A DNA stretch of 64,000 nt from an uncultured Actinomycetota bacterium (GCA_963735115.1 CAVTJR010000003.1:1096641-1160640), one strand, 5' to 3'; shown: positions 1-64,000, counted from the first letter of the stretch. The notes: generated from the sequence alone by a model not told the origin. A program made the numbers and translations.

Positions 1-27
1 GACCGAACCGCGCCCGTCTTCGCTCCC

Positions 28-273
28 ATGACCGAGCAAGACGCCGTTGTCGACATCCTCGCGCGAGAGACGGCCCTGAGCGCCTCGGATTTGTCGAGCG
101 AGTGGTCACTCATCGATCTCGGCGTGACCTCGTTCGTGATCGTGCGCGTCCTCGTCGCCTTCGAGGACCATTTCGAGACGGAATTCTCCGTCGAGCAGAT
201 GGAGGAAGTCGTGAGCACTCCGGTGGCTCAGCTGCCGGAGTTCGTCCGACGAGCGCTCGCAGTCGGGAGCTGA
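28..273 (+). CDS. stand-alone carrier protein (PCP/ACP-like)
   Basis: 81-aa ORF with a carrier-protein helix pattern. Candidate phosphopantetheine serine in LIDLGVTSF. Stop lies 3 nt before the adenylase start. Confidence 0.7.
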   Translation: MTEQDAVVDILARETALSASDLSSEWSLIDLGVTSFVIVRVLVAFEDHFETEFSVEQMEEVVSTPVAQLPEFVRRALAVGS

Positions 274-276
274 GCA

Positions 277-1821
277 GTGGACGTCCTCGAGCTGATCCTG
301 GATCGTGCGCGCACCAGCCCCGATCGTCCCGCCGCAAAGGACCGTTCGAGCGATATCACCTACGGCGAGCTGGAGCAGGCGGTCGCCGAGCTCGCGAGCG
401 GACTCGGCGAACAGGGTGTCCGGGAAGGCGATCGCGTGTGTCTCCACCTCCCGAATTCAGTCGAGTTCCTGGTGGCGGCGCTCGCCTGTATGTGGGTGGG
501 GGCGATCTTCGTGCCGCTGGCGACGACGGATCCGGCGCCCCGCCGGCGCGCCGTCGTCGAGAACTGCGAGCCGGCGCTCGTGCTCGCCGACGCCGAGATG
601 CTGTCGGTTGCAGAGCGCGATGGCGAGCGGCTCTACGAGGGACGCCTGGTCCTTCCCGTAACTGCCGTCAACCGACCTGCCGGTGCGGCGCCGGCCCGGG
701 CGGACGACGACGACCGGCCGGCGTACTGCATCTATACGTCGGGCACGACGGCTTTGCCGAAGGGGGTGCTCATCGGGCATCGCTCTTTTCTCTGCGCGGT
801 TCTCGCCGCCGCCGAGCTGCTCGAGCTCGACGAGACGACTCGTTCCCTCTGCGTCTCGTCGTTTCACTTCGACGGTTCCTACGGCACCTTGTTCCCCACA
901 CCCGTCGCTGGGGGGTCGCTCGTGATCCCGCGACGCGAGGCCTTGATGCTCCCGCGGCTCTTCTTCAGGACGGTGGCGGACGAGCAGGTGACTCATACGA
1001 GCATGTCCCCGACTTACCTCCGGCTCCTGCTGCCCAGCCGCCACCTGCCCGAGCTGGCCCGGACGCCGCTTCGTACCATGGCCTTCGGCGGGGACGCCCT
1101 CTTCGCCGACGATCTCGAGCGGCTCTGGGCTTCGGTGCCCAGCCTTCGCGTCTTCAACCGCTACGGGCCGACCGAGACCACGATCGCCGTGACCACGCAC
1201 GAGCTGACGCCGGAGATTGTGGCTCTCGGGGATCCGCTGCCCATCGGTCGGCCACACGCAGGCGTCACCTTCTGGCTCGTCGACGACGAGGGCAAGATCA
1301 TCGACCGCCCGGGCGACGTGGGCGAGCTCTACATCGGCGGCAATCATCTCATGATCGGGTACTGGCGCGAACCGGCACTCATGAGCGAGGTGATGCGCAC
1401 CGACGTCGTGCCGGGAGAGACGGTCTACCGGACCCGCGACCTGGTGTTTCGCGATGACTCAGGTAGCTATCACTACGTCGACAGGTCGGATCGAGTGGTG
1501 AAGCGCAGCGGCATGCGCATCTCCCTTGTCGAGATCACCGCCTCCTTGACGAGCCTGAGCAGCATCTCGAAGGCGCACTGCGTGGCCTACGACAAAGACG
1601 GTGGAGTCGGCATCGCGGCTTTTGTCGTGCCGATCGTCGCCATCACCGGCCCGGAGCTTCGCCATGCAGCCCGCGACCGCCTGCCGGCGACGATGCTGCC
1701 GGACGTCATCGAAGTCGTGGCCGACTTCCCCCTCACCGGCTCCAACAAGGTGGACGAGCGGGCGATGCTGCAAGCCGCCGGGTTGCAGGAGTTGGGCAAG
1801 GAGGGACTCCGGTCCGGCTGA
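277..1821 (+). CDS. stand-alone NRPS-type adenylation enzyme (ANL superfamily)
   Basis: Core motifs: A3 YTSGTTALPKGV, A4 FHFDGS, A5 NRYGPTETT, A7 YRTRDL, A8 YVDRSDRVVKRSGMRISLVEI, A10 PLTGSNKVD. Confidence 0.9.
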   Translation: MDVLELILDRARTSPDRPAAKDRSSDITYGELEQAVAELASGLGEQGVREGDRVCLHLPNSVEFLVAALACMWVGAIFVPLATTDPAPRRRAVVENCEPALVLADAEMLSVAERDGERLYEGRLVLPVTAVNRPAGAAPARADDDDRPAYCIYTSGTTALPKGVLIGHRSFLCAVLAAAELLELDETTRSLCVSSFHFDGSYGTLFPTPVAGGSLVIPRREALMLPRLFFRTVADEQVTHTSMSPTYLRLLLPSRHLPELARTPLRTMAFGGDALFADDLERLWASVPSLRVFNRYGPTETTIAVTTHELTPEIVALGDPLPIGRPHAGVTFWLVDDEGKIIDRPGDVGELYIGGNHLMIGYWREPALMSEVMRTDVVPGETVYRTRDLVFRDDSGSYHYVDRSDRVVKRSGMRISLVEITASLTSLSSISKAHCVAYDKDGGVGIAAFVVPIVAITGPELRHAARDRLPATMLPDVIEVVADFPLTGSNKVDERAMLQAAGLQELGKEGLRSG

Positions 1822-1870
1822 GGGCGCTGTCTGCGGCCCGTTGTCGCGGGTCGCGAAACCGCCGGCCGCA

Positions 1871-3682
1871 TCAGCGGAGAAAGTGCCGGCTGGCGTAGTC
1901 GACGATCAAGTCGGACACCTCGTCTCGATCCCTCGGATGGCGTAGGGCGTGATCGAGGGCGGAGATCATCTCGAGCTGCAGCTCTCCTGCGTTGGCGGAT
2001 CGCAGGCGAGGGTGGTCTGCCGCGTGCCGGAAGGGTCGTATCTCCTCAGAGCCGCAGATCAACAGCACGTTCGATCCAGCTAACACGAGGTCCGCCAGGT
2101 GCTCGCTCGGGCCGCTTTTCGGGCCTCCTGGGCGGGTTCCCAAACGCCACACAAGTGTGCGGTAGGGCCGGCCGAGTCGATCGAGGGCCGAGCGGATGCT
2201 TCGCCGCGCCCTCACCGTGGCCATCGGGTAGCGGGTGCCGATCCACCGGACGAGCGGAACCTGCTCCTCGAGCCATCGAATCGATGTCACTTTGTTCGTC
2301 GCCGTTGCGAGATGCGGTTCCGGGAGGAAGAACTTGCGTCGCGGATCGGCCGCACCGCCGTGCTCCATCTCCGGCGCCGGGAACGACACAGCCGGGTTCA
2401 GCGCGCAGACGCCCCGCGGCGACAGGATGGCCGCGGCCTCGAGTACGTGGTAGCCGCTCGAGCACAAGCCGAAGAGCACGACGTTCGAGGGTGCCTCTGG
2501 CGAGAGGGCGCGGGCGACGTCAACGACATCCTCGATCGCCGAGTAGGGGTAGACCCGCGGGGGCGTCGAGCCCCTCGGAGGGCTGTCGCCGACGCCGCTG
2601 AGATCCATGCGAACGCACCGGAGCCCCGCGGTGGCAAGGCGACGGCTGAGGTCGACCCAGAGTCGTCCGGGGCCGATGCGATGCTCGTTGGCGACGTTGA
2701 CGAACAGACACACCGGGCCGGTTGCGCCCTCCTTCGGCTCGGTCGATATCGAGAACAGCCCGAAGGGCCCGAGACGCACAGCACGCTCGACGACCGGCGT
2801 CGGCAGTCGGTCGCCGCTCTCGGACGCAGCCGCCCGATTGTGGCGCAAGGTGACGGCCACCTCGGCAGGCCGCGGCAGGGTGACCGAATGGCGGTCCTTT
2901 GGCATGACGTCGTCGATCCAGTCGACGATGGTTGCCAAGGCGCCGGCCGGCACGACCTGGAGCGGCGTTGGCATATCGAGGAGGTCGTCTTGGCCTGCCA
3001 CCTTGCGGTGCTCCACGTTCGGCAGGACGAGGCGGTCCACGAGGGTGCGCTCGGCCGGGTGGTCGACTCGAGTGAGCAGGAGCACCCGCTCCGCCAGAGT
3101 CGCCGTCGTCTCGTCGAATTCGAGCAGCGAGAGCTCACGCAGGATCTCTGGCGGGAGGAGGAAACCCGGAATGTCGTCTGGGGAGATGTTCGATTTACCC
3201 GCAACCTGGATGCGCAGGCTCAGCATGCGTTGCTCTCGAACGAACGACCGTCCGCTCGCGCACGGGTCCCACATGACGAGGGCTTCGAATGGTTCGAGGG
3301 CGCTGGTGAGTCCGGCAAGGAGGGCGCCGACGCGCATGCCCACGAGAGCGATGCGGGTCGCTCCCAACCCTCGCACGAAGTCAACGGCGTGGCGCACGTC
3401 ATCGAGCAACCCGATCGTGGCGTCCTGCTGATCGGTCCGGTCGAACGAGTCACCCGTCGAGCGGTAGTCGAAGCGGAGAGCGAGCAAGCCGGCGTCTGCG
3501 AGACTCCCGGCCAGGCGAGCGAATGTGGAGTATGCGCTCGTGTGCTCCCTGCCAAGCGGCGGGCAGAGAACGACGGCGCCGCGAACCTCGGCGCTGTTGG
3601 TATTGATGAGCCCGAACAGCGGTGATTCCTCCGGGCCGAACCAGGCCGACAGCGGCTGGTCAGGCGGGCGCTCGGACTTCAT
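1871..3682 (-). CDS. fused double alpha/beta-hydrolase-fold protein (N-half elbow GMRVG, C-half elbow GLCSS)
   Basis: 603 aa in two homologous halves (..LRFDYRSTGDS.. and ..VRMDLSGVGDS..). Nucleophile-elbow positions read directly from the translation. Lies 12 nt downstream of the ATP-grasp gene. Confidence 0.7.
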   Translation of the reverse strand: MKSERPPDQPLSAWFGPEESPLFGLINTNSAEVRGAVVLCPPLGREHTSAYSTFARLAGSLADAGLLALRFDYRSTGDSFDRTDQQDATIGLLDDVRHAVDFVRGLGATRIALVGMRVGALLAGLTSALEPFEALVMWDPCASGRSFVREQRMLSLRIQVAGKSNISPDDIPGFLLPPEILRELSLLEFDETTATLAERVLLLTRVDHPAERTLVDRLVLPNVEHRKVAGQDDLLDMPTPLQVVPAGALATIVDWIDDVMPKDRHSVTLPRPAEVAVTLRHNRAAASESGDRLPTPVVERAVRLGPFGLFSISTEPKEGATGPVCLFVNVANEHRIGPGRLWVDLSRRLATAGLRCVRMDLSGVGDSPPRGSTPPRVYPYSAIEDVVDVARALSPEAPSNVVLFGLCSSGYHVLEAAAILSPRGVCALNPAVSFPAPEMEHGGAADPRRKFFLPEPHLATATNKVTSIRWLEEQVPLVRWIGTRYPMATVRARRSIRSALDRLGRPYRTLVWRLGTRPGGPKSGPSEHLADLVLAGSNVLLICGSEEIRPFRHAADHPRLRSANAGELQLEMISALDHALRHPRDRDEVSDLIVDYASRHFLR

Positions 3683-3694
3683 ATTCGCCTGACG

Positions 3695-4972
3695 CTACTC
3701 ATAGACGACCGAGACCTCCTCACGCAGGCGTCGATCGAGAGCCCGAAGCTCCGCGACGTCGTCCACGGTGCCCTCGGCGGCAAAGACGAAGTCTCGATAG
3801 CCCTTGCGCCAATCGACCGACTGGCCAGGGCCGCGGTTGAGCAGCAGGTGCTCCACGCCCGGAAACGTCGCAGCCTCGTCGAATCCCTGCAGGCTGAGGA
3901 CACGGTGAGCGGACATGGGGGCCTGGATCACGGATCGAAACACGACTCGATCCATCTGCAGCAGCCTCTCGTGGGGAAGCTGCTCACCGAGTGCCAGTCG
4001 ACACCCCACATCGTAGAGGTCGAGCTTGCTCAGACGCCCGATCATCTCCGGTATTCCGCCGCCTGGTCGTCCGTTCACCTCGATGAGGCGAGGGCCGCTC
4101 GGCGCCAGCTTGATCTCCGTGTGCAGGCAGCCGCTTTCTATCTCGAGTGCCCTGGCTGCATCGACCGCCAGTTGGAGAACGGCGGCTCCATCCTCGTCGG
4201 AGAGCTCTGCCGGCATGAAATTGCCGGTCTCGCGAAACGGCTCGACGAAGCGGAAACGCCCCGTCATGGCGACGTTGCTCACGCGCCCGCCGCTCACGTA
4301 GCTCTCGACCGAGACGACTGGGGCGATCTGCTCGTCTCGTGACGGAGCTGCCGGTATGAACTCCTCCACCAGCATGGCTTCGCCGATCCCGTCTCGAGAG
4401 AGCTGCGACAGCGCCTCGAGGAGATGAGGGAACGACGGCACCGAGACGACGTTTTCGCTGCCCGTTCCGTGCCGTGGCTTGAGCACCGCCGGGAAGGAGA
4501 TGCGGCTCTCGATGTCGGCCAGGGCAGCGCCGTCGCCCGCCGGGGGAACCTCGGCGTAGCGAGGGACGGCAACGCCGCCTTGGTGGAGGGCGCGCCGCTG
4601 CACGAATTTGTCGACGAGCCGCTCCGCCACCTTCGGGGTATGAAAGGGCAGCTCGAGCTCCGCGGCGATCTCCGCCAGCCTGAGCATGCCGGCGTCCTGG
4701 AAGGTCACGATGCCGTCGGGTCTGTGGCGTCTGATGGCGGTGGCTGCCTGCGAAGTAGGCAGGCCTTCCAGGTGAACGACGTCCCCGAGCTTGCGCAGCA
4801 TCGCCGCGTGCACGGCGGCGACGTGGCGGTGCACCGGAGGGGTGGAATCGACCAGCCAGAGCAGCTCGTACCGCCCGGCCGCGAGGGGTGCGAGCGCCAT
4901 GGGGGACAGCTCCAACGGACTCGTCAGCACGGCCATGAGCGGCCGGCTGCGCTGCGGGCGAGCGGGCATCAT
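3695..4972 (-). CDS. ATP-grasp enzyme, L-amino-acid-ligase-like
   Basis: ATP-grasp hallmarks LVEEFI and HTEIKLAPSGPRLIEVNGRPGGG. ORF is open to 5203, but the first ~77 codons have poor third-position GC. Start placed at ATGATG 4972/4969; 4936 is an alternative. Confidence 0.75.
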   Translation of the reverse strand: MMPARPQRSRPLMAVLTSPLELSPMALAPLAAGRYELLWLVDSTPPVHRHVAAVHAAMLRKLGDVVHLEGLPTSQAATAIRRHRPDGIVTFQDAGMLRLAEIAAELELPFHTPKVAERLVDKFVQRRALHQGGVAVPRYAEVPPAGDGAALADIESRISFPAVLKPRHGTGSENVVSVPSFPHLLEALSQLSRDGIGEAMLVEEFIPAAPSRDEQIAPVVSVESYVSGGRVSNVAMTGRFRFVEPFRETGNFMPAELSDEDGAAVLQLAVDAARALEIESGCLHTEIKLAPSGPRLIEVNGRPGGGIPEMIGRLSKLDLYDVGCRLALGEQLPHERLLQMDRVVFRSVIQAPMSAHRVLSLQGFDEAATFPGVEHLLLNRGPGQSVDWRKGYRDFVFAAEGTVDDVAELRALDRRLREEVSVVYE

Positions 4973-5165
4973 CGCAGGTCCTGGCCGAAGGTTGCGGCCG
5001 TATCCGCCGACACGCCCGTCCGCCCGGGAGTCAGAGTCGCCTCGCCTGGGTGGCAAGGCAGCACCCTCAGGAGCGAGTCCAGCGGGCCGTGAAGTCACCC
5101 TCACCTCGGTGGCGCTTCCAGCACTCGGGCGGAGCCGGCTCCCACCCCCCGACTCACTTCGCGAG

Positions 5166-6941
5166 TCATCCGAGCAGCTCCTCGACGCAGCGTTGAGCGT
5201 CAAGGAAGACGCGTAGTCTGCTCTTCGGCGAGGGGAGATAGTGCGTGAAGTACCGCACGCCCTCCGTCAGCGCTCCCAGCAGGGAAAGATGCTGCTGCAC
5301 GCGCCCGTCTCGGTCGATGGGGTGGAAGTCCCTCGTGAGGGCCACGCTGCCGACGGGGGTGTCACCGTACTTGAACTGCTGCAGCCGTCCCTGCTGATAC
5401 AGGTTCGTCAGCAGCGGCGATGAGGAGCGATGCAGGGTCGGGTCCTCAAGATACCCCTGTACCAGCACGTCCACCGGTGCGGAGAAGGGCGTGTCGAGCT
5501 CCCTCGAACGGACCGTCCGACCGGAGTGTGACGTCGTCAGTCGAGGAGCAGGGCCGAAGGGGGCTTTCACGACCCCTGCGTCCATCAGCGCCAGCAGCTG
5601 CTGGGAGCGGATCGCCGGAGGTCCCGCCACGAGGCGGCTCACCTTGGAGCGGATGTTCGACTGGAAGTCGAGGTACGACTCGAGCGAGAGCCCGCCGAAC
5701 TCGATGACGGTTCGCATGGCGTCGCGCTGGAAGCGGAGCACCTCAGAAGCGGCCTTGACGGCGCTCGCCGGACCCTTCAGCGCCTCGTCCAGGTCCGTTT
5801 CGACCATGGCGTACACGCGGTCCTGGTAGTCCGTCGCCGACACGAAGCTGTCCTCGGGAGCGAAGAAATTTCGGCTGGCGTCGAACGAGCCGTAGCGCGC
5901 CGCGTAAGGCGCCACGACCGACTCGAAGTCGTTGATCGAGGACTGCTCCAGCCGGGCACGCACCTCTTTGGCGGCGTCCGGGCCTGCGGCCAGAGCAGCC
6001 GAGTGCAGGTAGTACCGGGCCTGCATCTCTGCGAAGATGAGGGGAAGCATCGTCGTCCGGAGATCGACGCGGCCGGCATCGGCCCGAATGGCGGCGACGG
6101 CCTCCTCGGTGCAGATGACCGAGGCATAGTCGTCGGTCTCGTCCAGAGCTTCGACGGCCTTGGCACAGTATGGGAATCCGCTTCGTGAGAACACGTAGAT
6201 GCGCGGCTCACGTCCGCTCGCCCGGTATCGCAAGCGATCGCCGCGCGGCACGAAGGAGCCGCCGTTGCCGAGCGTGAGCGCCGTGATGGCGTCAGTGGCA
6301 ACAAGGCCCATACCGACGATGCCGACAGAGGCGGTCGAGGGGATGGCGTCGACGTAGGGCGTGACGGGATACGGCCTCACCAGGTGCTCGGGATGATCGA
6401 GGTTGCCCGTGTGACCGGTCGTGAGGATGACGTGGTTGACGGCAAGGACCTCGCCGGTGTTGAGATACACGTGCTCGAGTCCGTCCGGTTGGCTGACGAT
6501 GTCGACGGCGAGCGCTCGGTGCGGGACGATCTCGAGCGGCCACGGCGCGTCCTCCACGAGCGTTTCGAAGAACCATTGCAGGTAAGCCCCGAGGACGCGC
6601 CGAGGCAGGTAGTCGTGGGGCGTGACCTCGCGTCCCGAGCGCGAGACGCGGCAACTGTCGCCGTTCCAGCGGTAGCCGACCTGCTTCGTCCATTCGTACA
6701 GGCCGACGCCGTAGCGGGGGGAGGCTCCCTCGTCGTCCCACGGGTAGAGCGAGAGCTGGCCGCACGGCGTGTTCAGGAGGAGGTACTCGGGCTCGTCCAA
6801 GGCGTACACGCCGGGTCCGGCCGTGCCGACCTCTACGACATGGACTCGAGTCGGGCACCGCTCAGTGCGAACAGCGTCCGCCAGACGCTCCAGCACGCAC
6901 AGCCCCCAGGCGCCGGCTCCGACGAGCGCGACCTCATTCAT
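5166..6941 (-). CDS. FAD/NAD(P)-binding oxidoreductase (YdhS/NAD_binding_9-like)
   Basis: Start placed at MNEVALVGAGAWGLCVLERL (GxGxxG dinucleotide fold). ORF is open to 7052, but that extension covers a structured intergenic hairpin. Confidence 0.7.
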   Translation of the reverse strand: MNEVALVGAGAWGLCVLERLADAVRTERCPTRVHVVEVGTAGPGVYALDEPEYLLLNTPCGQLSLYPWDDEGASPRYGVGLYEWTKQVGYRWNGDSCRVSRSGREVTPHDYLPRRVLGAYLQWFFETLVEDAPWPLEIVPHRALAVDIVSQPDGLEHVYLNTGEVLAVNHVILTTGHTGNLDHPEHLVRPYPVTPYVDAIPSTASVGIVGMGLVATDAITALTLGNGGSFVPRGDRLRYRASGREPRIYVFSRSGFPYCAKAVEALDETDDYASVICTEEAVAAIRADAGRVDLRTTMLPLIFAEMQARYYLHSAALAAGPDAAKEVRARLEQSSINDFESVVAPYAARYGSFDASRNFFAPEDSFVSATDYQDRVYAMVETDLDEALKGPASAVKAASEVLRFQRDAMRTVIEFGGLSLESYLDFQSNIRSKVSRLVAGPPAIRSQQLLALMDAGVVKAPFGPAPRLTTSHSGRTVRSRELDTPFSAPVDVLVQGYLEDPTLHRSSSPLLTNLYQQGRLQQFKYGDTPVGSVALTRDFHPIDRDGRVQQHLSLLGALTEGVRYFTHYLPSPKSRLRVFLDAQRCVEELLG

Positions 6942-6997
6942 GGTGCGCAATGGCCTGACCGCTCGTGTGCTCCCCGCCGACCCACTCTTATACGCTA

Positions 6998-7062
6998 CCG
7001 CCACGGGGCTCTGCCCATTTTCAAGTGGGCAGCGTGGCGGTGTTTCAGGCATCGCAGATGCC
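6998..7062. other. interrupted 15-bp hairpin (6998-7040) plus 6-bp hairpin (7048-7062) in the divergent intergenic region
   Basis: CCGCCACG/CGTGGCGG outer stem and CTGCCCA/TGGGCAG inner stem with a 5-nt bulge. Second hairpin is GGCATC-gca-GATGCC. Read directly from the sequence. Confidence 0.5.
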
Positions 7063-7132
7063 AGGGAGACTGCTCGTGAGCCACGCGAGGGGTCGGATCG
7101 AGGGTTGAATCAACAGGGTCACGCGGCTCTCT

Positions 7133-8245
7133 ATGCTGGTCACGGGTCCCACTCGTTCAGTGGAGGTGTTACATCCCAGTCTTTATCGACTCGGCGGAGC
7201 CCAGGTCGTCCCAAGCGAACGGCACGGGGGGAGCGCGCGTGGTCGCGGCGGCGGTCAGCCGGCGCTCGAGATCGCGATCGTCAACAACATGCCTGACGCC
7301 GCCTTTGCTGACACTGAAGATCAGTTCACGACCTTGCTCAACGAAGCCGCCGGTCATCTCGAGCTGCGCGTCGGGCTCTATAGCCTGCCCGGGCTACGGC
7401 GCAACGAGGGCACCGCGAGTTACATCGCGGCGAACTATCGAAGCATCGAGCAGCTGTTCGACCGGCGAGTCGACGCCGCCATCGTGACGGGGACCGAGCC
7501 GCTCGCCGGGCGCCTGCCGGACGAGCCCTATTGGGCTGCTTTGACGGAGCTGATCAGTTGGGCAGAGGTATCGACCACCTCTACCGTCTTGTCCTGCTTG
7601 GCAGCTCACGCTGCGGTTCTGCTCTTCGACGGTATCGAGCGGGAGCGACTTCCGCAGAAGTGCTCCGGTGTCTTCGCTCATGAGTCGCTCACGTCGCACC
7701 CTCTCGTCGAGGGCCTGCGTGGACCTGTATTCGTGCCCCACTCGCGCCTCAACGACGTCCCGGGTCACCACCTGTCGGACGGCTATGCAAGCTTGCTCGG
7801 ATCACCCGAGATCAGCTGGACCGTGTTGGCACGGGAGAGCGGCAATTGCCTGTTCATGTTCGTGCAGGGCCACCCCGAGTACTGGACGACGAGCCTGTTG
7901 CGGGAGTACAAGCGCGATTTACAGCGCTACCTCCGAGGCGAGCGTGACTCGTCGCCCCCCGTCCCGCTCCATTACCTCGACGAAGAAGGAGAGCGCCTGC
8001 TCACTCGATTCGCCACCGAGGCACGGGCGCGTCCCTCGTCGGCGGACCCGATGGCGGGCTTCCCTTTCGATGAGGTCAAGGAACGCGTGGTAAATACGTG
8101 GCGGCCCCACGGGGCGCGCTTGTACAAGAACTGGATCCAGGAGATCCTGCGGCGGAGGCAGGACGGCCCCCCAGGCAACGGCGAGGCGCCGGCGCCGGAT
8201 CGGGCCGTCGACGAGCAAGGAACGAGGTCTGTTGGTGCGGGATGA
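7133..8245 (+). CDS. metA: MetA-family homoserine O-acyltransferase
   Basis: IAIVNNMPD (cf. ILNLMPKK), IVTGTEPL, catalytic-Cys region VLSCLAAHAA, HSRLND, GHPEYW. N-terminal ~45 aa and exact start are uncertain. Confidence 0.8.
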   Translation: MLVTGPTRSVEVLHPSLYRLGGAQVVPSERHGGSARGRGGGQPALEIAIVNNMPDAAFADTEDQFTTLLNEAAGHLELRVGLYSLPGLRRNEGTASYIAANYRSIEQLFDRRVDAAIVTGTEPLAGRLPDEPYWAALTELISWAEVSTTSTVLSCLAAHAAVLLFDGIERERLPQKCSGVFAHESLTSHPLVEGLRGPVFVPHSRLNDVPGHHLSDGYASLLGSPEISWTVLARESGNCLFMFVQGHPEYWTTSLLREYKRDLQRYLRGERDSSPPVPLHYLDEEGERLLTRFATEARARPSSADPMAGFPFDEVKERVVNTWRPHGARLYKNWIQEILRRRQDGPPGNGEAPAPDRAVDEQGTRSVGAG

Positions 8246-9515
8246 GACGATTGCTCTCCACGGCGGGTACACACCTGATTCGACGAAGGCCGTGGCGGTG
8301 CCTATCTATCAGACCGTCGCCCATGAGTTCGACGACGCCGATCATGCGGCAGCCGTGTTCGACATGGACATCCCGGGGTTCCACTACAACCGGCTGAACA
8401 ACCCAACCAACCAGGTTCTGGAGCATCGCCTTGCAGCCCTTGAACTCGGCGTCGGCGCCCTCACGCTCAGCTCGGGCACAGCGGCCGTGCTGTACTCGTT
8501 GCAGAATCTCGCCGGCCTCGGTGACAACATCGTCTCCGCCCCGCAGTTGTACGGAACGACCTACACCCTGTTCGTGCACATCCTGCCTCAGCAGGGTCTC
8601 GAGGTTCGCTTGGCGGCGGACGACACCCCAGCCGCCATGGAAGCCCTCATCGACGACCGCACGAAGGCGATCTTCTGCGAGAGCATCGGCAACCCCGCCG
8701 GCAACGTCGTCGATCTCGAGGCCGTAGCGGCGCTCGCCCACTTCCACGGCATACCGCTCATCGTCGACAACACGGTGGCCACGCCGATGATGATCAAGCC
8801 CGTCGAGCACGGCGCCGACATCGTCGTGCACTCGCTGACGAAGTTCGTCGGCGGCCACGGCACGACGCTGGCGGGAGGCATCGTCGACAGCGGCAAGTTC
8901 CCGTGGGCCGACCACCCGGACAGGTTCCCCATGTTCTCCCGACCGGAACCCTCCTTCCACGGGGTCGTATACCCAGAGCGCTTCGGTGACGCCGCCTATA
9001 TCGTGCGCTGCAGAACGGTGGGTCTGCGAAACGCCGGGGCGACACTGTCGCCGTTCAGCGCCTTTTTGGTATTGCAGGGTCTCGAGACCATGTCGGTCCG
9101 ACTCGACCGCCACGAGGTGAACGCCCGAGCTGTTGCCGCCTACCTCGCCGAGGATCGGCGCGTCTCCTGGGTGGACTTCGCCGGTTTCCCCGATCACCCC
9201 TATCACGAGCTTTCTGAGCGCTATCTGAAGGGGCGGTGCTCGTCGCTGTTCACCTTCGGTGTCGTCGGTGGCTATGACGCCGGCTTGCGGTTCTTCAACT
9301 CGGTGAAGCTCTTCAAGCGACTCGTCAACCTGGGGGACGCCAAGTCGCTCGTGAGCCATCCGGCCTCGACCACCCACCGACAGCTGACAGCCGAGGACCT
9401 GAAGGTCGTAGGCGTCACGCCGGACATGATCCGACTGTCGGTTGGGATCGAGCACATCGACGACATCATCGAAGACATCGACCAAGCGCTGAGTGCCGCC
9501 TGCGGCGCCGAGTAA
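8232..9515 (+). CDS. metY: O-acetylhomoserine sulfhydrylase / aminocarboxypropyltransferase (PLP, Cys/Met-metabolism family)
   Basis: 427 aa with PLP-lysine motif HSLTKFVGGHGT. N-terminus TIALHGGY..PIYQT. Overlaps the metA stop by 14 nt. Confidence 0.9.
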   Translation: MVRDETIALHGGYTPDSTKAVAVPIYQTVAHEFDDADHAAAVFDMDIPGFHYNRLNNPTNQVLEHRLAALELGVGALTLSSGTAAVLYSLQNLAGLGDNIVSAPQLYGTTYTLFVHILPQQGLEVRLAADDTPAAMEALIDDRTKAIFCESIGNPAGNVVDLEAVAALAHFHGIPLIVDNTVATPMMIKPVEHGADIVVHSLTKFVGGHGTTLAGGIVDSGKFPWADHPDRFPMFSRPEPSFHGVVYPERFGDAAYIVRCRTVGLRNAGATLSPFSAFLVLQGLETMSVRLDRHEVNARAVAAYLAEDRRVSWVDFAGFPDHPYHELSERYLKGRCSSLFTFGVVGGYDAGLRFFNSVKLFKRLVNLGDAKSLVSHPASTTHRQLTAEDLKVVGVTPDMIRLSVGIEHIDDIIEDIDQALSAACGAE

Positions 9516-9559
9516 CATCTGGCGGTGTTCGGACATTGCTGCAGTCAAAGGAGAGTTCG

Positions 9560-9724
9560 TTGCACCATGCCATCGAGTGCATCGGCGACGATCCTCGGAC
9601 GCGGTCGGTGGTTCTGCGGTTGATCGGAGGCGCCTCAGCACTCACTGAGCCGCTCCACTTGGGGGTCCGGTTCGCCGCCCGCCTTGACGACGCCGGCGCT
9701 ACGGCGGACCTGGCGGGATCATGA
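9560..9724 (+). CDS. possible 54-codon coupling ORF or crotonase-like remnant
   Basis: AAGGAG 6 nt upstream of TTG 9560. Stop TGA overlaps the ATG of the next carrier-protein gene (ATGA). Third-position GC is high. No recognisable full domain. Confidence 0.25.
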   Translation: MHHAIECIGDDPRTRSVVLRLIGGASALTEPLHLGVRFAARLDDAGATADLAGS

Positions 9725-10014
9725 CCTTGGGAACGGAGCCATCGATGACCGACGAGATTCGCCGGGTGGTGGCCCAGCACGGTCGCCTCTCGGTCCCGAT
9801 GTCGCAAGTGGCGGACGACGACGACCTCTACTTCGCCGGCATGACCTCACACGCGAGCGTCAGCATGCTGATCGCCCTGGAGGAAGCCTTCGGACTGGAG
9901 TTCCCAGAGGAAATGCTGCGCCAGAGCACGTTTCAGTCGGTCAATTCGATCGCGGCAGCGCTCGACGTTCTGATCGAGGACAAAAAGGCCGCTGAGCTTG
10001 GCCCACGAACCTGA
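9721..10014 (+). CDS. stand-alone acyl/aminoacyl carrier protein
   Basis: 97 aa with DLYFAGMTSHASVSMLIALEEAFGLEF (Ppant-serine context). Stop overlaps the next gene. Confidence 0.75.
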   Translation: MTLGTEPSMTDEIRRVVAQHGRLSVPMSQVADDDDLYFAGMTSHASVSMLIALEEAFGLEFPEEMLRQSTFQSVNSIAAALDVLIEDKKAAELGPRT

Positions 10015-10915
10015 GGAGGATTTTCGCTCGGGGCTGATGACCGCCGGCCTGCTCATCGCCACCGAGGTCGATGGGATCTACCTCCGGTCCGGGAACTTCG
10101 AGAGCGTGGCACGCGCCATCGATGTCCTCGTGAGCGCGGCCGGATCGGATCAGAACGCTGAGGTCTTGCATCTGCCGGCAGTCATGCCGCGTAGCGTCCT
10201 CGAGCAGTCCGCCTACATCCGGGCGTTCCCGGACCTCGTCGGCTCGGTCAACACATTCGAGGGTAATGACGCCCTGCACATCGAGATCCTGCGCCGCCTC
10301 GAACGCGGCGAGGACTGGGCAGAGCTCTTCGGCCGCTCCGACGTGGTGCTCTGTTCGGCGGCTTGTCACCTGGTCTACCCGACGTGTCGTGGCCGGTTGC
10401 CCGAGGGTGGTCGACGCTTCGAGGTCTTCGGTCAGTGCTTCCGGCACGAGCCGAGCCTCGATCCGGCGCGGATGCAGGCCTTTCGCATGCACGAATTCGT
10501 CTACGTGGGCGACGCCGAGGGCGCCGTGGCCCATCGGGATGCCTGGCTCGAGCGGGCCGCCCAGCTGCTCGGCGGGCTCGGGCTTCCCGTCACGGCGGTG
10601 CTGGCGAGTGACCCCTTCTTCGGCCGGGCGGGCAAGCTGCTCTCGGCGAATCAACGGGCGGAAGCCTTGAAGCACGAGGTCGTGACCTCGGTGCAGCCGG
10701 GAGAGGGGCCGGTCGCCGTCGCGTCGTCCAACTGCCATCTCGACCACTTCGGCCGTGCTTTCGGCATCGAGAGCGCGGACGGAACCGTCGCCCATAGCGC
10801 CTGTGTCGGCTTTGGGACCGAGCGCATCGTGCTGGCGCTGCTGGCAGCGCACGGGCTCGACCCGGTGTGCTGGCCGTCCAACGTGCGCGATCAGCTGTGG
10901 CCGTCGAGGACTTGA
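9998..10915 (+). CDS. class-II aaRS-like amino acid:[carrier-protein] ligase (truncated SerRS-type catalytic core)
   Basis: 305 aa with motif-2-like CFRHEPS and motif-3-like VGFGTERIVLALL. No tRNA-binding domain. Cys/Glu/Cys candidates for the Zn site. Adjacent to a carrier protein. Alternative start ATG 10037. Confidence 0.75.
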   Translation: MAHEPEEDFRSGLMTAGLLIATEVDGIYLRSGNFESVARAIDVLVSAAGSDQNAEVLHLPAVMPRSVLEQSAYIRAFPDLVGSVNTFEGNDALHIEILRRLERGEDWAELFGRSDVVLCSAACHLVYPTCRGRLPEGGRRFEVFGQCFRHEPSLDPARMQAFRMHEFVYVGDAEGAVAHRDAWLERAAQLLGGLGLPVTAVLASDPFFGRAGKLLSANQRAEALKHEVVTSVQPGEGPVAVASSNCHLDHFGRAFGIESADGTVAHSACVGFGTERIVLALLAAHGLDPVCWPSNVRDQLWPSRT

Positions 10916-10933
10916 GGGCGGCGACCGCCCCGC

Positions 10934-13732
10934 TCAGCCGAGCGCCTTCGCCAGGGCCGTCACGATCGGCGTTCCCAGGCCAGTAGCCATGTCGTAATGC
11001 TTCGTGGCTGGGTAGAGGCCTCCGTTCGTCGTCGTGTAGTCGTTGTTGCCGACCTTGACGTCGTTGACGACGGCCTTGCCTTCGGCCACCAGCTTGTAGA
11101 GGGCAGGGTTCAAGAAGCCCAGCTTGTGGACCTTGCCCTTGTAGGCGTCGAGGAGGGCGGTCAATGCCGCCCAGAGGGGCGTGGCGGCACTCGTGCCGCC
11201 GACGACCGTCCACTTGCCGCCGAAGACGATGACGTAGCCATGGGACGGGTCGGCGCTGGCGGAGACGTCGGGGAGCTCTCGACAGAGCGTTCTGCCCGTG
11301 GCGCCGCAGGGGACCCCCGAACTGAGCGAGCTCACGACGCCGGGGCCGCGCTGGTACTTGGGCATCGTCCACCAGGAAGAGATGCCGCCCGTGCCGGCGC
11401 CCTCGGCGAACAGGGGCTCGTCCCAGACCGACTGCGTGGGCGCAGGGCCGAGCTTGGTGAGATCGGTGCCGCCCACGCCGGTCACGAACGGCTGCTCGGA
11501 CGGATCCTCCACGCTCAAGAAGAGCGGCATCCAGACGAAGCCGCCGGCTGCATCGGCAACCCAGGCATAGTCCAAGAGCGGGTCCGTGGCGACGGCGTAA
11601 GGGTCGGTGATACCCGTAATGAGCCTCGTCACCTTGTTCGTCCCGCCGGAGATGACCGCTACGCCGGCTCCGCTGCCGTCGGAGCCTTCAGCTGTGACCA
11701 GGACACCGCTCCCGTTCGGATCGACGGCCAGCGACGTGGGGATGACCAACCCACTTAGCGTCGCTGTCGCCACGAAGTCGCCGGTGCTCGCCTCCAGCAC
11801 CGTCACGGTGTCGCTCTCGGCGTTGCCGATGTAGAGCTTGTTCGAGGAGGCGTTGACGGCGAGCCCGTACGGCTCCTCGCCGACCGATACCTCGGCCAGC
11901 GTCAGCGAGGTGGGGCAGCCGCTCGTGGTGGTGGCGTCACATGCCGCGCCGCTGAACTCGCCAACTTCGTCGTCGCCGAAGTCGGTGAGGAACACCTGGT
12001 TGGTGGAAGCGTCCACCGCCACGTCTGCCGGCTCGTCGCCGCCGTATGCACCAACGATGGTGAGCGCCGACTCGTCGATGACGCCGATGTCGTCAATGCC
12101 GGCAAGGGCCACGTAGGCGGTGCCGGTGGCGCTGTCGACGGCGATACCGATGGGCTCGCTACCGGGGTCGTTGATGACCGTCATGGGGGTGGCGCTGCAG
12201 CCGGACTGGTTGGCGCTGTCGCACGTCGCCCCGTCGATCTCGGCGACGATGCCAAGGGCGTCTTCCGAGACCCAGAGTTGGTTCGTGGTCGGATCCACGG
12301 CGAGGCCCTCTGGCTCGGTCGTCGATCCGAGAGCGATCGTCCCGACGGTTTCGAGCGTGGCCTCGTTGGCGACGGTGATGTCCCCGGTGATCGAATTGGC
12401 GAAGTAAACGGTCTGGGTCGCCGGGTCCACGGCGACGGCGTCAGGCCCAGGAGGCTGGCTGATCTCGGCCGGCGAACCGTTCGCCATGCAGCCTTCCGAG
12501 CCCACGTCACCGTCGGCCACGAAGGTGGACTGCCCCTGGATGGCGGCCTCCTTGAAGATGGAGTTCTCCGCCTTGATGACTGACTCGGGGACGAAGACGT
12601 CACAGCCGAAGGGGGCGGTCGACCAGCTCGAGGAGATGACCTGTGCCTTGTCCTGAGTGACGATCTTGTCGTAGCCATCTGTCGGGCCCGTACCGCTCCC
12701 GATCGTCTCGTAGACCCGTACAGATGCCTTGGGGGCGAGGCCGATGACGGTTTCGATGTCGAGGGCCGCCTCAGGAGAGAAGTCGGCGTCCTTGCTTCCG
12801 CCGTCGACGGACACGTTCGTGAGCGGGACATGGGTGTGGTAGCAGGACTGGAACTTCGCGATGTCGCTCTTGGAGTACGTCTGCTCCTCGAACAGGGCGA
12901 TGGTGACGCCTTTGCCGAGATCGCCCTTGGCGAAGACCCCGTCGAAGGAGTACGCCTGCGCGAGCTGCGTCTCGGTCCAGCCGGAGAACTCCTTGGCCAC
13001 CGCCTTGGCTGTCGCGCAGGCGATGGGGCCGCTCGTGGGGACGACGGAGGGAACGGCCGTCAGTCGTGGGTGACGGTGGGCGGCGATCGGACCGGGCGCA
13101 CGTGAGCTGACGGTGTCGAGGCCGATGATCCCCTGCACGTCTCGGGCGATGGCGCTCGGCAGCGTGGGGGCGTCGGTGTTCACGATGGCCGTGGCCGGCA
13201 CGGTGCCGGCCGGCTGGCGGTAGAGGCGCAGTGAGACGTGCAGCGCTCTTTCCACGAGCCCGACGTTGGCGCTCACCGGGATGATCAGGTGGTCAGGGGT
13301 GATGGCGCCAGGCCGCAGGCCGGCCTGGCGAAGCACGGCCGTGACCGCCGAGATGGTGGCAGGCGTAGGCCCGAAGACGGAGGCGAATTGACCGCGGGCA
13401 AGGAAGTGGCCATAGAGGGGGTTGCCCGGGGTGGAGACGGCCGTGGCGAACGAGGTCATGGCCGCCGGGTTGCGCGGCTCGAGCACGACGTCGATGTGCA
13501 GTGGGGTAGCCGCCCGGGCGGCACCGAGCGGGTGGTCGGCCAGCGGGACGGCGGCGGCCTTGCCCACAGGGGCCAGGTACGACGTGAGCACGGCATGCAG
13601 GCGACCGGCGGACGCCGCTGCCTGGTCGCCGGCTCCAGCCGTGGCGAGAGCGACCAAAGCGGAGCACACGAGCAACGTCCCACCTAGGCGGAACCGAAAG
13701 TTCCGACGGCTCGTCCGGCGAGTGACCATCAT
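10934..13732 (-). CDS. secreted sedolisin (S53) peptidase with pro-kumamolisin-type propeptide and an internal 6-7-blade YVTN-like beta-propeller
   Basis: Signal peptide and activation domain. Catalytic blocks are AALDIETVIGLAPKASVRVYE, ISSSWS, ADGDVGSEGC, then about 330 aa of 40-50-aa repeats (DPxT..LYV.., ..P.GLAV). The core resumes at PFVTGVGGT and VVGGTSAATPLWAAL. Confidence 0.85.
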   Translation of the reverse strand: MMVTRRTSRRNFRFRLGGTLLVCSALVALATAGAGDQAAASAGRLHAVLTSYLAPVGKAAAVPLADHPLGAARAATPLHIDVVLEPRNPAAMTSFATAVSTPGNPLYGHFLARGQFASVFGPTPATISAVTAVLRQAGLRPGAITPDHLIIPVSANVGLVERALHVSLRLYRQPAGTVPATAIVNTDAPTLPSAIARDVQGIIGLDTVSSRAPGPIAAHRHPRLTAVPSVVPTSGPIACATAKAVAKEFSGWTETQLAQAYSFDGVFAKGDLGKGVTIALFEEQTYSKSDIAKFQSCYHTHVPLTNVSVDGGSKDADFSPEAALDIETVIGLAPKASVRVYETIGSGTGPTDGYDKIVTQDKAQVISSSWSTAPFGCDVFVPESVIKAENSIFKEAAIQGQSTFVADGDVGSEGCMANGSPAEISQPPGPDAVAVDPATQTVYFANSITGDITVANEATLETVGTIALGSTTEPEGLAVDPTTNQLWVSEDALGIVAEIDGATCDSANQSGCSATPMTVINDPGSEPIGIAVDSATGTAYVALAGIDDIGVIDESALTIVGAYGGDEPADVAVDASTNQVFLTDFGDDEVGEFSGAACDATTTSGCPTSLTLAEVSVGEEPYGLAVNASSNKLYIGNAESDTVTVLEASTGDFVATATLSGLVIPTSLAVDPNGSGVLVTAEGSDGSGAGVAVISGGTNKVTRLITGITDPYAVATDPLLDYAWVADAAGGFVWMPLFLSVEDPSEQPFVTGVGGTDLTKLGPAPTQSVWDEPLFAEGAGTGGISSWWTMPKYQRGPGVVSSLSSGVPCGATGRTLCRELPDVSASADPSHGYVIVFGGKWTVVGGTSAATPLWAALTALLDAYKGKVHKLGFLNPALYKLVAEGKAVVNDVKVGNNDYTTTNGGLYPATKHYDMATGLGTPIVTALAKALG

Positions 13733-13836
13733 GATTTTCCCCTCCTCGTCCGGGGTCCCCGCCCGGCGCCTCCGCTACCGTAGCCAACCCCGTTCGTCGC
13801 CGCAGGGGAACCGCCCGGTGGCGCCGCTCGGCCGGC

Positions 13837-13925
13837 TGCCTGCTCGCGATGATCCCCGGAGCGACAACGATTCCGGCCGAGTGCCTGCTCGGGACGATCC
13901 CCGGACGCGACAACGCCTCCGGCGA
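13837..13925. repeat. two imperfect ~45-bp direct repeats upstream of the S53 peptidase gene
   Basis: tgcctgctcgcgatgatccccggagcgacaacgattccggc versus tgcctgctcgggacgatccccggacgcgacaacgcctccggc. Each has CCGGA..TCCGG arms. Coordinates are approximate to a few nt. Confidence 0.55.
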
Positions 13926-14073
13926 AGGGGGGTGCCGGAGGCGGTCGCAACGCTTTGGAACAGGCTTCGTAAATTGTCGGCCGGCTGTCGGCTGGACTTG
14001 AGTCTTTGCCGAAAGTTTCTTCTCGCTTCCCACGCCGCCTGCGCCCGGCCGGTGGCGCCCGCTGCGGGCGCCG

Positions 14074-14235
14074 TCAGCCGGCGGCTTTGCGGGGACCGTG
14101 AGCCTGGTCGGGAGCTACCAACCAGGCGTACGCCTCGGCGAGGGTGAGGAGCGTCTCGGACGTCATGTTCCGCGAGGTGATCGCCTCCAGCATCCGCTCT
14201 CGCAGCGCGTCGACGATCTGATCTTGAGTGGGCAT
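14074..14235 (-). CDS. small hypothetical protein (53 aa)
   Basis: ATG 14235 preceded by AGGAGA at 6 nt. Helical-looking sequence MPTQDQIVDALRERMLEAI... No family recognised. Confidence 0.4.
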   Translation of the reverse strand: MPTQDQIVDALRERMLEAITSRNMTSETLLTLAEAYAWLVAPDQAHGPRKAAG

Positions 14236-14275
14236 CTCGTTCTCCTGTGGGCGGTACCGGTGCCCCCGTCCTAGC

Positions 14276-16216
14276 ATGCGCGCAGTGCCTCCCTCAGGCT
14301 TGCGGCCGGCGCAAGATCGGCGCCGCATCGACCGATGCGTCGGACTCGATCACCCCAACCGGCGACGTGCAGCCGTCGTGCTCGGTTGCGGACTCCTCGT
14401 CGTCGCGCTCGCCCCCTGGTCGCCCTGGGCGCCGCCCCTGAGCGCCAGCCAGCTGTCGCCTGGCGGGCCCCGCCCCTTCGGGAGGCTGTCCTGCGAACCC
14501 CGCTACGGCATCCGCTTGTGCGTCGGCGGGCAGGTGAACGGAAAGGATCGTCGCGTCCCGAGCTTCGACGGCGTCCCCCTCGACGCCGACGTGGCCTTGC
14601 CAGCCACGGGCAGAGGCCCGTTCCCACTCATCGTCATGCTGCACGGCCTCGGCGGCTCCAAGACCGTTTGGGAGACGACGCGTGATGACGGCCTCCTCGA
14701 CGACGTCACCTTCGCTGCCATGGGGTACGCCGTGTTGATGTACACGGCGAGGGGTTTCGGCGACTCCTGCGGCACGGCGCAATCACGTGTTGGCACGCCT
14801 GCGTGCGCCGAGGGTTACATCCACGTCGCCGATCAGCGCTATGAGATTCACGACACCCAGTACCTCGCGGGCATGCTCGTCGACGAAGGGATCGCGCAGC
14901 CTGACATCGCCGTGCTCGGCATCTCCTATGGGGCGGCAGAGGCCCTCGAGCTGGCGGTGCTGAAGAACCGCGTGCGCGAACCGGACGGCTCGCTCGTGCC
15001 GTGGAGGAGCCCCAAACGGCGCATCCCGATGGAGATCGCGGCCGCCTACGCGGAGTGGCCCTGGGACGACCTCGCCTCCGCCCTCGCCCCGAACGGCCGG
15101 CTGCTGACGGCGACGGACGCCGGTCCGCAAAGCGACCTGCAACCCGTCGGCGTGGAGAAACAGTCGTGGGCCGATCTTCTCTACAGCGCCTCTACCGCTT
15201 TCTACCTGCCTCCACCGGGGGCGGAGGCGACGGCGAACATGACCGATTGGTTCGACGCCATCAGCGCGGGGGAGCCGTACGGGGCACCGGCTGAGGAGGC
15301 GCTGCAGGCGATGCAGGAGTACCACTCGCCCATCGACATCCCCATACCGGCCGGGGGCCCGGCCCCGACGGTGATACAGAACGGGTGGACCGACACCTTG
15401 TTCCCGGTCTCAGAAGCCCTCCACTACGCCGACAAACTGCAAGCCGCCGGCGTCCACAGCCCACTGCTGATGATCTTTGACGACGTCGGCCACGGCTGGG
15501 CGCAGAACAAGGCGGCCGACGTCCTCCTCCAGAACGCCAAGGTCATCGCCTTCCTCAATGCCGTTATGTTGCAGCATTCCACCCCGGAGACCGGTGTCAT
15601 CGCCGTGGGGACGACCTGCCCGAAGAGCGCTCCCTCGGGGCCTGTGCTGGACGCCTCGACGTTCGCCGGGTTGCAGGCGGGGGCGCTCTCGTTCGGCTCG
15701 CCGGCCGCACAAGTCGTGACGTCGTCCGGCGGCTCGCGCCAGGTGGCCGCCGAGCTCAACCCGGTCTACGCCCCGTATTGCCGGCAGCTGCCGGGCGCCC
15801 AGGAGCCGGGGACGGCCGTCTACCAGCTGGCCGTGGCGCAGTCGACGGCGGTCGTGGGCGGCCTCCTCATCCACGCCGAGCTGCACGTCACGGGCAGGTT
15901 CCCGGAGCTCATCGGTCGTCTCTGGGACCTCAACCCGAAGACCGGCTACCGCCAGCTCATCGAGGCCGGCGATCTGCGTCCGAGCGTCGACCAGGTAGCC
16001 GACACGACTTCGAGAAGCTCCGGGCGCCAATCCGTCACCTTCCAGCTGGAACCGAACCTCTACACGGTCCCCGCCGGGCACATCCTGGAGCTCGAGCTCG
16101 TTGGCAGCACGGCACCGTGGTTTCGGGCATCGAGCGGTCGATTTCGCATCACGTTGACCGGACTGACGGCGACGATCGGCAGAGCCAAGGCGGAAGCGTC
16201 CTCGCCTCAAGGGTAG
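14276..16216 (+). CDS. secreted CocE/NonD-family (S15-like) alpha/beta hydrolase
   Basis: N-terminal RRR + hydrophobic signal, LIVMLHGLGGSK, nucleophile elbow GISYG. C-terminal beta-sandwich pattern (..GRLWDLNPKTGYRQLI..AGHILELELVGS). Start chosen to avoid the small minus-strand gene. Confidence 0.75.
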   Translation: MRAVPPSGLRPAQDRRRIDRCVGLDHPNRRRAAVVLGCGLLVVALAPWSPWAPPLSASQLSPGGPRPFGRLSCEPRYGIRLCVGGQVNGKDRRVPSFDGVPLDADVALPATGRGPFPLIVMLHGLGGSKTVWETTRDDGLLDDVTFAAMGYAVLMYTARGFGDSCGTAQSRVGTPACAEGYIHVADQRYEIHDTQYLAGMLVDEGIAQPDIAVLGISYGAAEALELAVLKNRVREPDGSLVPWRSPKRRIPMEIAAAYAEWPWDDLASALAPNGRLLTATDAGPQSDLQPVGVEKQSWADLLYSASTAFYLPPPGAEATANMTDWFDAISAGEPYGAPAEEALQAMQEYHSPIDIPIPAGGPAPTVIQNGWTDTLFPVSEALHYADKLQAAGVHSPLLMIFDDVGHGWAQNKAADVLLQNAKVIAFLNAVMLQHSTPETGVIAVGTTCPKSAPSGPVLDASTFAGLQAGALSFGSPAAQVVTSSGGSRQVAAELNPVYAPYCRQLPGAQEPGTAVYQLAVAQSTAVVGGLLIHAELHVTGRFPELIGRLWDLNPKTGYRQLIEAGDLRPSVDQVADTTSRSSGRQSVTFQLEPNLYTVPAGHILELELVGSTAPWFRASSGRFRITLTGLTATIGRAKAEASSPQG

Positions 16217-19200
16217 GAGACCTGAACCCCCGAGACGAGATGGCGGTCGGTGTAAGTGCCAGTGGCGGCGGTGAAGCCGAGATAGACGTGCTTCGGCAGC
16301 CTCAGCTTCGTGGCGAGGAGCGTGAAGCCGTCGAGCTCCACGGTCACCGTCCCCCCGGCGATGGTGACGGTCACCTGCAGGGGGAGGCGGCGAAGGGACG
16401 AGCTGCTGTCGATGAGCTGGCGCCACACGAGAGCGGTTCCCCCGGCCGTCGAGGTGACGACACCGATGGAGTTGCGGTTCGGGTTCTGGGCGCTTGGAGA
16501 GCTCTGGAGAGCCACCGCCACCGCTGGTAGCCCGGCGAGACCGAGCCCCGGGCCGTCGAGGCCCGCACGGCCGGGTGGGGAGCGGCCGCTCACGAGCGCA
16601 AAGGTGAGCCCGCTGCCTCCGCTGCCTCCGGTCATGTCAGCCGTGAACGACGCCCGCAGACCCACGGGCGCGATCGGCTCGGACCAGAACGCCGCCCCGG
16701 CGGCGTCTGCGCTCGCCGGCGTGAGCTGCAGGTACCCGTGGCTTCGCGACGCTCGGCCGCTCAGGTGCCAGCCGGGCCGTAGCGGCGACGGAAGCCGGTG
16801 CTCCCTGGCGCCAGTCCCGGTGAAGGTCACGGTTTGCAAGCCTGAGCCGTCGTCGCCGTTGATCACCCAGGTGGCAGAGGCTCTGCCGGCTCGCTCGGGC
16901 GAGAAGCGCACTGTCTCGACGAGGGCGTGGTGGGCCGCGATCTCGCTCCCTTCCGGCAGGGAGGTCACCGGGGAGAACCCGTCGGCGACGGGGGGCTTGG
17001 ACTTGTTGATGGCGAGCGGTGTCCCCCCCCGATTGCCCACCGTGAAGCTCACGATGCCGCTCTGGCCGATGGCCACGGTGCCGACGTTCAACTTGAGGGA
17101 ACTGATGGCGATCTGCGGAGGAGGCGCCGCCTGCCCCTCGAGGGGGACGGTGGCCTCTCCGACGCTCGTCGTGACCACGAGATGGTCGCTGAAGGTCTGT
17201 ACGAAGTCCCCCGAGGTGGCGGGTGGGGTGAAGTCGACCGGCACGCTCAGAGAGGCTCCGGCCGCCAGGATCTCAGGTGGCGCAAAACCGTTGGCGAGAG
17301 AAAAGGGAGCGGGTGAGCCGGATTCGATGCCGACCGAGTCGACCGTGAACGACGACGGGGACGTGTTCTTGAAGGACACCGTTTCGACGACGGGCCCGCC
17401 TCCGATCGGCTGGATCCCAAAGCTCACCGACGGCGGCGTGGCCGCGATGGGAACGCCTTCGGGTATGCCCCTTCCGCTCAGGCGTACCGACACGGTCCCG
17501 AGGTTGGTCGTCAGCGTCAACGTGCCTTCCTGCCCGCCGACGATCTCCGGCACGAACTTGACCGGCAGGCTGATGCGCTTGCCGGCGGTGAGGTGCAGCT
17601 GCTTGGAGAGCGGCGGGGTGCGAAACGCTCCCGACGCGCCAGCCGTCGACACGCTGACCGAAACGCTCCGGACCGTCACCGGGCCGGAGGCGCTCAAAGT
17701 GGCGGTGGTCTCGGAGCTGGAGCCGAGGACGGTGTCGGCCGCCTCGACATTGGCGCCGGTGAGCGGTGGCGCGTTCTTGCGCGGACCGAAGGCGAGGACC
17801 TGTCCGTCGTAGTTGGCGACATAGATGCGCCCTTGATACGCGAGGGGAGGGTTGAACTTCGTCGAGTTGCCGACGCTGCCCTCCCACAGCAGCGGCAGGC
17901 TGGCGGCCGGTGTCGTGCTGTTGCCTGCCACCGGCACCGCCCCGAGGGCCATCAGCTTGGCGCTGTTGCCCGTGCCCGTCCGCACGACCTCCCAGACGAT
18001 GGCGCTGCCGGCCTGCGAGCGGTCGGAGGTGACGATGGGGGCGCTGCTGCCGAAGGGATTCTCGGGACCCGTGCCGACCCAGTTGAGCGACACCTGCCCG
18101 TCGGTGACGACCCGCTGGTAGACGTCGAGCTCGCCGGTGCTGGCCGCCGCCGTCGAACCGGCGCTCGCCGTTGTGATGTAGAGGTAGCCGCCGTCGCCCG
18201 GCCAGGCCGCCGGATGGGACCAGACGCCACCGCGCGGGCCTGTCTCGCTCACGACGTCGTCGAGATCGCTCGGCGGCCCCTGATCGACCCCTCCGAGATC
18301 GTTCCGGTTGAGGAGGTAGACCTCGCCTGACTTGCCGACCTGGACGAGCAGGTCGGGCTCGCTCGGGGTTCCGAACGACGCCGGCAGCCCGATGGGCGAT
18401 CCGGACCCGAGGTCGCCGTCGTAGGTGTTTAGGGCGGCGGCGTCCGACGGGCAGAAGTAGTCGGTCAGCTGCAGGTGGGCACCGCCGGTGGAGAGCTTGA
18501 TGACGCATTCGCCCAGGCCGGCGGGCTCGGGAACGTCGAGACCGGGGCCTGGCGAGGGTGTGCCGCCGTTGCCCGTGGCCACATAGAGGTTGCCCGAGTT
18601 GTCGACGACAATGCCTCCTGGGCCCCAGATGCCACCGCCGTCGGCGCTGTCGGTGGTCTCGTCGACCCACATGTCGTTCAAGACGCCCGTCGATCGCACG
18701 CCGGCGATCCAGCCGTACCAGGTCGACTCGTCGCAATGAGCGCCGAAGGCGGCATACACCTCACCGTTGACGAGGGCCAGACCGGGGCGCTGCATCTGGT
18801 ACACCGGGTTGAACGTCGGGTCGAAGCTGTCGCCGAGCAGGTTGGTGGCAGCGCCCTCGATGGCGACAGGGAATTTCGCCATCTCCGTGCCGGTGGCGAG
18901 ATGGACGGCCTGCATCTGCCAGAGGGCACCGCCGTCGGGCGTCGCCGTGTCCGTCGTGAAATACGCCACCCCCGTGGCGGTGTCGACGACCGGGGTGCCG
19001 GTGATACCGACGGTTGGCGCCAGGTCTCCGCAGTTGATCGTGCTCGACTGCCAGGCCGGCCCGAAGTTGCGGGACCACTCGACCGCCCCCGTGCGCGGGT
19101 TGAGGCCGTAGGCGTTGTCGTCCTCGGTCGCTACGAGCAAGATGCCGTTCGCGACGATCGGCTGGGCGTAGATCTCGCCGGGTGCGACCCCGTCGACCTT

Positions 19201-19470
19201 CGGAAGTGTGATGTCGAAGAGCTGACCGAAGTCCTTGTTGTTGACCTGCGCCGGTGAGATGGCGGCATGCGGATACCAGTTCGTGCCCAACTCGTCGGCA
19301 TCGGCACCCACCACCGAGGAGCCGGCGGCGGTAGACGGTTTCGCGGCGGAGCCGGCAGCCAACTGTGGAAGGACGGCGATCTGCAGAGCCGCCACGATCG
19401 ACAACACCAGACCAGCCCGACCTGCGCGCCAGCGGGCGGCGCCAGCACAGGCAGGGTCGACTGATCGCAT
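16207..19470 (-). CDS. large secreted protein: PQQ-like beta-propeller + Ig-like (choice-of-anchor-D-type) domains + C-terminal L-type (legume-like) lectin domain
   Basis: Start at ATG 19470 with GGAGGGA upstream, followed by a signal peptide. Propeller repeats (AQPIVANGILLVAT..AYGLNPRTGAVEWS). Three Ig-like modules. C-terminus YLQLTPA..AGAAFW..FTADM..GLTFALV..YLGFTAATG. Confidence 0.8.
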   Translation of the reverse strand: MRSVDPACAGAARWRAGRAGLVLSIVAALQIAVLPQLAAGSAAKPSTAAGSSVVGADADELGTNWYPHAAISPAQVNNKDFGQLFDITLPKVDGVAPGEIYAQPIVANGILLVATEDDNAYGLNPRTGAVEWSRNFGPAWQSSTINCGDLAPTVGITGTPVVDTATGVAYFTTDTATPDGGALWQMQAVHLATGTEMAKFPVAIEGAATNLLGDSFDPTFNPVYQMQRPGLALVNGEVYAAFGAHCDESTWYGWIAGVRSTGVLNDMWVDETTDSADGGGIWGPGGIVVDNSGNLYVATGNGGTPSPGPGLDVPEPAGLGECVIKLSTGGAHLQLTDYFCPSDAAALNTYDGDLGSGSPIGLPASFGTPSEPDLLVQVGKSGEVYLLNRNDLGGVDQGPPSDLDDVVSETGPRGGVWSHPAAWPGDGGYLYITTASAGSTAAASTGELDVYQRVVTDGQVSLNWVGTGPENPFGSSAPIVTSDRSQAGSAIVWEVVRTGTGNSAKLMALGAVPVAGNSTTPAASLPLLWEGSVGNSTKFNPPLAYQGRIYVANYDGQVLAFGPRKNAPPLTGANVEAADTVLGSSSETTATLSASGPVTVRSVSVSVSTAGASGAFRTPPLSKQLHLTAGKRISLPVKFVPEIVGGQEGTLTLTTNLGTVSVRLSGRGIPEGVPIAATPPSVSFGIQPIGGGPVVETVSFKNTSPSSFTVDSVGIESGSPAPFSLANGFAPPEILAAGASLSVPVDFTPPATSGDFVQTFSDHLVVTTSVGEATVPLEGQAAPPPQIAISSLKLNVGTVAIGQSGIVSFTVGNRGGTPLAINKSKPPVADGFSPVTSLPEGSEIAAHHALVETVRFSPERAGRASATWVINGDDGSGLQTVTFTGTGAREHRLPSPLRPGWHLSGRASRSHGYLQLTPASADAAGAAFWSEPIAPVGLRASFTADMTGGSGGSGLTFALVSGRSPPGRAGLDGPGLGLAGLPAVAVALQSSPSAQNPNRNSIGVVTSTAGGTALVWRQLIDSSSSLRRLPLQVTVTIAGGTVTVELDGFTLLATKLRLPKHVYLGFTAATGTYTDRHLVSGVQVSYP

Positions 19471-19664
19471 TCTCGAGTGTTCCCTCCGCGTGAGCCAGCC
19501 CTTGCGAATACTCGGCAACCGTAGCTGGAGGGTCAGCCCATCGCTCTTGTCCACCGCTGGTGCCCACGGCGCAACGACCGAGCGAGGGGAGAGGACGTGT
19601 CAACAAGCCGGGCCGAGCCCGCCTCTAGCCATGCCGGCTTCGCCTCCACCGATAGTCTCTCAGC

Positions 19665-20642
19665 GTGGAGGCGGCACCGTTCGCGTCTGACGAGACCGGG
19701 CGGCTCTTCGCGTTGCAGGAGCTGCGGTTGTTGGACACAGCACCTGAGGCGCGGTTCGACCGCGTCGTGCAGCTGGCCGCTCGTCTCAGCGGCGCGCCGA
19801 TCGGCATCATGAGCGTGGTCGCCGAGCGGCGGATCTTCTTCAAGTCGGCCTACGGTGCGAAACCCGCCGGCATTTCACTCGGCCAGCCACCGCGCGAGTA
19901 CTGGTTCTGCTCTCACATCGTCTCCTCCGGTCGTCCTCTCGTGGTGGCGAACGCCCGGGCGGACGAGCGTTTCCGGGACATCACGTCCGTCGTGTCCGAG
20001 CCGGGGCTCGTCGCCTACGCCGGCGTCCCCATCCACGCTCCAGGCGGCGAGATCATCGGGGCCCTCGCCGTGTTCGACATGGCGGAACGGCAATTCTCAG
20101 AGTCGGAGGTGGCGGTTCTCACCGACCTCGTCGCCCTCATCGAGGCGGAGCTGTCCCCTTTGCCCTATGTCACGACGGACGCCCTCACGGGCGCCATGAA
20201 CGCCCGCAGCTTCGAGCGGGTCGGCAACCGCATGCTGGCATTCAGCGATCGCCGTGCCCTCGGCTCGGTCATGCTGCGGGCGGACGTGGCGGGTCTCGAC
20301 CACGTCAACCGCACACTCGGTTCCGACGTGGGCGATCGCCTCCTCGCTGAGGCGGGCCAAATGCTGCAGCACACGGTCCGCGGATCCGACTTGCTCGCAC
20401 GTATCGACTCCGACGAGTTCGCCATCCTCCTCATCGGCGCCGACACCAACGCTGCCCGCCTCGTCATCGACCGCATCGTCGTGCATGCGCTCGAGTACAA
20501 CCGCAGCTCGGGCAACCCCTACACCCTGGCCTTTCACCTCGGAGGCGCCGTGCACGTGCCGGGGGAGGCGGCCGACGTCGCCGGCCTCCTCGTCACGGCG
20601 GCGCCGCAACGGCAGGCCGCTCCCGGCGCCGCCATCGTCTGA
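19665..20642 (+). CDS. GAF-GGDEF protein with degenerate active site (DSDEF) and retained RxxD I-site
   Basis: N-terminal GAF pattern. DALTGAMNARSF start of the GGDEF domain. RGSDLLARIDSDEFAILL in place of RxxD-x5-GGDEF. Confidence 0.85.
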   Translation: MEAAPFASDETGRLFALQELRLLDTAPEARFDRVVQLAARLSGAPIGIMSVVAERRIFFKSAYGAKPAGISLGQPPREYWFCSHIVSSGRPLVVANARADERFRDITSVVSEPGLVAYAGVPIHAPGGEIIGALAVFDMAERQFSESEVAVLTDLVALIEAELSPLPYVTTDALTGAMNARSFERVGNRMLAFSDRRALGSVMLRADVAGLDHVNRTLGSDVGDRLLAEAGQMLQHTVRGSDLLARIDSDEFAILLIGADTNAARLVIDRIVVHALEYNRSSGNPYTLAFHLGGAVHVPGEAADVAGLLVTAAPQRQAAPGAAIV

Positions 20643-20809
20643 GGTAACGGGGGCGATGGCGCTTGCCGGCGTCGGCGAGCCGGCGCGCCGTTGCCCTCTC
20701 GGGGATCCGGCCCCGGCGTGGGCGCCCGCTCCCTCCAGGTTGCTTTCAGCGGACGCGGCGCTGTACGCGGCATGATCGCGAGAGCGCAGCGCCGATCGGA
20801 GGAGATCGA

Positions 20810-22174
20810 TTGAGGAAGGGCCCGGCTCGACTCAGCATTCACAACTTGGAAGGCCTCGTGGCCGAGGACGACGTCGATACCGTTCTCGTCGTCTTCACCG
20901 ACATGCAGGGCCGCCTGCAGGGGAAGCGCTTCGACGCCCGCCACTTCCTCGGCGAGGTCGTCGAACACGCCACCGAAGGGTGCAGCTACCTGCTCGCCGT
21001 CGATGTCGACATGAACACCGTGGCGGGCTACGAGATGTCGTCCTGGGACACGGGCTACGGCGACTTCGTCATGCAGCCCGACCTGAAGACGATGCGGGCG
21101 ATGCCCTGGCACGAAAAGACGGTGGTCTGCCAGGCCGATCTTCGCTGGGAGGACGGCGCCCCCGTGGCGGCCGCACCGCGGCAGATCTTGCTCGAGCAGG
21201 CTGCTCGACTGGCCGACCGAGGTTGGACCGGCCTCGCCGGCACCGAGCTCGAGTTCATCGTGTTCGAGAACTCCTATGAGGACGCCTGGGACCGCGGCTA
21301 CCGCGGCCTCACCCCGGCCAACCGCTACAACGTCGACTACTCGATCCTCGGCACGTCTCGCCTCGAGCCCCTCCTCGGCCGCATCAGGCGGGAGATGACC
21401 GATGCCGGCATGTGGGTGGAGTCGGTGAAGGGGGAGTGCAACCTCGGTCAACACGAGATCGCCTTCCGGTACGACGAGCTCATCCCGAAGGCCGACGAGC
21501 ACGCCTTGTTCAAGACGGGCACGAAGGAGATCGCCTCACAGGAGGGGTGCTCCATCACTTTCATGGCCAAGTACAACGAGCGAGAAGGCAACAGCTGCCA
21601 CATCCACGTCTCGCTCCGCGACGCCGACGGCGTCCCGCTGTTCGCCGGCGCCGGCAAGCACGGCATGTCGGAGCTCTTCGAGCAGTTCCTCGCCGGCATG
21701 CTCGCCTGCACGGGCGACCTCACGCTGCTGCTCGCCCCCAACATCAACAGCTACAAGCGTTTCGCCGACGGCTCCTTCGCTCCTACGGCGCTCGCCTGGG
21801 GCCGGGACAACCGGACGTGCTCGTTCCGCGTCGTCGGCCACGGTGAGGCGATCCGGGTCGAGTGCCGCGTGCCAGGCGGCGACGTCAACCCCTACCTCGC
21901 CATCGCCGCTCTTGTCGCCGGCGGCGTGCACGGGGTCGACAACGCCCTCGTGCTCGAGCCGGAGTTCGTCGGCAATGCCTACACCTCGGCGGCTCCCCGG
22001 CTGCCGAAGACGATGCGGGAGGCGGCGGATCGTTTCGCTGCCAGTGCCATCGCCCGCGAGGCCTTCGGCCAGCGCGTCGTCGAGCACTACGCGAACATGG
22101 CAGAGGTGGAGATGGCCAACTTCGGCTCGAGCGTGACGGACTGGGAGCGCTATCGCTCGTTCGAGCGGATGTGA
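20810..22174 (+). CDS. glutamine-synthetase-family gamma-glutamyl-amine ligase (GlnA-like)
   Basis: TTG 20810 with GGAGGAG 5 nt upstream. GS motifs NSCHIHVSL, NSYKRF, and GRDNRTCSFRV. Confidence 0.85.
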   Translation: MRKGPARLSIHNLEGLVAEDDVDTVLVVFTDMQGRLQGKRFDARHFLGEVVEHATEGCSYLLAVDVDMNTVAGYEMSSWDTGYGDFVMQPDLKTMRAMPWHEKTVVCQADLRWEDGAPVAAAPRQILLEQAARLADRGWTGLAGTELEFIVFENSYEDAWDRGYRGLTPANRYNVDYSILGTSRLEPLLGRIRREMTDAGMWVESVKGECNLGQHEIAFRYDELIPKADEHALFKTGTKEIASQEGCSITFMAKYNEREGNSCHIHVSLRDADGVPLFAGAGKHGMSELFEQFLAGMLACTGDLTLLLAPNINSYKRFADGSFAPTALAWGRDNRTCSFRVVGHGEAIRVECRVPGGDVNPYLAIAALVAGGVHGVDNALVLEPEFVGNAYTSAAPRLPKTMREAADRFAASAIAREAFGQRVVEHYANMAEVEMANFGSSVTDWERYRSFERM

Positions 22175-22184
22175 GGGCCGTGTC

Positions 22185-23552
22185 GTGAGCATCACCCGTG
22201 ACGTCGTCAACCCGTCCGACGAACAGATCATCGCCCATATCAGCCTCTTCGAGCTCGAAGAAGCCGACGCAGCCATCGCACGCGCCGCCGTCGCCCAGAA
22301 GGGCTGGGCCGCACTCGCTCCGGGGGATCGCGCCCGGCTGCTGCGGCGAGCGGCCGACGCTGTGGACGGCGCCCGCGAGGAGCTTGCCCTCCTCGAGGTC
22401 CGAAACTCCGGTCACACGATCTCGAACGCCCGCTGGGAGGCGGGCAACGTCCGCGACGTGCTCGCTTACTACTCCGGGGCACCCGAGCGCCTGTTCGGCC
22501 GGCAGATTCCTGTCGGGGGCGGCGTCGACGTCACCTTCCGGGAGCCGCTCGGCGTCGTCGGCGTCATCGTTCCCTGGAATTTCCCCATGCCCATCGCCTC
22601 CTGGGGGTTCGCACCGGCATTGGCAGCCGGCAATGCCGTCGTCCTGAAGCCGGCCGATCTGACGCCGCTGACGGCCATCCGGATCGGCGAGCTTCTCCTC
22701 GAGGCCGGTATCCCCGAGGGCGTCTTCCAGGTGCTGCCTGGCCGGGGGAGCGTGGTCGGATGGCGCTTCGTCACGCACCCGCTCGTCCGCAAGGTGTGCT
22801 TCACGGGCTCGACCGAGGTGGGCAAGCGCATCATGGCCGGCTGTGCCGAGCAGATGAAGCGCGTCACCCTCGAGCTCGGCGGCAAGAGCGCCAACGTCGT
22901 CTTCGCCGATGCCGACCTCGAGCGAGCGGCCGCCACGGCACCGGCGTCCGTCTTCGACAACGCCGGGCAAGATTGCTGCTCCCGATCCCGGCTCCTCGTG
23001 GAGGCGAGCGTGCACGATCGCTTCCTCGAGCTGCTCGAGCCGGCCGTGCGAAACTTCCGCGTGCTCGATCCCAGCGACGAGACGAGCGAGATGGGCCCGC
23101 TCATCAGCGCCGAGCAGCGCGCGGCGGTAGCGGCATACGTCCCCGAGGGCGCCCCCGTGGCCTTCGCGGGCACGGCGCCGTCCGGTCCGGGGTACTGGTT
23201 CCCACCCACGGTGCTCGCCCCCGTGGCGCGGGATTCGGCCGCCTTCCGGGAGGAGATCTTTGGGCCCGTCCTGGCGGTGATGCCCTTTGAGGACGAAGCC
23301 GATGCCATCGAGATCGCCAATGACACGCCCTACGGGCTGTCGGGCTCGATCTGGACGCGAGACATCGCCAAGGCCTTCCGAGTTGCCCGCGGGATCGAGA
23401 CGGGCGCCCTCTCGGTGAACTCGCACTCCTCCGTGCGCTACTGGACACCCTTCGGCGGCTTCAAGCAGTCTGGACTCGGCCGCGAGCTCGGACCCGACGC
23501 CCTCGACGGGTTCACCGAGGTGAAGAACGTCTTCATCGCCACGGCTGACTGA
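22185..23552 (+). CDS. NAD(P)-dependent aldehyde dehydrogenase
   Basis: VTLELGGKSA, catalytic Cys region FDNAGQDCCSRSR, PYGLSGSIWT. Confidence 0.9.
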   Translation: MSITRDVVNPSDEQIIAHISLFELEEADAAIARAAVAQKGWAALAPGDRARLLRRAADAVDGAREELALLEVRNSGHTISNARWEAGNVRDVLAYYSGAPERLFGRQIPVGGGVDVTFREPLGVVGVIVPWNFPMPIASWGFAPALAAGNAVVLKPADLTPLTAIRIGELLLEAGIPEGVFQVLPGRGSVVGWRFVTHPLVRKVCFTGSTEVGKRIMAGCAEQMKRVTLELGGKSANVVFADADLERAAATAPASVFDNAGQDCCSRSRLLVEASVHDRFLELLEPAVRNFRVLDPSDETSEMGPLISAEQRAAVAAYVPEGAPVAFAGTAPSGPGYWFPPTVLAPVARDSAAFREEIFGPVLAVMPFEDEADAIEIANDTPYGLSGSIWTRDIAKAFRVARGIETGALSVNSHSSVRYWTPFGGFKQSGLGRELGPDALDGFTEVKNVFIATAD

Positions 23553-23617
23553 CCCGACCGGTCGGGCCGAGGGGCGGCGGCACACTCGCGGATCACGACG
23601 ACAAGGAGCCAGGCACA

Positions 23618-24382
23618 ATGGGACGCCTCGACGGCAAGGTTGCAGTCATCACGGGAGCCGCCAGCGGCATCGGCAAGGCGAGCGCCAAGCGCTTTGCCGC
23701 CGAGGGGGCCAGCGTTGTCGTCGTTGACCTGGTCGACGAGCCGGGCGAGTCCCTCGCAGCCGAGATCGGCGGTCTCTACATCCATGCCGACGTCACCGAT
23801 GCGGGTGAGGTCGAGGCCATGTACGACGCCGCCATCGAGCGGTTCGGCACCCTCGACGTCTGCTTCAACAACGCCGGCATCTCCCCGCCCGACGACGACT
23901 CCATCCTCGAGACAGGGATCGAGGCGTGGAACCGGGTTCAGCAGGTCAACCTGACGAGCGTCTTCCTCTGTTGCAAGGCTGGCATCGCCCGACTGCTCGA
24001 GCATGGGGGCGGCAGCGTCATCAATACGGCCTCCTTCGTCGCCATCCTCGGGGCGGCCACCTCGCAGATCTCCTACTCGGCCTCGAAGGGCGGAGTGCTC
24101 TCGATGTCGCGAGAGCTCGGCGTGCAGTTCGCCCGCCAGGGGGTGCGGGTGAACGCCCTCTGCCCCGGGCCGGTCAACACGCCCCTACTGCAGGAGCTGT
24201 TCGCCAAGGATCCGGAGCGGGCCGCCCGCAGGCTCGTGCACGTCCCGATGGGTCGCTTCGGCGAGCCGGAGGAGATCGCGGCGGCGGCTGCCTTCCTCGC
24301 CTCCGACGACGCCTCGTTCATCACCGCCGCCACCTTCCTCGTCGACGGCGGCATCTCCGCCGCCTACGTCACGCCCCTGTGA
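23618..24382 (+). CDS. short-chain dehydrogenase/reductase
   Basis: TGAASGIGKA, NNAG, YSASK. AAGGAG-type RBS upstream. Confidence 0.9.
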   Translation: MGRLDGKVAVITGAASGIGKASAKRFAAEGASVVVVDLVDEPGESLAAEIGGLYIHADVTDAGEVEAMYDAAIERFGTLDVCFNNAGISPPDDDSILETGIEAWNRVQQVNLTSVFLCCKAGIARLLEHGGGSVINTASFVAILGAATSQISYSASKGGVLSMSRELGVQFARQGVRVNALCPGPVNTPLLQELFAKDPERAARRLVHVPMGRFGEPEEIAAAAAFLASDDASFITAATFLVDGGISAAYVTPL

Positions 24383-25104
24383 GCGCCCGGCCGATCATCG
24401 GGATCACGGCCTACGAGGAACAGGCCCGCTGGAACCAGTGGGACAAGCGCGCCAGCCTGCTGCCGGCGAGCTACGTGCACTCGGTCGAGGCCGCCGGAGG
24501 TCTTGCGATGCTCATCCCGGTTCAGGAGCTCTCGGTCGAGGACGCCCGGCGGCTGCTCTCGCGCCTCGACGGCGTCGTCCTCTCCGGCGGCCCGGACGTC
24601 GACCCGGGGCGCTACGGCGCCGACGCCCACGCCGCCACGAGCGTGCCGCGGAGCGAGCGGGACGAGCTCGAGGCGACCCTCGTCGAGGCTGCGCGGCGTG
24701 AGCAGCTGCCGACGCTGGCGATCTGTCGGGGCCTGCAGGTCCTGAACGTCGCCCGCGGGGGCACGCTCCTACAGCACCTGCCCGACGTGGTGGGGGACGC
24801 CAGCCATGCTCCGGTCGCCAACGATCACGGCCTTCACGACGTGCGCGTGCAACCGGGGACGCTGCTGGCCAAGGCCGTCGGCTGGGAGCGCTCGGGCGTG
24901 CCGACGGCGCACCATCAAGCCATCGACCGGCTGGGCGAGGGCCTCGTGGCTTCCGCCTGGGCGGACGACGGGACGATCGAGGGCGTGGAGGACCCCTCCA
25001 TCCCGTTCCTCCTCGGGGTGCAGTGGCATCCGGAAGCGGGCGACGATCTCAGCCTGTTCCATGCCTTGGTCGACAGTGCGATGTCCAGGTCACACGTCGT
25101 CTGA
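24379..25104 (+). CDS. class-I glutamine amidotransferase-like gamma-glutamyl hydrolase (PuuD/peptidase C26-like)
   Basis: GTG 24379 overlaps the SDR stop (GTGA). AICRGLQVLNVARGGTL (Cys nucleophile), GVQWHPE. Confidence 0.85.
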   Translation: MSARPIIGITAYEEQARWNQWDKRASLLPASYVHSVEAAGGLAMLIPVQELSVEDARRLLSRLDGVVLSGGPDVDPGRYGADAHAATSVPRSERDELEATLVEAARREQLPTLAICRGLQVLNVARGGTLLQHLPDVVGDASHAPVANDHGLHDVRVQPGTLLAKAVGWERSGVPTAHHQAIDRLGEGLVASAWADDGTIEGVEDPSIPFLLGVQWHPEAGDDLSLFHALVDSAMSRSHVV

Positions 25105-25140
25105 GTCGTTCCGCCTCCGCCGGCGTCAGTGCTGCCGGCG

Positions 25141-26322
25141 TCAGCGCTTGAAGTCGACTTCTGGAGCCGCTTCGATCTCCTCTCGCAGGGCGTTGAGTGC
25201 GGCGATGCAGCGCCCTCGTACGATCTCCCAGGTCGAGCCCCACTCGGCTGTCGGCAGGACGATGCCGAGGCGTCGCATGGCGCGGCGTCCCTTCGCCTCG
25301 GCATCGCCGCCGTTTTGGCGGGCCGCCCGGAGATGCAGCAACGCCCGCAGGTCCTCGATGGCGGCGCCGGCACGATCGGCGGCCTCGCTGGCGAGCTTGC
25401 TCGTCACGTAGGCCTGCAGGTCCGCGAGGTCGGTCTTGTCACCCGGGAACTTCGCCTGACCGATGATGCTGCACAGGGCACACATGCGGGAGTCGAACTC
25501 GTCAGAGCCATCGCAGCCGAGGGCCAGTTTCGCGGCCGACTCCACGTTGTGAGCCCTCCCGAAGAGCGGCCCTGTGGAGCGCAGCTCCCAGACCACGTTC
25601 AGGTAGTCGATCGCCTCGGGAAGCGCCAGAGCGGAAGGATTGGCGACTCTCGCCGGCGCTGGCGGCGAGATCTGATCGAGGAGGTGATCGAGGTACTCCT
25701 CTACCGCGGTGACCCCTGCGTATCGTCGGAGCCCGGTCGAAAGGGTCATCACCCAATGTGGGCTGGGCGGCCGCTCACGTTGCAGACGGCACAGCCAGGT
25801 CGATGGCTCGGTATCGACCTGGGAGAGGATGAACTCGAGGGTGTCAACAGAAAGCGTCATCTGGTGCTTTCGCCAGAACGCCGCCAGTAGTTCATCGGAC
25901 CTGATGGCCGTGGGCACCACCTCGGTCGGCGACGGCCGGATGGATCGCTCGGCCTCCACGAGGCAAGCGAGCGCTCTCAAGAAGATCTCCACCTTCGGGG
26001 CCCACTCGGGAAGTTGGACGAGACCGGCGACCGTGAGGTACACCCGGTCGTCCGGCCGAGGGCTGAGAGATCCTGTTGCCACGCGAAACCACCCGTAGTG
26101 AGCGACTCCGAAGGTGACCCGCGGGCAGGTGAGCATCACCTCGGTGGCGTCCAGACCGCCGCCCTCGTAGAGCACCTGCTCGACGTACTGAAAGAAGGGC
26201 CATTGGTGACCCTCGGCGATCTCGCGACCGTGAGCGACCACCTCGAGGAGCTGGCGCTGGTTGGAGTTCGGAGGTCCGAGCAAGGAGTGAGCCGGCTGCG
26301 GCGTCTCGACCTCTTTTGACAT
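25141..26322 (-). CDS. orphan hypothetical protein (394 aa)
   Basis: ATG 26322 with GGGAGG 8 nt upstream. No motif I can assign. The longer track ORF (to 26556) runs into the repeat region. Confidence 0.6.
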   Translation of the reverse strand: MSKEVETPQPAHSLLGPPNSNQRQLLEVVAHGREIAEGHQWPFFQYVEQVLYEGGGLDATEVMLTCPRVTFGVAHYGWFRVATGSLSPRPDDRVYLTVAGLVQLPEWAPKVEIFLRALACLVEAERSIRPSPTEVVPTAIRSDELLAAFWRKHQMTLSVDTLEFILSQVDTEPSTWLCRLQRERPPSPHWVMTLSTGLRRYAGVTAVEEYLDHLLDQISPPAPARVANPSALALPEAIDYLNVVWELRSTGPLFGRAHNVESAAKLALGCDGSDEFDSRMCALCSIIGQAKFPGDKTDLADLQAYVTSKLASEAADRAGAAIEDLRALLHLRAARQNGGDAEAKGRRAMRRLGIVLPTAEWGSTWEIVRGRCIAALNALREEIEAAPEVDFKR

Positions 26323-26530
26323 CTCGGTCGCCTCCCAGCTACCGGCTGAGGGCTTCGCTGACGTCTTGCACGCCCACCGACGATACGCAGTCCGAGCGCT
26401 GACGGGAGGCTTACGCGAATCGGAATCGCCCGGCCATCGCCGGACGGCATCCGGACCGTCCTCCCGGAGGGTGAAGGCGAGTCGAGGTGTGAGGGAGGCT
26501 CTCGAGCACTGCGGCTGCGGGCGTCGGGAT

Positions 26531-26716
26531 GAACTGTGTGCGAAGAGCGACCGCATGCGGGCTGTACAGGCGGCTCAGGCGGAAGGTTCGAGCCGTGCGA
26601 GCATTCGGCCGCGAACTGTGTGCGAAGAGCGACTGCATGCGGGCTGTGCAGGCGGCTCAGGCGGAAGGTTCGAGCCGTGCGAGCATTCGGCTACGAACGG
26701 TCTGCCAAGAGAGTCG
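26531..26716. repeat. 82-bp tandem direct repeat, about 2.3 copies, intergenic
   Basis: Copies start at 26531, 26613 and 26695 (partial). Copies 1 and 2 differ at about 4 positions. Each contains hairpin CGGCTC-N13-GAGCCG (26571-26595 and 26653-26677). Confidence 0.85.
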
Positions 26717-26821
26717 GGACCGAACCGGGGCCGGCACGGGAGCCGTGGGCGCGCAAGTCCGCCCGAAACGAGCGACCGGCGCCGTCAGCGTCCCGGACTG
26801 ACGCGACCGTAGACTCCGATC

Positions 26822-27637
26822 GTGGGGTCGGAGACTGCAGCAGACGGTGCGGCCGACACCGCTGCCACCGGGGGCACGCTAGGCACCGGAGGCACGCTAG
26901 GCACGGGGGCCACGGCGGGCACCGAGGTCACGGCGGGCACCCCCGCCGCGGCGACGGCACACGCCGCGCCCACGGCACACGCCGCGCCCACGGCACACGC
27001 CGCGCCCACGGCGCCTGCCGCTGGCGGGGCAGGCACGGTGGACGACTCGGGACTCGACCGCATCTGGACCGTCCCGAACCTGCTCTCGGTCGGCCGCCTC
27101 GCACTCGTCGGGATCTTCCTCTGGCTGCTCTTCGGTGAGCACGAGCGGATCGCCGCCACGGTGGTGCTCATGGTCACCGGCACGACGGACTTTCTCGATG
27201 GGTACGTTGCCCGCCGGCTGCACCAGGTGACGACACTGGGCAAGGTGCTCGACCCGACGGCGGACCGCATCGTGCTCGGAGCCGGTGTGATCGCCATTGC
27301 CGCCTACGGCGCCGTGCCCTGGTGGCTCGCCGGTGTCGTCCTCGGTCGCGAGGTGGTCGTCTCCGCCGCGGTTCTAGCCCTGGCGGCCATCGGCGCCCGC
27401 CGCATCGATGTTCTCTGGGTCGGGAAGGCGGGCACGTTCGGACTCATGGGATGCTTCCCGCTCTTTCTGCTGGGCGACTCGGCGGCCCGTTGGGCCCGCG
27501 ACGTCCGTGATGTCACCTGGGTGCTCCTCGTGCCGGCGCTCGCCTTCAGCCTGACAGCAGCTCTGGCCTACATCCCCCTCGCCCGCCGTGCCCTCGCGGA
27601 ACGCAGCGCTCCACCGACCGGCGTGGCGGCGTCATGA
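26822..27637 (+). CDS. CDP-alcohol phosphatidyltransferase (PgsA/Pis-type)
   Basis: DFLDGYVARRLHQVTTLGKVLDPTADRI, which fits D-x2-DG-x2-AR..G-x3-D-x3-D. Multiple TM segments. The first 72 codons are hexapeptide repeats, so GTG 27038 is an alternative start. Confidence 0.85.
   Translation: MGSETAADGAADTAATGGTLGTGGTLGTGATAGTEVTAGTPAAATAHAAPTAHAAPTAHAAPTAPAAGGAGTVDDSGLDRIWTVPNLLSVGRLALVGIFLWLLFGEHERIAATVVLMVTGTTDFLDGYVARRLHQVTTLGKVLDPTADRIVLGAGVIAIAAYGAVPWWLAGVVLGREVVVSAAVLALAAIGARRIDVLWVGKAGTFGLMGCFPLFLLGDSAARWARDVRDVTWVLLVPALAFSLTAALAYIPLARRALAERSAPPTGVAAS
26870..27028 (+). repeat. 18-bp-periodic tandem array (about 9 units, three sub-families)
   Basis: GGTLGT x2, (G/E)xTAGT x2, then acggcacacgccgcgccc x3 perfect copies (26954-27007) plus one degenerate unit. 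Lies in or just upstream of the phosphatidyltransferase ORF. Confidence 0.8.
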
Positions 27638-27740
27638 TGGAAGCCCTGACATGGAAGCCCCTGACATCGAAGCCCCTGACATCGAAGCCCCTGACATCGA
27701 AGCCCCTGACATCGACGCCCCTGACATGGAAGCCCTGAGA
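27634..27740 (+). repeat. 15-bp tandem repeat (ctgacatcgaagccc, about 6.5 copies) filling the whole intergenic spacer; encodes a 34-codon mini-ORF
   Basis: Units start at 27646, 27661, 27676, 27691, 27706 and 27721. Mini-ORF 27634-27738 reads MMEALTWKPLTSKPLTSKPLTSKPLTSTPLTWKP. Its ATG overlaps the upstream stop (ATGA) and its stop lies 1 nt before the next ATG. Confidence 0.9.
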
Positions 27741-30232
27741 TGAAGGCCGTCATCATGGCGGGCGGCGAAGGCACCCGCCTGCGCCCCCTCACCGCCAACC
27801 AGCCAAAACCGATGCTCCCCATGGCAAACCGACCCATGGCCGAGCACGTCGTCAACTTGCTGCGCCGCCACGGCTTCGAGGACATCGTCGTCACGGTGGC
27901 CTTCCTCGCCAACCACGTGCGGACGTATTTCGGCGACGGCTCCGAGTTCGGCGTTCGTATGGTGTACGCCACCGAGGAGACACCGCTCGGCACTGCCGGT
28001 TCGGTTCTCAACGCCCGCGACGAGCTCGACGAGCGCTTCCTCGTCATCTCAGGAGACGTCCTCACCGACATCGACCTCACCGAGCTCGTGGCGTTCCACG
28101 ACAAGCAGGCTTCGGTCGTCACCCTGGCGCTCAAGGCGATGGAGAACCCTCTCGAGTTCGGCATCGTGATCACGGGAGGCGACGGCCGCGTCGAACGCTT
28201 CCTCGAGAAACCCAGCTGGGGCGACGTCTTCTCCGACACCATCAACACCGGCATCTACGTGCTCGAGCCAGAGGTGCTCGAGTGGATCCCGCAGGGCCGA
28301 CAGGTCGACTTCTCCGCCGAAGTGTTCCCGACGATGCTGGAGGCGCGGCGGCCGATGTACGGCTTCGTGGCGGGCGGCTACTGGGAGGACGTCGGTACTC
28401 ACGACGCCTACCTGCGCGCGCACGCAGACATCCTCGACGGCAAGGTCGACGTCGACGTCCCGGGGTTCCCGTTGCGTCCGGGCGTGTGGATCGGCGAGGG
28501 GGTCGAGATCCACCCGAGCGCCGAGGTCGTCGGGCCGGCCCTCATCGGCGACAACTGCCGCATCGGCCCGGAGTCGCTCGTGCGCGATCACAACGTGCTC
28601 GGGGCGAACGTGCGAGTGGGGGAGAACTCGCTCATCGAGCGCACCGTCGTGCACGAGAACTCTTACCTGGCCGCCGGTGTGACCGCCCGCGGTGCAGTGA
28701 TCTCCCGATCCTGTGACATCCGCCAGGGCAGCCACCTCGAGGAAGGCGTCGTCGTCGGCGATGGCTGTCGTATCGGTCGGGGAGCCGTCCTGAGGGCAGG
28801 CGTGAAGGTCTACCCGGACAAGACGATCGAGCCCGGCGCCGTCGTGAGCTCCTCGATCGTGTGGGAATCGAAAGGCTCGCGTGCCCTCTTCGGCCGCCAC
28901 GGCGTCACCGGACTTGCCAACGTCGACCTCTCGCCCGAGCTGGCCATGCGTGTCGCCATGGCGTACGCCTCCGTACTGCCGAAGGGCTCGATCGTGACGA
29001 CCTCGCGGGACTCGAGCCGGGCTGCGCGCGTCCTCAAGCGGGCGGTCATGGTGGGCATCACGGCTGCCGGCTGCAACGTAGAGGACCTCGAAGCCGCCAC
29101 CGTCCCGGTGACCCGCTTCCAGATCCGCACGAGCGGATCGAGCGGTGGCGTGACGGTCCGCCTCGTGGCGGGGGATCCGCAGTCAGTCAACCTGAGATTT
29201 CTCGACGCCGATGGGGTCGACCTCGACGAAGCCTCCCAGCGCAAGATCGAGCGGCTGCACGACCGAGAGGAGTCCCGCAGGGTGCTGGCGGCCGAGATCG
29301 GCGACATCGACTTCCCCTCGAGGACGCTCGAGTCCTACACGCTCGACCTGACGGGGTCGCTCGATCTTGCGGCCATCCGAGGAGCCCACTTCAAACTCGT
29401 CCTCGACTACGCCTTCGGGACGGCGAGCTTCGTCATGCCGAACGTGCTCGCCAAGCTCGGGGCCGACGTGCTCGTCATCAACCCGCACGTCTCGACGCCA
29501 GGCGTGCTCAGCTTCGAGCGCGCCACCCACGCCGCCAGGGTGGGGGAGCTCGTGAAGTCATCCGGCGCTCACCTCGGCGCCCTCTTCGAGCCCGACGGAG
29601 AGCAGCTCACGATTGTGGACGACACCGGCCGGGTGCTCTCGGACGACGAGGCACTCTGCACGATGGTGCGCCTCGTGGTCGGCGACGGCCCCGGCGGCAC
29701 CATCGCGGTTCCGGTCAACGCTCCCCGCGAGGTGGAGCGGCTCTGTCTGGAGACCTCCTCCAAGCTCGTCTGGACCAAGCTCGGGTCGGCCGATCTGATG
29801 GAGGCCGCCGGCGGCACGGCGGTGAGCTTCGGAGGAAACACCGAGGGCGGCTTCATCTTCCCGGACTTCCTGCCGGCCTTCGACGCAGTCGCCAGCCTCG
29901 TGAACCTGCTGGCCATGCTCGCCCGCAGTGGCGGCCGTCTCTCCGCCGTCGTAGACGGTCTCCACCTGCCCTCGATCGTCCGCCTCGAAGTCCCGACTCC
30001 CTTCGAGCAGAAAGGTCTCGTGATGCGGGTCCTGCTGGAGCGCACCCCGCCCGATCGCGTGCTGATCGACGGCGTGAAGGTGACCGACGACTCCGGCTGG
30101 ACGCTCGTGCTGCCCGACCCGGAGGCGGCGGCCACGCTCGTCACGGCCGAAGACGAGTCACCCGCCGCCGCCGGCGCTCGCGCACAAGCGATGGCAGACG
30201 AGATCACCGCCATCCTCGCGGGCGCATCCTGA
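27740..30232 (+). CDS. sugar-1-phosphate nucleotidyltransferase (ManC/GMP-like) fused to a PGM/PMM-like domain with degenerate catalytic loops
   Basis: MKAVIMAGGEGTRLRPLT, then a left-handed beta-helix region, then four-domain PMM-like architecture. The TASHNP loop reads VRLVAGDP and the DxDxDR loop reads EPDGEQ. Confidence 0.85.
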   Translation: MKAVIMAGGEGTRLRPLTANQPKPMLPMANRPMAEHVVNLLRRHGFEDIVVTVAFLANHVRTYFGDGSEFGVRMVYATEETPLGTAGSVLNARDELDERFLVISGDVLTDIDLTELVAFHDKQASVVTLALKAMENPLEFGIVITGGDGRVERFLEKPSWGDVFSDTINTGIYVLEPEVLEWIPQGRQVDFSAEVFPTMLEARRPMYGFVAGGYWEDVGTHDAYLRAHADILDGKVDVDVPGFPLRPGVWIGEGVEIHPSAEVVGPALIGDNCRIGPESLVRDHNVLGANVRVGENSLIERTVVHENSYLAAGVTARGAVISRSCDIRQGSHLEEGVVVGDGCRIGRGAVLRAGVKVYPDKTIEPGAVVSSSIVWESKGSRALFGRHGVTGLANVDLSPELAMRVAMAYASVLPKGSIVTTSRDSSRAARVLKRAVMVGITAAGCNVEDLEAATVPVTRFQIRTSGSSGGVTVRLVAGDPQSVNLRFLDADGVDLDEASQRKIERLHDREESRRVLAAEIGDIDFPSRTLESYTLDLTGSLDLAAIRGAHFKLVLDYAFGTASFVMPNVLAKLGADVLVINPHVSTPGVLSFERATHAARVGELVKSSGAHLGALFEPDGEQLTIVDDTGRVLSDDEALCTMVRLVVGDGPGGTIAVPVNAPREVERLCLETSSKLVWTKLGSADLMEAAGGTAVSFGGNTEGGFIFPDFLPAFDAVASLVNLLAMLARSGGRLSAVVDGLHLPSIVRLEVPTPFEQKGLVMRVLLERTPPDRVLIDGVKVTDDSGWTLVLPDPEAAATLVTAEDESPAAAGARAQAMADEITAILAGAS

Positions 30233-30319
30233 CTACGATCCGCCTCGGTCCTACGGGGCGCCCTCGAGCGTGCGGGCATGTGAGCGAGCACACAGCGATG
30301 ACAAAGGAGCCGGAGTGCG

Positions 30320-30700
30320 ATGAACGTCCCAGACGATCTGCGTTACACGAGCGACCACGAGTGGGTGCGTCCGTCGGAGGCGACGGTGCGCGTCGGGATC
30401 ACCGACTTCGCACAGGATGCCCTCGGTGACGTCGTGTTCGTAGAGCTGCCGGCGGTCGGCACCGTCGTCAGCAAGGGTGGGCCGCTCAGTGAAGTCGAGT
30501 CGACGAAATCCGTCTCGCAGATCTACGCACCCGTTTCGGGCACGGTGGTAGAGGCGAATGAGCAGCTTCGGGGCGCCCCCGAGCTGCTCAACTCCGAGCC
30601 TTACGGCGAAGGCTGGATCTGCGCCATCGAGGCGAGCGATCCGGGGGAGCTGGACTCGCTCCTTGGACCAGAGGAGTACCGGTCGGCCACCGACGCATGA
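30320..30700 (+). CDS. gcvH: glycine cleavage system protein H
   Basis: 126 aa. Y(T)SDHEWV and lipoyl-lysine motif EVESTKSVSQIYAPVSG. Confidence 0.9.
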   Translation: MNVPDDLRYTSDHEWVRPSEATVRVGITDFAQDALGDVVFVELPAVGTVVSKGGPLSEVESTKSVSQIYAPVSGTVVEANEQLRGAPELLNSEPYGEGWICAIEASDPGELDSLLGPEEYRSATDA

Positions 30701-30869
30701 GCAGCCGCCGCCGGCAACTCTCGACATCAAGCAACGGTGCCGCCGTGGCGGCCGGGCCTGCAGCTCGCCTCGAGCACCCTGCAAAAACAGGCGACGAACG
30801 CCGGCTCACGGCCGAAGAAACCCCCACGTTCCGGATGCGGAACACCGATCTCGGCACTAGCTTTGGAGT

Positions 30870-31340
30870 GTGTTCTGCAACAACTGTGGTCATCGCAACC
30901 CGGTCGATGCGAACTTCTGCTCTTCCTGTGGCAGCCCCCTTTCTCCAGGACCGGACACGACCGTTTCCTTCGTGCCCCAGGATCCATCCGGCGAGCAGGG
31001 TGAAGACGAGGTCAACGTCGCCGTGTCCGAGCTGGCTGACGGCACTGGGGTGCTCGTGGTCAAGCGCGGTCCGGACGTGGGCGCCAAGTACCTCCTCGAC
31101 AAGGACGTCACCCACGTCGGCCGCCATCCGGAGAGCGAGATCTTCCTCGATGACATCACGGTCTCGCGCCGGCATGCCGAGTTCGTGCGGAGCGGGCACA
31201 ACTACCTCGTCAAGGATGTGGGATCGCTGAACGGGACCTATGTGAACCGCGAACGCATCGACGAGGCGAGCCTCGTCAGCGGCGACGAGGTGCAGATCGG
31301 GAAATTCAAGCTGCTGTTCATTTCGACCGGCGCGAGCTGA
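30870..31340 (+). CDS. zinc-ribbon + FHA domain protein (GarA/OdhI-position homologue)
   Basis: CNNCGH..CSSCG ribbon. FHA core [37 protein letters not shown]. Confidence 0.85.
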
Positions 31341-31347
31341 GGCCGGC

Positions 31348-32610
31348 GTGAACGAGCACTCTCACCTTTCAATTGGCGAGGTCCTCTCGCTCCTGCGGCA
31401 GGAGTTCCCGGACATCACGATCTCGAAGATCCGCTTTCTCGAGAGCCGCGGCCTGCTCGTTCCCGAGCGCACGCCGTCGGGATACCGGAAGTTCTACGAC
31501 CGTGACGTCGATCGCCTCCGGTGGATCCTCCGCCAGCAGCGGGAGAACTTCCTGCCGCTGAAAGTCATCAAGGGCCGCCTGGAGGGTCAGGAACCAAGCT
31601 CGGAGCCGACGCAGCTGTTCGAGGTCGCGGGTTCCGAGGACGCCGTCCCGCTCGAGCCGGTGTTCGCCGCCCAACCCGCCAACGGCTCCCGCGGGCGTGT
31701 CGACGAGGGCGCCACGCACGCATCGACGACCGTGCGGGAACGGAGCACACCGATGCCCGCCCTCGCCGGCGTGAGCCCTGCAGCCCGCGCGAGCGCGGGT
31801 GCCGCCTCGGTGGCGGCGCGTCCACCCCTCGAACAGGCCACCGACCCGTCGGGACCATCCCATGGCGCCGAGGGGTTGGCCCGGGCGGACACCGACCCAC
31901 CCGCCGAGCAGGCGCGGTCTTCGCGCACGGTGCTCAGCAGCCCCGCGGCGGGTGGTGCGGTGCCGGCGCAGCGCGCTCCCCAGGCGGGTGTGACGGCGGT
32001 CGAATCGAGCCACGGCATGGTGAGCCCGCCACCGCCGAAGGATCACCCTGAGGCCGATCTGCCCGAGTCAGCGGGCACCCGGCCGGGCGCAGCGGTGGCA
32101 CACGAAGGCACCGCCGGCGCGGTCACCTTGGGGGCGTCGACGCCAGCCGCCGCAGGTGTCGGATCCGACAGGACGACGGCGGCCCCCCGGGCCGAGGTGC
32201 CGTCGGCGCGGCCTGACCCGGAGCTCGCGGGCGCCAGCCTGACGGCCTCCGAGCTTTCGCAGGCAAGCGGTCTCGACGTGCGCCAAATCGAGGAGCTCGA
32301 GTCCTACGGGCTCATCGAGAGCCGGACGGTTGCGGGCGTGAGCTGCTTCGACGAGGAGGCGCTCATCGTGGCGGGGCTGGCGGCCGGCTTCGCCCGTTTC
32401 GGTGTGGAGGCGAGGCACCTTCGCATGTTCAAGATGGCGGCCGAGCGGCAGGCGAGCATGTACTCCCAGATCGTCATGCCGCTGCTCCGTCAGCGCAACC
32501 CCGACGCCCGTCGGCGCGCCCACGAGGACCTCACGCGCCTCACGGAGCTGGGCGCTTCGATGCAGGCCTGCTTTGCCAAAGCGGTGCTGCGCGACCTCAC
32601 CGGCGGATGA
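31348..32610 (+). CDS. MerR-family transcriptional regulator with a long Ala/Pro/Ser-rich linker
   Basis: N-terminal [40 protein letters not shown]. About 230-aa low-complexity middle. Conserved C-terminal domain. Confidence 0.8.
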
Positions 32611-33197
32611 CCATCCCCGGCCTGGCCGGGCGCACCCTCCTCGAGCCGGACGAGCTGTCCTCGATCGTGCGGAGGTTCGGTCAGGCCATCTCCGCCGATC
32701 ATCCGGACGGCGTCGTGCTCGTGGGCATCTTGAAAGGGAGCGTCTGCTTGGTGGCCGACCTCGCCCGGGAGATCTCGGTTCCCTGCGCCGTCGACTTCCT
32801 TGCCCTCTCGGCCTACGGTGCCGGCGGGGCGCGCATCCGCCTTTCGAAAGATCTCGAGGCGGACGTTGCCGGGCGCTCGGTTGTGGTCGCCGTCGACATC
32901 GTCGACAGCGGCCTCACGGTGAGCTACGTCCGGAGGCTGCTGAACGAGCGCGGCGCCCGCTCGACCGACGTGTGCACCCTGCTCGACCGCCGGCCCCGGC
33001 GACTGCTGCCTGTGGAGCTGCGCTACGTCGGCCTCGAGATCGGCGACGAATACGTGGTCGGGTACGGACTCGACTTCGAGGAGCGCTATCGCAACCTCCC
33101 GATGCTCATGGTCGTCGATCCTGCCAACCTGCCGGCGGCGGAGCCGAGCAAAGTTGATGGCCCGATCGCGAGTGTGCAAGGCCTCTCGGGCCACTAA
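32607..33197 (+). CDS. hpt: hypoxanthine phosphoribosyltransferase
   Basis: PRPP loop [13 protein letters not shown] and [17 protein letters not shown]. Start overlaps the MerR stop (ATGA). Confidence 0.85.
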
Positions 33198-33207
33198 CTT
33201 TTCTTGC

Positions 33208-33711
33208 ATGGTGGAAGTGCGGCTCTCCCGGGTCCGAGTCGACCTCACGTCGAGCACGCCCGTCGTCTTGTTGCAGGAGACGGAGGGCACGCATCGCTCG
33301 CTCCCGATCTTCATCGGACCGCCCGAAGCGGCCGCTATCGCTCTCGCCCTGCAGGGCGTCGAGCTGCCCCGGCCCATGACCCACGATCTCATGAGCGTTC
33401 TCCTGGACGCCCTCGGGGGTCGCCTCCTGCGGGTCGTGGTCACCGAGTTGCGCGAATCCACTTTCTACGCCGAGCTGCAGATACGGGCCGGAGAGAGGGA
33501 CGTCACCGTCTCGTGCCGGCCCTCGGACGGGATCGCACTGGCTGCTCGCACCCATTCCCCCCTCTATGTCGCCGACGAGCTCATGGATGCCGAAGGACTC
33601 GTCGTCGAGCCGGACGACGATGACGTGCGGGAGGGTGGCACGCCCGAGGAGCTGGTCGACGAGTTCCAGAAGTTCCTCGACACGATCACGCCAGAGGACT
33701 TCGCTCCCTAA
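33208..33711 (+). CDS. bifunctional nuclease (DUF151/BFN) family protein
   Basis: MVEVRLSRVRVDL..PVVLLQE..RSLPIFIGPPEAAAIALALQGVELPRPMTHDL. Confidence 0.8.
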   Translation: MVEVRLSRVRVDLTSSTPVVLLQETEGTHRSLPIFIGPPEAAAIALALQGVELPRPMTHDLMSVLLDALGGRLLRVVVTELRESTFYAELQIRAGERDVTVSCRPSDGIALAARTHSPLYVADELMDAEGLVVEPDDDDVREGGTPEELVDEFQKFLDTITPEDFAP

Positions 33712-33730
33712 CTGCACCGACTGTGTGCCA

Positions 33731-33757
33731 GCCTCGGACCCAAAACGGGACCGAGGC
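33731..33757 (+). terminator. GC-rich hairpin downstream of the nuclease gene (no U-tract)
   Basis: GCCTCGGACCC-aaaac-GGGACCGAGGC, an 11-bp stem with one mismatch, 20 nt after the stop. Confidence 0.35.
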
Positions 33758-33948
33758 GTGCACACCGCCAGCGCAGGCATTCTCGGCTCAGAGACCTGCT
33801 GGCTGCAGAGGTGTGGGTGGAGAGATTCCTCGTTTTGAGGCAGCTCGCCACGCACAGTTCCCGAGGCTGTCAGTGGATGCTCGAGCTGCAAGGTTGAGCT
33901 GTGGTTGATGTCGAGGTTCACGGTTCCTGCGAATCTCTCAACTGGTGG

Positions 33949-33977
33949 TTGACGTGGAGCCCACCGGCCCGTAGCGT
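33949..33977 (+). promoter_or_regulatory. candidate promoter (TTGACG-17 nt-TAGCGT) for the downstream MerR gene
   Basis: Hexamers read directly. Located in a 345-bp lower-GC spacer, about 80 nt upstream of ATG 34057. Confidence 0.3.
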
Positions 33978-34056
33978 GGATGACGGTCATGTAGTTACGT
34001 TGCTGTTGTCCGAGTCTCAGGCCCGGGCCGCGGTTCGAGTGACAGGGGCAGCCACC

Positions 34057-34548
34057 ATGCCGCAAGAGGGATATCGCGGTCCGCAGGTCTGCAAGATCGT
34101 CGGCATCACCTATCGTCAGCTCGACCATTGGGATCGCACCGGTCTCAAGTCACCCTCGCTCGAGCAGGCGAAGGGAAGCGGCACTCAGCGGCTCTACTCC
34201 TACCAGGACGTCGTCGAGCTGCGGATCATCAAGCAGCTGCTGGATGCAGGCGTCACGTTGCAGCGGGCGCGCAAGGCCATCGACTTCCTGCGTGAGTCCG
34301 GTGACGACCTCGCCAGCGCCAGCCTCGTACTGGGGGCTGCCGGCTCGGTGCTCGTTCGCGATGACGAGGAGCTGCTCGACCTGCTCCGGGGTGGTCAGCG
34401 TGTCTTCAACGTCGTGGCTCTCTCCGGCGTGAAGGGGGACGTGGACTCGGCCATCGTGCAGATCGTCGGCGACACCTCCTCGGGTGACGTCCACGCCAGC
34501 GCCAAAGAGTCGGCACCACCGCCTGCCCGCCCGGCGAACCTCGCCTAG
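34057..34548 (+). CDS. MerR-family transcriptional regulator
   Basis: YRGPQVCKIVGITYRQLDHWDRTGL..RLYSYQDVVELRIIKQL. The track ORF starts earlier (33901), but the HTH begins right after ATG 34057. Confidence 0.8.
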   Translation: MPQEGYRGPQVCKIVGITYRQLDHWDRTGLKSPSLEQAKGSGTQRLYSYQDVVELRIIKQLLDAGVTLQRARKAIDFLRESGDDLASASLVLGAAGSVLVRDDEELLDLLRGGQRVFNVVALSGVKGDVDSAIVQIVGDTSSGDVHASAKESAPPPARPANLA

Positions 34549-34739
34549 GAAGTCAGACGATCGCTCGGCACCCGCTCCGCTTCGGACCGCATCGGCACGA
34601 TCGCCGCTGGGGCGTTGCGCCGGTTCCGCTGCGGCCGCCGGCGCCACGTGCGGTTCGATTCGCCCACGAGTCCGAGCGCCTTTTTGCCGAGCTCCTTGAC
34701 TTCTACGAAGTCGCCTGGGAGTACGAGCCCGTCGAGTTC

Positions 34740-34985
34740 GTGCTCGCCTGGCGTCCGGACGGGTCGCCGCTGCAGGCGTTCCGGCCGGACTTCTACCTGC
34801 CCGAGCACGGCATCTTCTTGGAGCTCACGACACTGCGTCAGGATCTCGTGACGGTCAAGAACCGCAAGGTACGTCAGCTCACCGAGCTGTACCCGGACGT
34901 TCAGGTCAAGATGCTCTACCGCCGCGACATCGTGGCCCTCATCGCGAAATACCGCCTCGACTCCACGTCGAGATTGGCCGGGTGA
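34740..34985 (+). CDS. small conserved-looking hypothetical protein; start unresolved
   Basis: GTG 34740 is the first canonical start, but the protein-like frame (RFAHESERLFAELLDFYEVAWEYEPVEF) continues upstream. Stop overlaps a GTG (GTGA) as in translational coupling. Confidence 0.4.
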   Translation: MLAWRPDGSPLQAFRPDFYLPEHGIFLELTTLRQDLVTVKNRKVRQLTELYPDVQVKMLYRRDIVALIAKYRLDSTSRLAG

Positions 34986-35021
34986 ACGACACGCCTAGAT
35001 TGGCCGGGTGAACGACACGCC
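34971..35021 (+). repeat. perfect 25-nt tandem duplication (period 26) of the gcvT start region
   Basis: agattggccgggtgaacgacacgcc occurs at 34971-34995 and again at 34997-35021. Each copy carries the GTGA stop/start junction. Confidence 0.85.
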
Positions 35022-36118
35022 CGACGCCGCAGGCTCCGGCGGCAGCCCAGGTCTTCGGAATTCGCCTCTTCGAAGCGAGCACGAGGCGCTCGGCGCCCGC
35101 CTCGTCGACTTCGGAGGGTGGGAGATGCCGCTCTCCTACCCGAGCGGGACGATCGCCGAGCACCTGGCCTGTCGACACGCGGCCGCCTGCTTCGACGTCA
35201 GCCACCTCGGCACCGTGCGCGTCACCGGCGAAGCGGCGCTCTCGCTGTTGCAGGCCAACCTGACGAACGATCTCACCAAGGTCGCACCGGGGCGAGCGCA
35301 ATACACCCACCTGCTCGATCCGGAGGATGCTTCGGTGCTCGACGACATCATCGTGTGGTGGGTGTCGCCGGAGCGTTTTGACGTCATGCCGAACGCCTCC
35401 AACACCGAGCGCGTCCGTGCCGCCATCGGAGGCAACGACGTCACGGCCGAGCGCGCCATCATCGCCGTGCAGGGCCCGACCGCCCGGGCCGTGCTGGCCT
35501 CGGTGGCGCCGGAGGCGGCGGCGGTCGGTCACTTCCACGTCACGCCGTTCACCTGGGGCGGCGTCGATTGCATCGCCGCCGGCACCGGCTACACAGGGGA
35601 GGACGGCGTCGAAGTGGCCGTTCCAGCGGCCCAGGCGGCTGAGTTTTGGCGCGCCGTTCTGGCTGCGGGCGCCCAGCCGGCCGGTCTCGGCGCCCGCGAC
35701 ACGCTTCGCCTCGAAGCCGGGCTGCCCCTCCACGGGCACGAGCTCGGACCGGGCATCACCCCGCTGCAGGCAGGGCTCGGGTGGGTCGTCGGTTGGAACA
35801 AGGGACCCTTCCGGGGGCGCCAGCCCCTCGAGGCGGAACGGGCGGCCGGGCCGCGCCGGCTGTTGAAGGGCCTCCTCACCTCGGGCCGCCGCCCGCCACG
35901 GGCCGGTGACCGAGTCGTCGTCGGCGACAACCTAAGCGGGGAGGTCACGAGCGGCAACTACTCTCCGGTGCTCGAGCGCGGCATCGCGCTCGGCATTCCT
36001 GCCACCGGCTACCCCGGAAGGACACATGGTCGAGATCGAGATCAGAGGAACGCCGGTGACGGCGGAGGTTGTGCGCCCACCGTTCCACAAGCTTGCCACC
36101 GGCTCGAAGGCGTCATGA
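35008..36118 (+). pseudogene. gcvT: glycine cleavage aminomethyltransferase GcvT with an apparent +1 frameshift near 35995
   Basis: The frame from 35008 matches GcvT up to ..SPVLERGIALG. The canonical C-terminus FLPPATPEGHMVEIEIRGTPVTAEVVRPPFHKL..* is in the +1 frame (35996-36118). Its TGA overlaps the gcvPA ATG. Confidence 0.8.
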
Positions 36119-37473
36119 GCGCACCCTTTGTTCCCCATACCGACGGCGAGATCTCCGAGATGCTCGCCTTTCTCGGCCTCTCCAGCTTGGACGAGCTCTT
36201 TGCCAGTGTGCCGGCGGCCATACGGCTCGCGGGAGGACTGGACCTTCCCGACCAGTGGAGCGAAGCGGACCTGCGCGACCGCCTGGAGGATCTGGCCGCG
36301 AACAACAGACCGGTGGGCCGCCAGCTCGTGTGCTTCGCCGGCGCCGGTGCCTACGACCACGAGATCCCCGCCGTCGTGCGCGCCCTCGCCTCCCGCTCGG
36401 AATTCGTCACGGCCTACACGCCGTACCAGCCCGAGGTCGCCCAGGGCGTCCTGCAGGCACTCTTCGAGTACCAGACGATGGTTGCGAGACTGACCGGGCT
36501 CGAGATCGCCAACGCCTCGCTCTACGACGGCGCCGCCGCCCTCGTGGAGGGTGTCAACATGGCGGTGGCGCACACCGGTCACTCGAGCGTCCTCGTGTCC
36601 GACGGCGTCAACCCACGCTGGCGCCAGCAGCTGCAGACGTTCTCCCGTGGTCCTGGCCACGAGATCGCTCGTGTGCCCCTTGTCGGCGGCGTGACCGACT
36701 GGGAGCACGCTGCCGCCGCCACGGCCGACCGTGTCGGAGCTGTCGTCGTGGCCACGCCCAACTACCTCGGCTGCCTGGAGGACCTCTCCGCCGCCCAGCA
36801 GGTGTCCCACCGCCTCGGCGCCGGTCTCGTCGTCTGCTTCGACCCGGTCGCAGCCGGCGTCCTCAAGACGCCCGGTTCGCTCGGCGCCGACATCGTCGTG
36901 GGGGAGGGCCAGGCCTTCGGCACCCCACTCAGCTTCGGCGGCCCTTACCTCGGCTTGTTCGCCTGCCGCCTCGAGGACGTCCGCCGCCTGCCGGGTCGGC
37001 TCGTGGGAGAGACCGTGGACGTCGAGGGGCGCACCGCCTACGTCACCACCCTGCGGGCGCGCGAGCAGGACATCCGGCGTGAGCGAGCCTCGTCGAACGT
37101 CTGTACGAATCAGACCCTCATGGCGGTGACGGCGGCCATCCAGCTCGGATGGCTGGGCACGGCGGGCCTCGTCGAGGTGGCAACCCGATCCGCCCGGGCG
37201 GCCCGCTACTGCCGGGAGGCCCTGCTGGCCCTCGATGGTGTCGAGCCCGCCGCCCCAGCCCCCGTGTTGCGTGAGTTCGCCCTGCGCACGCCGCTCGAAC
37301 CTCAGTTGCTGATCGAGCGGCTGTTGGAGGAAGGTTTCTTGGCGGGCACCCCCGTGGAGGAGGGGTTCGTCGGGACCGACTACGCCGGGTCGCTCCTTGT
37401 GGCAACGACCGAGCGGCGTACGCGTGCCGAGATTGACGCCTTCGCGGCCGCCTTCGACAAGGCCGTGCGATGA
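36115..37473 (+). CDS. gcvPA: glycine dehydrogenase (decarboxylating) subunit 1
   Basis: MSAPFVPHTDGEISEMLAFLGLSSLDELF, YTPYQPEVAQG. The track shows it merged with gcvT only because of the frameshift. Confidence 0.9.
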   Translation: MSAPFVPHTDGEISEMLAFLGLSSLDELFASVPAAIRLAGGLDLPDQWSEADLRDRLEDLAANNRPVGRQLVCFAGAGAYDHEIPAVVRALASRSEFVTAYTPYQPEVAQGVLQALFEYQTMVARLTGLEIANASLYDGAAALVEGVNMAVAHTGHSSVLVSDGVNPRWRQQLQTFSRGPGHEIARVPLVGGVTDWEHAAAATADRVGAVVVATPNYLGCLEDLSAAQQVSHRLGAGLVVCFDPVAAGVLKTPGSLGADIVVGEGQAFGTPLSFGGPYLGLFACRLEDVRRLPGRLVGETVDVEGRTAYVTTLRAREQDIRRERASSNVCTNQTLMAVTAAIQLGWLGTAGLVEVATRSARAARYCREALLALDGVEPAAPAPVLREFALRTPLEPQLLIERLLEEGFLAGTPVEEGFVGTDYAGSLLVATTERRTRAEIDAFAAAFDKAVR

Positions 37474-38990
37474 GCGCCGCAGGCGGTCGCGCCACCAGCG
37501 CTCCCCTCATGGGCAGGGCGAGCGAGCCTTCGCTCTTCGAGCTCGGCGAGCAGGGGCGGCGGTCGGCCTCGTTCCGCACGAACGGTCTACCCGAGTGGTC
37601 GATCTCAGAGCTCGTGCCGGAGCGATTCCGGGCGGCCGAGCCGGTGGCGCTCGCCGAGGTGGCCGAGCGCGACCTTGTCGCCCACTTCACGCGCCTCACG
37701 CATCGCCAGTACTCAGTCGACCTGGGCGCCTACCCGCTCGGGTCGTGCACCATGAAGTACAACCCGAAGTCCTGCGATGCGGCCGCCGCCATGCCGGGCT
37801 TCGCCGAGGTGCACCCGGGCTCTCCGCCCTCCATCATCCAGGGCTGGCTCGAGGTCCTTGTCGAGCTCGAAGAAGCCCTCTGCGCCATCACAGGCATGGC
37901 GGCGGCGACGCTGCAGCCGGCAGCCGGCGCAGCCGGTGAGCTGACCGGCCTCCTGCTCATGCGGGCATATCACGACGCCCACGGTGAGCACCGCCCCCGC
38001 GTCATCATCCCCGACTCCGCCCACGGCACGAACCCCGCCTCCGTCGCCCTCTCGGGCTACGAGGTCGTCACGGTCGGCACGAACGCCCGCGGAGGAGTGG
38101 ATCTCGATCACCTGCGGGAGGTGCTCGACACCGACGTCGCCGGCATGATGCTCACGAACCCGAACACCCTAGGGCTCTTCGAGGAGGACATCGTCGAAGT
38201 CACGAACGCCGTACACGACGTCGGGGGCCTCATGTACTACGACGGCGCCAACCTGAATGCCATTCTCGGCGTGGTGCGGCCGGGGGACATGGGCTTCGAC
38301 ATCGTGCACTTGAACGTGCACAAGACCTTCGCAACCCCCCACGGGGGCGGAGGGCCTGGCGCCGGCCCCGTGGCCGTCAACGAGCACCTGACGGACTTCC
38401 TGCCCGGCCCAAAGCCGGTGCGCCTGCCCGACGGGCACTTCGGCTTCGAGACGCCGCCCCGTTCGATCGGGCGGCTGCACTCCTGGCACGGGAACGCTCT
38501 CGTGTTGTTGCGCGCCTGGGCGTACCTCCGCTTGAACGGGGCGGACGGTTTGCGGGGCGTGGCCGAGGCGGCCGTGCTGAACGCCAACTGGTTGAAGGAG
38601 CGCTTGCGGGGCGTCTATGAGATCCCCTTCGACCGACCCGTCATGCACGAGTGCGTCCTCTCGGCAGAGACGCTCGAGAAGGAGACCGGTCTGCGCGCCC
38701 TCGACGTCGCAAAACGCCTCCTCGAGCTCGGCTTCCATGCTCCCACGGTGTACTTCCCGCTCATCGTGCACGAGGCGCTCATGATCGAGCCGACCGAGAC
38801 CGAGAGCCCGCAGACCGTGGCGGCGCTCGCCGAGGCCCTCGAGCTCATCGCCACAGAAGCGCGAGCAGCCGGCTCGGCAGAGCAGGCGAAGGCCGCACCG
38901 CGCACGACGCCCGTGGGTCGGGTGGACGAGACGCGGGCGGCTCGCCACCTCGTCGCCACCTTCGACCAGCGCGGCGACGTCGCCGATTGA
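37470..38990 (+). CDS. gcvPB: glycine dehydrogenase (decarboxylating) subunit 2
   Basis: SAHGTNPAS and PLP-lysine region HLNVHKTFATPHGGGGPG. ATGA overlap with gcvPA. Confidence 0.9.
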   Translation: MSAAGGRATSAPLMGRASEPSLFELGEQGRRSASFRTNGLPEWSISELVPERFRAAEPVALAEVAERDLVAHFTRLTHRQYSVDLGAYPLGSCTMKYNPKSCDAAAAMPGFAEVHPGSPPSIIQGWLEVLVELEEALCAITGMAAATLQPAAGAAGELTGLLLMRAYHDAHGEHRPRVIIPDSAHGTNPASVALSGYEVVTVGTNARGGVDLDHLREVLDTDVAGMMLTNPNTLGLFEEDIVEVTNAVHDVGGLMYYDGANLNAILGVVRPGDMGFDIVHLNVHKTFATPHGGGGPGAGPVAVNEHLTDFLPGPKPVRLPDGHFGFETPPRSIGRLHSWHGNALVLLRAWAYLRLNGADGLRGVAEAAVLNANWLKERLRGVYEIPFDRPVMHECVLSAETLEKETGLRALDVAKRLLELGFHAPTVYFPLIVHEALMIEPTETESPQTVAALAEALELIATEARAAGSAEQAKAAPRTTPVGRVDETRAARHLVATFDQRGDVAD

Positions 38991-39044
38991 CCACCGTGGC
39001 GCCTGTGAGGACCACCGCCGCCCGGCGAGCCCTAGCCTGGTGAC

Positions 39045-39518
39045 ATGAAGAGCGGCTGGTGGTCGCCGCGGGCGATCACCCTGCACATCGCCCTCGTCGT
39101 GGTGGTGCCCGTGTTCCTCACCCTGGGCGCCTGGCAGCTGAGTCGCGCCTTGCACGGCAACTTGTTGAGTTGGGCCTACACCTTCGAGTGGCCCTTCTTC
39201 GCCCTCTACGCCACCTGGATGTGGTGGAAGCTCGTGCACGAGGAGGTGGCCGAGCGGGCCGAGGCGGTTCGCAAGGCGCCGGAGGCAGCTGTCGACGACG
39301 TTTCGGCCGCCAGCGGCGACAGTGCTTCCACCAGCGGCGACGGTGCTTCCGCCAGCGTCGGCGGCTCGGTCTCCAGCGACGATGCTGCCGAGTCGGCGCA
39401 GGCGAGGGAGCCGGCTCTGCCGGCGACCGACTGGGACCCCTACGACGAGGCGGACCCGGAGCTGGCCGCCTACAACCGTTACCTCGCCAGCTTGCACACC
39501 GAGCAGCGAAAGCGCTGA
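39045..39518 (+). CDS. hypothetical membrane protein
   Basis: Two N-terminal TM segments and an acidic/Ser-rich tail with a 21-bp in-frame repeat (SGDSAST/SGDGASA). Confidence 0.55.
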   Translation: MKSGWWSPRAITLHIALVVVVPVFLTLGAWQLSRALHGNLLSWAYTFEWPFFALYATWMWWKLVHEEVAERAEAVRKAPEAAVDDVSAASGDSASTSGDGASASVGGSVSSDDAAESAQAREPALPATDWDPYDEADPELAAYNRYLASLHTEQRKR

Positions 39519-39526
39519 TCGCCCCG

Positions 39527-39856
39527 GTGCCTGGGGATCTGCGAGCAGCGCTTCGCCGCTACCAGGTCATGTCCATCGTGGTCGGAGTGATGCTCCTCGT
39601 CCTCGTCGGAGTGGCGATGCCACTGCAGTACGTCGGCCACAGGCCGGCCATGGCGAACGTCGTCTCGGTCGTGCACGGGCTGCTGTACATCGTCTACCTG
39701 CTGACGGCTGCCGACCTCGGGCGGCGAGCACGCTTCTCCCTTCCGCAGTTAGTGGCGGTCGTGTGTGCGGGTTTCCTGCCGTTTCTCGCCTTCTACGTCG
39801 AGTGGCGCACGACGCGACGCCTGCAATCGCTTTTCACAGCAGAGGCGCAGGGTTAA
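39527..39856 (+). CDS. DUF3817-like small membrane protein
   Basis: ALRRYQVMSIVVGVMLLVLV..VHGLLYIVYL..CAGFLPFLAFYVEWR. GTG 39527 chosen within the longer shadow ORF. Confidence 0.6.
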   Translation: MPGDLRAALRRYQVMSIVVGVMLLVLVGVAMPLQYVGHRPAMANVVSVVHGLLYIVYLLTAADLGRRARFSLPQLVAVVCAGFLPFLAFYVEWRTTRRLQSLFTAEAQG

Positions 39857-39877
39857 CGGTCCAGTAAGAATGACGGC

Positions 39878-40942
39878 GTGAAGCTCCCTGTCATGCCGCC
39901 GGTGGCGCCGATGCTCGCCAAGTCGGTCGCCGACATCCCCTCCACCGGATCGTTCGAACCGAAGTGGGATGGCTTTCGCGCCATCATCTTCCGCCACGGG
40001 GACGAGATCGAGATCGGCAGCCGCAACGAGAAGCCGATGACGCGCTACTTCCCGGAGCTCGTCGCCGCCTTCAAGGCCGAGTTGCCGGAGCGCTGCGTCG
40101 TCGACGGCGAGATCGTCATCGCCACGGACGACGGTCTCGACTTCGAAGCCCTCCAGCAGCGCATTCACCCTGCGGTCTCGCGGGTGAACCTGCTCGCCGA
40201 GCAGACTCCGGCCTCGTTCATCGCGTTCGACCTGCTCGCCCTCGACGACGACGACCTCATGAGGACGCCCTTCGCCACCCGCCGTGAGCTGCTCGAGGCC
40301 GCGCTGGCGAGCTCGCGGCCACCGGTGCACGTCACGCCGGCCACGAGGGATCGTGAGCTGGCGCTGCGATGGTTCTCGGAGTTCGAGGGGGCCGGTCTGG
40401 ACGGGATCGTCGCCAAGCCGCTCGAGGGCACCTACCAGCCCGACAAGCGCGTCATGTTCAAGATCAAGCACGAGCGCACGGCCGACTGTGTCGTCGCCGG
40501 CTACCGCCTGCACAAGTCCGGGCCGGACGCGATCGGCTCCCTCCTGCTCGGCCTCTACAACGAGGAGGGCACGCTCGCCTCCGTGGGCGTCATCGGGGCC
40601 TTTCCCATGGAGCGCCGCCACGAGCTCTTCAACGAGCTGCAGAGGTTGGTGACGACATTCGACCAGCACCCATGGAACTGGGCGGAGGTGCCGGAGGCGA
40701 GCCGGACCCCACGCTCGGGCGAGACCTCACGATGGAACGCCGGCAAGGACCTCTCCTTCACGCCCTTGCGGCCCGAGCGGGTGGTCGAGGTGCGCTATGA
40801 CCACATGGAAGGCACCCGCTTTCGCCACACGGCGCAGTTCTCGCGTTGGCGACCGGATCGCACACCGGAGTCCTGCACGTTCGAGCAGCTGGATCGCCCC
40901 GTCACCTTCGACCTCGACGACATCGTCCCGGGACTCGCCTGA
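39878..40942 (+). CDS. ATP-dependent DNA ligase (LigC-type, catalytic core only)
   Basis: MKLPVMPPVAPMLAK, motif I KWDGFRA, GLDGIVAKP, and an OB-fold C-terminus. Confidence 0.9.
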   Translation: MKLPVMPPVAPMLAKSVADIPSTGSFEPKWDGFRAIIFRHGDEIEIGSRNEKPMTRYFPELVAAFKAELPERCVVDGEIVIATDDGLDFEALQQRIHPAVSRVNLLAEQTPASFIAFDLLALDDDDLMRTPFATRRELLEAALASSRPPVHVTPATRDRELALRWFSEFEGAGLDGIVAKPLEGTYQPDKRVMFKIKHERTADCVVAGYRLHKSGPDAIGSLLLGLYNEEGTLASVGVIGAFPMERRHELFNELQRLVTTFDQHPWNWAEVPEASRTPRSGETSRWNAGKDLSFTPLRPERVVEVRYDHMEGTRFRHTAQFSRWRPDRTPESCTFEQLDRPVTFDLDDIVPGLA

Positions 40943-40991
40943 AGCGACCGTCCGCACCGTCCCGACGGCTCGGGGCGGCCTTCGTCTCGGC

Positions 40992-41762
40992 CTAGGCGGG
41001 GGCGCGGTTCACGAGGTGCACCCGCGCCTGATCGCGCGGGCGGATGACGAGCTGGTCGATGTCGACATGGCTCGGTCTCGTGACGATGAAGGCGATGCAG
41101 TCGGCGATGTCCTCAGCCGTCAGCGGTGTCACGCCCCGGTAAACGGCCTCCGCCCGCTCGCTGTCGCCGGCGAAGCGCACGAGTGAGAAGTCGGTCTGCA
41201 CCATGCCGGGGTCGATCTCGCTCACCCGCACGGGCTTGCCCAGCAGCTCCATGCGCAGCACGTCGCTGATGGCGCGCACGCCCGCCTTGGCGGCGTTGTA
41301 GCCGGCCCCGCCCACGTAGGGCTCGAAGGCGGCGACGGAGCCGACGTTGAGGATGAAGCCGTCGCCGGAGGCGATGAGGGCGGGCAGGAGCGCCTTTGTC
41401 ATACGAAGCGTGCCGAGCACGTTCGAGTCGTACATCTGCTGCCACTTCGCCTCGTCCGCCTCGGCGATGGCATCGAGCCCGAGGGCGCCGCCGGCATTGT
41501 TGACGAGGAGACGACAGTCGCCGACGGCTTCGCAGAAGTGGGCGACGGACGCCGGCACGGTCACATCGAGTGGGAGCGCACGAGCCGGCGGGCCGAGCTC
41601 GGCCGCGATTGCCTCAGTGGCGTCGAGGCGGCGGGCGCCGAGCACGACGGCAAAGCCGGCGCCGGCAAGGGCGCGGGCGGCGGCGGCGCCGATGCCGCTC
41701 GAGGCGCCAGTGACGACGGCCGTCCCCCGGCCGCTTCCTTCGCGAGAACTCGCCCCAGACAC
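40992..41762 (-). CDS. short-chain dehydrogenase/reductase
   Basis: VVTGASSGIGAAAA, NNAG, YNAAK. Confidence 0.9.
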   Translation of the reverse strand: MSGASSREGSGRGTAVVTGASSGIGAAAARALAGAGFAVVLGARRLDATEAIAAELGPPARALPLDVTVPASVAHFCEAVGDCRLLVNNAGGALGLDAIAEADEAKWQQMYDSNVLGTLRMTKALLPALIASGDGFILNVGSVAAFEPYVGGAGYNAAKAGVRAISDVLRMELLGKPVRVSEIDPGMVQTDFSLVRFAGDSERAEAVYRGVTPLTAEDIADCIAFIVTRPSHVDIDQLVIRPRDQARVHLVNRAPA

Positions 41763-41765
41763 TCG

Positions 41766-42797
41766 TCAGACGTCGGGTTCGAACCCCGCGTCAGCTCCGT
41801 TCTCGCCCTCCTCAGCGGGTTGGCCGCGTCCCTCGAGCCAGCTCGAGACCTTGTCGAAAGCGGTGGCGACACCATTTCCCGTCCGCTCCACGAAGGATGA
41901 GAAACGCTGCCGGTAGTGGACGAAAGCAGCATCGAACTCCGCCGAGGGGGGAGGCTCCTGACCGCGATGGACGTAGACGCCCGACCGGATGCGGTCGTAG
42001 TCGCCGGACGCCACCCAATCGATCAGCTCTCTCACCCGGCGCACTGGGTAGGGGTGGGCTGCAGTGATCTCGCTCCAGAAGCGCTGGTAACGGGCGAAGG
42101 GGCTCGGCTCTTCGAGGTACTCGGTCGCCTGACGGATGAAGGCGTCGAGGTTGAGGTCCTTCACGGGGCCGCCGGCGATGCGCATGAGAGTCCGGCAGGG
42201 GAGGAGGGGATCTCCCGTGACGAGGGCGCTCGCCCGGTCTGCGGTCAGCTCGGCCATGCGGTGCCACTCGAGCAAGGCGTAGTAGAGCGCCCGCAGCGGC
42301 AGGCCGATGAGGAACTGCCCGCGGAGGACGCCGGTGAGAATGCGTTTTGTCAGCTCCAGCTGCGTCGTGAGTCCGACGTGGTCGGCGAGCACGTGGCCCA
42401 TCTCGTGGGCGAGCACCGAGCGGACCTCGTCCTCGTCGAAGGACGCGATGAGCCCGGAGGCCACGAGGGTGACCGGTTCGTGGGTGCCGATCGTCGTTGC
42501 CTGCCCGACCGGCTGTTGGGTGACATAGAGGGGGGGACACCGCTCGATGTCGAGCGTGTTGGCGCATTGCCGCTGTATCGCCCAGGCCGACGGCATCTGA
42601 TCCTCGCCGAGGCGGACGGCGTTGCCTAACAAGAGCTGGCGGAAGTTGCTCTCGAATTGGAACTCGGAGAGCTTCTTCACCACCTTGTCGAGGATCGGTA
42701 TCGAGTGCAACGCTGCCGCCGCCGCTCGGTCGGCCGGGTGGGCGAAGGCCTGCGCGCTGATCTCGGGGTATCTGACGGCCGGCTCGATCGTGGTCAT
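41766..42797 (-). CDS. M48-family zinc metallopeptidase
   Basis: HEMGHV (HExxH). ATG 42797 preceded by AAGGAGG. Confidence 0.8.
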   Translation of the reverse strand: MTTIEPAVRYPEISAQAFAHPADRAAAAALHSIPILDKVVKKLSEFQFESNFRQLLLGNAVRLGEDQMPSAWAIQRQCANTLDIERCPPLYVTQQPVGQATTIGTHEPVTLVASGLIASFDEDEVRSVLAHEMGHVLADHVGLTTQLELTKRILTGVLRGQFLIGLPLRALYYALLEWHRMAELTADRASALVTGDPLLPCRTLMRIAGGPVKDLNLDAFIRQATEYLEEPSPFARYQRFWSEITAAHPYPVRRVRELIDWVASGDYDRIRSGVYVHRGQEPPPSAEFDAAFVHYRQRFSSFVERTGNGVATAFDKVSSWLEGRGQPAEEGENGADAGFEPDV

Positions 42798-42909
42798 GGC
42801 GGCCTCCTTGTGTCGCGGGTCCCTGTCTAGTTCACGCCGCACCGTTATGCGGCGCGTGGGGAGCGAGGCGGCGGATCCGCCCACGAGGTGAGCGCCGCTT
42901 AGCCCTCGA

Positions 42910-44289
42910 TCAGGTCGGCGCGGTCGCTGGCGTGTCCCCGCCCGTCGCGAAGCGGGCGTGGCGTCCGCCTCCGCTGGCGCGAGCCTGGGTCATCGCCTCG
43001 TAGGCCTCGCGCAGGAGCTCGTCGGCCGGGGTGCTACTCGCCTCCGCCCAGGCGATCCCGATGCTGGCGCTCGGCCGCAGCTCTTTGCCGCCGAGCGAGA
43101 GCGGTGCCGAGAGGGTTTCGAGCACCCGGTCGGCGATCATCTCGGCGTCGGCGACGTCCTTCAAATCCTCCGCCACGATGACGAACTGCTCCTCGTCGTA
43201 GCGTGCCACCGTGTCGCTCGCCCGGATGGCGACCGAGAGGCGCCGGGAGACGCCCAAGAGGAGCTCGTCCTCCGCCTCGGGGGGCAGGTCCCTCGTCATG
43301 GCCCGGCTCTCGTCGAGGTCGAGGAGCATGACCGACACCTTCGTCACGCGCCGCGACATCCGAGAGAGCGCAAGGGCGAGGCGATCGCCCAGCAGGGCGC
43401 GGTTCGGCAGCTTTGTGAGGGGGTCGACGAAGCCGTGACCGGCGAAACGGGCTTCCGTCTCCTTGCGGGGACCGATGTCGCGCACGAGCACCTGCAGCTG
43501 GAACCGTCCGCCCAGCTCGAACTGCAGCACGGAGACCTCGACGGGGAAGCGCCGTCCGTTCCGGTCCATACCGATCATCTCGAAGGACCGTTCCAGCAGG
43601 TTCGCCACATCCCCGGCGGCGGCGCGGTAGAAGCGGCCGAGGTAGCGCTCGCGATCCTCCGGGGGGATGAGCAGGTTGGCGACCTCGCGCCCGAGTGCCT
43701 CGCCGGCGGACCAGCCGAACAGGTGGGCGGCAGACGGGTTCCAGGCCGTGATGCGGTCGTCCGGCGCGATGGCGAAAATCGCATCGCTCGCCAACTCGAC
43801 CGTCTTTCGGAACAGGACCTCGCTCTCGCGGCGGGCGTCGTCGGCCGAGTGGCGGGCCGACACGTCGCGGAAGTGGCCGACGATGCCGCGGATGAGCGGC
43901 TCGTCTCTCAGGTCCGTGAGGGTGAACTCGTACCACACCCAGCTCCCATCGGCCCGGCAGAGCCGCCACTCCCGCGTGATGGAGCTGCCGGCCGAGATGG
44001 CCGTGACGACGTCCTCGAGATCAGCGGCGAGGTCGTCCGGGTGCACGAAGTCGAAGCCCTGCGTGCCTACGAGCTCGTCGGCGCGATAACCCGAGACCGC
44101 CTCCATCGACGGGGTTACGTAGAGGATCGTTCCGTCGCTGTCGAACACCATGGCGATGTCGGTCGAGTGCAGCACCAACGCCTCGTATTGCTCCTCACCG
44201 CGCGGCACGAGACGCATGCTAATTGTCGGCCCCTCCGGACGGTCAGCTTTCGCCTGCGGAGCGTCCGAGGGGGGCGGCGCCTGCGGCAT
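42910..44289 (-). CDS. PAS-PAS-GGDEF protein with fully degenerate active site (YDEEQF), I-site RxxD retained
   Basis: Two PAS modules. DPLTKLPNRALL then RASDTVARYDEEQFVIV. Start is 44289 or 44217. The upstream 260 codons of the track ORF are shadow over the MOSC gene. Confidence 0.8.
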   Translation of the reverse strand: MPQAPPPSDAPQAKADRPEGPTISMRLVPRGEEQYEALVLHSTDIAMVFDSDGTILYVTPSMEAVSGYRADELVGTQGFDFVHPDDLAADLEDVVTAISAGSSITREWRLCRADGSWVWYEFTLTDLRDEPLIRGIVGHFRDVSARHSADDARRESEVLFRKTVELASDAIFAIAPDDRITAWNPSAAHLFGWSAGEALGREVANLLIPPEDRERYLGRFYRAAAGDVANLLERSFEMIGMDRNGRRFPVEVSVLQFELGGRFQLQVLVRDIGPRKETEARFAGHGFVDPLTKLPNRALLGDRLALALSRMSRRVTKVSVMLLDLDESRAMTRDLPPEAEDELLLGVSRRLSVAIRASDTVARYDEEQFVIVAEDLKDVADAEMIADRVLETLSAPLSLGGKELRPSASIGIAWAEASSTPADELLREAYEAMTQARASGGGRHARFATGGDTPATAPT

Positions 44290-44334
44290 GATGGAGGCAT
44301 CGGGCACGCCACGACGGAGGAGCTGACAACGGGG

Positions 44335-44862
44335 ATGGACGAGGTCCGGCGGTCGCCCGCCGACGGCGGGCGCGTGCAGCTGCTCGTGCGCCGCCCGGCC
44401 GTCGACGAGCGGGAGACGCCGGCGGAGGTGGTGCTGGACCGCGTTGAAGGCGTCGTGGGGGACAATTGGCGCTCGCGGGGCAACAGCCACAGCCCGGACG
44501 GGTCGGCCAACCCCGAAGAGCAGGTCACGGTGATGAATGCTCGGGTGGCGGCCCTCGTCTCCGGCGGCGACGACGAGCGCTGGCAGCTCGCCGGCGACCA
44601 GATCTACGCCGACCTCGACCTGAGCGTGTCGAACCTGCCGCCCGGGACCCGCCTGCGGATCGGCACGGCCGTGCTCGAGATCTCCGCCCGGCCGCACACC
44701 GGTTGCTCGAAGTTCGCCGCCCGCTTCGGGCCCGAGGCGACGCGTCTCGTGAACTCGCCGGAGGGGCGCCAGCTCCGTCTCCGAGGGGTCAACTGCCGCG
44801 TCATCGCCGGGGGAGTTGTCCGGCTGGGCGACACCATCACGAAGGAGCCTGATCCGAAGTGA
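44335..44862 (+). CDS. MOSC-domain protein (YiiM-like)
   Basis: ..VMNARV..GDQIYADLDLS..PGTRLRIGTAVLEISARPHTGCSKF. GGAGGAG upstream of ATG 44335. Confidence 0.75.
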   Translation: MDEVRRSPADGGRVQLLVRRPAVDERETPAEVVLDRVEGVVGDNWRSRGNSHSPDGSANPEEQVTVMNARVAALVSGGDDERWQLAGDQIYADLDLSVSNLPPGTRLRIGTAVLEISARPHTGCSKFAARFGPEATRLVNSPEGRQLRLRGVNCRVIAGGVVRLGDTITKEPDPK

Positions 44863-45647
44863 CCCGGACCGACGAGGACGTAGCCCTCCTCGAGGGCCTC
44901 TTGGCGCAGCTGGCGGAAGAGGGATACGCCACCGTGGAGGGTTTCTTGTCGCCGCAGCAGGTGGCGGCGGCCCGCTCCGACCTCGAAGCCATCCTGCAAT
45001 CGACGCCGTACGGCCGCAACGACTTCGAGGGCCATCAGACGCGTCGTGTGTATGCCCTCTTTGCAAAGACCCGCACCTTCGACGCCGTCGCCGTCCACCC
45101 GCTCATCCTTGGCGTGCTCGACAAGGTGCTGGGCGAGTACCACCTGAGCGCCCCCGTGGGCATCTGCATCGGGCCCGGCAACCCCGCCCAGGCGCTTCAT
45201 CCTGACGACGGCACCTACCCGATCGCCCGACCGCACGCAGAGCTGGTCGTCAACATCATGCTGCCCCTCGTGGACTTCACGGCCGAGAACGGCGCCACGA
45301 GGATCGTCCCCGGCAGCCATCGCTGGCTGGACCGCCGCCCGGCGCCGGACGAGGTGACCGTGGCGCCGCCCCTCAAGGCCGGCAGCGCCCTGTTCTTCCT
45401 CGGGAGCCTCTGGCACGGCGGCGGCGCCAACGAGACCGGCGTCGACCGACTCGGCGTCATCCTCCACTACAGCGCCGCCTGGCTGCGACCCGTCGAGAAC
45501 CACGTGCTCGCCGTGCCGGCGGAGGTCGTGTGCCGGCTCGAGCCCCGCCTGCAGGAGCTGCTCGGTTACAACATCGCCTCGCCCTTCACGGGCTACGTGG
45601 ACGGCCGGCACCCTCGCCGGTTGCTGGAGGGCCGGGCGTCCGTCTAG
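44859..45647 (+). CDS. phytanoyl-CoA dioxygenase (PhyH) family Fe(II)/2-oxoglutarate oxygenase
   Basis: ALHPDDG, GATRIVPGSH, GSLWHGGGAN. GTGA overlap with the MOSC gene. Confidence 0.8.
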   Translation: MTRTDEDVALLEGLLAQLAEEGYATVEGFLSPQQVAAARSDLEAILQSTPYGRNDFEGHQTRRVYALFAKTRTFDAVAVHPLILGVLDKVLGEYHLSAPVGICIGPGNPAQALHPDDGTYPIARPHAELVVNIMLPLVDFTAENGATRIVPGSHRWLDRRPAPDEVTVAPPLKAGSALFFLGSLWHGGGANETGVDRLGVILHYSAAWLRPVENHVLAVPAEVVCRLEPRLQELLGYNIASPFTGYVDGRHPRRLLEGRASV

Positions 45648-45662
45648 CGGACGCTGCCCTCG

Positions 45663-46475
45663 TCAGGCTCCTGGGTGCGTGCGAAGGAGCGGGCGCAGGG
45701 CGGGAGGGATCTCCATCGGCCGCCACGCCCCGGTCGCCTGTGCGAGGCGGTCGGCGATCGCCCAGAGGGCGGCAGGGTGGTGACCGAGCCCGCAATGGCT
45801 GCCGGTCACCTCGAGCGTCTCGTGCGGCCCGCCGATGGTGTCGAGACACGCTCGCCAGGGCACGACCCCGTCCGTCCTCGAGAAGATGGAGGTGGAGGGC
45901 ACCGGCAGGGGGACGTCACCAGCCGAGAAACGAGGCCGCTCGACGCGGCCACGCGCCGCCATCGCCCGCATGACGGGTGCGGTCACGCTCTCCTCGCCCT
46001 CCACGCGGCGAAAAGGGCTCCCGAGGGTGACGACGAGCCGGACCCAGTCGGGCGCCTGCCGGGCGATCTGGCGTGCGTAGATGCCTCCGAGGCTCCAACC
46101 CACGATGCTCGTGGGACGCCCATCTTGTATGCGCAGGTCGGACAGGCGGTCGCGCAGACGCAGCATCAGCTCCGGAGTGGGCAGGTTGCGTCCGAGCTGG
46201 AAGCCGATGACGTCGTAGCCGAGACTTCCTAGGAACGAGCGCATCGGCCCGGTGGAGCGGTCACTCGCCATCAAGCCCGGTAGCACGAGCACCGGATGGC
46301 CATCTCCCCTCGGTGCGCGGGCGAGCATCCGTCGGGAGGCGCCGAACCAAGCGAGCTCGGCAACGGCGCGAGGAGCCTCGCCGGCGACAAGGAGCGGGTG
46401 CGGGCGCCGCGCTCGCACGGAGCCGCCGCTCGAATCGCTCGGGCCCGCCCCATCGGTCATCTGCGGTGAGACCAT
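45663..46475 (-). CDS. alpha/beta hydrolase
   Basis: HPVLVLPG and elbow VGWSLGG. Start trimmed to ATG 46475 so as not to overlap the divergent gene. Confidence 0.75.
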   Translation of the reverse strand: MVSPQMTDGAGPSDSSGGSVRARRPHPLLVAGEAPRAVAELAWFGASRRMLARAPRGDGHPVLVLPGLMASDRSTGPMRSFLGSLGYDVIGFQLGRNLPTPELMLRLRDRLSDLRIQDGRPTSIVGWSLGGIYARQIARQAPDWVRLVVTLGSPFRRVEGEESVTAPVMRAMAARGRVERPRFSAGDVPLPVPSTSIFSRTDGVVPWRACLDTIGGPHETLEVTGSHCGLGHHPAALWAIADRLAQATGAWRPMEIPPALRPLLRTHPGA

Positions 46476-46549
46476 GTGCCTCGAACTGTACCGTGGAGCT
46501 GGGCAAGCGTGCCCCTTACGACGACGAGGAGCAGGTGGCTGTGGAGCGG

Positions 46550-47932
46550 ATGAGCCCTCTCGATGCAACGTTTCTCCACGTGGAAGATGACGTCACTCAC
46601 ATGCATATCGCCTCCACGCTGATCTTCGAGGGCCCGGCGCCCCGCTACGAGGACTTTCTTTCGATGATCGAGGGCAAGCTCCCCCTCGTCGAGAAGTACC
46701 GCAAGGTCGTGCAGTTCGTGCCGCTCAACCTCGGGCGGCCGGTGTGGGTGGACGACACCCACTTCAACCTCGAGTATCACGTCCGCCACACCGCCCTGCC
46801 CCCACCTGGAGGCGCCACCGAGCTGCGTCGCCTCATCGGGCGCGTCATGAGCCAGCAGCTGGATCGCAACCGGCCTCTCTGGGAGCTCTGGATGGTCGAG
46901 GGGCTCGACGACGGCGGCTGGGCGATCATGTCGAAGGTGCACCATTGCATGGTCGATGGCGTCTCGGGCACCGAGCTGCTCACGGTCGTGCTCGACGCCG
47001 ACCCCGACCCGACCCGCCCCGTGCCCGCTCCGTGGTCGCCGACCGAATCACCCTCCGGCATGGAGCTCGCCGTCGAGGCCGTTGCGGCCATGGCGGTGAG
47101 CCCCTTCGAGCAGATGCGGGCCGTGCGGGCTGCCACCCGCGTCCCCCGCCACGCCCTCGAGCAGCTGCGCCAGGCCGGCAAGGGCCTCGCCGGGCTCTCC
47201 GGCGTCATCCGCCCCACGGTGGCCTCCAGCCTCAATGGGCCGATCGGGCCGCACCGCCGCTACGACTGGGCGGCGACGTCGGTCGACGACATCAAGCGGG
47301 TCCGCAAGGGCCTAGGCGGCTCCTTCAACGACGTCGTGTTGGCAGCCATCACGGGTGGCTTCCGCGCCCTGCTCGAGTCGCGGGGCGAGCCGCTCGAGCG
47401 CGTGCTGCGCACGATGGTGCCCGTCTCGGTGCGACCCCGCGACGAGCGCGGTATCGCCGTCGGCGACGGCAGCCTCGCCAACAAGGTGTCGGCCATGTTC
47501 GCCGAGCTGCCCGTGGCGCTCTCTGACCCGGTCGAGCGACTGCATGCCGTCAGCGCCCAGCTGGCCAACCTGAAGGAGTCCCGCCAGGCCGTGGCGGGGG
47601 AGGCGCTGACGTCGCTGTCCGGTTTCGCCCCGCCGGCGCTGCTCGCCCTCGGCGCCCGCATCGCCACGAAGACGGCGCAGCGGAACATCAACACCGTGAC
47701 GACGAACGTCCCCGGTCCGCAGATCCCCCTCTACGTCCTCGGGCGGCGCATGCTGGCTGCCTACCCATACGTGCCTCTGGCCGGCCAGATTCGCATCGGC
47801 ATAGCCATCTTCTCCTACGACGGCAGCGTCACCTTCGGCGTCACTGGCGACTACGACGCCGCTCCCGACATCGAGATCCTCTGCCGAGGCATCGAGGAGG
47901 AGATGCGCACCCTCGTGGCCCTGGCGGCGTGA
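46550..47932 (+). CDS. wax ester synthase/diacylglycerol acyltransferase (WS/DGAT)
   Basis: MSPLDATFLHVED and active site HHCMVDGVSG. C-terminal NVPGP. Confidence 0.85.
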   Translation: MSPLDATFLHVEDDVTHMHIASTLIFEGPAPRYEDFLSMIEGKLPLVEKYRKVVQFVPLNLGRPVWVDDTHFNLEYHVRHTALPPPGGATELRRLIGRVMSQQLDRNRPLWELWMVEGLDDGGWAIMSKVHHCMVDGVSGTELLTVVLDADPDPTRPVPAPWSPTESPSGMELAVEAVAAMAVSPFEQMRAVRAATRVPRHALEQLRQAGKGLAGLSGVIRPTVASSLNGPIGPHRRYDWAATSVDDIKRVRKGLGGSFNDVVLAAITGGFRALLESRGEPLERVLRTMVPVSVRPRDERGIAVGDGSLANKVSAMFAELPVALSDPVERLHAVSAQLANLKESRQAVAGEALTSLSGFAPPALLALGARIATKTAQRNINTVTTNVPGPQIPLYVLGRRMLAAYPYVPLAGQIRIGIAIFSYDGSVTFGVTGDYDAAPDIEILCRGIEEEMRTLVALAA

Positions 47933-47938
47933 TCGTTC

Positions 47939-49219
47939 CTACGGCAGGCTGATGACGCCGGCGGGCGAGATGCGAGCGGCGCTGGCGCCGAAGTCCTGCA
48001 GCGAGAGCTGGCTCACGAAGCCGACACCGCCACCGCCGGGCACGGGTTGTCCTTCGGCTGCGAACTGGATCGGGAAGATTCGACCGCCCTCGAAGACGCC
48101 CGTGGACGACAGAGTCACGTGCAGGATCACGCTCATGTCGAGGTCGCCGTCGGTGGAGAAGTTCTCGTAGCTGGCGAAATTGCCGAGGCTGTAGGCGCAG
48201 AGGTGCCCTTTGTAGAACTGCATGCCACGATCAACGTGCGGCCCGCTGGCGACGACGAGGCTGGCGCCGGCGTTGATCGCCATGTGGGCGAAGGCCTCCG
48301 GGTTCCCGCGATCCTCCCCGAGGTAGGACTCCTCTTGACCGGAGACGTGGTCGGCATTGGGCCCTTCGGCACCGGCGTGCATGTAGACGACGACGAGCCT
48401 CGCCTCCCGGCGCGCTTTCTCGATGAGGGCTTTGGCGGCCGGCAGGTCGAGCAGGTTGGCGTCGTAGCTGTAGGGCGCAAAGGCGAGAAACGCCACCCTG
48501 ACGCCGTTCGCCCTCACGAGGGTGATCTCGCCCGGCAGCCCGCTCTGGGCGAGGCCGGCGGCACGGATCACCGCCACGGTCTGCGCCTGTCCGGCAGCAC
48601 CGAAGTCGTAGGAGTGGTTGTTGGCGTTGTTCAGGATCGTGAAGCCGGCGTCCTTGTAGTACTGGATGTAGCCCGGCGGGTCCCGGAAGGCGAAGCAGAC
48701 CGGCGGTCGGCTGCCGGTGCCGCACTTGCTCGTGGAGGCGGTCGTGAGGTCGCCTTCGAGGTTGCCGAAGACGATGTTTGCGCCAGAGACGAGCTCGGGC
48801 TTGACGGCGTCCAGGTAGGAGGCCGGGTTGGGCGGCAGTACGGGCGTGTTGCCGAGCATCGTGTCGCCGACGGCGGCGATCGTCACGAGCACCGGCTTTC
48901 TGGCCCGCGGTCGGGTGGTCGTGGTCGAACTGGAGCTCGAGCTGGCGCCCGGGCTCGAGGCGGGCGACGTCGGCGTGCTCCTTCCGGCCTTGGTGGCAGG
49001 GCCTCTCGCAACCGGGTGATCGTGGCCGCCGAGGATGACGGCGCCTACGATGGCCGCCGCCACGAGGCACGCCGCAAGGAAAAACGCCGCCAGGCGTCTC
49101 GGACCTGCCAGTGCCGCAGCCGGCCCTGAGGGGGTTGGGCGATGGGCGATGGCTCGACGATAGGCGACCAGGAGCGGTTCGATGCGGATTTCGGCGGGTG
49201 ATGGCAGTGTGCTGACCAC
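47939..49219 (-). CDS. CapA-family (PGA_cap metallophosphatase-like) membrane-anchored protein
   Basis: TM anchor, AAVGDTMLGN, GNLEGDLT, NNANNHSYDFG, VVYMHAGAEG. Start is uncertain (GTG 49219 chosen). Confidence 0.75.
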   Translation of the reverse strand: MVSTLPSPAEIRIEPLLVAYRRAIAHRPTPSGPAAALAGPRRLAAFFLAACLVAAAIVGAVILGGHDHPVARGPATKAGRSTPTSPASSPGASSSSSSTTTTRPRARKPVLVTIAAVGDTMLGNTPVLPPNPASYLDAVKPELVSGANIVFGNLEGDLTTASTSKCGTGSRPPVCFAFRDPPGYIQYYKDAGFTILNNANNHSYDFGAAGQAQTVAVIRAAGLAQSGLPGEITLVRANGVRVAFLAFAPYSYDANLLDLPAAKALIEKARREARLVVVYMHAGAEGPNADHVSGQEESYLGEDRGNPEAFAHMAINAGASLVVASGPHVDRGMQFYKGHLCAYSLGNFASYENFSTDGDLDMSVILHVTLSSTGVFEGGRIFPIQFAAEGQPVPGGGGVGFVSQLSLQDFGASAARISPAGVISLP

Positions 49220-49264
49220 AGATTTGCCCGCAAGGTACCGGCCTCGTCTAGCGTCGTTCCCACC

Positions 49265-50548
49265 GTGACTCGACGTTTTCGCATCGCCGCGCTCGTAGTT
49301 TCGACGGTGGTCGTCCTCGGCCTCGTCGGCGGCATCGTCGCTGTCAACTCCCACAAATCGGACGGCAAGGCGGCGCCTCACTGCGCGCCGGGGGAGTCGT
49401 CGGCGGCCTGTGCGGCCGCCTCGACGAAGGCCCGCAGCACGACATCGGTGACGTCATCGACGGTCGCACGGCGACGGCGCCGGCTTCCGAGGCGCATCGA
49501 CGACGGCTCGCTCGGGAGCCAGGCGACTCGGATCGCCTGCACCTTGCTGAGCCGTGCGCAGATCGCCAAGCAATTCGGGGGCCCCGTGGGGGCGCCCACC
49601 CCGACGTACCCATACTGCCAGTGGCTGGTGGGGCGGAACTCCTTCCTCGCCCTTGCCGTCGAGCCTCACACGTCCTTCAACACCGCCACGCAGTACGTCG
49701 ACACATTGGTGACGGTGAACGGCCTCGGGCAGGAGGCCATCATCGCCAACAACCGCTTCCTGTACTTCACCGAGGGCTCGACGTCGTATTGGTTGCTGTG
49801 GCAAACGCCCGGGGACTTCTCCTCGCTCAATGCACGCCAACTCGTTGCGCTCGGCCGCGAGGTCCTCGCCCACGGGCTGCCGATCGGGCGTGTCGGGCTT
49901 CCCCGCGCCGGCCCGCCCGGCCCGCCCATCTACTTCGCGGGCGACTCCACGGCCGCCGGACCGGAGTGGGCCTGGTGGGCGCTGCACGAGAACTCCACGA
50001 CCACGAGGACCTTGGCCGAGTACCAGGTGGGCACCGGTATGGTCGCATCGTATTTCTTCAACTGGCCGAAGCACCTCCTGGCGGTGGCGGCCGAGCGCCG
50101 GCCCAAGCTCGTCATCTGGATGGGGAGCGCGAACGACGGCCAGGAGCTCCTCGTCGACGGCGCATACCGCCCGGTGGGGAGCCGCCTGTGGGACGTGGCG
50201 TACGGCCAAATGGTCGGGAGCACGATGAGGTCGTTGGTCGACGAGGGCTGCAAGGTGCTCTGGATCGGCGAGCCGGCCATGCAGGATCCCTCTCTCAACG
50301 TCTCCATGCAGCTGATCGATCGCATCTACGCCAAGGAGGCCGCCCACCGCCGGGGTGTCGTCTTCTACAACCCCGGAGCCGTCCTCAACACCCGCGCCGG
50401 CGGGTACGCCGGCAGCCTGTGGATTGACGGGGTGCTCACACCGGTACGGCTCGACGGAATACACCTCAACATCGCCGGCAGCGAGGTGCTCGCCGACGCC
50501 CTTGCTCCCATCATCCACCGGCTGCTCGGCCTGCGGACCGCCCGGTAG
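49265..50548 (+). CDS. membrane-anchored SGNH/GDSL-family hydrolase
   Basis: N-terminal TM, IYFAGDSTAAG (block I) and DGIHLN (block V). Confidence 0.75.
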   Translation: MTRRFRIAALVVSTVVVLGLVGGIVAVNSHKSDGKAAPHCAPGESSAACAAASTKARSTTSVTSSTVARRRRRLPRRIDDGSLGSQATRIACTLLSRAQIAKQFGGPVGAPTPTYPYCQWLVGRNSFLALAVEPHTSFNTATQYVDTLVTVNGLGQEAIIANNRFLYFTEGSTSYWLLWQTPGDFSSLNARQLVALGREVLAHGLPIGRVGLPRAGPPGPPIYFAGDSTAAGPEWAWWALHENSTTTRTLAEYQVGTGMVASYFFNWPKHLLAVAAERRPKLVIWMGSANDGQELLVDGAYRPVGSRLWDVAYGQMVGSTMRSLVDEGCKVLWIGEPAMQDPSLNVSMQLIDRIYAKEAAHRRGVVFYNPGAVLNTRAGGYAGSLWIDGVLTPVRLDGIHLNIAGSEVLADALAPIIHRLLGLRTAR

Positions 50549-50553
50549 GCGTC

Positions 50554-50913
50554 TCAGCGCCGGCGCGAAGACAGCTGCGATGGGCTGGTGCGGCCGTTAC
50601 GTGCCAGTCGGACCCGCACCGGCACACCGCCGAGCGCGACGCCTTCGCTGCGCAGGCGCCTGGCGTGCTCGGCCTCCTGACCGGGCACGAGGCGTCCCGT
50701 CGAGGTGACCACCCGCCACCAGGGAAGCTCGGACCCCTCGCGGGCGAGCAGCGTGCCCACGGCGCGGGCGGCACCCTCATGGCCGGCCTCGCGGGCGACC
50801 TCGCCGTAGGTGACGACTTCGCCAGGCCGGAGGCTTCCGATGACGCCGCGGACCGAGGCGGCAAAGCCCGGCTGGGCACCGGGCGCGGCGGAAAAACGTG
50901 CTCGGTCGTGCAT
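50554..50913 (-). CDS. alkyltransferase-like (ATL) protein: MGMT DNA-binding fold without the acceptor cysteine
   Basis: VVTYGEVA..AARAVG.. and LPWWRVV in place of PCHRV. Confidence 0.75.
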   Translation of the reverse strand: MHDRARFSAAPGAQPGFAASVRGVIGSLRPGEVVTYGEVAREAGHEGAARAVGTLLAREGSELPWWRVVTSTGRLVPGQEAEHARRLRSEGVALGGVPVRVRLARNGRTSPSQLSSRRR

Positions 50914-51008
50914 CGGCGATGAGTGTTTCCTCTGCTGGCCTGTGACGGGAAACCTACCTTCGCTTAGATTGACCGGCATGCAGCTCGAGCAGACGCAGAC
51001 CTGAGACG

Positions 51009-51647
51009 ATGCTCATCCACCGCTGGGACGAGGCCGTCAGCGAGGAGCAGTGGCGTGCGTTCGTGCACGCGCAAGGCTTCGGACACCTCGTGGCCGCCGG
51101 CAAGGACCGGGACTACTCCGTTGTCGTGCCGACGCAATTCGCCCTCACGGTGGGGGAGGGGGGCGAGGACGTCATCCTCATGCACCTTGCCCGCCCGAAC
51201 CCCATCTGGGAGGCGCTGGCGGAGAACCCGCACGTGGTCATGAGCGTCGCCGGCGACTGGGCCTTCATCCCGGCGTCCTGGAAGGCCATCGGCGAGGAGG
51301 ATCCTGCTTGGGGAATCCCGACGACGTACTACGCGGCGGTGCAGTTGCTCGGGACGGCAGAGGTGACGAACGAGGCCGAGGAGAAAGCCGTCATCCTGCG
51401 CCGACAGCTCGGCGCCCTCCCGAAGGACGAGGGCCAGGTCGATCCCATCGAGCACGGCGCCACCCTGGCGGCCATCCGTGGTCTTCGCATCACCGTTCAC
51501 GAAGTCCGTGCCAAGTTCAAATACGGCGGCAACGTCGACGTCGAGCACCGCTTGGCGGTGGAAGCACGCCTGCTGGCCCGCGACGGCCCAGGAGACCGAG
51601 CGGCCGTTCGTCACCTGCGGGAGCGGCTCGAAACCGAAGAGGTCTGA
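51009..51647 (+). CDS. PaiB-like FMN-binding putative transcriptional regulator
   Basis: ..VVPTQFAL..LMHLARPNPIWEAL..KFKYGGN. Confidence 0.7.
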   Translation: MLIHRWDEAVSEEQWRAFVHAQGFGHLVAAGKDRDYSVVVPTQFALTVGEGGEDVILMHLARPNPIWEALAENPHVVMSVAGDWAFIPASWKAIGEEDPAWGIPTTYYAAVQLLGTAEVTNEAEEKAVILRRQLGALPKDEGQVDPIEHGATLAAIRGLRITVHEVRAKFKYGGNVDVEHRLAVEARLLARDGPGDRAAVRHLRERLETEEV

Positions 51648-51652
51648 GCAAG

Positions 51653-52036
51653 GTGCCGGCGGCGGCTCTCTTCCCGGGCGTGCCCTACGAGTACGCCGCC
51701 GTCGTCTCGGACGGCTCGATCATCTTCACGGCCGGAGCCTGCCCGCTCGATGCCGACGGTCAGGTGGTGGGCGAGGGGGACGTCGCCGCCCAAGCCAACG
51801 CCGCCTTCGACAACCTGCTGGCGGTCTTGGCTCAACACGGCGCCTCCGCCGAGGCCCTCGTCCGCACGACGATCTATGTCGTGGGCGGGCGGTCGCAGCT
51901 CCTCGAGGCCTGGGAGACCCTGGCAGGCCGGCTCGCACCCCACCGTCCCCCGAGCACCCTGCTCGGGGTGGCCGCCCTCGGGTACCCCGAGCAGCTCGTG
52001 GAGATCGACGGCATCGCTGCCCTCCGGCCCGAGTGA
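51653..52036 (+). CDS. RidA/YjgF-family enamine/imine deaminase
   Basis: IIFTAGACPLDADGQVVGEGDVAAQANAAFDNL..TTIYV..VEIDGIA. GTG 51653 chosen inside the shadow ORF. Confidence 0.8.
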   Translation: MPAAALFPGVPYEYAAVVSDGSIIFTAGACPLDADGQVVGEGDVAAQANAAFDNLLAVLAQHGASAEALVRTTIYVVGGRSQLLEAWETLAGRLAPHRPPSTLLGVAALGYPEQLVEIDGIAALRPE

Positions 52037-52317
52037 TCGCCGAGTCGCGCCCCTTCGATGCCAAAGCCGCGATGGGACGGCTCTGTCTCGCCGTCGCGCA
52101 AGCTCCCGAAGAACATCGCGCTGCGGTTCCAGGATGGCAACAACCTGGTGATCTTCCGGCGGGGCGCTGGTGGTCCCTCGACGGCGCAATTCATCTCGGT
52201 CGCCACAGGAACCTGCGCGGAGATCTCGATGTGCCGCTTTTGATCCTGTTGGCTTGGAACCTGGTGGTGGCGAACCCGCCCTGTCATTAGGCGAGCGGCA
52301 GCACCACCGTCATCTGC

Positions 52318-53052
52318 TCAGGGGGCAGAGGGCGAGAAGATGGCGCGCTTGATGATGAGCCAGAGCGCCTCCTCTGCGCTCGTGGACCACTGCGAGACAG
52401 GCGTGAAGATCGAGCGCGTCTCGCCCCCGAAGAAACCCGACGTTGTCGGCGTGAGAATCGTCAACGCGTAGACGATGTGGACCGCCACGCCCTCGTAGAC
52501 GCCGGTCAGTTCGGTCGCCTGCGTCTCCCCGGCGGCATTCCGCTCGTTCGGCGACTGGCAGATGACCTTGATGTCGGAGACGCCGGAAAGGAGCTCTCCG
52601 GTCAGCTCGGCATAGCTCAACGGTGACAAGCCACTGGGGTTGCCGAGGCTTGCATCCGAGTGTCCGTCAGGCGAGACGATGTCGGCTCCGCCGGCCGTGC
52701 TCGCCGACAGGTGCCAGGAACCGTTCGGGACAAAGACGGTCCAGTTGCTGGCGCTGAGCGTCACCCAAGAAGCCGTACGAGCTTCGTCGGCGCTGGCGGA
52801 CTCGCCCGAGATCGCCTCGATGACGCTGAGCGAGCAAACGCTCGCCGATGTGGTGGTCGGGGGGGAAGAGGAGGTCGTCGGCTGCGCCGGCGCCGTTGTG
52901 GAAGGGCCGGAGGCGGGCGGCGCCGTCGTCGGCAACGCGCCGGAGGAGCCCCCGCAGGCGGCGGCGAGTGCGGGGATGGCGAGGGCAAGAGCGATGAGCC
53001 GGCGCCCGCGCCGGTGAATCCGAACTCTCGGCGGATCCTTCTTGGGCGGCAC
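52318..53052 (-). CDS. hypothetical lipoprotein
   Basis: Lipobox LAAACGG after a hydrophobic signal, followed by a Pro/Thr/Ser linker. Confidence 0.65.
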   Translation of the reverse strand: MPPKKDPPRVRIHRRGRRLIALALAIPALAAACGGSSGALPTTAPPASGPSTTAPAQPTTSSSPPTTTSASVCSLSVIEAISGESASADEARTASWVTLSASNWTVFVPNGSWHLSASTAGGADIVSPDGHSDASLGNPSGLSPLSYAELTGELLSGVSDIKVICQSPNERNAAGETQATELTGVYEGVAVHIVYALTILTPTTSGFFGGETRSIFTPVSQWSTSAEEALWLIIKRAIFSPSAP

Positions 53053-53105
53053 CCGGCGCAGCCTACTGCGGACCTAGTCGCAGCAACGGGGGAGTCGGTT
53101 CCTGG

Positions 53106-53729
53106 TCAGGCGGGCACAACGGCCGAGATCGCCGCCGTTGCAGCATCGAAGTTGCAACTGTTGTGAAGGATGTTGCGAGCGACGCACAGGGCTCCTCCCG
53201 CATAGGCGGGGGAGCTGAACTGCTGGCCGTCGAGAACGTAGGTCACATTCATGCCGGCCCAGGCGTACATCGTTGCGCTACCGCTCGCCGTCACCCCATA
53301 AACGAGCTCGCTGACCGAGCGCGGCGACGTCGTGAGGGCGACTCTCAAACCGCCGATGGAGAGCAGGCGGTCGCCGGCAAGTTCCAGCGGTGGCCAACCA
53401 CGGTCGCTGCCGAGTGACGGGGGAGCGACCACGACGGCGTGGACCAATGTCGGAAGGGGGTAGCCCGGCACGGAGATGAGGCTCACGTGCTGCAGCGTGA
53501 TCGTTTCATCGCTGGTCGTCCCGAGGATGACACCGAAGTCACCGACCTGGCCGTTGAGCACCGGCAAGCCGGTAATGCCGTCGCTGGCAAAGGTGACGGG
53601 TCGGGGAGCTTGTGCAAGGCCGAGTCCGACCCCGAGGACGGTGGCGAGCAGGAGGGCGAGCAAAGCCGTGAACGGCCACCACCGGAGCCGATCCGTCGGC
53701 CGCACTGGCGCAAGCTGCGACTCCAGCAC
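53106..53729 (-). CDS. hypothetical membrane-anchored protein
   Basis: Single N-terminal TM (WWPFTALLALLLATVLGVGLGL). No recognisable domain. Confidence 0.55.
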   Translation of the reverse strand: MLESQLAPVRPTDRLRWWPFTALLALLLATVLGVGLGLAQAPRPVTFASDGITGLPVLNGQVGDFGVILGTTSDETITLQHVSLISVPGYPLPTLVHAVVVAPPSLGSDRGWPPLELAGDRLLSIGGLRVALTTSPRSVSELVYGVTASGSATMYAWAGMNVTYVLDGQQFSSPAYAGGALCVARNILHNSCNFDAATAAISAVVPA

Positions 53730-53787
53730 GACGGCACGCTACTGCGCAGCGAGTCACCCGATCTGATCGTTCTGCACGCTCGGCGCC

Positions 53788-55356
53788 GTGGCAACGGTAG
53801 GTGGGCAAGTAACCTGCCACGCCGTGCCCGGGCGACACTCCACGGCTCAGTGGCCGGCAGCGGTCGCCATCTGGGTTGGCGTGTCCGCCTTTGCCCTCAT
53901 GGCAGCCTGGAGCCTGGCTGCGCCTGTCTACTCCGGACCTGACGAGCCGGCCCAGGTCATCCGCGCAGTGTCCGTCGCCCACGGCGAGATCGTCGGGCAA
54001 CCCTTCCGCGGACCGAAGAACGCCAACACGAGGGTGGTAGTGCCGCAGGCGTACGCGATCGGCCACCATCTCGTGAACTGCTACAAATTCCACCCCGAGG
54101 TGCCGGCCTCGTGCGCCACGCCGGTGTCGATCTCTTCGAAACCGGTTCGGACCGTCACGTACGCGGGCCGTTACCCGCCGCTCTATTACCTGCTCGTGGG
54201 TTGGCCGTCGCTGATCGTCACGTCCAGCCTCGGAGTGCACCTGATCCGCCTCGTCGGCGCGCTGCTCGGCGCTCTCATGCTGGGGCTTGCCGTCTACGCC
54301 GTTCGCCGCTGGTCGACGGCGAGGACACTTCCGCTCGGGGTCTTGGTCGCCGCCACGCCGATGGCGCTCTACCTGGGTGGTGTCGTGAACCCAAACGGTC
54401 TCGAGATCACGGCTGCCATCTGCCTGTGGACGTCGGGACTGGTGCTGTTCACCGAGAACCGTCATGACCCTCCGCCTGGCCTTCTCGCCATCGTCACGCT
54501 CTCGGCGGCCGTGCTCACCTCGATGCGGGGCTTGTCGCCGCTGTGGACCGTTCTCATCCTGGCGATCGTCATCTCGCTCGGCTCCTGGCGTGACACCTGG
54601 CGGCTTCTGCGTACCCGACGGGGCGTCCAGATCTCCGCGGCCGTTCTCCTCGCCGTTGGCGTCGCCGCCGTCGCCTGGATCCTGGGCGACCATGCCCTCG
54701 ATCTGATCCACGCAGGCCTGCAGATCTCGCCCGGGACGTCCAACGGACAGGTCCTTTCGCTCTCGGTGCGCTCTGCTCCCTCGTGGATCCCTCAGATGGT
54801 CGGCATTTTTGGTTCGCTCGATACGCCGGCGCCATCGTGGGCTCTCGACGTCTGGTACGGCTGTGCTCTTGCGGTATTCGCTCTGGGCATGCTGGGCGCC
54901 ACGGCCCGCCGCCGCGCCGCCCTCATCGGGATTGTCCTCGTCGGATTCGTGCTCTCGGTGCTCGTGCAGTACGGGCAAGCCCGTCGTGTCGGTCTCGTGT
55001 GGGAAGGGCGCTACCTGCTGCCTTTTGCCGTCGGACTCGTGCTCGTGTCAACGGCCACCTCCGACCGGCCATCCTGGGGGTGCCCTCTTTGGCGGGCGCT
55101 GACGCCGATTCTCGCCATAGGGGTCTTCGCCGCCGACGCAGGGTCCCTCTTCCAACTGCTCCGGCGCTACACCGTTGGCGCCACTGGCCCCCTCGACCTC
55201 CGCGGCCCGTGGCGACCGCCCGGAGGCCCGTGGCTGCTGCTCGCCATGGCGGCGGTCGCCTCCGCCGCCTTCGCCGGCGGCATGGTGGCCGCCTCTCGAG
55301 GACCGCGTGAAGCCCCTCTGACAACCCTTGGCCCGTCGCTCGACCTTGGCGAATAG
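53788..55356 (+). CDS. DUF2142-like polytopic membrane protein (envelope glycan assembly context)
   Basis: YSGPDEPAQVIRAVSVAHGE after TM1, then at least 10 further TM segments. Confidence 0.65.
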   Translation: MATVGGQVTCHAVPGRHSTAQWPAAVAIWVGVSAFALMAAWSLAAPVYSGPDEPAQVIRAVSVAHGEIVGQPFRGPKNANTRVVVPQAYAIGHHLVNCYKFHPEVPASCATPVSISSKPVRTVTYAGRYPPLYYLLVGWPSLIVTSSLGVHLIRLVGALLGALMLGLAVYAVRRWSTARTLPLGVLVAATPMALYLGGVVNPNGLEITAAICLWTSGLVLFTENRHDPPPGLLAIVTLSAAVLTSMRGLSPLWTVLILAIVISLGSWRDTWRLLRTRRGVQISAAVLLAVGVAAVAWILGDHALDLIHAGLQISPGTSNGQVLSLSVRSAPSWIPQMVGIFGSLDTPAPSWALDVWYGCALAVFALGMLGATARRRAALIGIVLVGFVLSVLVQYGQARRVGLVWEGRYLLPFAVGLVLVSTATSDRPSWGCPLWRALTPILAIGVFAADAGSLFQLLRRYTVGATGPLDLRGPWRPPGGPWLLLAMAAVASAAFAGGMVAASRGPREAPLTTLGPSLDLGE

Positions 55357-55423
55357 CCTTATCGGAGCCATTCGACAAGAGCGTCACCGTCTGAGACAGT
55401 CGTTGCGGCCGGATCTCCAGCGG

Positions 55424-55820
55424 ATGGGGGTCGTGAGGGTGTCTCAGCGGGCGGCACGAGTGGTGGCGGTCGTTCTCGCCGCAGCCGCTCTCGTCGGCGT
55501 CGGCTTCTGGGGTGGCACGATGCTCCCGACTGGCACGGCCACACCGCAGGTCATCACAGGCGTCGTCGGGCTCGTCGGCGGGGTCGGGAACGAGTTCTAC
55601 CTCCGTCCGGTCGGCTCCGGCCAACCCGCCAGCTACGGGCTTTCCGACGACATCCCTTGGCGTGATTGCACACGGCACGTGGAATGAGGGCGTCGCGGCC
55701 ATTGCCTGCATGAAGCCCCTGTCGCATGGTCAACGCATCACGTTCGGGGTCGTCAACGCGAAGACCGAGCAAGGTGCACCCGGCGGGCCGATGGTCGTGT
55801 GGCTGGAGTGTCCCAGCTAG
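55424..55820 (+). pseudogene. small secreted protein split by an apparent +1 frameshift near 55665
   Basis: Signal/TM then ..SYGLSDDIPWRD in one frame. It continues naturally as AHGTWNEGVAAIACMKPL..VVWLECPS in the +1 frame. Confidence 0.35.
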
Positions 55821-55868
55821 GGCGAACGAGTCGGCGGGAGGTGCACCGCCACGGCGGACAACGAGTAG

Positions 55869-56939
55869 GTGTTTACCTCGGTGAACCTCCGGCGAGCTAT
55901 ACACGCTGCGTCGACGGGCACCAGACTTGGGACTGTGGAGCTGATCATCGCCCGGAATCCCGACCCCGACAGCACTCTGCCCTACCTCATGCGGTTGCCG
56001 ATCGGCGACGGGTTGGTGTTCCGAACCAAGGACACGTGGCCGCGAACCGCGGCCGTGTACTGCCACCCGGTTCCCCTCGACGAGTGGCCGGCCGATCCCG
56101 AGGTAGTCGAGCACATGCGCTTGCTGGCGTGCACCCGCCGCGGTGCCGCCATCGACATCGTCGTGGACCGGGGGCGTGAGCAACGCTCGCAGATCGTCTT
56201 CACGACGGCCCGCGGTCGTGACGTGGTCTTCTGGCAGTCGGCCCGGACGCGCAAAAAGGCGCGGCCCGACGTACGCCTCCCGACCGCCCGAGCCGCCCAT
56301 ATCGAACTGTTGGAAATCGCCGTCGACGCTCACGAGCGCTACGCCTACCGATTCGGTGCCCAGCAGGTCCGGGTCGTGGTTCGCGCCCTGCCGTGCGGCG
56401 ATTACGCAGTCACCCTCGCTGGGCGGCTAGTGGCCTCGGTCGAGCGCAAGTCGCTCGCCGACCTGGTGTCCAGCCTGACCACGGGACGCCTCGGTTTCGC
56501 CCTCGGGCAGCTCGCCACGCTGCCGCGTGCGGCAGTGGTGGTGGAGGATCGCTACTCCGAGATCTTTGCCGGCAAGTGGGTACGACCCGCCGTCGTCGCC
56601 GACGCACTGGCCGAGGTACAAGTCCGCTGGCCGAGCGTGCCCATCGTGTTCTGCGAGAACCGCAAGCTGGCTGAGGAGTGGACCTACCGGTACCTCGCCG
56701 CCGCTCACCTCTGGGCCGAGACCGAGGCCCCAGCGATGGCCCGGATGGGCCTTGCCGACGATCAAGCTGCCGGCCCCGCCGCGCCCGAGCCGTCCAGCGC
56801 CGAGCTGCGGGAGTGGGCCCGTGCAAACGGTCTCACCGTCTCCGACCGTGGCCGCATACGACCCCACGTGTTGCAGGCGTGGAAAGACGCCCACGGCGGA
56901 CCCTTGGTCGGCCAAGCGACGGAGGAATGGCCCCGCTAG
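55869..56939 (+). CDS. ERCC4/XPF-type nuclease domain fused to an Lsr2-type C-terminal DNA-binding domain, with an uncharacterised N-terminal domain
   Basis: GDYAV..SVERKSLADLVSSLTTGRLGFALGQL (GDxn-ERKxxxD signature). C-terminus ELREWARANGLTVSDRGRIRPHVLQAW matches the Lsr2 RGRI DNA-binding motif. Confidence 0.75.
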   Translation: MFTSVNLRRAIHAASTGTRLGTVELIIARNPDPDSTLPYLMRLPIGDGLVFRTKDTWPRTAAVYCHPVPLDEWPADPEVVEHMRLLACTRRGAAIDIVVDRGREQRSQIVFTTARGRDVVFWQSARTRKKARPDVRLPTARAAHIELLEIAVDAHERYAYRFGAQQVRVVVRALPCGDYAVTLAGRLVASVERKSLADLVSSLTTGRLGFALGQLATLPRAAVVVEDRYSEIFAGKWVRPAVVADALAEVQVRWPSVPIVFCENRKLAEEWTYRYLAAAHLWAETEAPAMARMGLADDQAAGPAAPEPSSAELREWARANGLTVSDRGRIRPHVLQAWKDAHGGPLVGQATEEWPR

Positions 56940-57026
56940 CCGGAGAGGGCGCCCGGCGACTTGAAGGCGATCGCAATCAAGCCGATTCCTGCGGCCATCA
57001 TTTTTTACAAAAGAGTTGAACCGTCG

Positions 57027-57878
57027 TCAGGCGTCCAGGCTCAACGTGAAGGTCGGCTTCGGCGAGGTGGCGGGCAGCTTGTGCTCATCCGCCAGGAAGC
57101 GGATCGCCGTGCCGGTAGCGAGGAATTCCGTCGCGTGCTCGCCCCACACGTGGTTGAGGACGGCGACGTGGACGCCGACGATCCCACTCGACCTTGCTTG
57201 GCTCGCCTCGGCCTGCATGCGCGACAGCGCCAGCTCACGGGCTTCGTAGATGCCCTGCGTGAAGACCAGCATCTCCTGGTTCTGTCCCGTCTGGCGGAGA
57301 GACTGCATGGCCGACTGATGGGCGATGTGGTACACGCACGTCCCGAGAACAAAGGCGACGGGAACCGAGCCGCCGGCGAGAAGGCGGAAGAAGTCCTGCA
57401 CCGAAAGGTCGGACGTGAAGGGCCTGCCGTCTGGCGCTCGGTGGGCACCGGAACCCCCAATCGCTCTCACCGCGGTCCCTGTGGCGATGAACTCGAGCAC
57501 CTCCTGGCCCCAGACGTAGCTCTGCAGTCGTAGCTCCACCCCGACGATGCCGTCTGCGCCGAGATGCTCCGCTTCAGCTTGCATTCGGCTCATAGCGAGC
57601 TCGCGGGCGTTGTACATCGCCTGCGTGAGGACCTGGAGCTCCTGGTTCTGCGACCAACGCGCAACCTGAAGCCCGATGTGATAAATGGACGACCCGATCA
57701 CGAAGCCGAGTGGCTCGAAACCAGCCTCGCCCAAAAGGACGTACTCAGCCACAGACAGGTCCGACGTGAAGACGCCGGCCGCGTCGGCACCCGCCGTATG
57801 GGCGAGGCGGCCGGCCGCTGCCTCCGGCTCCCAACCGGAGCTTGTCGGATCCGAAGCGGTCCTCCCGAAGAGCGGCAT
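57027..57878 (-). CDS. tandem YbjQ/DUF74 (UPF0145) domain protein
   Basis: Two copies of ..FTSDLSV..F..L...G..P.G.V.G..VYHI.. and ..ARELA(M/L)SRMQAEA...GA(D/S)GIVGV. Confidence 0.8.
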   Translation of the reverse strand: MPLFGRTASDPTSSGWEPEAAAGRLAHTAGADAAGVFTSDLSVAEYVLLGEAGFEPLGFVIGSSIYHIGLQVARWSQNQELQVLTQAMYNARELAMSRMQAEAEHLGADGIVGVELRLQSYVWGQEVLEFIATGTAVRAIGGSGAHRAPDGRPFTSDLSVQDFFRLLAGGSVPVAFVLGTCVYHIAHQSAMQSLRQTGQNQEMLVFTQGIYEARELALSRMQAEASQARSSGIVGVHVAVLNHVWGEHATEFLATGTAIRFLADEHKLPATSPKPTFTLSLDA

Positions 57879-58166
57879 CGAGCCTCCTTCTGACGTGGCT
57901 TCTGTGACGGCGCCTGCGCGGGCGTCGCGGCGAGAGCCGGGCTCGAGCGGATGCTACCGCGGACCCGTCGTAGCCGGTCTGTGTGACCGACGACCTGCAT
58001 GCGTCGGGTCGCTGGCCGCTGCGCCATTACGTCGGCGGCACAACCCCAGGCGAGCGTCATGGGGGGAGCGGCGCCTGTCGCATCTCGGGGCATTCCGCCG
58101 AAACGCGACATAACGGACATTATCGGCGGTTGGGAAGTCGAAGCCGACCTGAATCAGCTGGCGGTG

Positions 58167-58511
58167 TCAGGGCGGCGATACGGCCAGCTCAAATCCTCGA
58201 AGCTCTACCGCGGCTGCGTACAGGTGCCGAAACGCCGCCTCGAAGTCGCCGTCTTCGGCGCAATCCGCGTCGACGTCCTCGAGGGCTGCGGTGATTCGGT
58301 AGACGCCGTCGCGGAGCCGTTCGAAGTCAGAAACGCTGATGGGCACTTCATGCGCCTGCAACGTGCCGGTCAGCTGACGCCTCCTCAGCTCGTAGGCCCG
58401 CTGGCGGCACGACTGGCGGCAGTACTGACGCGGCCGTCCGCGCGCTTCATCGCTCTCGACCAAACTTCGGCCGCACCACTGGCACCTGGGGACCCCGCGT
58501 CCTTTCGTCAC
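58167..58511 (-). CDS. small zinc-ribbon hypothetical protein
   Basis: CQWCG..x17..YCRQSCRQRAYELRRR. GTG start without a clear RBS. Preferred over the overlapping + strand ORF 57999-58607. Confidence 0.45.
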   Translation of the reverse strand: MTKGRGVPRCQWCGRSLVESDEARGRPRQYCRQSCRQRAYELRRRQLTGTLQAHEVPISVSDFERLRDGVYRITAALEDVDADCAEDGDFEAAFRHLYAAAVELRGFELAVSPP

Positions 58512-58587
58512 AGTACGAAAATAGCGTCACAGAGGGCGGCAGAAGCTCAGTTCCGGTATCGCGACCGAGAGAGGAGTTCCGGCCTTC

Positions 58588-59085
58588 TCATAGCGGACGG
58601 CGCATGAGCGACTCGGACAAGGAGGGGTTGCTGCGAACCGGTGCGATCTCGCCAGTGGCCACGAAACCGCAGCGCTCGTAGAAACGGCGAGCTCGGTCGT
58701 TCCCGATCACGACCCAGAGGCTCAGCGTGCGAGCACCATCCGCCACCGCCCAGTCAGCCAGCGTCTCGACGAGCAGGTCGGCCACACCGTGACCTCGGTG
58801 CGCCGGATGGACCCACATAGAGACGACGTGGCGGTCGTCCGGCTCGGTGTCCGGCGCCGAATCGAACGCCGCGATCATCCCCACCGGTTGGCCCTCGCGC
58901 CACGCCAGCCACCATGGAGAGCGTTCGATGCGGGCGCGCCACGCCGAGGAGTCAAAGGAGAGCTCGCGCTCGTAGGTGGAACCGAACGCCGTCGGCGAAT
59001 CCAACATGGCGGCCAAGCGCACGCCCCTCAGGACCTCCCAATCGTCAGCCGTGACAATCCGGATCGACACGCCGTCGGCGCTCAC
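58588..59085 (-). CDS. GNAT-family N-acetyltransferase
   Basis: VHPAHRGHGVADLLVE (acetyl-CoA loop) and RRFYERCGF. Confidence 0.85.
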   Translation of the reverse strand: MSADGVSIRIVTADDWEVLRGVRLAAMLDSPTAFGSTYERELSFDSSAWRARIERSPWWLAWREGQPVGMIAAFDSAPDTEPDDRHVVSMWVHPAHRGHGVADLLVETLADWAVADGARTLSLWVVIGNDRARRFYERCGFVATGEIAPVRSNPSLSESLMRRPL

Positions 59086-59098
59086 TGTCCCGCCGGCC

Positions 59099-59413
59099 TT
59101 ACTTGGCCAACTCCCGCCGTTGCGGCGGGGTGGCGCCGAGCAGGTCGAGGTCCTGCAGCCACGCCAGCGGCGCCACGAGCGAGTCCTTCCGTAGAAAAAA
59201 GAGTCGTACCCGAGCGTCGCTCTGTGAGCGTTCGTCGTCGACGATCCCCGAGCTGAGGAGGATTCGTAAGTGGCGGCTCATGACGGGCGCCGATACGTGG
59301 ACAGCATCAGCGAGGTCGCCCGCCCGCCGTGGTCCGTCTCGCAAGAGCTCGATCACGGCTCTGCGCGTCGCATCGCCGAGCACGGCGAAGAGGCGATCCA
59401 TCTCTTGACTCAT
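59099..59413 (-). CDS. ArsR/SmtB-family transcriptional regulator
   Basis: FAVLGDATRRAVIELLRDGPRRAGDLADAVHVSAPVMSRHLRIL. ATG 59413 (TTG 59416 in the track). Confidence 0.85.
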   Translation of the reverse strand: MSQEMDRLFAVLGDATRRAVIELLRDGPRRAGDLADAVHVSAPVMSRHLRILLSSGIVDDERSQSDARVRLFFLRKDSLVAPLAWLQDLDLLGATPPQRRELAK

Positions 59414-59440
59414 CAAAACTCAATCATTACCATCTAATCT

Positions 59441-59466
59441 AACTATTTGCAAGACAGCCAATAGTT
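59441..59466. promoter_or_regulatory. inverted repeat AACTATT-N12-AATAGTT in an AT-rich spacer (candidate ArsR operator)
   Basis: Perfect 7-bp arms, 25-50 nt upstream of the arsR-like start, in the most AT-rich stretch I noticed in the window. Confidence 0.4.
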
Positions 59467-59585
59467 TCCAATCTGGCCCTCAATCGGCGACGGCCGTGGC
59501 AAGGACGGCCGGCACCGGCCGAGGCTCTCGTAGCACGGGAGGTGCTGTCGGCGAAGGCTGCATCCACTACGCCAGCGTCACGTAC

Positions 59586-62015
59586 TCAGTGGATCACGGT
59601 CACCTTCGTCGACACCTCGTCTGGAAAGAGCATGGGTTGCTGGTACCACCCGAGAACGTAGTGCGACAGCGTCCGGCGCCAGCTGCCTGCCAGGTGGAGC
59701 TGGAGCACCGCCGTGTCGTCGGACTGAAGGGCGATGTAGGCCCCGTAGACGTTGCGCCCACCTTCGAACTGGCTCGTCAGGTCAACCGGACGACCGTTCT
59801 CGCTCGCCGAGAGCAGCCTCCAGGGTGAGTAGATGGAGACCCACACGAGCGCCTCACCCGGCCGTGTGTCCGTCCCCTGAAACCCGTCGATGACCGTGGG
59901 TGGCTGCCCGGAGGAGGGTGCGGAATTCGTGAGTGTGAGCGTGAGGGTGGAAGTGATCGTCCGGCTCGGCAGGTTGAGCGTGGCGTCGTAGGCGATCTTT
60001 CGTCTCAGGTACCAGTCGATCTTGTTGCCTGCTCCGTTCTGGGTGACGACCCCGACGAAGTCGCCGGCGGGCGGTGGATACGGCCAGGAGGCGCCGGCGA
60101 TGCGCACGTCCTTGAAGAAGCTCTCGGTGGGCGCTGAGTCGCTGTACATCATCAGGTGGCCACCCTCGACGGCCGGGCGGAGGTCCTCGACCATCTGTGA
60201 CACGGGCGGGAGGGAACGGGAGACGAGATCGTCGAATACCTGTTTGAGGAGGCTCTCGACGAACTTGATGCGCACGGCGTCGTCCGGGAACTCCACGAAC
60301 TCGTCGTGCGCCAGGAACGGGACGACATTGTCTCGTGTCACCGGCTCGCCCAAGCCCGTCGCCCGTACTGGCCCGATCATCTCCAGCAGCCCGGCCAAGG
60401 CGACCGGGTCGACGCTGATCACCCCGTTGACGGCGACGCCACCGGACTGAGGAAACAGGTAGGAGGCCACCTCCCCCACCGTCTCGAAGTCCGGCGACAT
60501 CACGATGTTCTGCCAGTGACCCTGAGGAAAGTACGACTCGTATCGATCGATGAAGTCCGTCATGCTGCGGCGGTTGGCACTCGTGATGGCTGGCAGCTTT
60601 CGATCCACCGGTGGAACGCCGTCGTTGTTCAGTTGCTCGACTGAGCCCACCTTGACGAGGTGAAGGCGGCCGTCGTCGGCGCGCACTTCGGCGTAATCAC
60701 CGATCACTCCCCCACTCGCCCGGCTCTCTGCCGGATTCTCGACCAGCACTAGGTAGGTGCGTGGCCCGGTCGCCCCGAGGATGATGGGTACCTGCTGAGA
60801 ACCGAGGAGGGCGATCATGGCGTCCCGTTGTGCTCGTTGCAGCCTGGACCTCTCGACGGCGAGCTTGTGCTTGAGTGCTCCCAGCAGCCAAGGTGAGGAC
60901 CAGGACGAGGTCTCGGAGTTCACTCTGGCGAGAATGGCGAGGTCCTCCCGGAAGATCGGTTCGTAGGACTCGAGTTGGCGGACCGGGAAGGTTCCGCTGA
61001 CTACGGCCAGCTGCGAAACGCTGGCCGACGTGGCCGTCGTGAGGCCAGCTCGAGCGAGGGATCGCCCGACGGCGGCAGCCGACCGGATCGCCCGCACCTG
61101 CTGGGAGACGATCGGCACGACTTCGGAGGCACGCGCCCAGGCGAGATCGCCCGAGGCCGACTGGAAAGCGGTGTCGGCGCGTCGGAACTCGGCGATCGCC
61201 GCCGACTGGTCTCCATGTTCCGCCGCGCTCAGCCCGTTGCGTGCCGCCGTCAGGGCCGTTTGCAGGGGCGCGCGAGCCTGCAGGAGCGCCGCCGCCGCCA
61301 CCGCGGAGAGGAGCAAGGCGGCCAGCACGGCGAGGCCGGCAGCGATGATGGCCAAGCGTCTCTCGGCAGCGGGCGCTGCCACGGCGGCGGGAACGAGGAT
61401 CAGGAGCACGACGACTCCCGCCAGCAGCGATGTCATCAGGCTGACGTGAGGCCAGCTCGCCCGCACCGCCATTCCCGCCAGTGAGCCGGCTGCCGCCGAT
61501 CGCGCCGCCCACGACCATGGCCGAGGCCGAGCCGGCTGATCGGTCCGCCACCCCACGAGGGCGATCGCGAGAACCCCGACGGCGACGAGCGCCCCCGCCG
61601 AGCCGTAGCAGGCAGCGGCGGCGACGGCACCGGCAGCCGCCAGGAAGGGCCAAGGCGCCCTGCGGCCGGCAGCGACGCAGACGAGGGCCAGCAAGACCTT
61701 GAAGGCGGTGTCGAGCGGCGCGATACCCGTCGGAGCGCCCCGGGCGAGACCAGTCGCCACCGCGGCGGCGGCGGCGATCGACAGCGTGACGGCCAGCTCC
61801 GGAAAGGAGGCCGGAGAGCGTCCCGACGCATGCCGAGGCACGCCCGCGACGTGGGTCTCCGCAAGGGCGAGCGATGGCCGCGTCGGCGCCGAGGTGAGGT
61901 CGTCCTCGTCTGGCGGCATCCGATCCACGGCCGACATCATGGTCGTTGCCCGCTCGCTTCGCCGTCCGCCCCGCAGCTGCGGACACGGCGACTCGGCCCA
62001 GGCGGGAGTGGTCAA
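59586..62015 (-). CDS. DUF4012-like membrane protein (N-terminal multi-TM, large extracytoplasmic domain)
   Basis: About 8 TM segments then ..NPAESRASGGVIGDYAEVRADDGRLHLVKVGS.., a pattern I associate with DUF4012. Start is uncertain (62015 or 61940). Confidence 0.65.
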   Translation of the reverse strand: MTTPAWAESPCPQLRGGRRSERATTMMSAVDRMPPDEDDLTSAPTRPSLALAETHVAGVPRHASGRSPASFPELAVTLSIAAAAAVATGLARGAPTGIAPLDTAFKVLLALVCVAAGRRAPWPFLAAAGAVAAAACYGSAGALVAVGVLAIALVGWRTDQPARPRPWSWAARSAAAGSLAGMAVRASWPHVSLMTSLLAGVVVLLILVPAAVAAPAAERRLAIIAAGLAVLAALLLSAVAAAALLQARAPLQTALTAARNGLSAAEHGDQSAAIAEFRRADTAFQSASGDLAWARASEVVPIVSQQVRAIRSAAAVGRSLARAGLTTATSASVSQLAVVSGTFPVRQLESYEPIFREDLAILARVNSETSSWSSPWLLGALKHKLAVERSRLQRAQRDAMIALLGSQQVPIILGATGPRTYLVLVENPAESRASGGVIGDYAEVRADDGRLHLVKVGSVEQLNNDGVPPVDRKLPAITSANRRSMTDFIDRYESYFPQGHWQNIVMSPDFETVGEVASYLFPQSGGVAVNGVISVDPVALAGLLEMIGPVRATGLGEPVTRDNVVPFLAHDEFVEFPDDAVRIKFVESLLKQVFDDLVSRSLPPVSQMVEDLRPAVEGGHLMMYSDSAPTESFFKDVRIAGASWPYPPPAGDFVGVVTQNGAGNKIDWYLRRKIAYDATLNLPSRTITSTLTLTLTNSAPSSGQPPTVIDGFQGTDTRPGEALVWVSIYSPWRLLSASENGRPVDLTSQFEGGRNVYGAYIALQSDDTAVLQLHLAGSWRRTLSHYVLGWYQQPMLFPDEVSTKVTVIH

Positions 62016-62063
62016 TCGGGTATGCCTCCGGTAGCATTTCGCCTCCGTGCGACCCAGCTCCCG

Positions 62064-63611
62064 ATGACCGCGACGACCGGAGCGAGGACCCCTTGGGCGC
62101 CGGCGACGCCGGATCGGTCCCTCTCGCTACGAGGCCGGATTCTTCTCCTGCTGATGTTGAACGAGGTGGTGCTGATCGCGTTGTGGCGATACACCGCCCG
62201 GCCAGTGGCAGGCGCCTTCGTGGCAGCGACGGCGTTCTGGGGGCTGCTGGCGCTCTGCCCCAGCGCCGTCAACCAGCGTGTGATCTTCTCGGTGCGCAAT
62301 TACATGCTGTACGCCTTCTGGGGGACGATGGTCCTCGGACCGCCCGTCATGTTGTTCGAGTCCATCTACCCGCGTCTCTACCTTCTTTCCAGCGCGTCGT
62401 GGAACTGGATGGTGGACATCTGGCCCTACATGCTGCCTGCTGCCCTCCTATGGAGCCTTGCCTTCGCCGCGTACGTCATCTCGCAGCGTCCCCGCGTGAG
62501 CGCTCCCGCCACCGCGCCCAACCGCAGGCGCCGAGCCCGGCGCCGTGACGACTCCGGCGAGCGGCCAGCCAGTTGGATGCTCGTCACCGGGATCGTCCTC
62601 ATCGTGGCGGGCGCTGCCGGGATTCTGGCGGTCACCGGGTCGCTTCACGCCCTGCTGTCGGTTGCCGGCAAGGAGAGCAACACGAACGCTGTCTTCCAGA
62701 GCGACTCCGGTACGTACCGCTACACGATCTGGGTGGAGGGCGTTCCCGTCGGCGCCGCCCTCGTCTGGTACTACGTCACCCAGCGCCGACCGATGGGACG
62801 GTTGTCATCGGCCATTTGGCTCGGTGTCCTTTACCTGCCGCTCGTCCCGTTCTACCTCTACAACTCCGGTCGAGAGTCCACCCTCGGGCCCTTGCTAGTC
62901 CTGTTCGCCCTCTATCACCGCTATGTGCTGCCGTTTCGGGCTCGGTGGTTGCTCGTGGGTCTCCTGCTTGCCCTACCGGGTCTCGCCGCCTGGAAGAACT
63001 ACCGGGAAGCCCCCAGCAACGTCTCCATCACTCAGGTGGCCGTGTCACCGGCCAACGTCACTGACACGGTCGCCGGCGACATCTCTCGGTTCGACGTCAG
63101 CGTGGTGAGCCTTGCCGGCTTCGAAACGAACCACATGGGGTACTACCTGGGGACGACGCTCGTGGCGGCCGCCACCGAATGGCTCCCGCCCCCGCTCTCG
63201 AAGGTGTTCCCGGTGAACGGCACGATGGCTCAGGCCCAGACCTTCGTGGGGAACGCCTCCTGGAGGGGCAGTGCCAGCTACGCCACCTCCATGATGACCG
63301 AGAGCTTCCTCAACTTCGGCGTCCTCGGTGTGGCGGTGTTCTTCCTCCTCCTCGGACGATTGGTGCGATGGTTGGATCGTTTCTGTGAGTCCGGCAGCAT
63401 CCTCGCCTATGTCCTCGCCCTCGAGTTCGCCCTTCGGATCCCTTTCGGCATCACGATCAGTCAAGGTGTGAGCGACATCCTTGCCGGGGTCCTACTGCCC
63501 TTCCTCGTGGCGGTGATCGTTCGCGCCCTCCTCGGTGTCCGGCGGCACCGCCGCCTCGACGGTGCCGCCTCGCTCGCCGGCCGAGCGACACGAGGAGCGG
63601 CTGGCGTGTGA
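62064..63611 (+). CDS. polytopic membrane protein, O-antigen polymerase/ligase (Wzy)-like
   Basis: At least 10 TM segments with one larger loop. ATG 62064 chosen because the upstream part of the ORF overlaps the divergent gene. Family call is from context only. Confidence 0.5.
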   Translation: MTATTGARTPWAPATPDRSLSLRGRILLLLMLNEVVLIALWRYTARPVAGAFVAATAFWGLLALCPSAVNQRVIFSVRNYMLYAFWGTMVLGPPVMLFESIYPRLYLLSSASWNWMVDIWPYMLPAALLWSLAFAAYVISQRPRVSAPATAPNRRRRARRRDDSGERPASWMLVTGIVLIVAGAAGILAVTGSLHALLSVAGKESNTNAVFQSDSGTYRYTIWVEGVPVGAALVWYYVTQRRPMGRLSSAIWLGVLYLPLVPFYLYNSGRESTLGPLLVLFALYHRYVLPFRARWLLVGLLLALPGLAAWKNYREAPSNVSITQVAVSPANVTDTVAGDISRFDVSVVSLAGFETNHMGYYLGTTLVAAATEWLPPPLSKVFPVNGTMAQAQTFVGNASWRGSASYATSMMTESFLNFGVLGVAVFFLLLGRLVRWLDRFCESGSILAYVLALEFALRIPFGITISQGVSDILAGVLLPFLVAVIVRALLGVRRHRRLDGAASLAGRATRGAAGV

Positions 63612-63652
63612 CGGGGCGGGCGGGACCGTCACAGGGATCGCCGAAGGGCGAG

Positions 63653-64000
63653 ATGGCGTTCTTCGCGCCCGTCCGAATACGGGACGACGGTGAGCGGCCG
63701 GCGCTGGACTCCTTCAACTGGAAGCGGTTGCGCCTCTTCCTCGAGCCGTTCGCCAACGTGACCCTCTTGGCGGTTCGTGCCGGACCGGAAAGCGTCGCCT
63801 TCGTGGGGAGAGATGCATGGCCGTCGCTGCCGGACTGGGTCGGCGTCAGGCTCGAGCACGGCGACTTCCACCCGCGGGGGGCACCTCGGACGCTGCGGCG
63901 TGCCCTCCTCAGCGTCCCTGTGTGCCTGGCGGTCATGATCCGCGCCCGGCAGGTCGTTCGGGCGAGCGACGCCGTCGGAGTCGCCTGGTCGATCGACCCT
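63653..64000 (+). CDS. partial CDS running off the right edge (hypothetical, possibly glycosyltransferase)
   Basis: 116 codons open from ATG 63653 to the window end. High third-position GC. AAGGG upstream. Absent from the track because it has no stop. Confidence 0.4.
   Translation, partial: MAFFAPVRIRDDGERPALDSFNWKRLRLFLEPFANVTLLAVRAGPESVAFVGRDAWPSLPDWVGVRLEHGDFHPRGAPRTLRRALLSVPVCLAVMIRARQVVRASDAVGVAWSIDP

Follow-up and report, generated by a model that had tools for sequence, protein, structure and literature searches.

The window, a stretch of 64,000 nucleotides from an uncultured Actinomycetota bacterium, carries a gene for a three-domain protein in which a conserved N-terminal beta domain, a probably active nuclease domain of the ERCC4 type and an Lsr2-type DNA-binding tail are joined in a single chain. 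Its relatives form a large, uncharacterised family, and the Lsr2-tailed fusion is a sporadic accessory gene. Tentatively, we favour a scenario in which the product may act as a stand-alone homodimeric structure-specific endonuclease of the XPF/Mus81/Hef superfamily on repair or recombination intermediates, its gene having been spread in part by plasmids and transposons.

The maximal open reading frame and its parts are listed in Table 1. Its codon-position GC (0.72/0.52/0.83) is typical of the real genes of the window, its GC3 of 0.83 falling within the 0.80-0.91 of the others. Long antisense ORFs overlap the gene and are read as the usual by-product of 68% GC. In an alignment with 12 homologues nearly all proteins start at M/V-ELLIARNPD, so the GTG at 55935 is probably the real start and the protein 334 aa rather than 356 aa long. 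A scan for promoters and terminators around the gene found none. The AlphaFold model of the whole protein, made on a 34-sequence alignment, has a mean pLDDT of 88.6 and a pTM of 0.74 as a monomer. Residues R126, T127, R128, K129, A131, R132 and P133 of the basic linker are invariant in the homologue alignment A1, and the linker that follows the closing helix varies in sequence and contains indels. The three-part architecture proposed by the sequence-only reading is thus borne out by Pfam matches to two of the domains and by motifs that lie where it had placed them.

Table 1. Features of the nuclease gene, in positions of the window.
Feature	Coordinates	Strand	Basis and remarks
Maximal ORF, three-domain nuclease	55869..56939	+	356 aa, stop codon included in coordinates; ORF list, homologues in thousands
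Candidate true start, GTG	55935..55937	+	334-aa product; homologue starts and sequence
N-terminal all-beta domain, residues 1-105 of the 334-aa form	55935..56249	+	AlphaFold pLDDT >90, conservation
Basic linker, N-terminal domain to nuclease (..RTRKKARPDVRLPTARAA..)	56241..56321	+	Conserved; pLDDT 55-73, a low-confidence prediction
ERCC4 (XPF/Mus81/Hef-type) nuclease domain	56322..56690	+	Pfam PF02732, E = 4.2e-17; Foldseek; motif VDxxE ... GDY ... ERKx3D
Long helix closing the nuclease domain, then flexible Ala/Pro/Asp-rich linker	56691..56789	+	Helix 243-270, then pLDDT 64-83
Lsr2-type C-terminal DNA-binding domain	56790..56891	+	Pfam PF23359, E = 3.8e-11; RGR at 56847-56855

The ERCC4 match covers residues 152-274 and profile positions 1-139 of 140, and scores 62.8 bits against a cut-off of 24. 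The motif VDAHE ... GDY ... ERKSLAD is fully present (VDAHE at 56322-56336, GDY at 56397-56405, ERK at 56442-56450 and the final Asp at 56460-56462) and is invariant in 13 close homologues. Among 34 diverse homologues, in an alignment that reaches down to 32% identity and spans all three clades of the family, no substitution is seen at E134, G155, D156 or R171 (334-aa numbering), and D131, E170, K172 and D176 each reach 90% conservation or more. The catalytic residues of the ERCC4 fold, whose absence would by the sequence-only reading have refuted the proposal, are therefore all present and conserved. Their conservation across the three clades argues for an active enzyme with a universal substrate; the domain is a genuine XPF-family nuclease domain and probably active. 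Foldseek comparisons of the central domain agree with this assignment, matching Hef (1J22, TM 0.81 over the target), Aeropyrum XPF, human XPF and Mus81 at E = 1.5e-7 to 1e-4 (2BHN, 2BGW, 6SXA and 2ZIW/4P0P among the matches), and the Pyrococcus Hef nuclease 1J22 is also the PDB sequence match of this part. NCBIfam equivalog scores lie far under their cut-offs (Hef, 33 against 610 bits; Arch_Xpf, 14.1 against 300; rad1, 14.6 against 807), so by sequence orthology to archaeal Hef, archaeal Xpf or Rad1 is rejected. No helix-hairpin-helix family, and hence no (HhH)2 domain, appears in a Pfam search at E up to 1, the C-terminus being Lsr2_DNA-bd.

Of the three parts of the protein, ERCC4 and Lsr2 are recognised by sequence profiles, and the N-terminal part yields a fold match only, to PDB entry 3P43. 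The first ~130 aa, said from the outset to match nothing that could be named, indeed have no sequence match in Pfam, NCBIfam, PHROG or PDB, and a Pfam search with 28 N-terminal domains at E up to 10 gave no match, LigD_N included. Modelled alone, the domain is predicted at a pLDDT of 92.8 as eight strands and one short helix. Conservation is higher here than in the rest of the protein (W35, P36, C43, G70, R79, R84, S85, F99 and W100), and the domain is conserved together with the nuclease in all clades. Its sole convincing Foldseek match in PDB, 3P43 (probability 1.00, E = 0.013, TM 0.66/0.60), is a true member of the LigD 3'-phosphoesterase (PE) family, as it matches at E = 7e-57 a PE profile made from genuine ligD genes of plasmids; PDB chains were also used in the PE comparison. 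Four other solved PE structures (3N9B, 2LJ6, 3P4H and 5DMP) are missing from the top 50 Foldseek matches of the domain, and a search of viral structures returned one analogous match, an unnamed 827-aa protein. Homology to LigD-PE is not established by profile comparison, hhalign giving a probability of 1-1.5% against real PE domains. In the hhalign register, FVIQKH..LHYDLR of PE lies opposite LIIARN..LPYLMR of the N-terminal domain, such that the PE metal ligands His, His and Asp align to Asn, Pro and Leu, and there is no invariant His or Asp anywhere in the domain in alignments of diverse homologues. Besides these two His and one Asp, the active site of PE comprises Arg, His and Tyr. From the substituted ligands and the lack of any invariant His or Asp, we read the model as a PE-like beta domain that would lack the PE active site, homology being unproven. 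The modelled domain probably binds nucleic acid. If it is truly derived from LigD-phosphoesterase, the family would join two end-processing toolkits in bacteria that depend on Ku and LigD for end joining.

The C-terminal tail matches Lsr2_DNA-bd at residues 308-341 with 42.6 bits against a cut-off of 26.9, and its PDB sequence matches are the Lsr2 C-terminal domains 6QKQ, 6QKP and 2KNG. The RGR motif (R327, G328 and R329) is invariant in the alignment with 12 homologues. Lsr2 DNA-binding domains prefer AT-rich minor grooves. Some NCBI records call members of the family 'histone-like nucleoid-structuring protein Lsr2'. The N-terminal dimerisation and oligomerisation domain of Lsr2 is absent from the Pfam matches at E up to 1, which consist of ERCC4 and Lsr2_DNA-bd only, and the fusion is therefore, as far as domain content tells, neither an Lsr2 protein nor a nucleoid-associated silencer.

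Comparison with distant members of the family (32-47% identity) provides a context for understanding this tail. These share the same N-terminal domain and ERCC4 core, and their tail is either winged-helix-like, with weak matches to MarR, DeoR and DUF5817_CT, or absent, in proteins of about 270 aa. The winged-helix and tail-less clades come from metagenome-assembled genomes (MAGs) labelled Chloroflexota/Anaerolineae, Trueperaceae (Deinococcota) and Bacillota; the Lsr2-tailed clade is confined to Actinomycetota in a scan of 185,579 species genomes. Similar tails occur on other proteins, including a methyltransferase model in PADLOC (MTase_II) and the Ku proteins of the cluster J mycobacteriophages Omega and Corndog, which likewise have an Lsr2 C-terminal DNA-binding tail with RGR (PMC8612146). 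Since the tail is swapped or absent in sister clades, and since it is found on phage Ku and on the methyltransferase model too, the simplest reading is that it is a generic, interchangeable anchor on duplex DNA, in the place that (HhH)2 occupies in archaeal XPF, and its preference for AT-rich minor grooves then becomes a secondary property. The Lsr2 DNA-binding domain is in this sense a portable module, carried by Ku, by methyltransferases and by an ERCC4 nuclease, and the 'Lsr2' names that databases give to such proteins are therefore misleading.

An exhaustive search of 1.84 billion representatives finds 2,293 relatives at E up to 0.001, of which 304 are at E up to 1e-30. Among the 185,579 species genomes at least 365 loci match the search patterns, which make this number a lower bound, and the question raised earlier of whether the fusion is ubiquitous is thereby answered in the negative. 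Its hosts are Acidimicrobiia, Actinomycetes and Thermoleophilia, at 63-75% identity. A neighbour-joining tree has taxonomic structure with clear intermixing, a sequence pattern that suggests both vertical descent and horizontal transfer of the gene. The family was not found in IMG/VR or in 50,697 INPHARED phage records, in which the sole match is the ERCC4 protein of an archaeal virus.

Twenty-four actinobacterial plasmids carry the nuclease family. On the 21-kb plasmids of M. intracellulare/lentiflavum the annotation comprises only 19 genes, the nuclease gene among them, with a serine recombinase two small genes away from it. The gene adjoins IS21 on M. avium p2-JPH1 and on pMUM002, it lies near IS110 on M. 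chubuense pMYCCH.01, and on Pseudonocardia pFRP1-1 it has a Tn3-family transposase nearby and a recombinase adjoining. Rhodococcus megaplasmids include carriers with toxin-antitoxin genes nearby and another with a Tn7-like module, and a Streptomyces plasmid is a further carrier. Between plasmid copies at 88% DNA identity, homology stops 9-16 bp outside the ORF. These ends are not taken to speak for a single-gene cassette, as decay of the non-coding flanks could explain them.

In the window, the nuclease region is preceded by a gene for a DUF2142 membrane protein and followed by one for a DUF4012 protein; between these two lie a two-domain YbjQ, a 114-aa protein of no named family, a GNAT acetyltransferase and an ArsR regulator. 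The YbjQ protein, whose gene adjoins that of the nuclease, shares 100% identity with one from a contig labelled Acidimicrobiales, which assigns the window to a MAG of that order. There is no recombinase in 47-64 kb of the window, and no tRNA was found. The closest relatives, with 86-88% YbjQ identity, have a non-syntenic YbjQ locus that lacks the ERCC4 gene; by this comparison of sequences the gene is accessory in the lineage of the window. An accessory block interrupting an envelope locus had been proposed here. That proposal is loosely right in view of the gene order and of the non-synteny of the relatives; as their YbjQ loci are not syntenic, the comparison shows neither a clean insertion nor its absence.

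In 80 loci, the 126 immediate neighbours of the gene belong to 123 Pfam families, each seen at most three times, and many are housekeeping genes such as hemB, panB, pdxS and zwf. An all-against-all BLAST of 950 neighbouring ORFs (gene calls of the same 80 loci) revealed no conserved operon partner. About 6-8 of the 126 neighbours match a defence model in PADLOC; these are scattered and no system recurs. The fusion is thus patchily distributed within Actinomycetota, has no conserved neighbour and shows no defence-island signature. Tyrosine recombinases (YRs) lie within 8 kb in nine of the 80 loci, and 71 have no recombinase within that distance. In three Mycobacterium MAG loci (L038, L040 and L042) the nuclease gene lies 4 bp downstream of a module in which two tyrosine recombinase genes, overlapping each other, come before a DUF6262 gene, an order of YR, YR and small protein that would resemble that of Tn554; such a tandem is absent upstream of the gene in the window, in which 47-64 kb contain no YR. 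In a tail-less subclade an integrase and an HTH gene precede a conserved partner gene, which lies upstream of the nuclease gene and overlaps it. This partner was considered as a divergent tyrosine recombinase, an identification withdrawn when neither Pfam nor a custom YR profile gave a match, and it is absent near Lsr2-tailed members. One tail-less relative sits between integrases and a Multi_ubiq/ThiF/BubE system, and other tail-less members are solitary amid housekeeping genes.

Taken together, the intact active site, the co-conservation of the N-terminal domain, the swappable anchor, the lack of a partner, the high conservation and the ordinary contexts make a structure-specific endonuclease the most economical reading. 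XPF-family proteins are well known to dimerise through their ERCC4 domains, and by analogy two such domains would pair here to form a homodimer. The two Lsr2 tails would then hold duplex DNA near a branch point, likely with a preference for AT-rich minor grooves, in the role that (HhH)2 domains have in archaeal XPF and Mus81. The N-terminal barrel, with its LigD-phosphoesterase-like fold and no metal site, may bind the single-stranded flap or 3' end. Cleavage would take place at the junction of single strand and duplex, in 3' flaps, splayed arms, forks and nicked junctions, a substrate class that is taken by analogy from the superfamily only.

A place in repair is favoured by several further features. 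The gene is solitary and often lies amid housekeeping genes, as is common for accessory repair enzymes; the best fold match of the modelled N-terminal domain is an enzyme that processes DNA 3' ends; and an Lsr2 tail is also present on Ku, a DNA-end repair protein that offers an analogy. The lack of a partner gene, the few defence neighbours, the lack of a PADLOC match for the protein itself and the absence from phages count in the same direction, and a repair or recombination nuclease is more likely than an anti-phage weapon. Other features count against repair. The patchy spread, the plasmid copies and the adjacency to recombinases, IS and Tn7-like elements and toxin-antitoxin genes would equally suit a role in mobile elements or in conflict, the dispensability of the gene in most Actinomycetota is left unexplained, and the likeness to LigD-PE rests on one of five solved PE structures together with one unnamed viral model.

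It is doubtful that the protein is instead a nuclease of innate immunity or of conflict between elements, in which the Lsr2 head would pick out AT-rich foreign DNA within a host of 68% GC and the ERCC4 domain would cut it. Invaders would then be cleaved rather than silenced, and plasmids and transposons would carry the gene as defence cargo. Such a role would suit an Lsr2 domain with an intact RGR and a taste for AT-rich minor grooves, and it would account for a gene that is carried by 24 plasmids and lies beside IS21, IS110, Tn3-family and Tn7-like elements, recombinases and toxin-antitoxin genes, for the Mycobacterium MAG copies downstream of a tyrosine recombinase pair and DUF6262, for the tail-less relative next to Multi_ubiq/ThiF/BubE, and for the patchy distribution and intermixed phylogeny. 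However, the only PADLOC match is through the Lsr2 tail, to the MTase_II model, no system recurs among the 6-8 or so defence-like neighbours, and chromosomal copies lie mostly amid ordinary genes. At 63-75% across classes, the protein is conserved to a degree unusual in a defence gene, and nothing was identified that would shield the host's own AT-rich regions. Moreover, AT-targeting is no inherent trait of the family, as sister clades have a winged-helix tail or none. Targeted cleavage of AT-rich or foreign DNA, the defence-like function that the sequence-only reading had put forward, is accordingly not supported: the tail is exchangeable, no known defence family is matched and there is no defence-island signature.

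Similarly unlikely is an accessory factor of mobile elements that processes branched DNA arising from plasmid replication, conjugation, multimer resolution or the action of tyrosine or serine recombinases, to the benefit of the element and not of the host. The small M. intracellulare/lentiflavum plasmids, with few genes (19 in 21 kb) and a serine recombinase close by, the recombinase adjoining the gene on pFRP1-1, the position 4 bp 3' of the YR-YR-DUF6262 module, the tail-less subclade with its overlapping partner behind an integrase and HTH gene, and the tyrosine recombinases within 8 kb of nine loci are all as such a factor would have them. The majority of loci are not: a recombinase is lacking within 8 kb at 71 of the 80 loci on chromosomes or in MAGs, no neighbour recurs, and the window has neither a recombinase in 47-64 kb nor a tRNA. 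The partner protein of the tail-less subclade is missing near Lsr2-tailed members, and other tail-less members sit amid housekeeping genes.

A single-protein form of 'xenogeneic cleavage' could also be imagined, in which the Lsr2 head would find AT-rich foreign DNA, the N-terminal barrel would allow cutting once it had sensed a DNA end or a replication intermediate, and the nuclease would destroy the target rather than silence it, the gene being carried by mobile elements and by some Actinomycetota chromosomes; we regard this as quite improbable. A non-catalytic DNA-binding protein, which as counter-silencer or nucleoid protein would compete with the host Lsr2 at AT-rich DNA and use ERCC4 only as a scaffold for dimerisation or DNA binding, has precedents in the non-catalytic ERCC4 folds of ERCC1, Eme1, FAAP24 and LlaI.R1 (bioRxiv 10.64898/2026.08.31.748284), fits the 'Lsr2' names of some NCBI records and would, as a dominant-negative competitor, be expected to lack the Lsr2 oligomerisation domain, but is very improbable because D..E, GD, ERK and D are invariant or nearly so in 34 diverse members, which is unexpected for a pseudo-nuclease, and because the same core is kept in clades that have no Lsr2 tail.

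Full-text searches of the literature found no study of a bacterial ERCC4 nuclease with this architecture. XPF/Mus81-family nucleases have been studied as archaeal and eukaryotic enzymes, and the structure-specific endonuclease that we favour resembles these in several respects. The archaeal short XPF and Hef proteins (Aeropyrum pernix XPF, 2BGW/2BHN; Pyrococcus furiosus Hef, 1J22-1J25) have the same ERCC4 fold and VDxxE...GDY...ERKx3D motif, and in archaeal XPF, as here, a linker after the nuclease domain bears a DNA-binding module at the C-terminus. That module is a tandem helix-hairpin-helix in the archaeal protein, whereas it is an Lsr2-type AT-hook-like domain in the bacterial fusion, which further differs from XPF and Hef in its bacterial host, in its extra conserved N-terminal beta domain, and in that no PCNA- or clamp-binding motif and no helicase domain are seen. 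Mus81-Eme1 and XPF-ERCC1 also have the catalytic ERCC4 domain and motif in common with the fusion, with structural matches at E = 1e-5 to 1e-7, but the fusion has no gene for a heterodimeric partner and lacks the (HhH)2, the Mus81-type winged helix and the helicase-like domain.

The other parts of the protein have their own counterparts. The C-terminal domain with RGR is shared with Lsr2 of M. tuberculosis (2KNG, 6QKP and 6QKQ), a protein of about 110 aa, whereas the fusion, at 334-356 aa, is three times larger and bears a nuclease. LigD 3'-phosphoesterase has an eight-stranded beta domain of similar size, whose metal ligands and sequence profile are not those of the N-terminal domain. The Ku-Lsr2 proteins of Omega and Corndog likewise place an Lsr2 tail with RGR on a repair or end-processing protein (PMC8612146), but with a Ku ring in place of the ERCC4 nuclease, and they are phage-borne, whereas the nuclease family was not found in phages. 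Beside these systems the family stands as a compact, single-chain bacterial nuclease of the XPF type, carried by thousands of genomes and by plasmids, and the exchange of its DNA anchor among (HhH)2, Lsr2 and winged helix, together with the new N-terminal domain, offers a natural experiment in the targeting of structure-specific nucleases.

The Lsr2-type tail is found on proteins of more than one kind. Profile positions 527-571 of the PADLOC model PDLC03328 (MTase_II, Type II methyltransferase) are an Lsr2-type C-terminal tail that matches the tail of the window's ERCC4-Lsr2 protein (E = 4e-12), and this is a further instance of the Lsr2 DNA-binding domain serving as a portable module. Several members of the nuclease family, including those on plasmids NZ_CP109056.1, NZ_CP118322.1 and others as well as the protein P0043, are labelled 'histone-like nucleoid-structuring protein Lsr2' by NCBI. 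Those so labelled are ERCC4 nucleases of 320-340 aa without the Lsr2 oligomerisation domain, and the label is likely a systematic misannotation.

In one subclade of tail-less relatives, a conserved partner gene lies upstream of the nuclease gene and abuts or overlaps it, with an integrase gene and an HTH gene further upstream. The partner proteins (295-533 aa) have a Cys-rich N-terminus and no Pfam match. Partner and nuclease may constitute a two-gene system, the partner standing in for the absent DNA-binding tail. Immediately 3' of the nuclease gene in one of these loci, L106, is a bacterial ubiquitin-like system (Multi_ubiq / ThiF-DUF6791 / BubE), bracketed by two integrases.

Two overlapping same-strand ORFs lie immediately 5' of the window's nuclease gene and look like a single membrane-anchored protein split by a frameshift, the first having no match in a Pfam search. 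Between the YbjQ and GNAT genes is a small ORF whose product shows a CxxC...CxxxC pattern as well as an Arg-rich helix; it too lacks a Pfam match. Further along, the kilobase of highest GC in the window has a strong AT skew (+0.24), and two long ORFs on opposite strands overlap there.

Coordinates of features in the window and in other loci
Feature	Location	Position	Strand
Overlapping ORF pair	window	55328..55687, 55512..55820	
114-aa ORF	window	58167-58511	-
GC maximum (0.742)	window	61001-62000	
Long ORF	window	59586..62015	-
Long ORF	window	61830..63611	+
Partner and tail-less nuclease region	L104	2901-4663	
Partner and tail-less nuclease region	L105	2132-4452	
Partner and tail-less nuclease region	L098	2-1703	
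Partner and tail-less nuclease region	L106	4066-6822	
Ubiquitin-like gene set	L106	7009-8853	
Tn7-like module	L096 (plasmid pDK3)	665-6975	
Three-recombinase array	L111	1130-4319	
Recombinase-DUF6262-nuclease array	L038	572-5490	

Mobile element genes also occur in other loci. On plasmid pDK3 of Rhodococcus sp. DK176, a Tn7-like tnsA-tnsB-tnsC-tniQ module is divergent to the ERCC4-Lsr2 gene and ~380 bp from its start. A relative of the window organism (L111) carries a 'recombinase in trio'-like array ~3 kb from its YbjQ orthologue: three tandem tyrosine-recombinase genes, of 427, 307 and 329 aa, whose ends overlap. In three Mycobacterium MAG contigs (L038, L040 and L042), two overlapping tyrosine-recombinase genes (434 and ~725 aa) are followed by a DUF6262 gene (140 aa) and, after a gap of 4 bp, by the ERCC4-Lsr2 gene. 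This order may resemble the tnpA-tnpB-tnpC arrangement in transposons of the Tn554 family, in which case the nuclease would be the first cargo gene.
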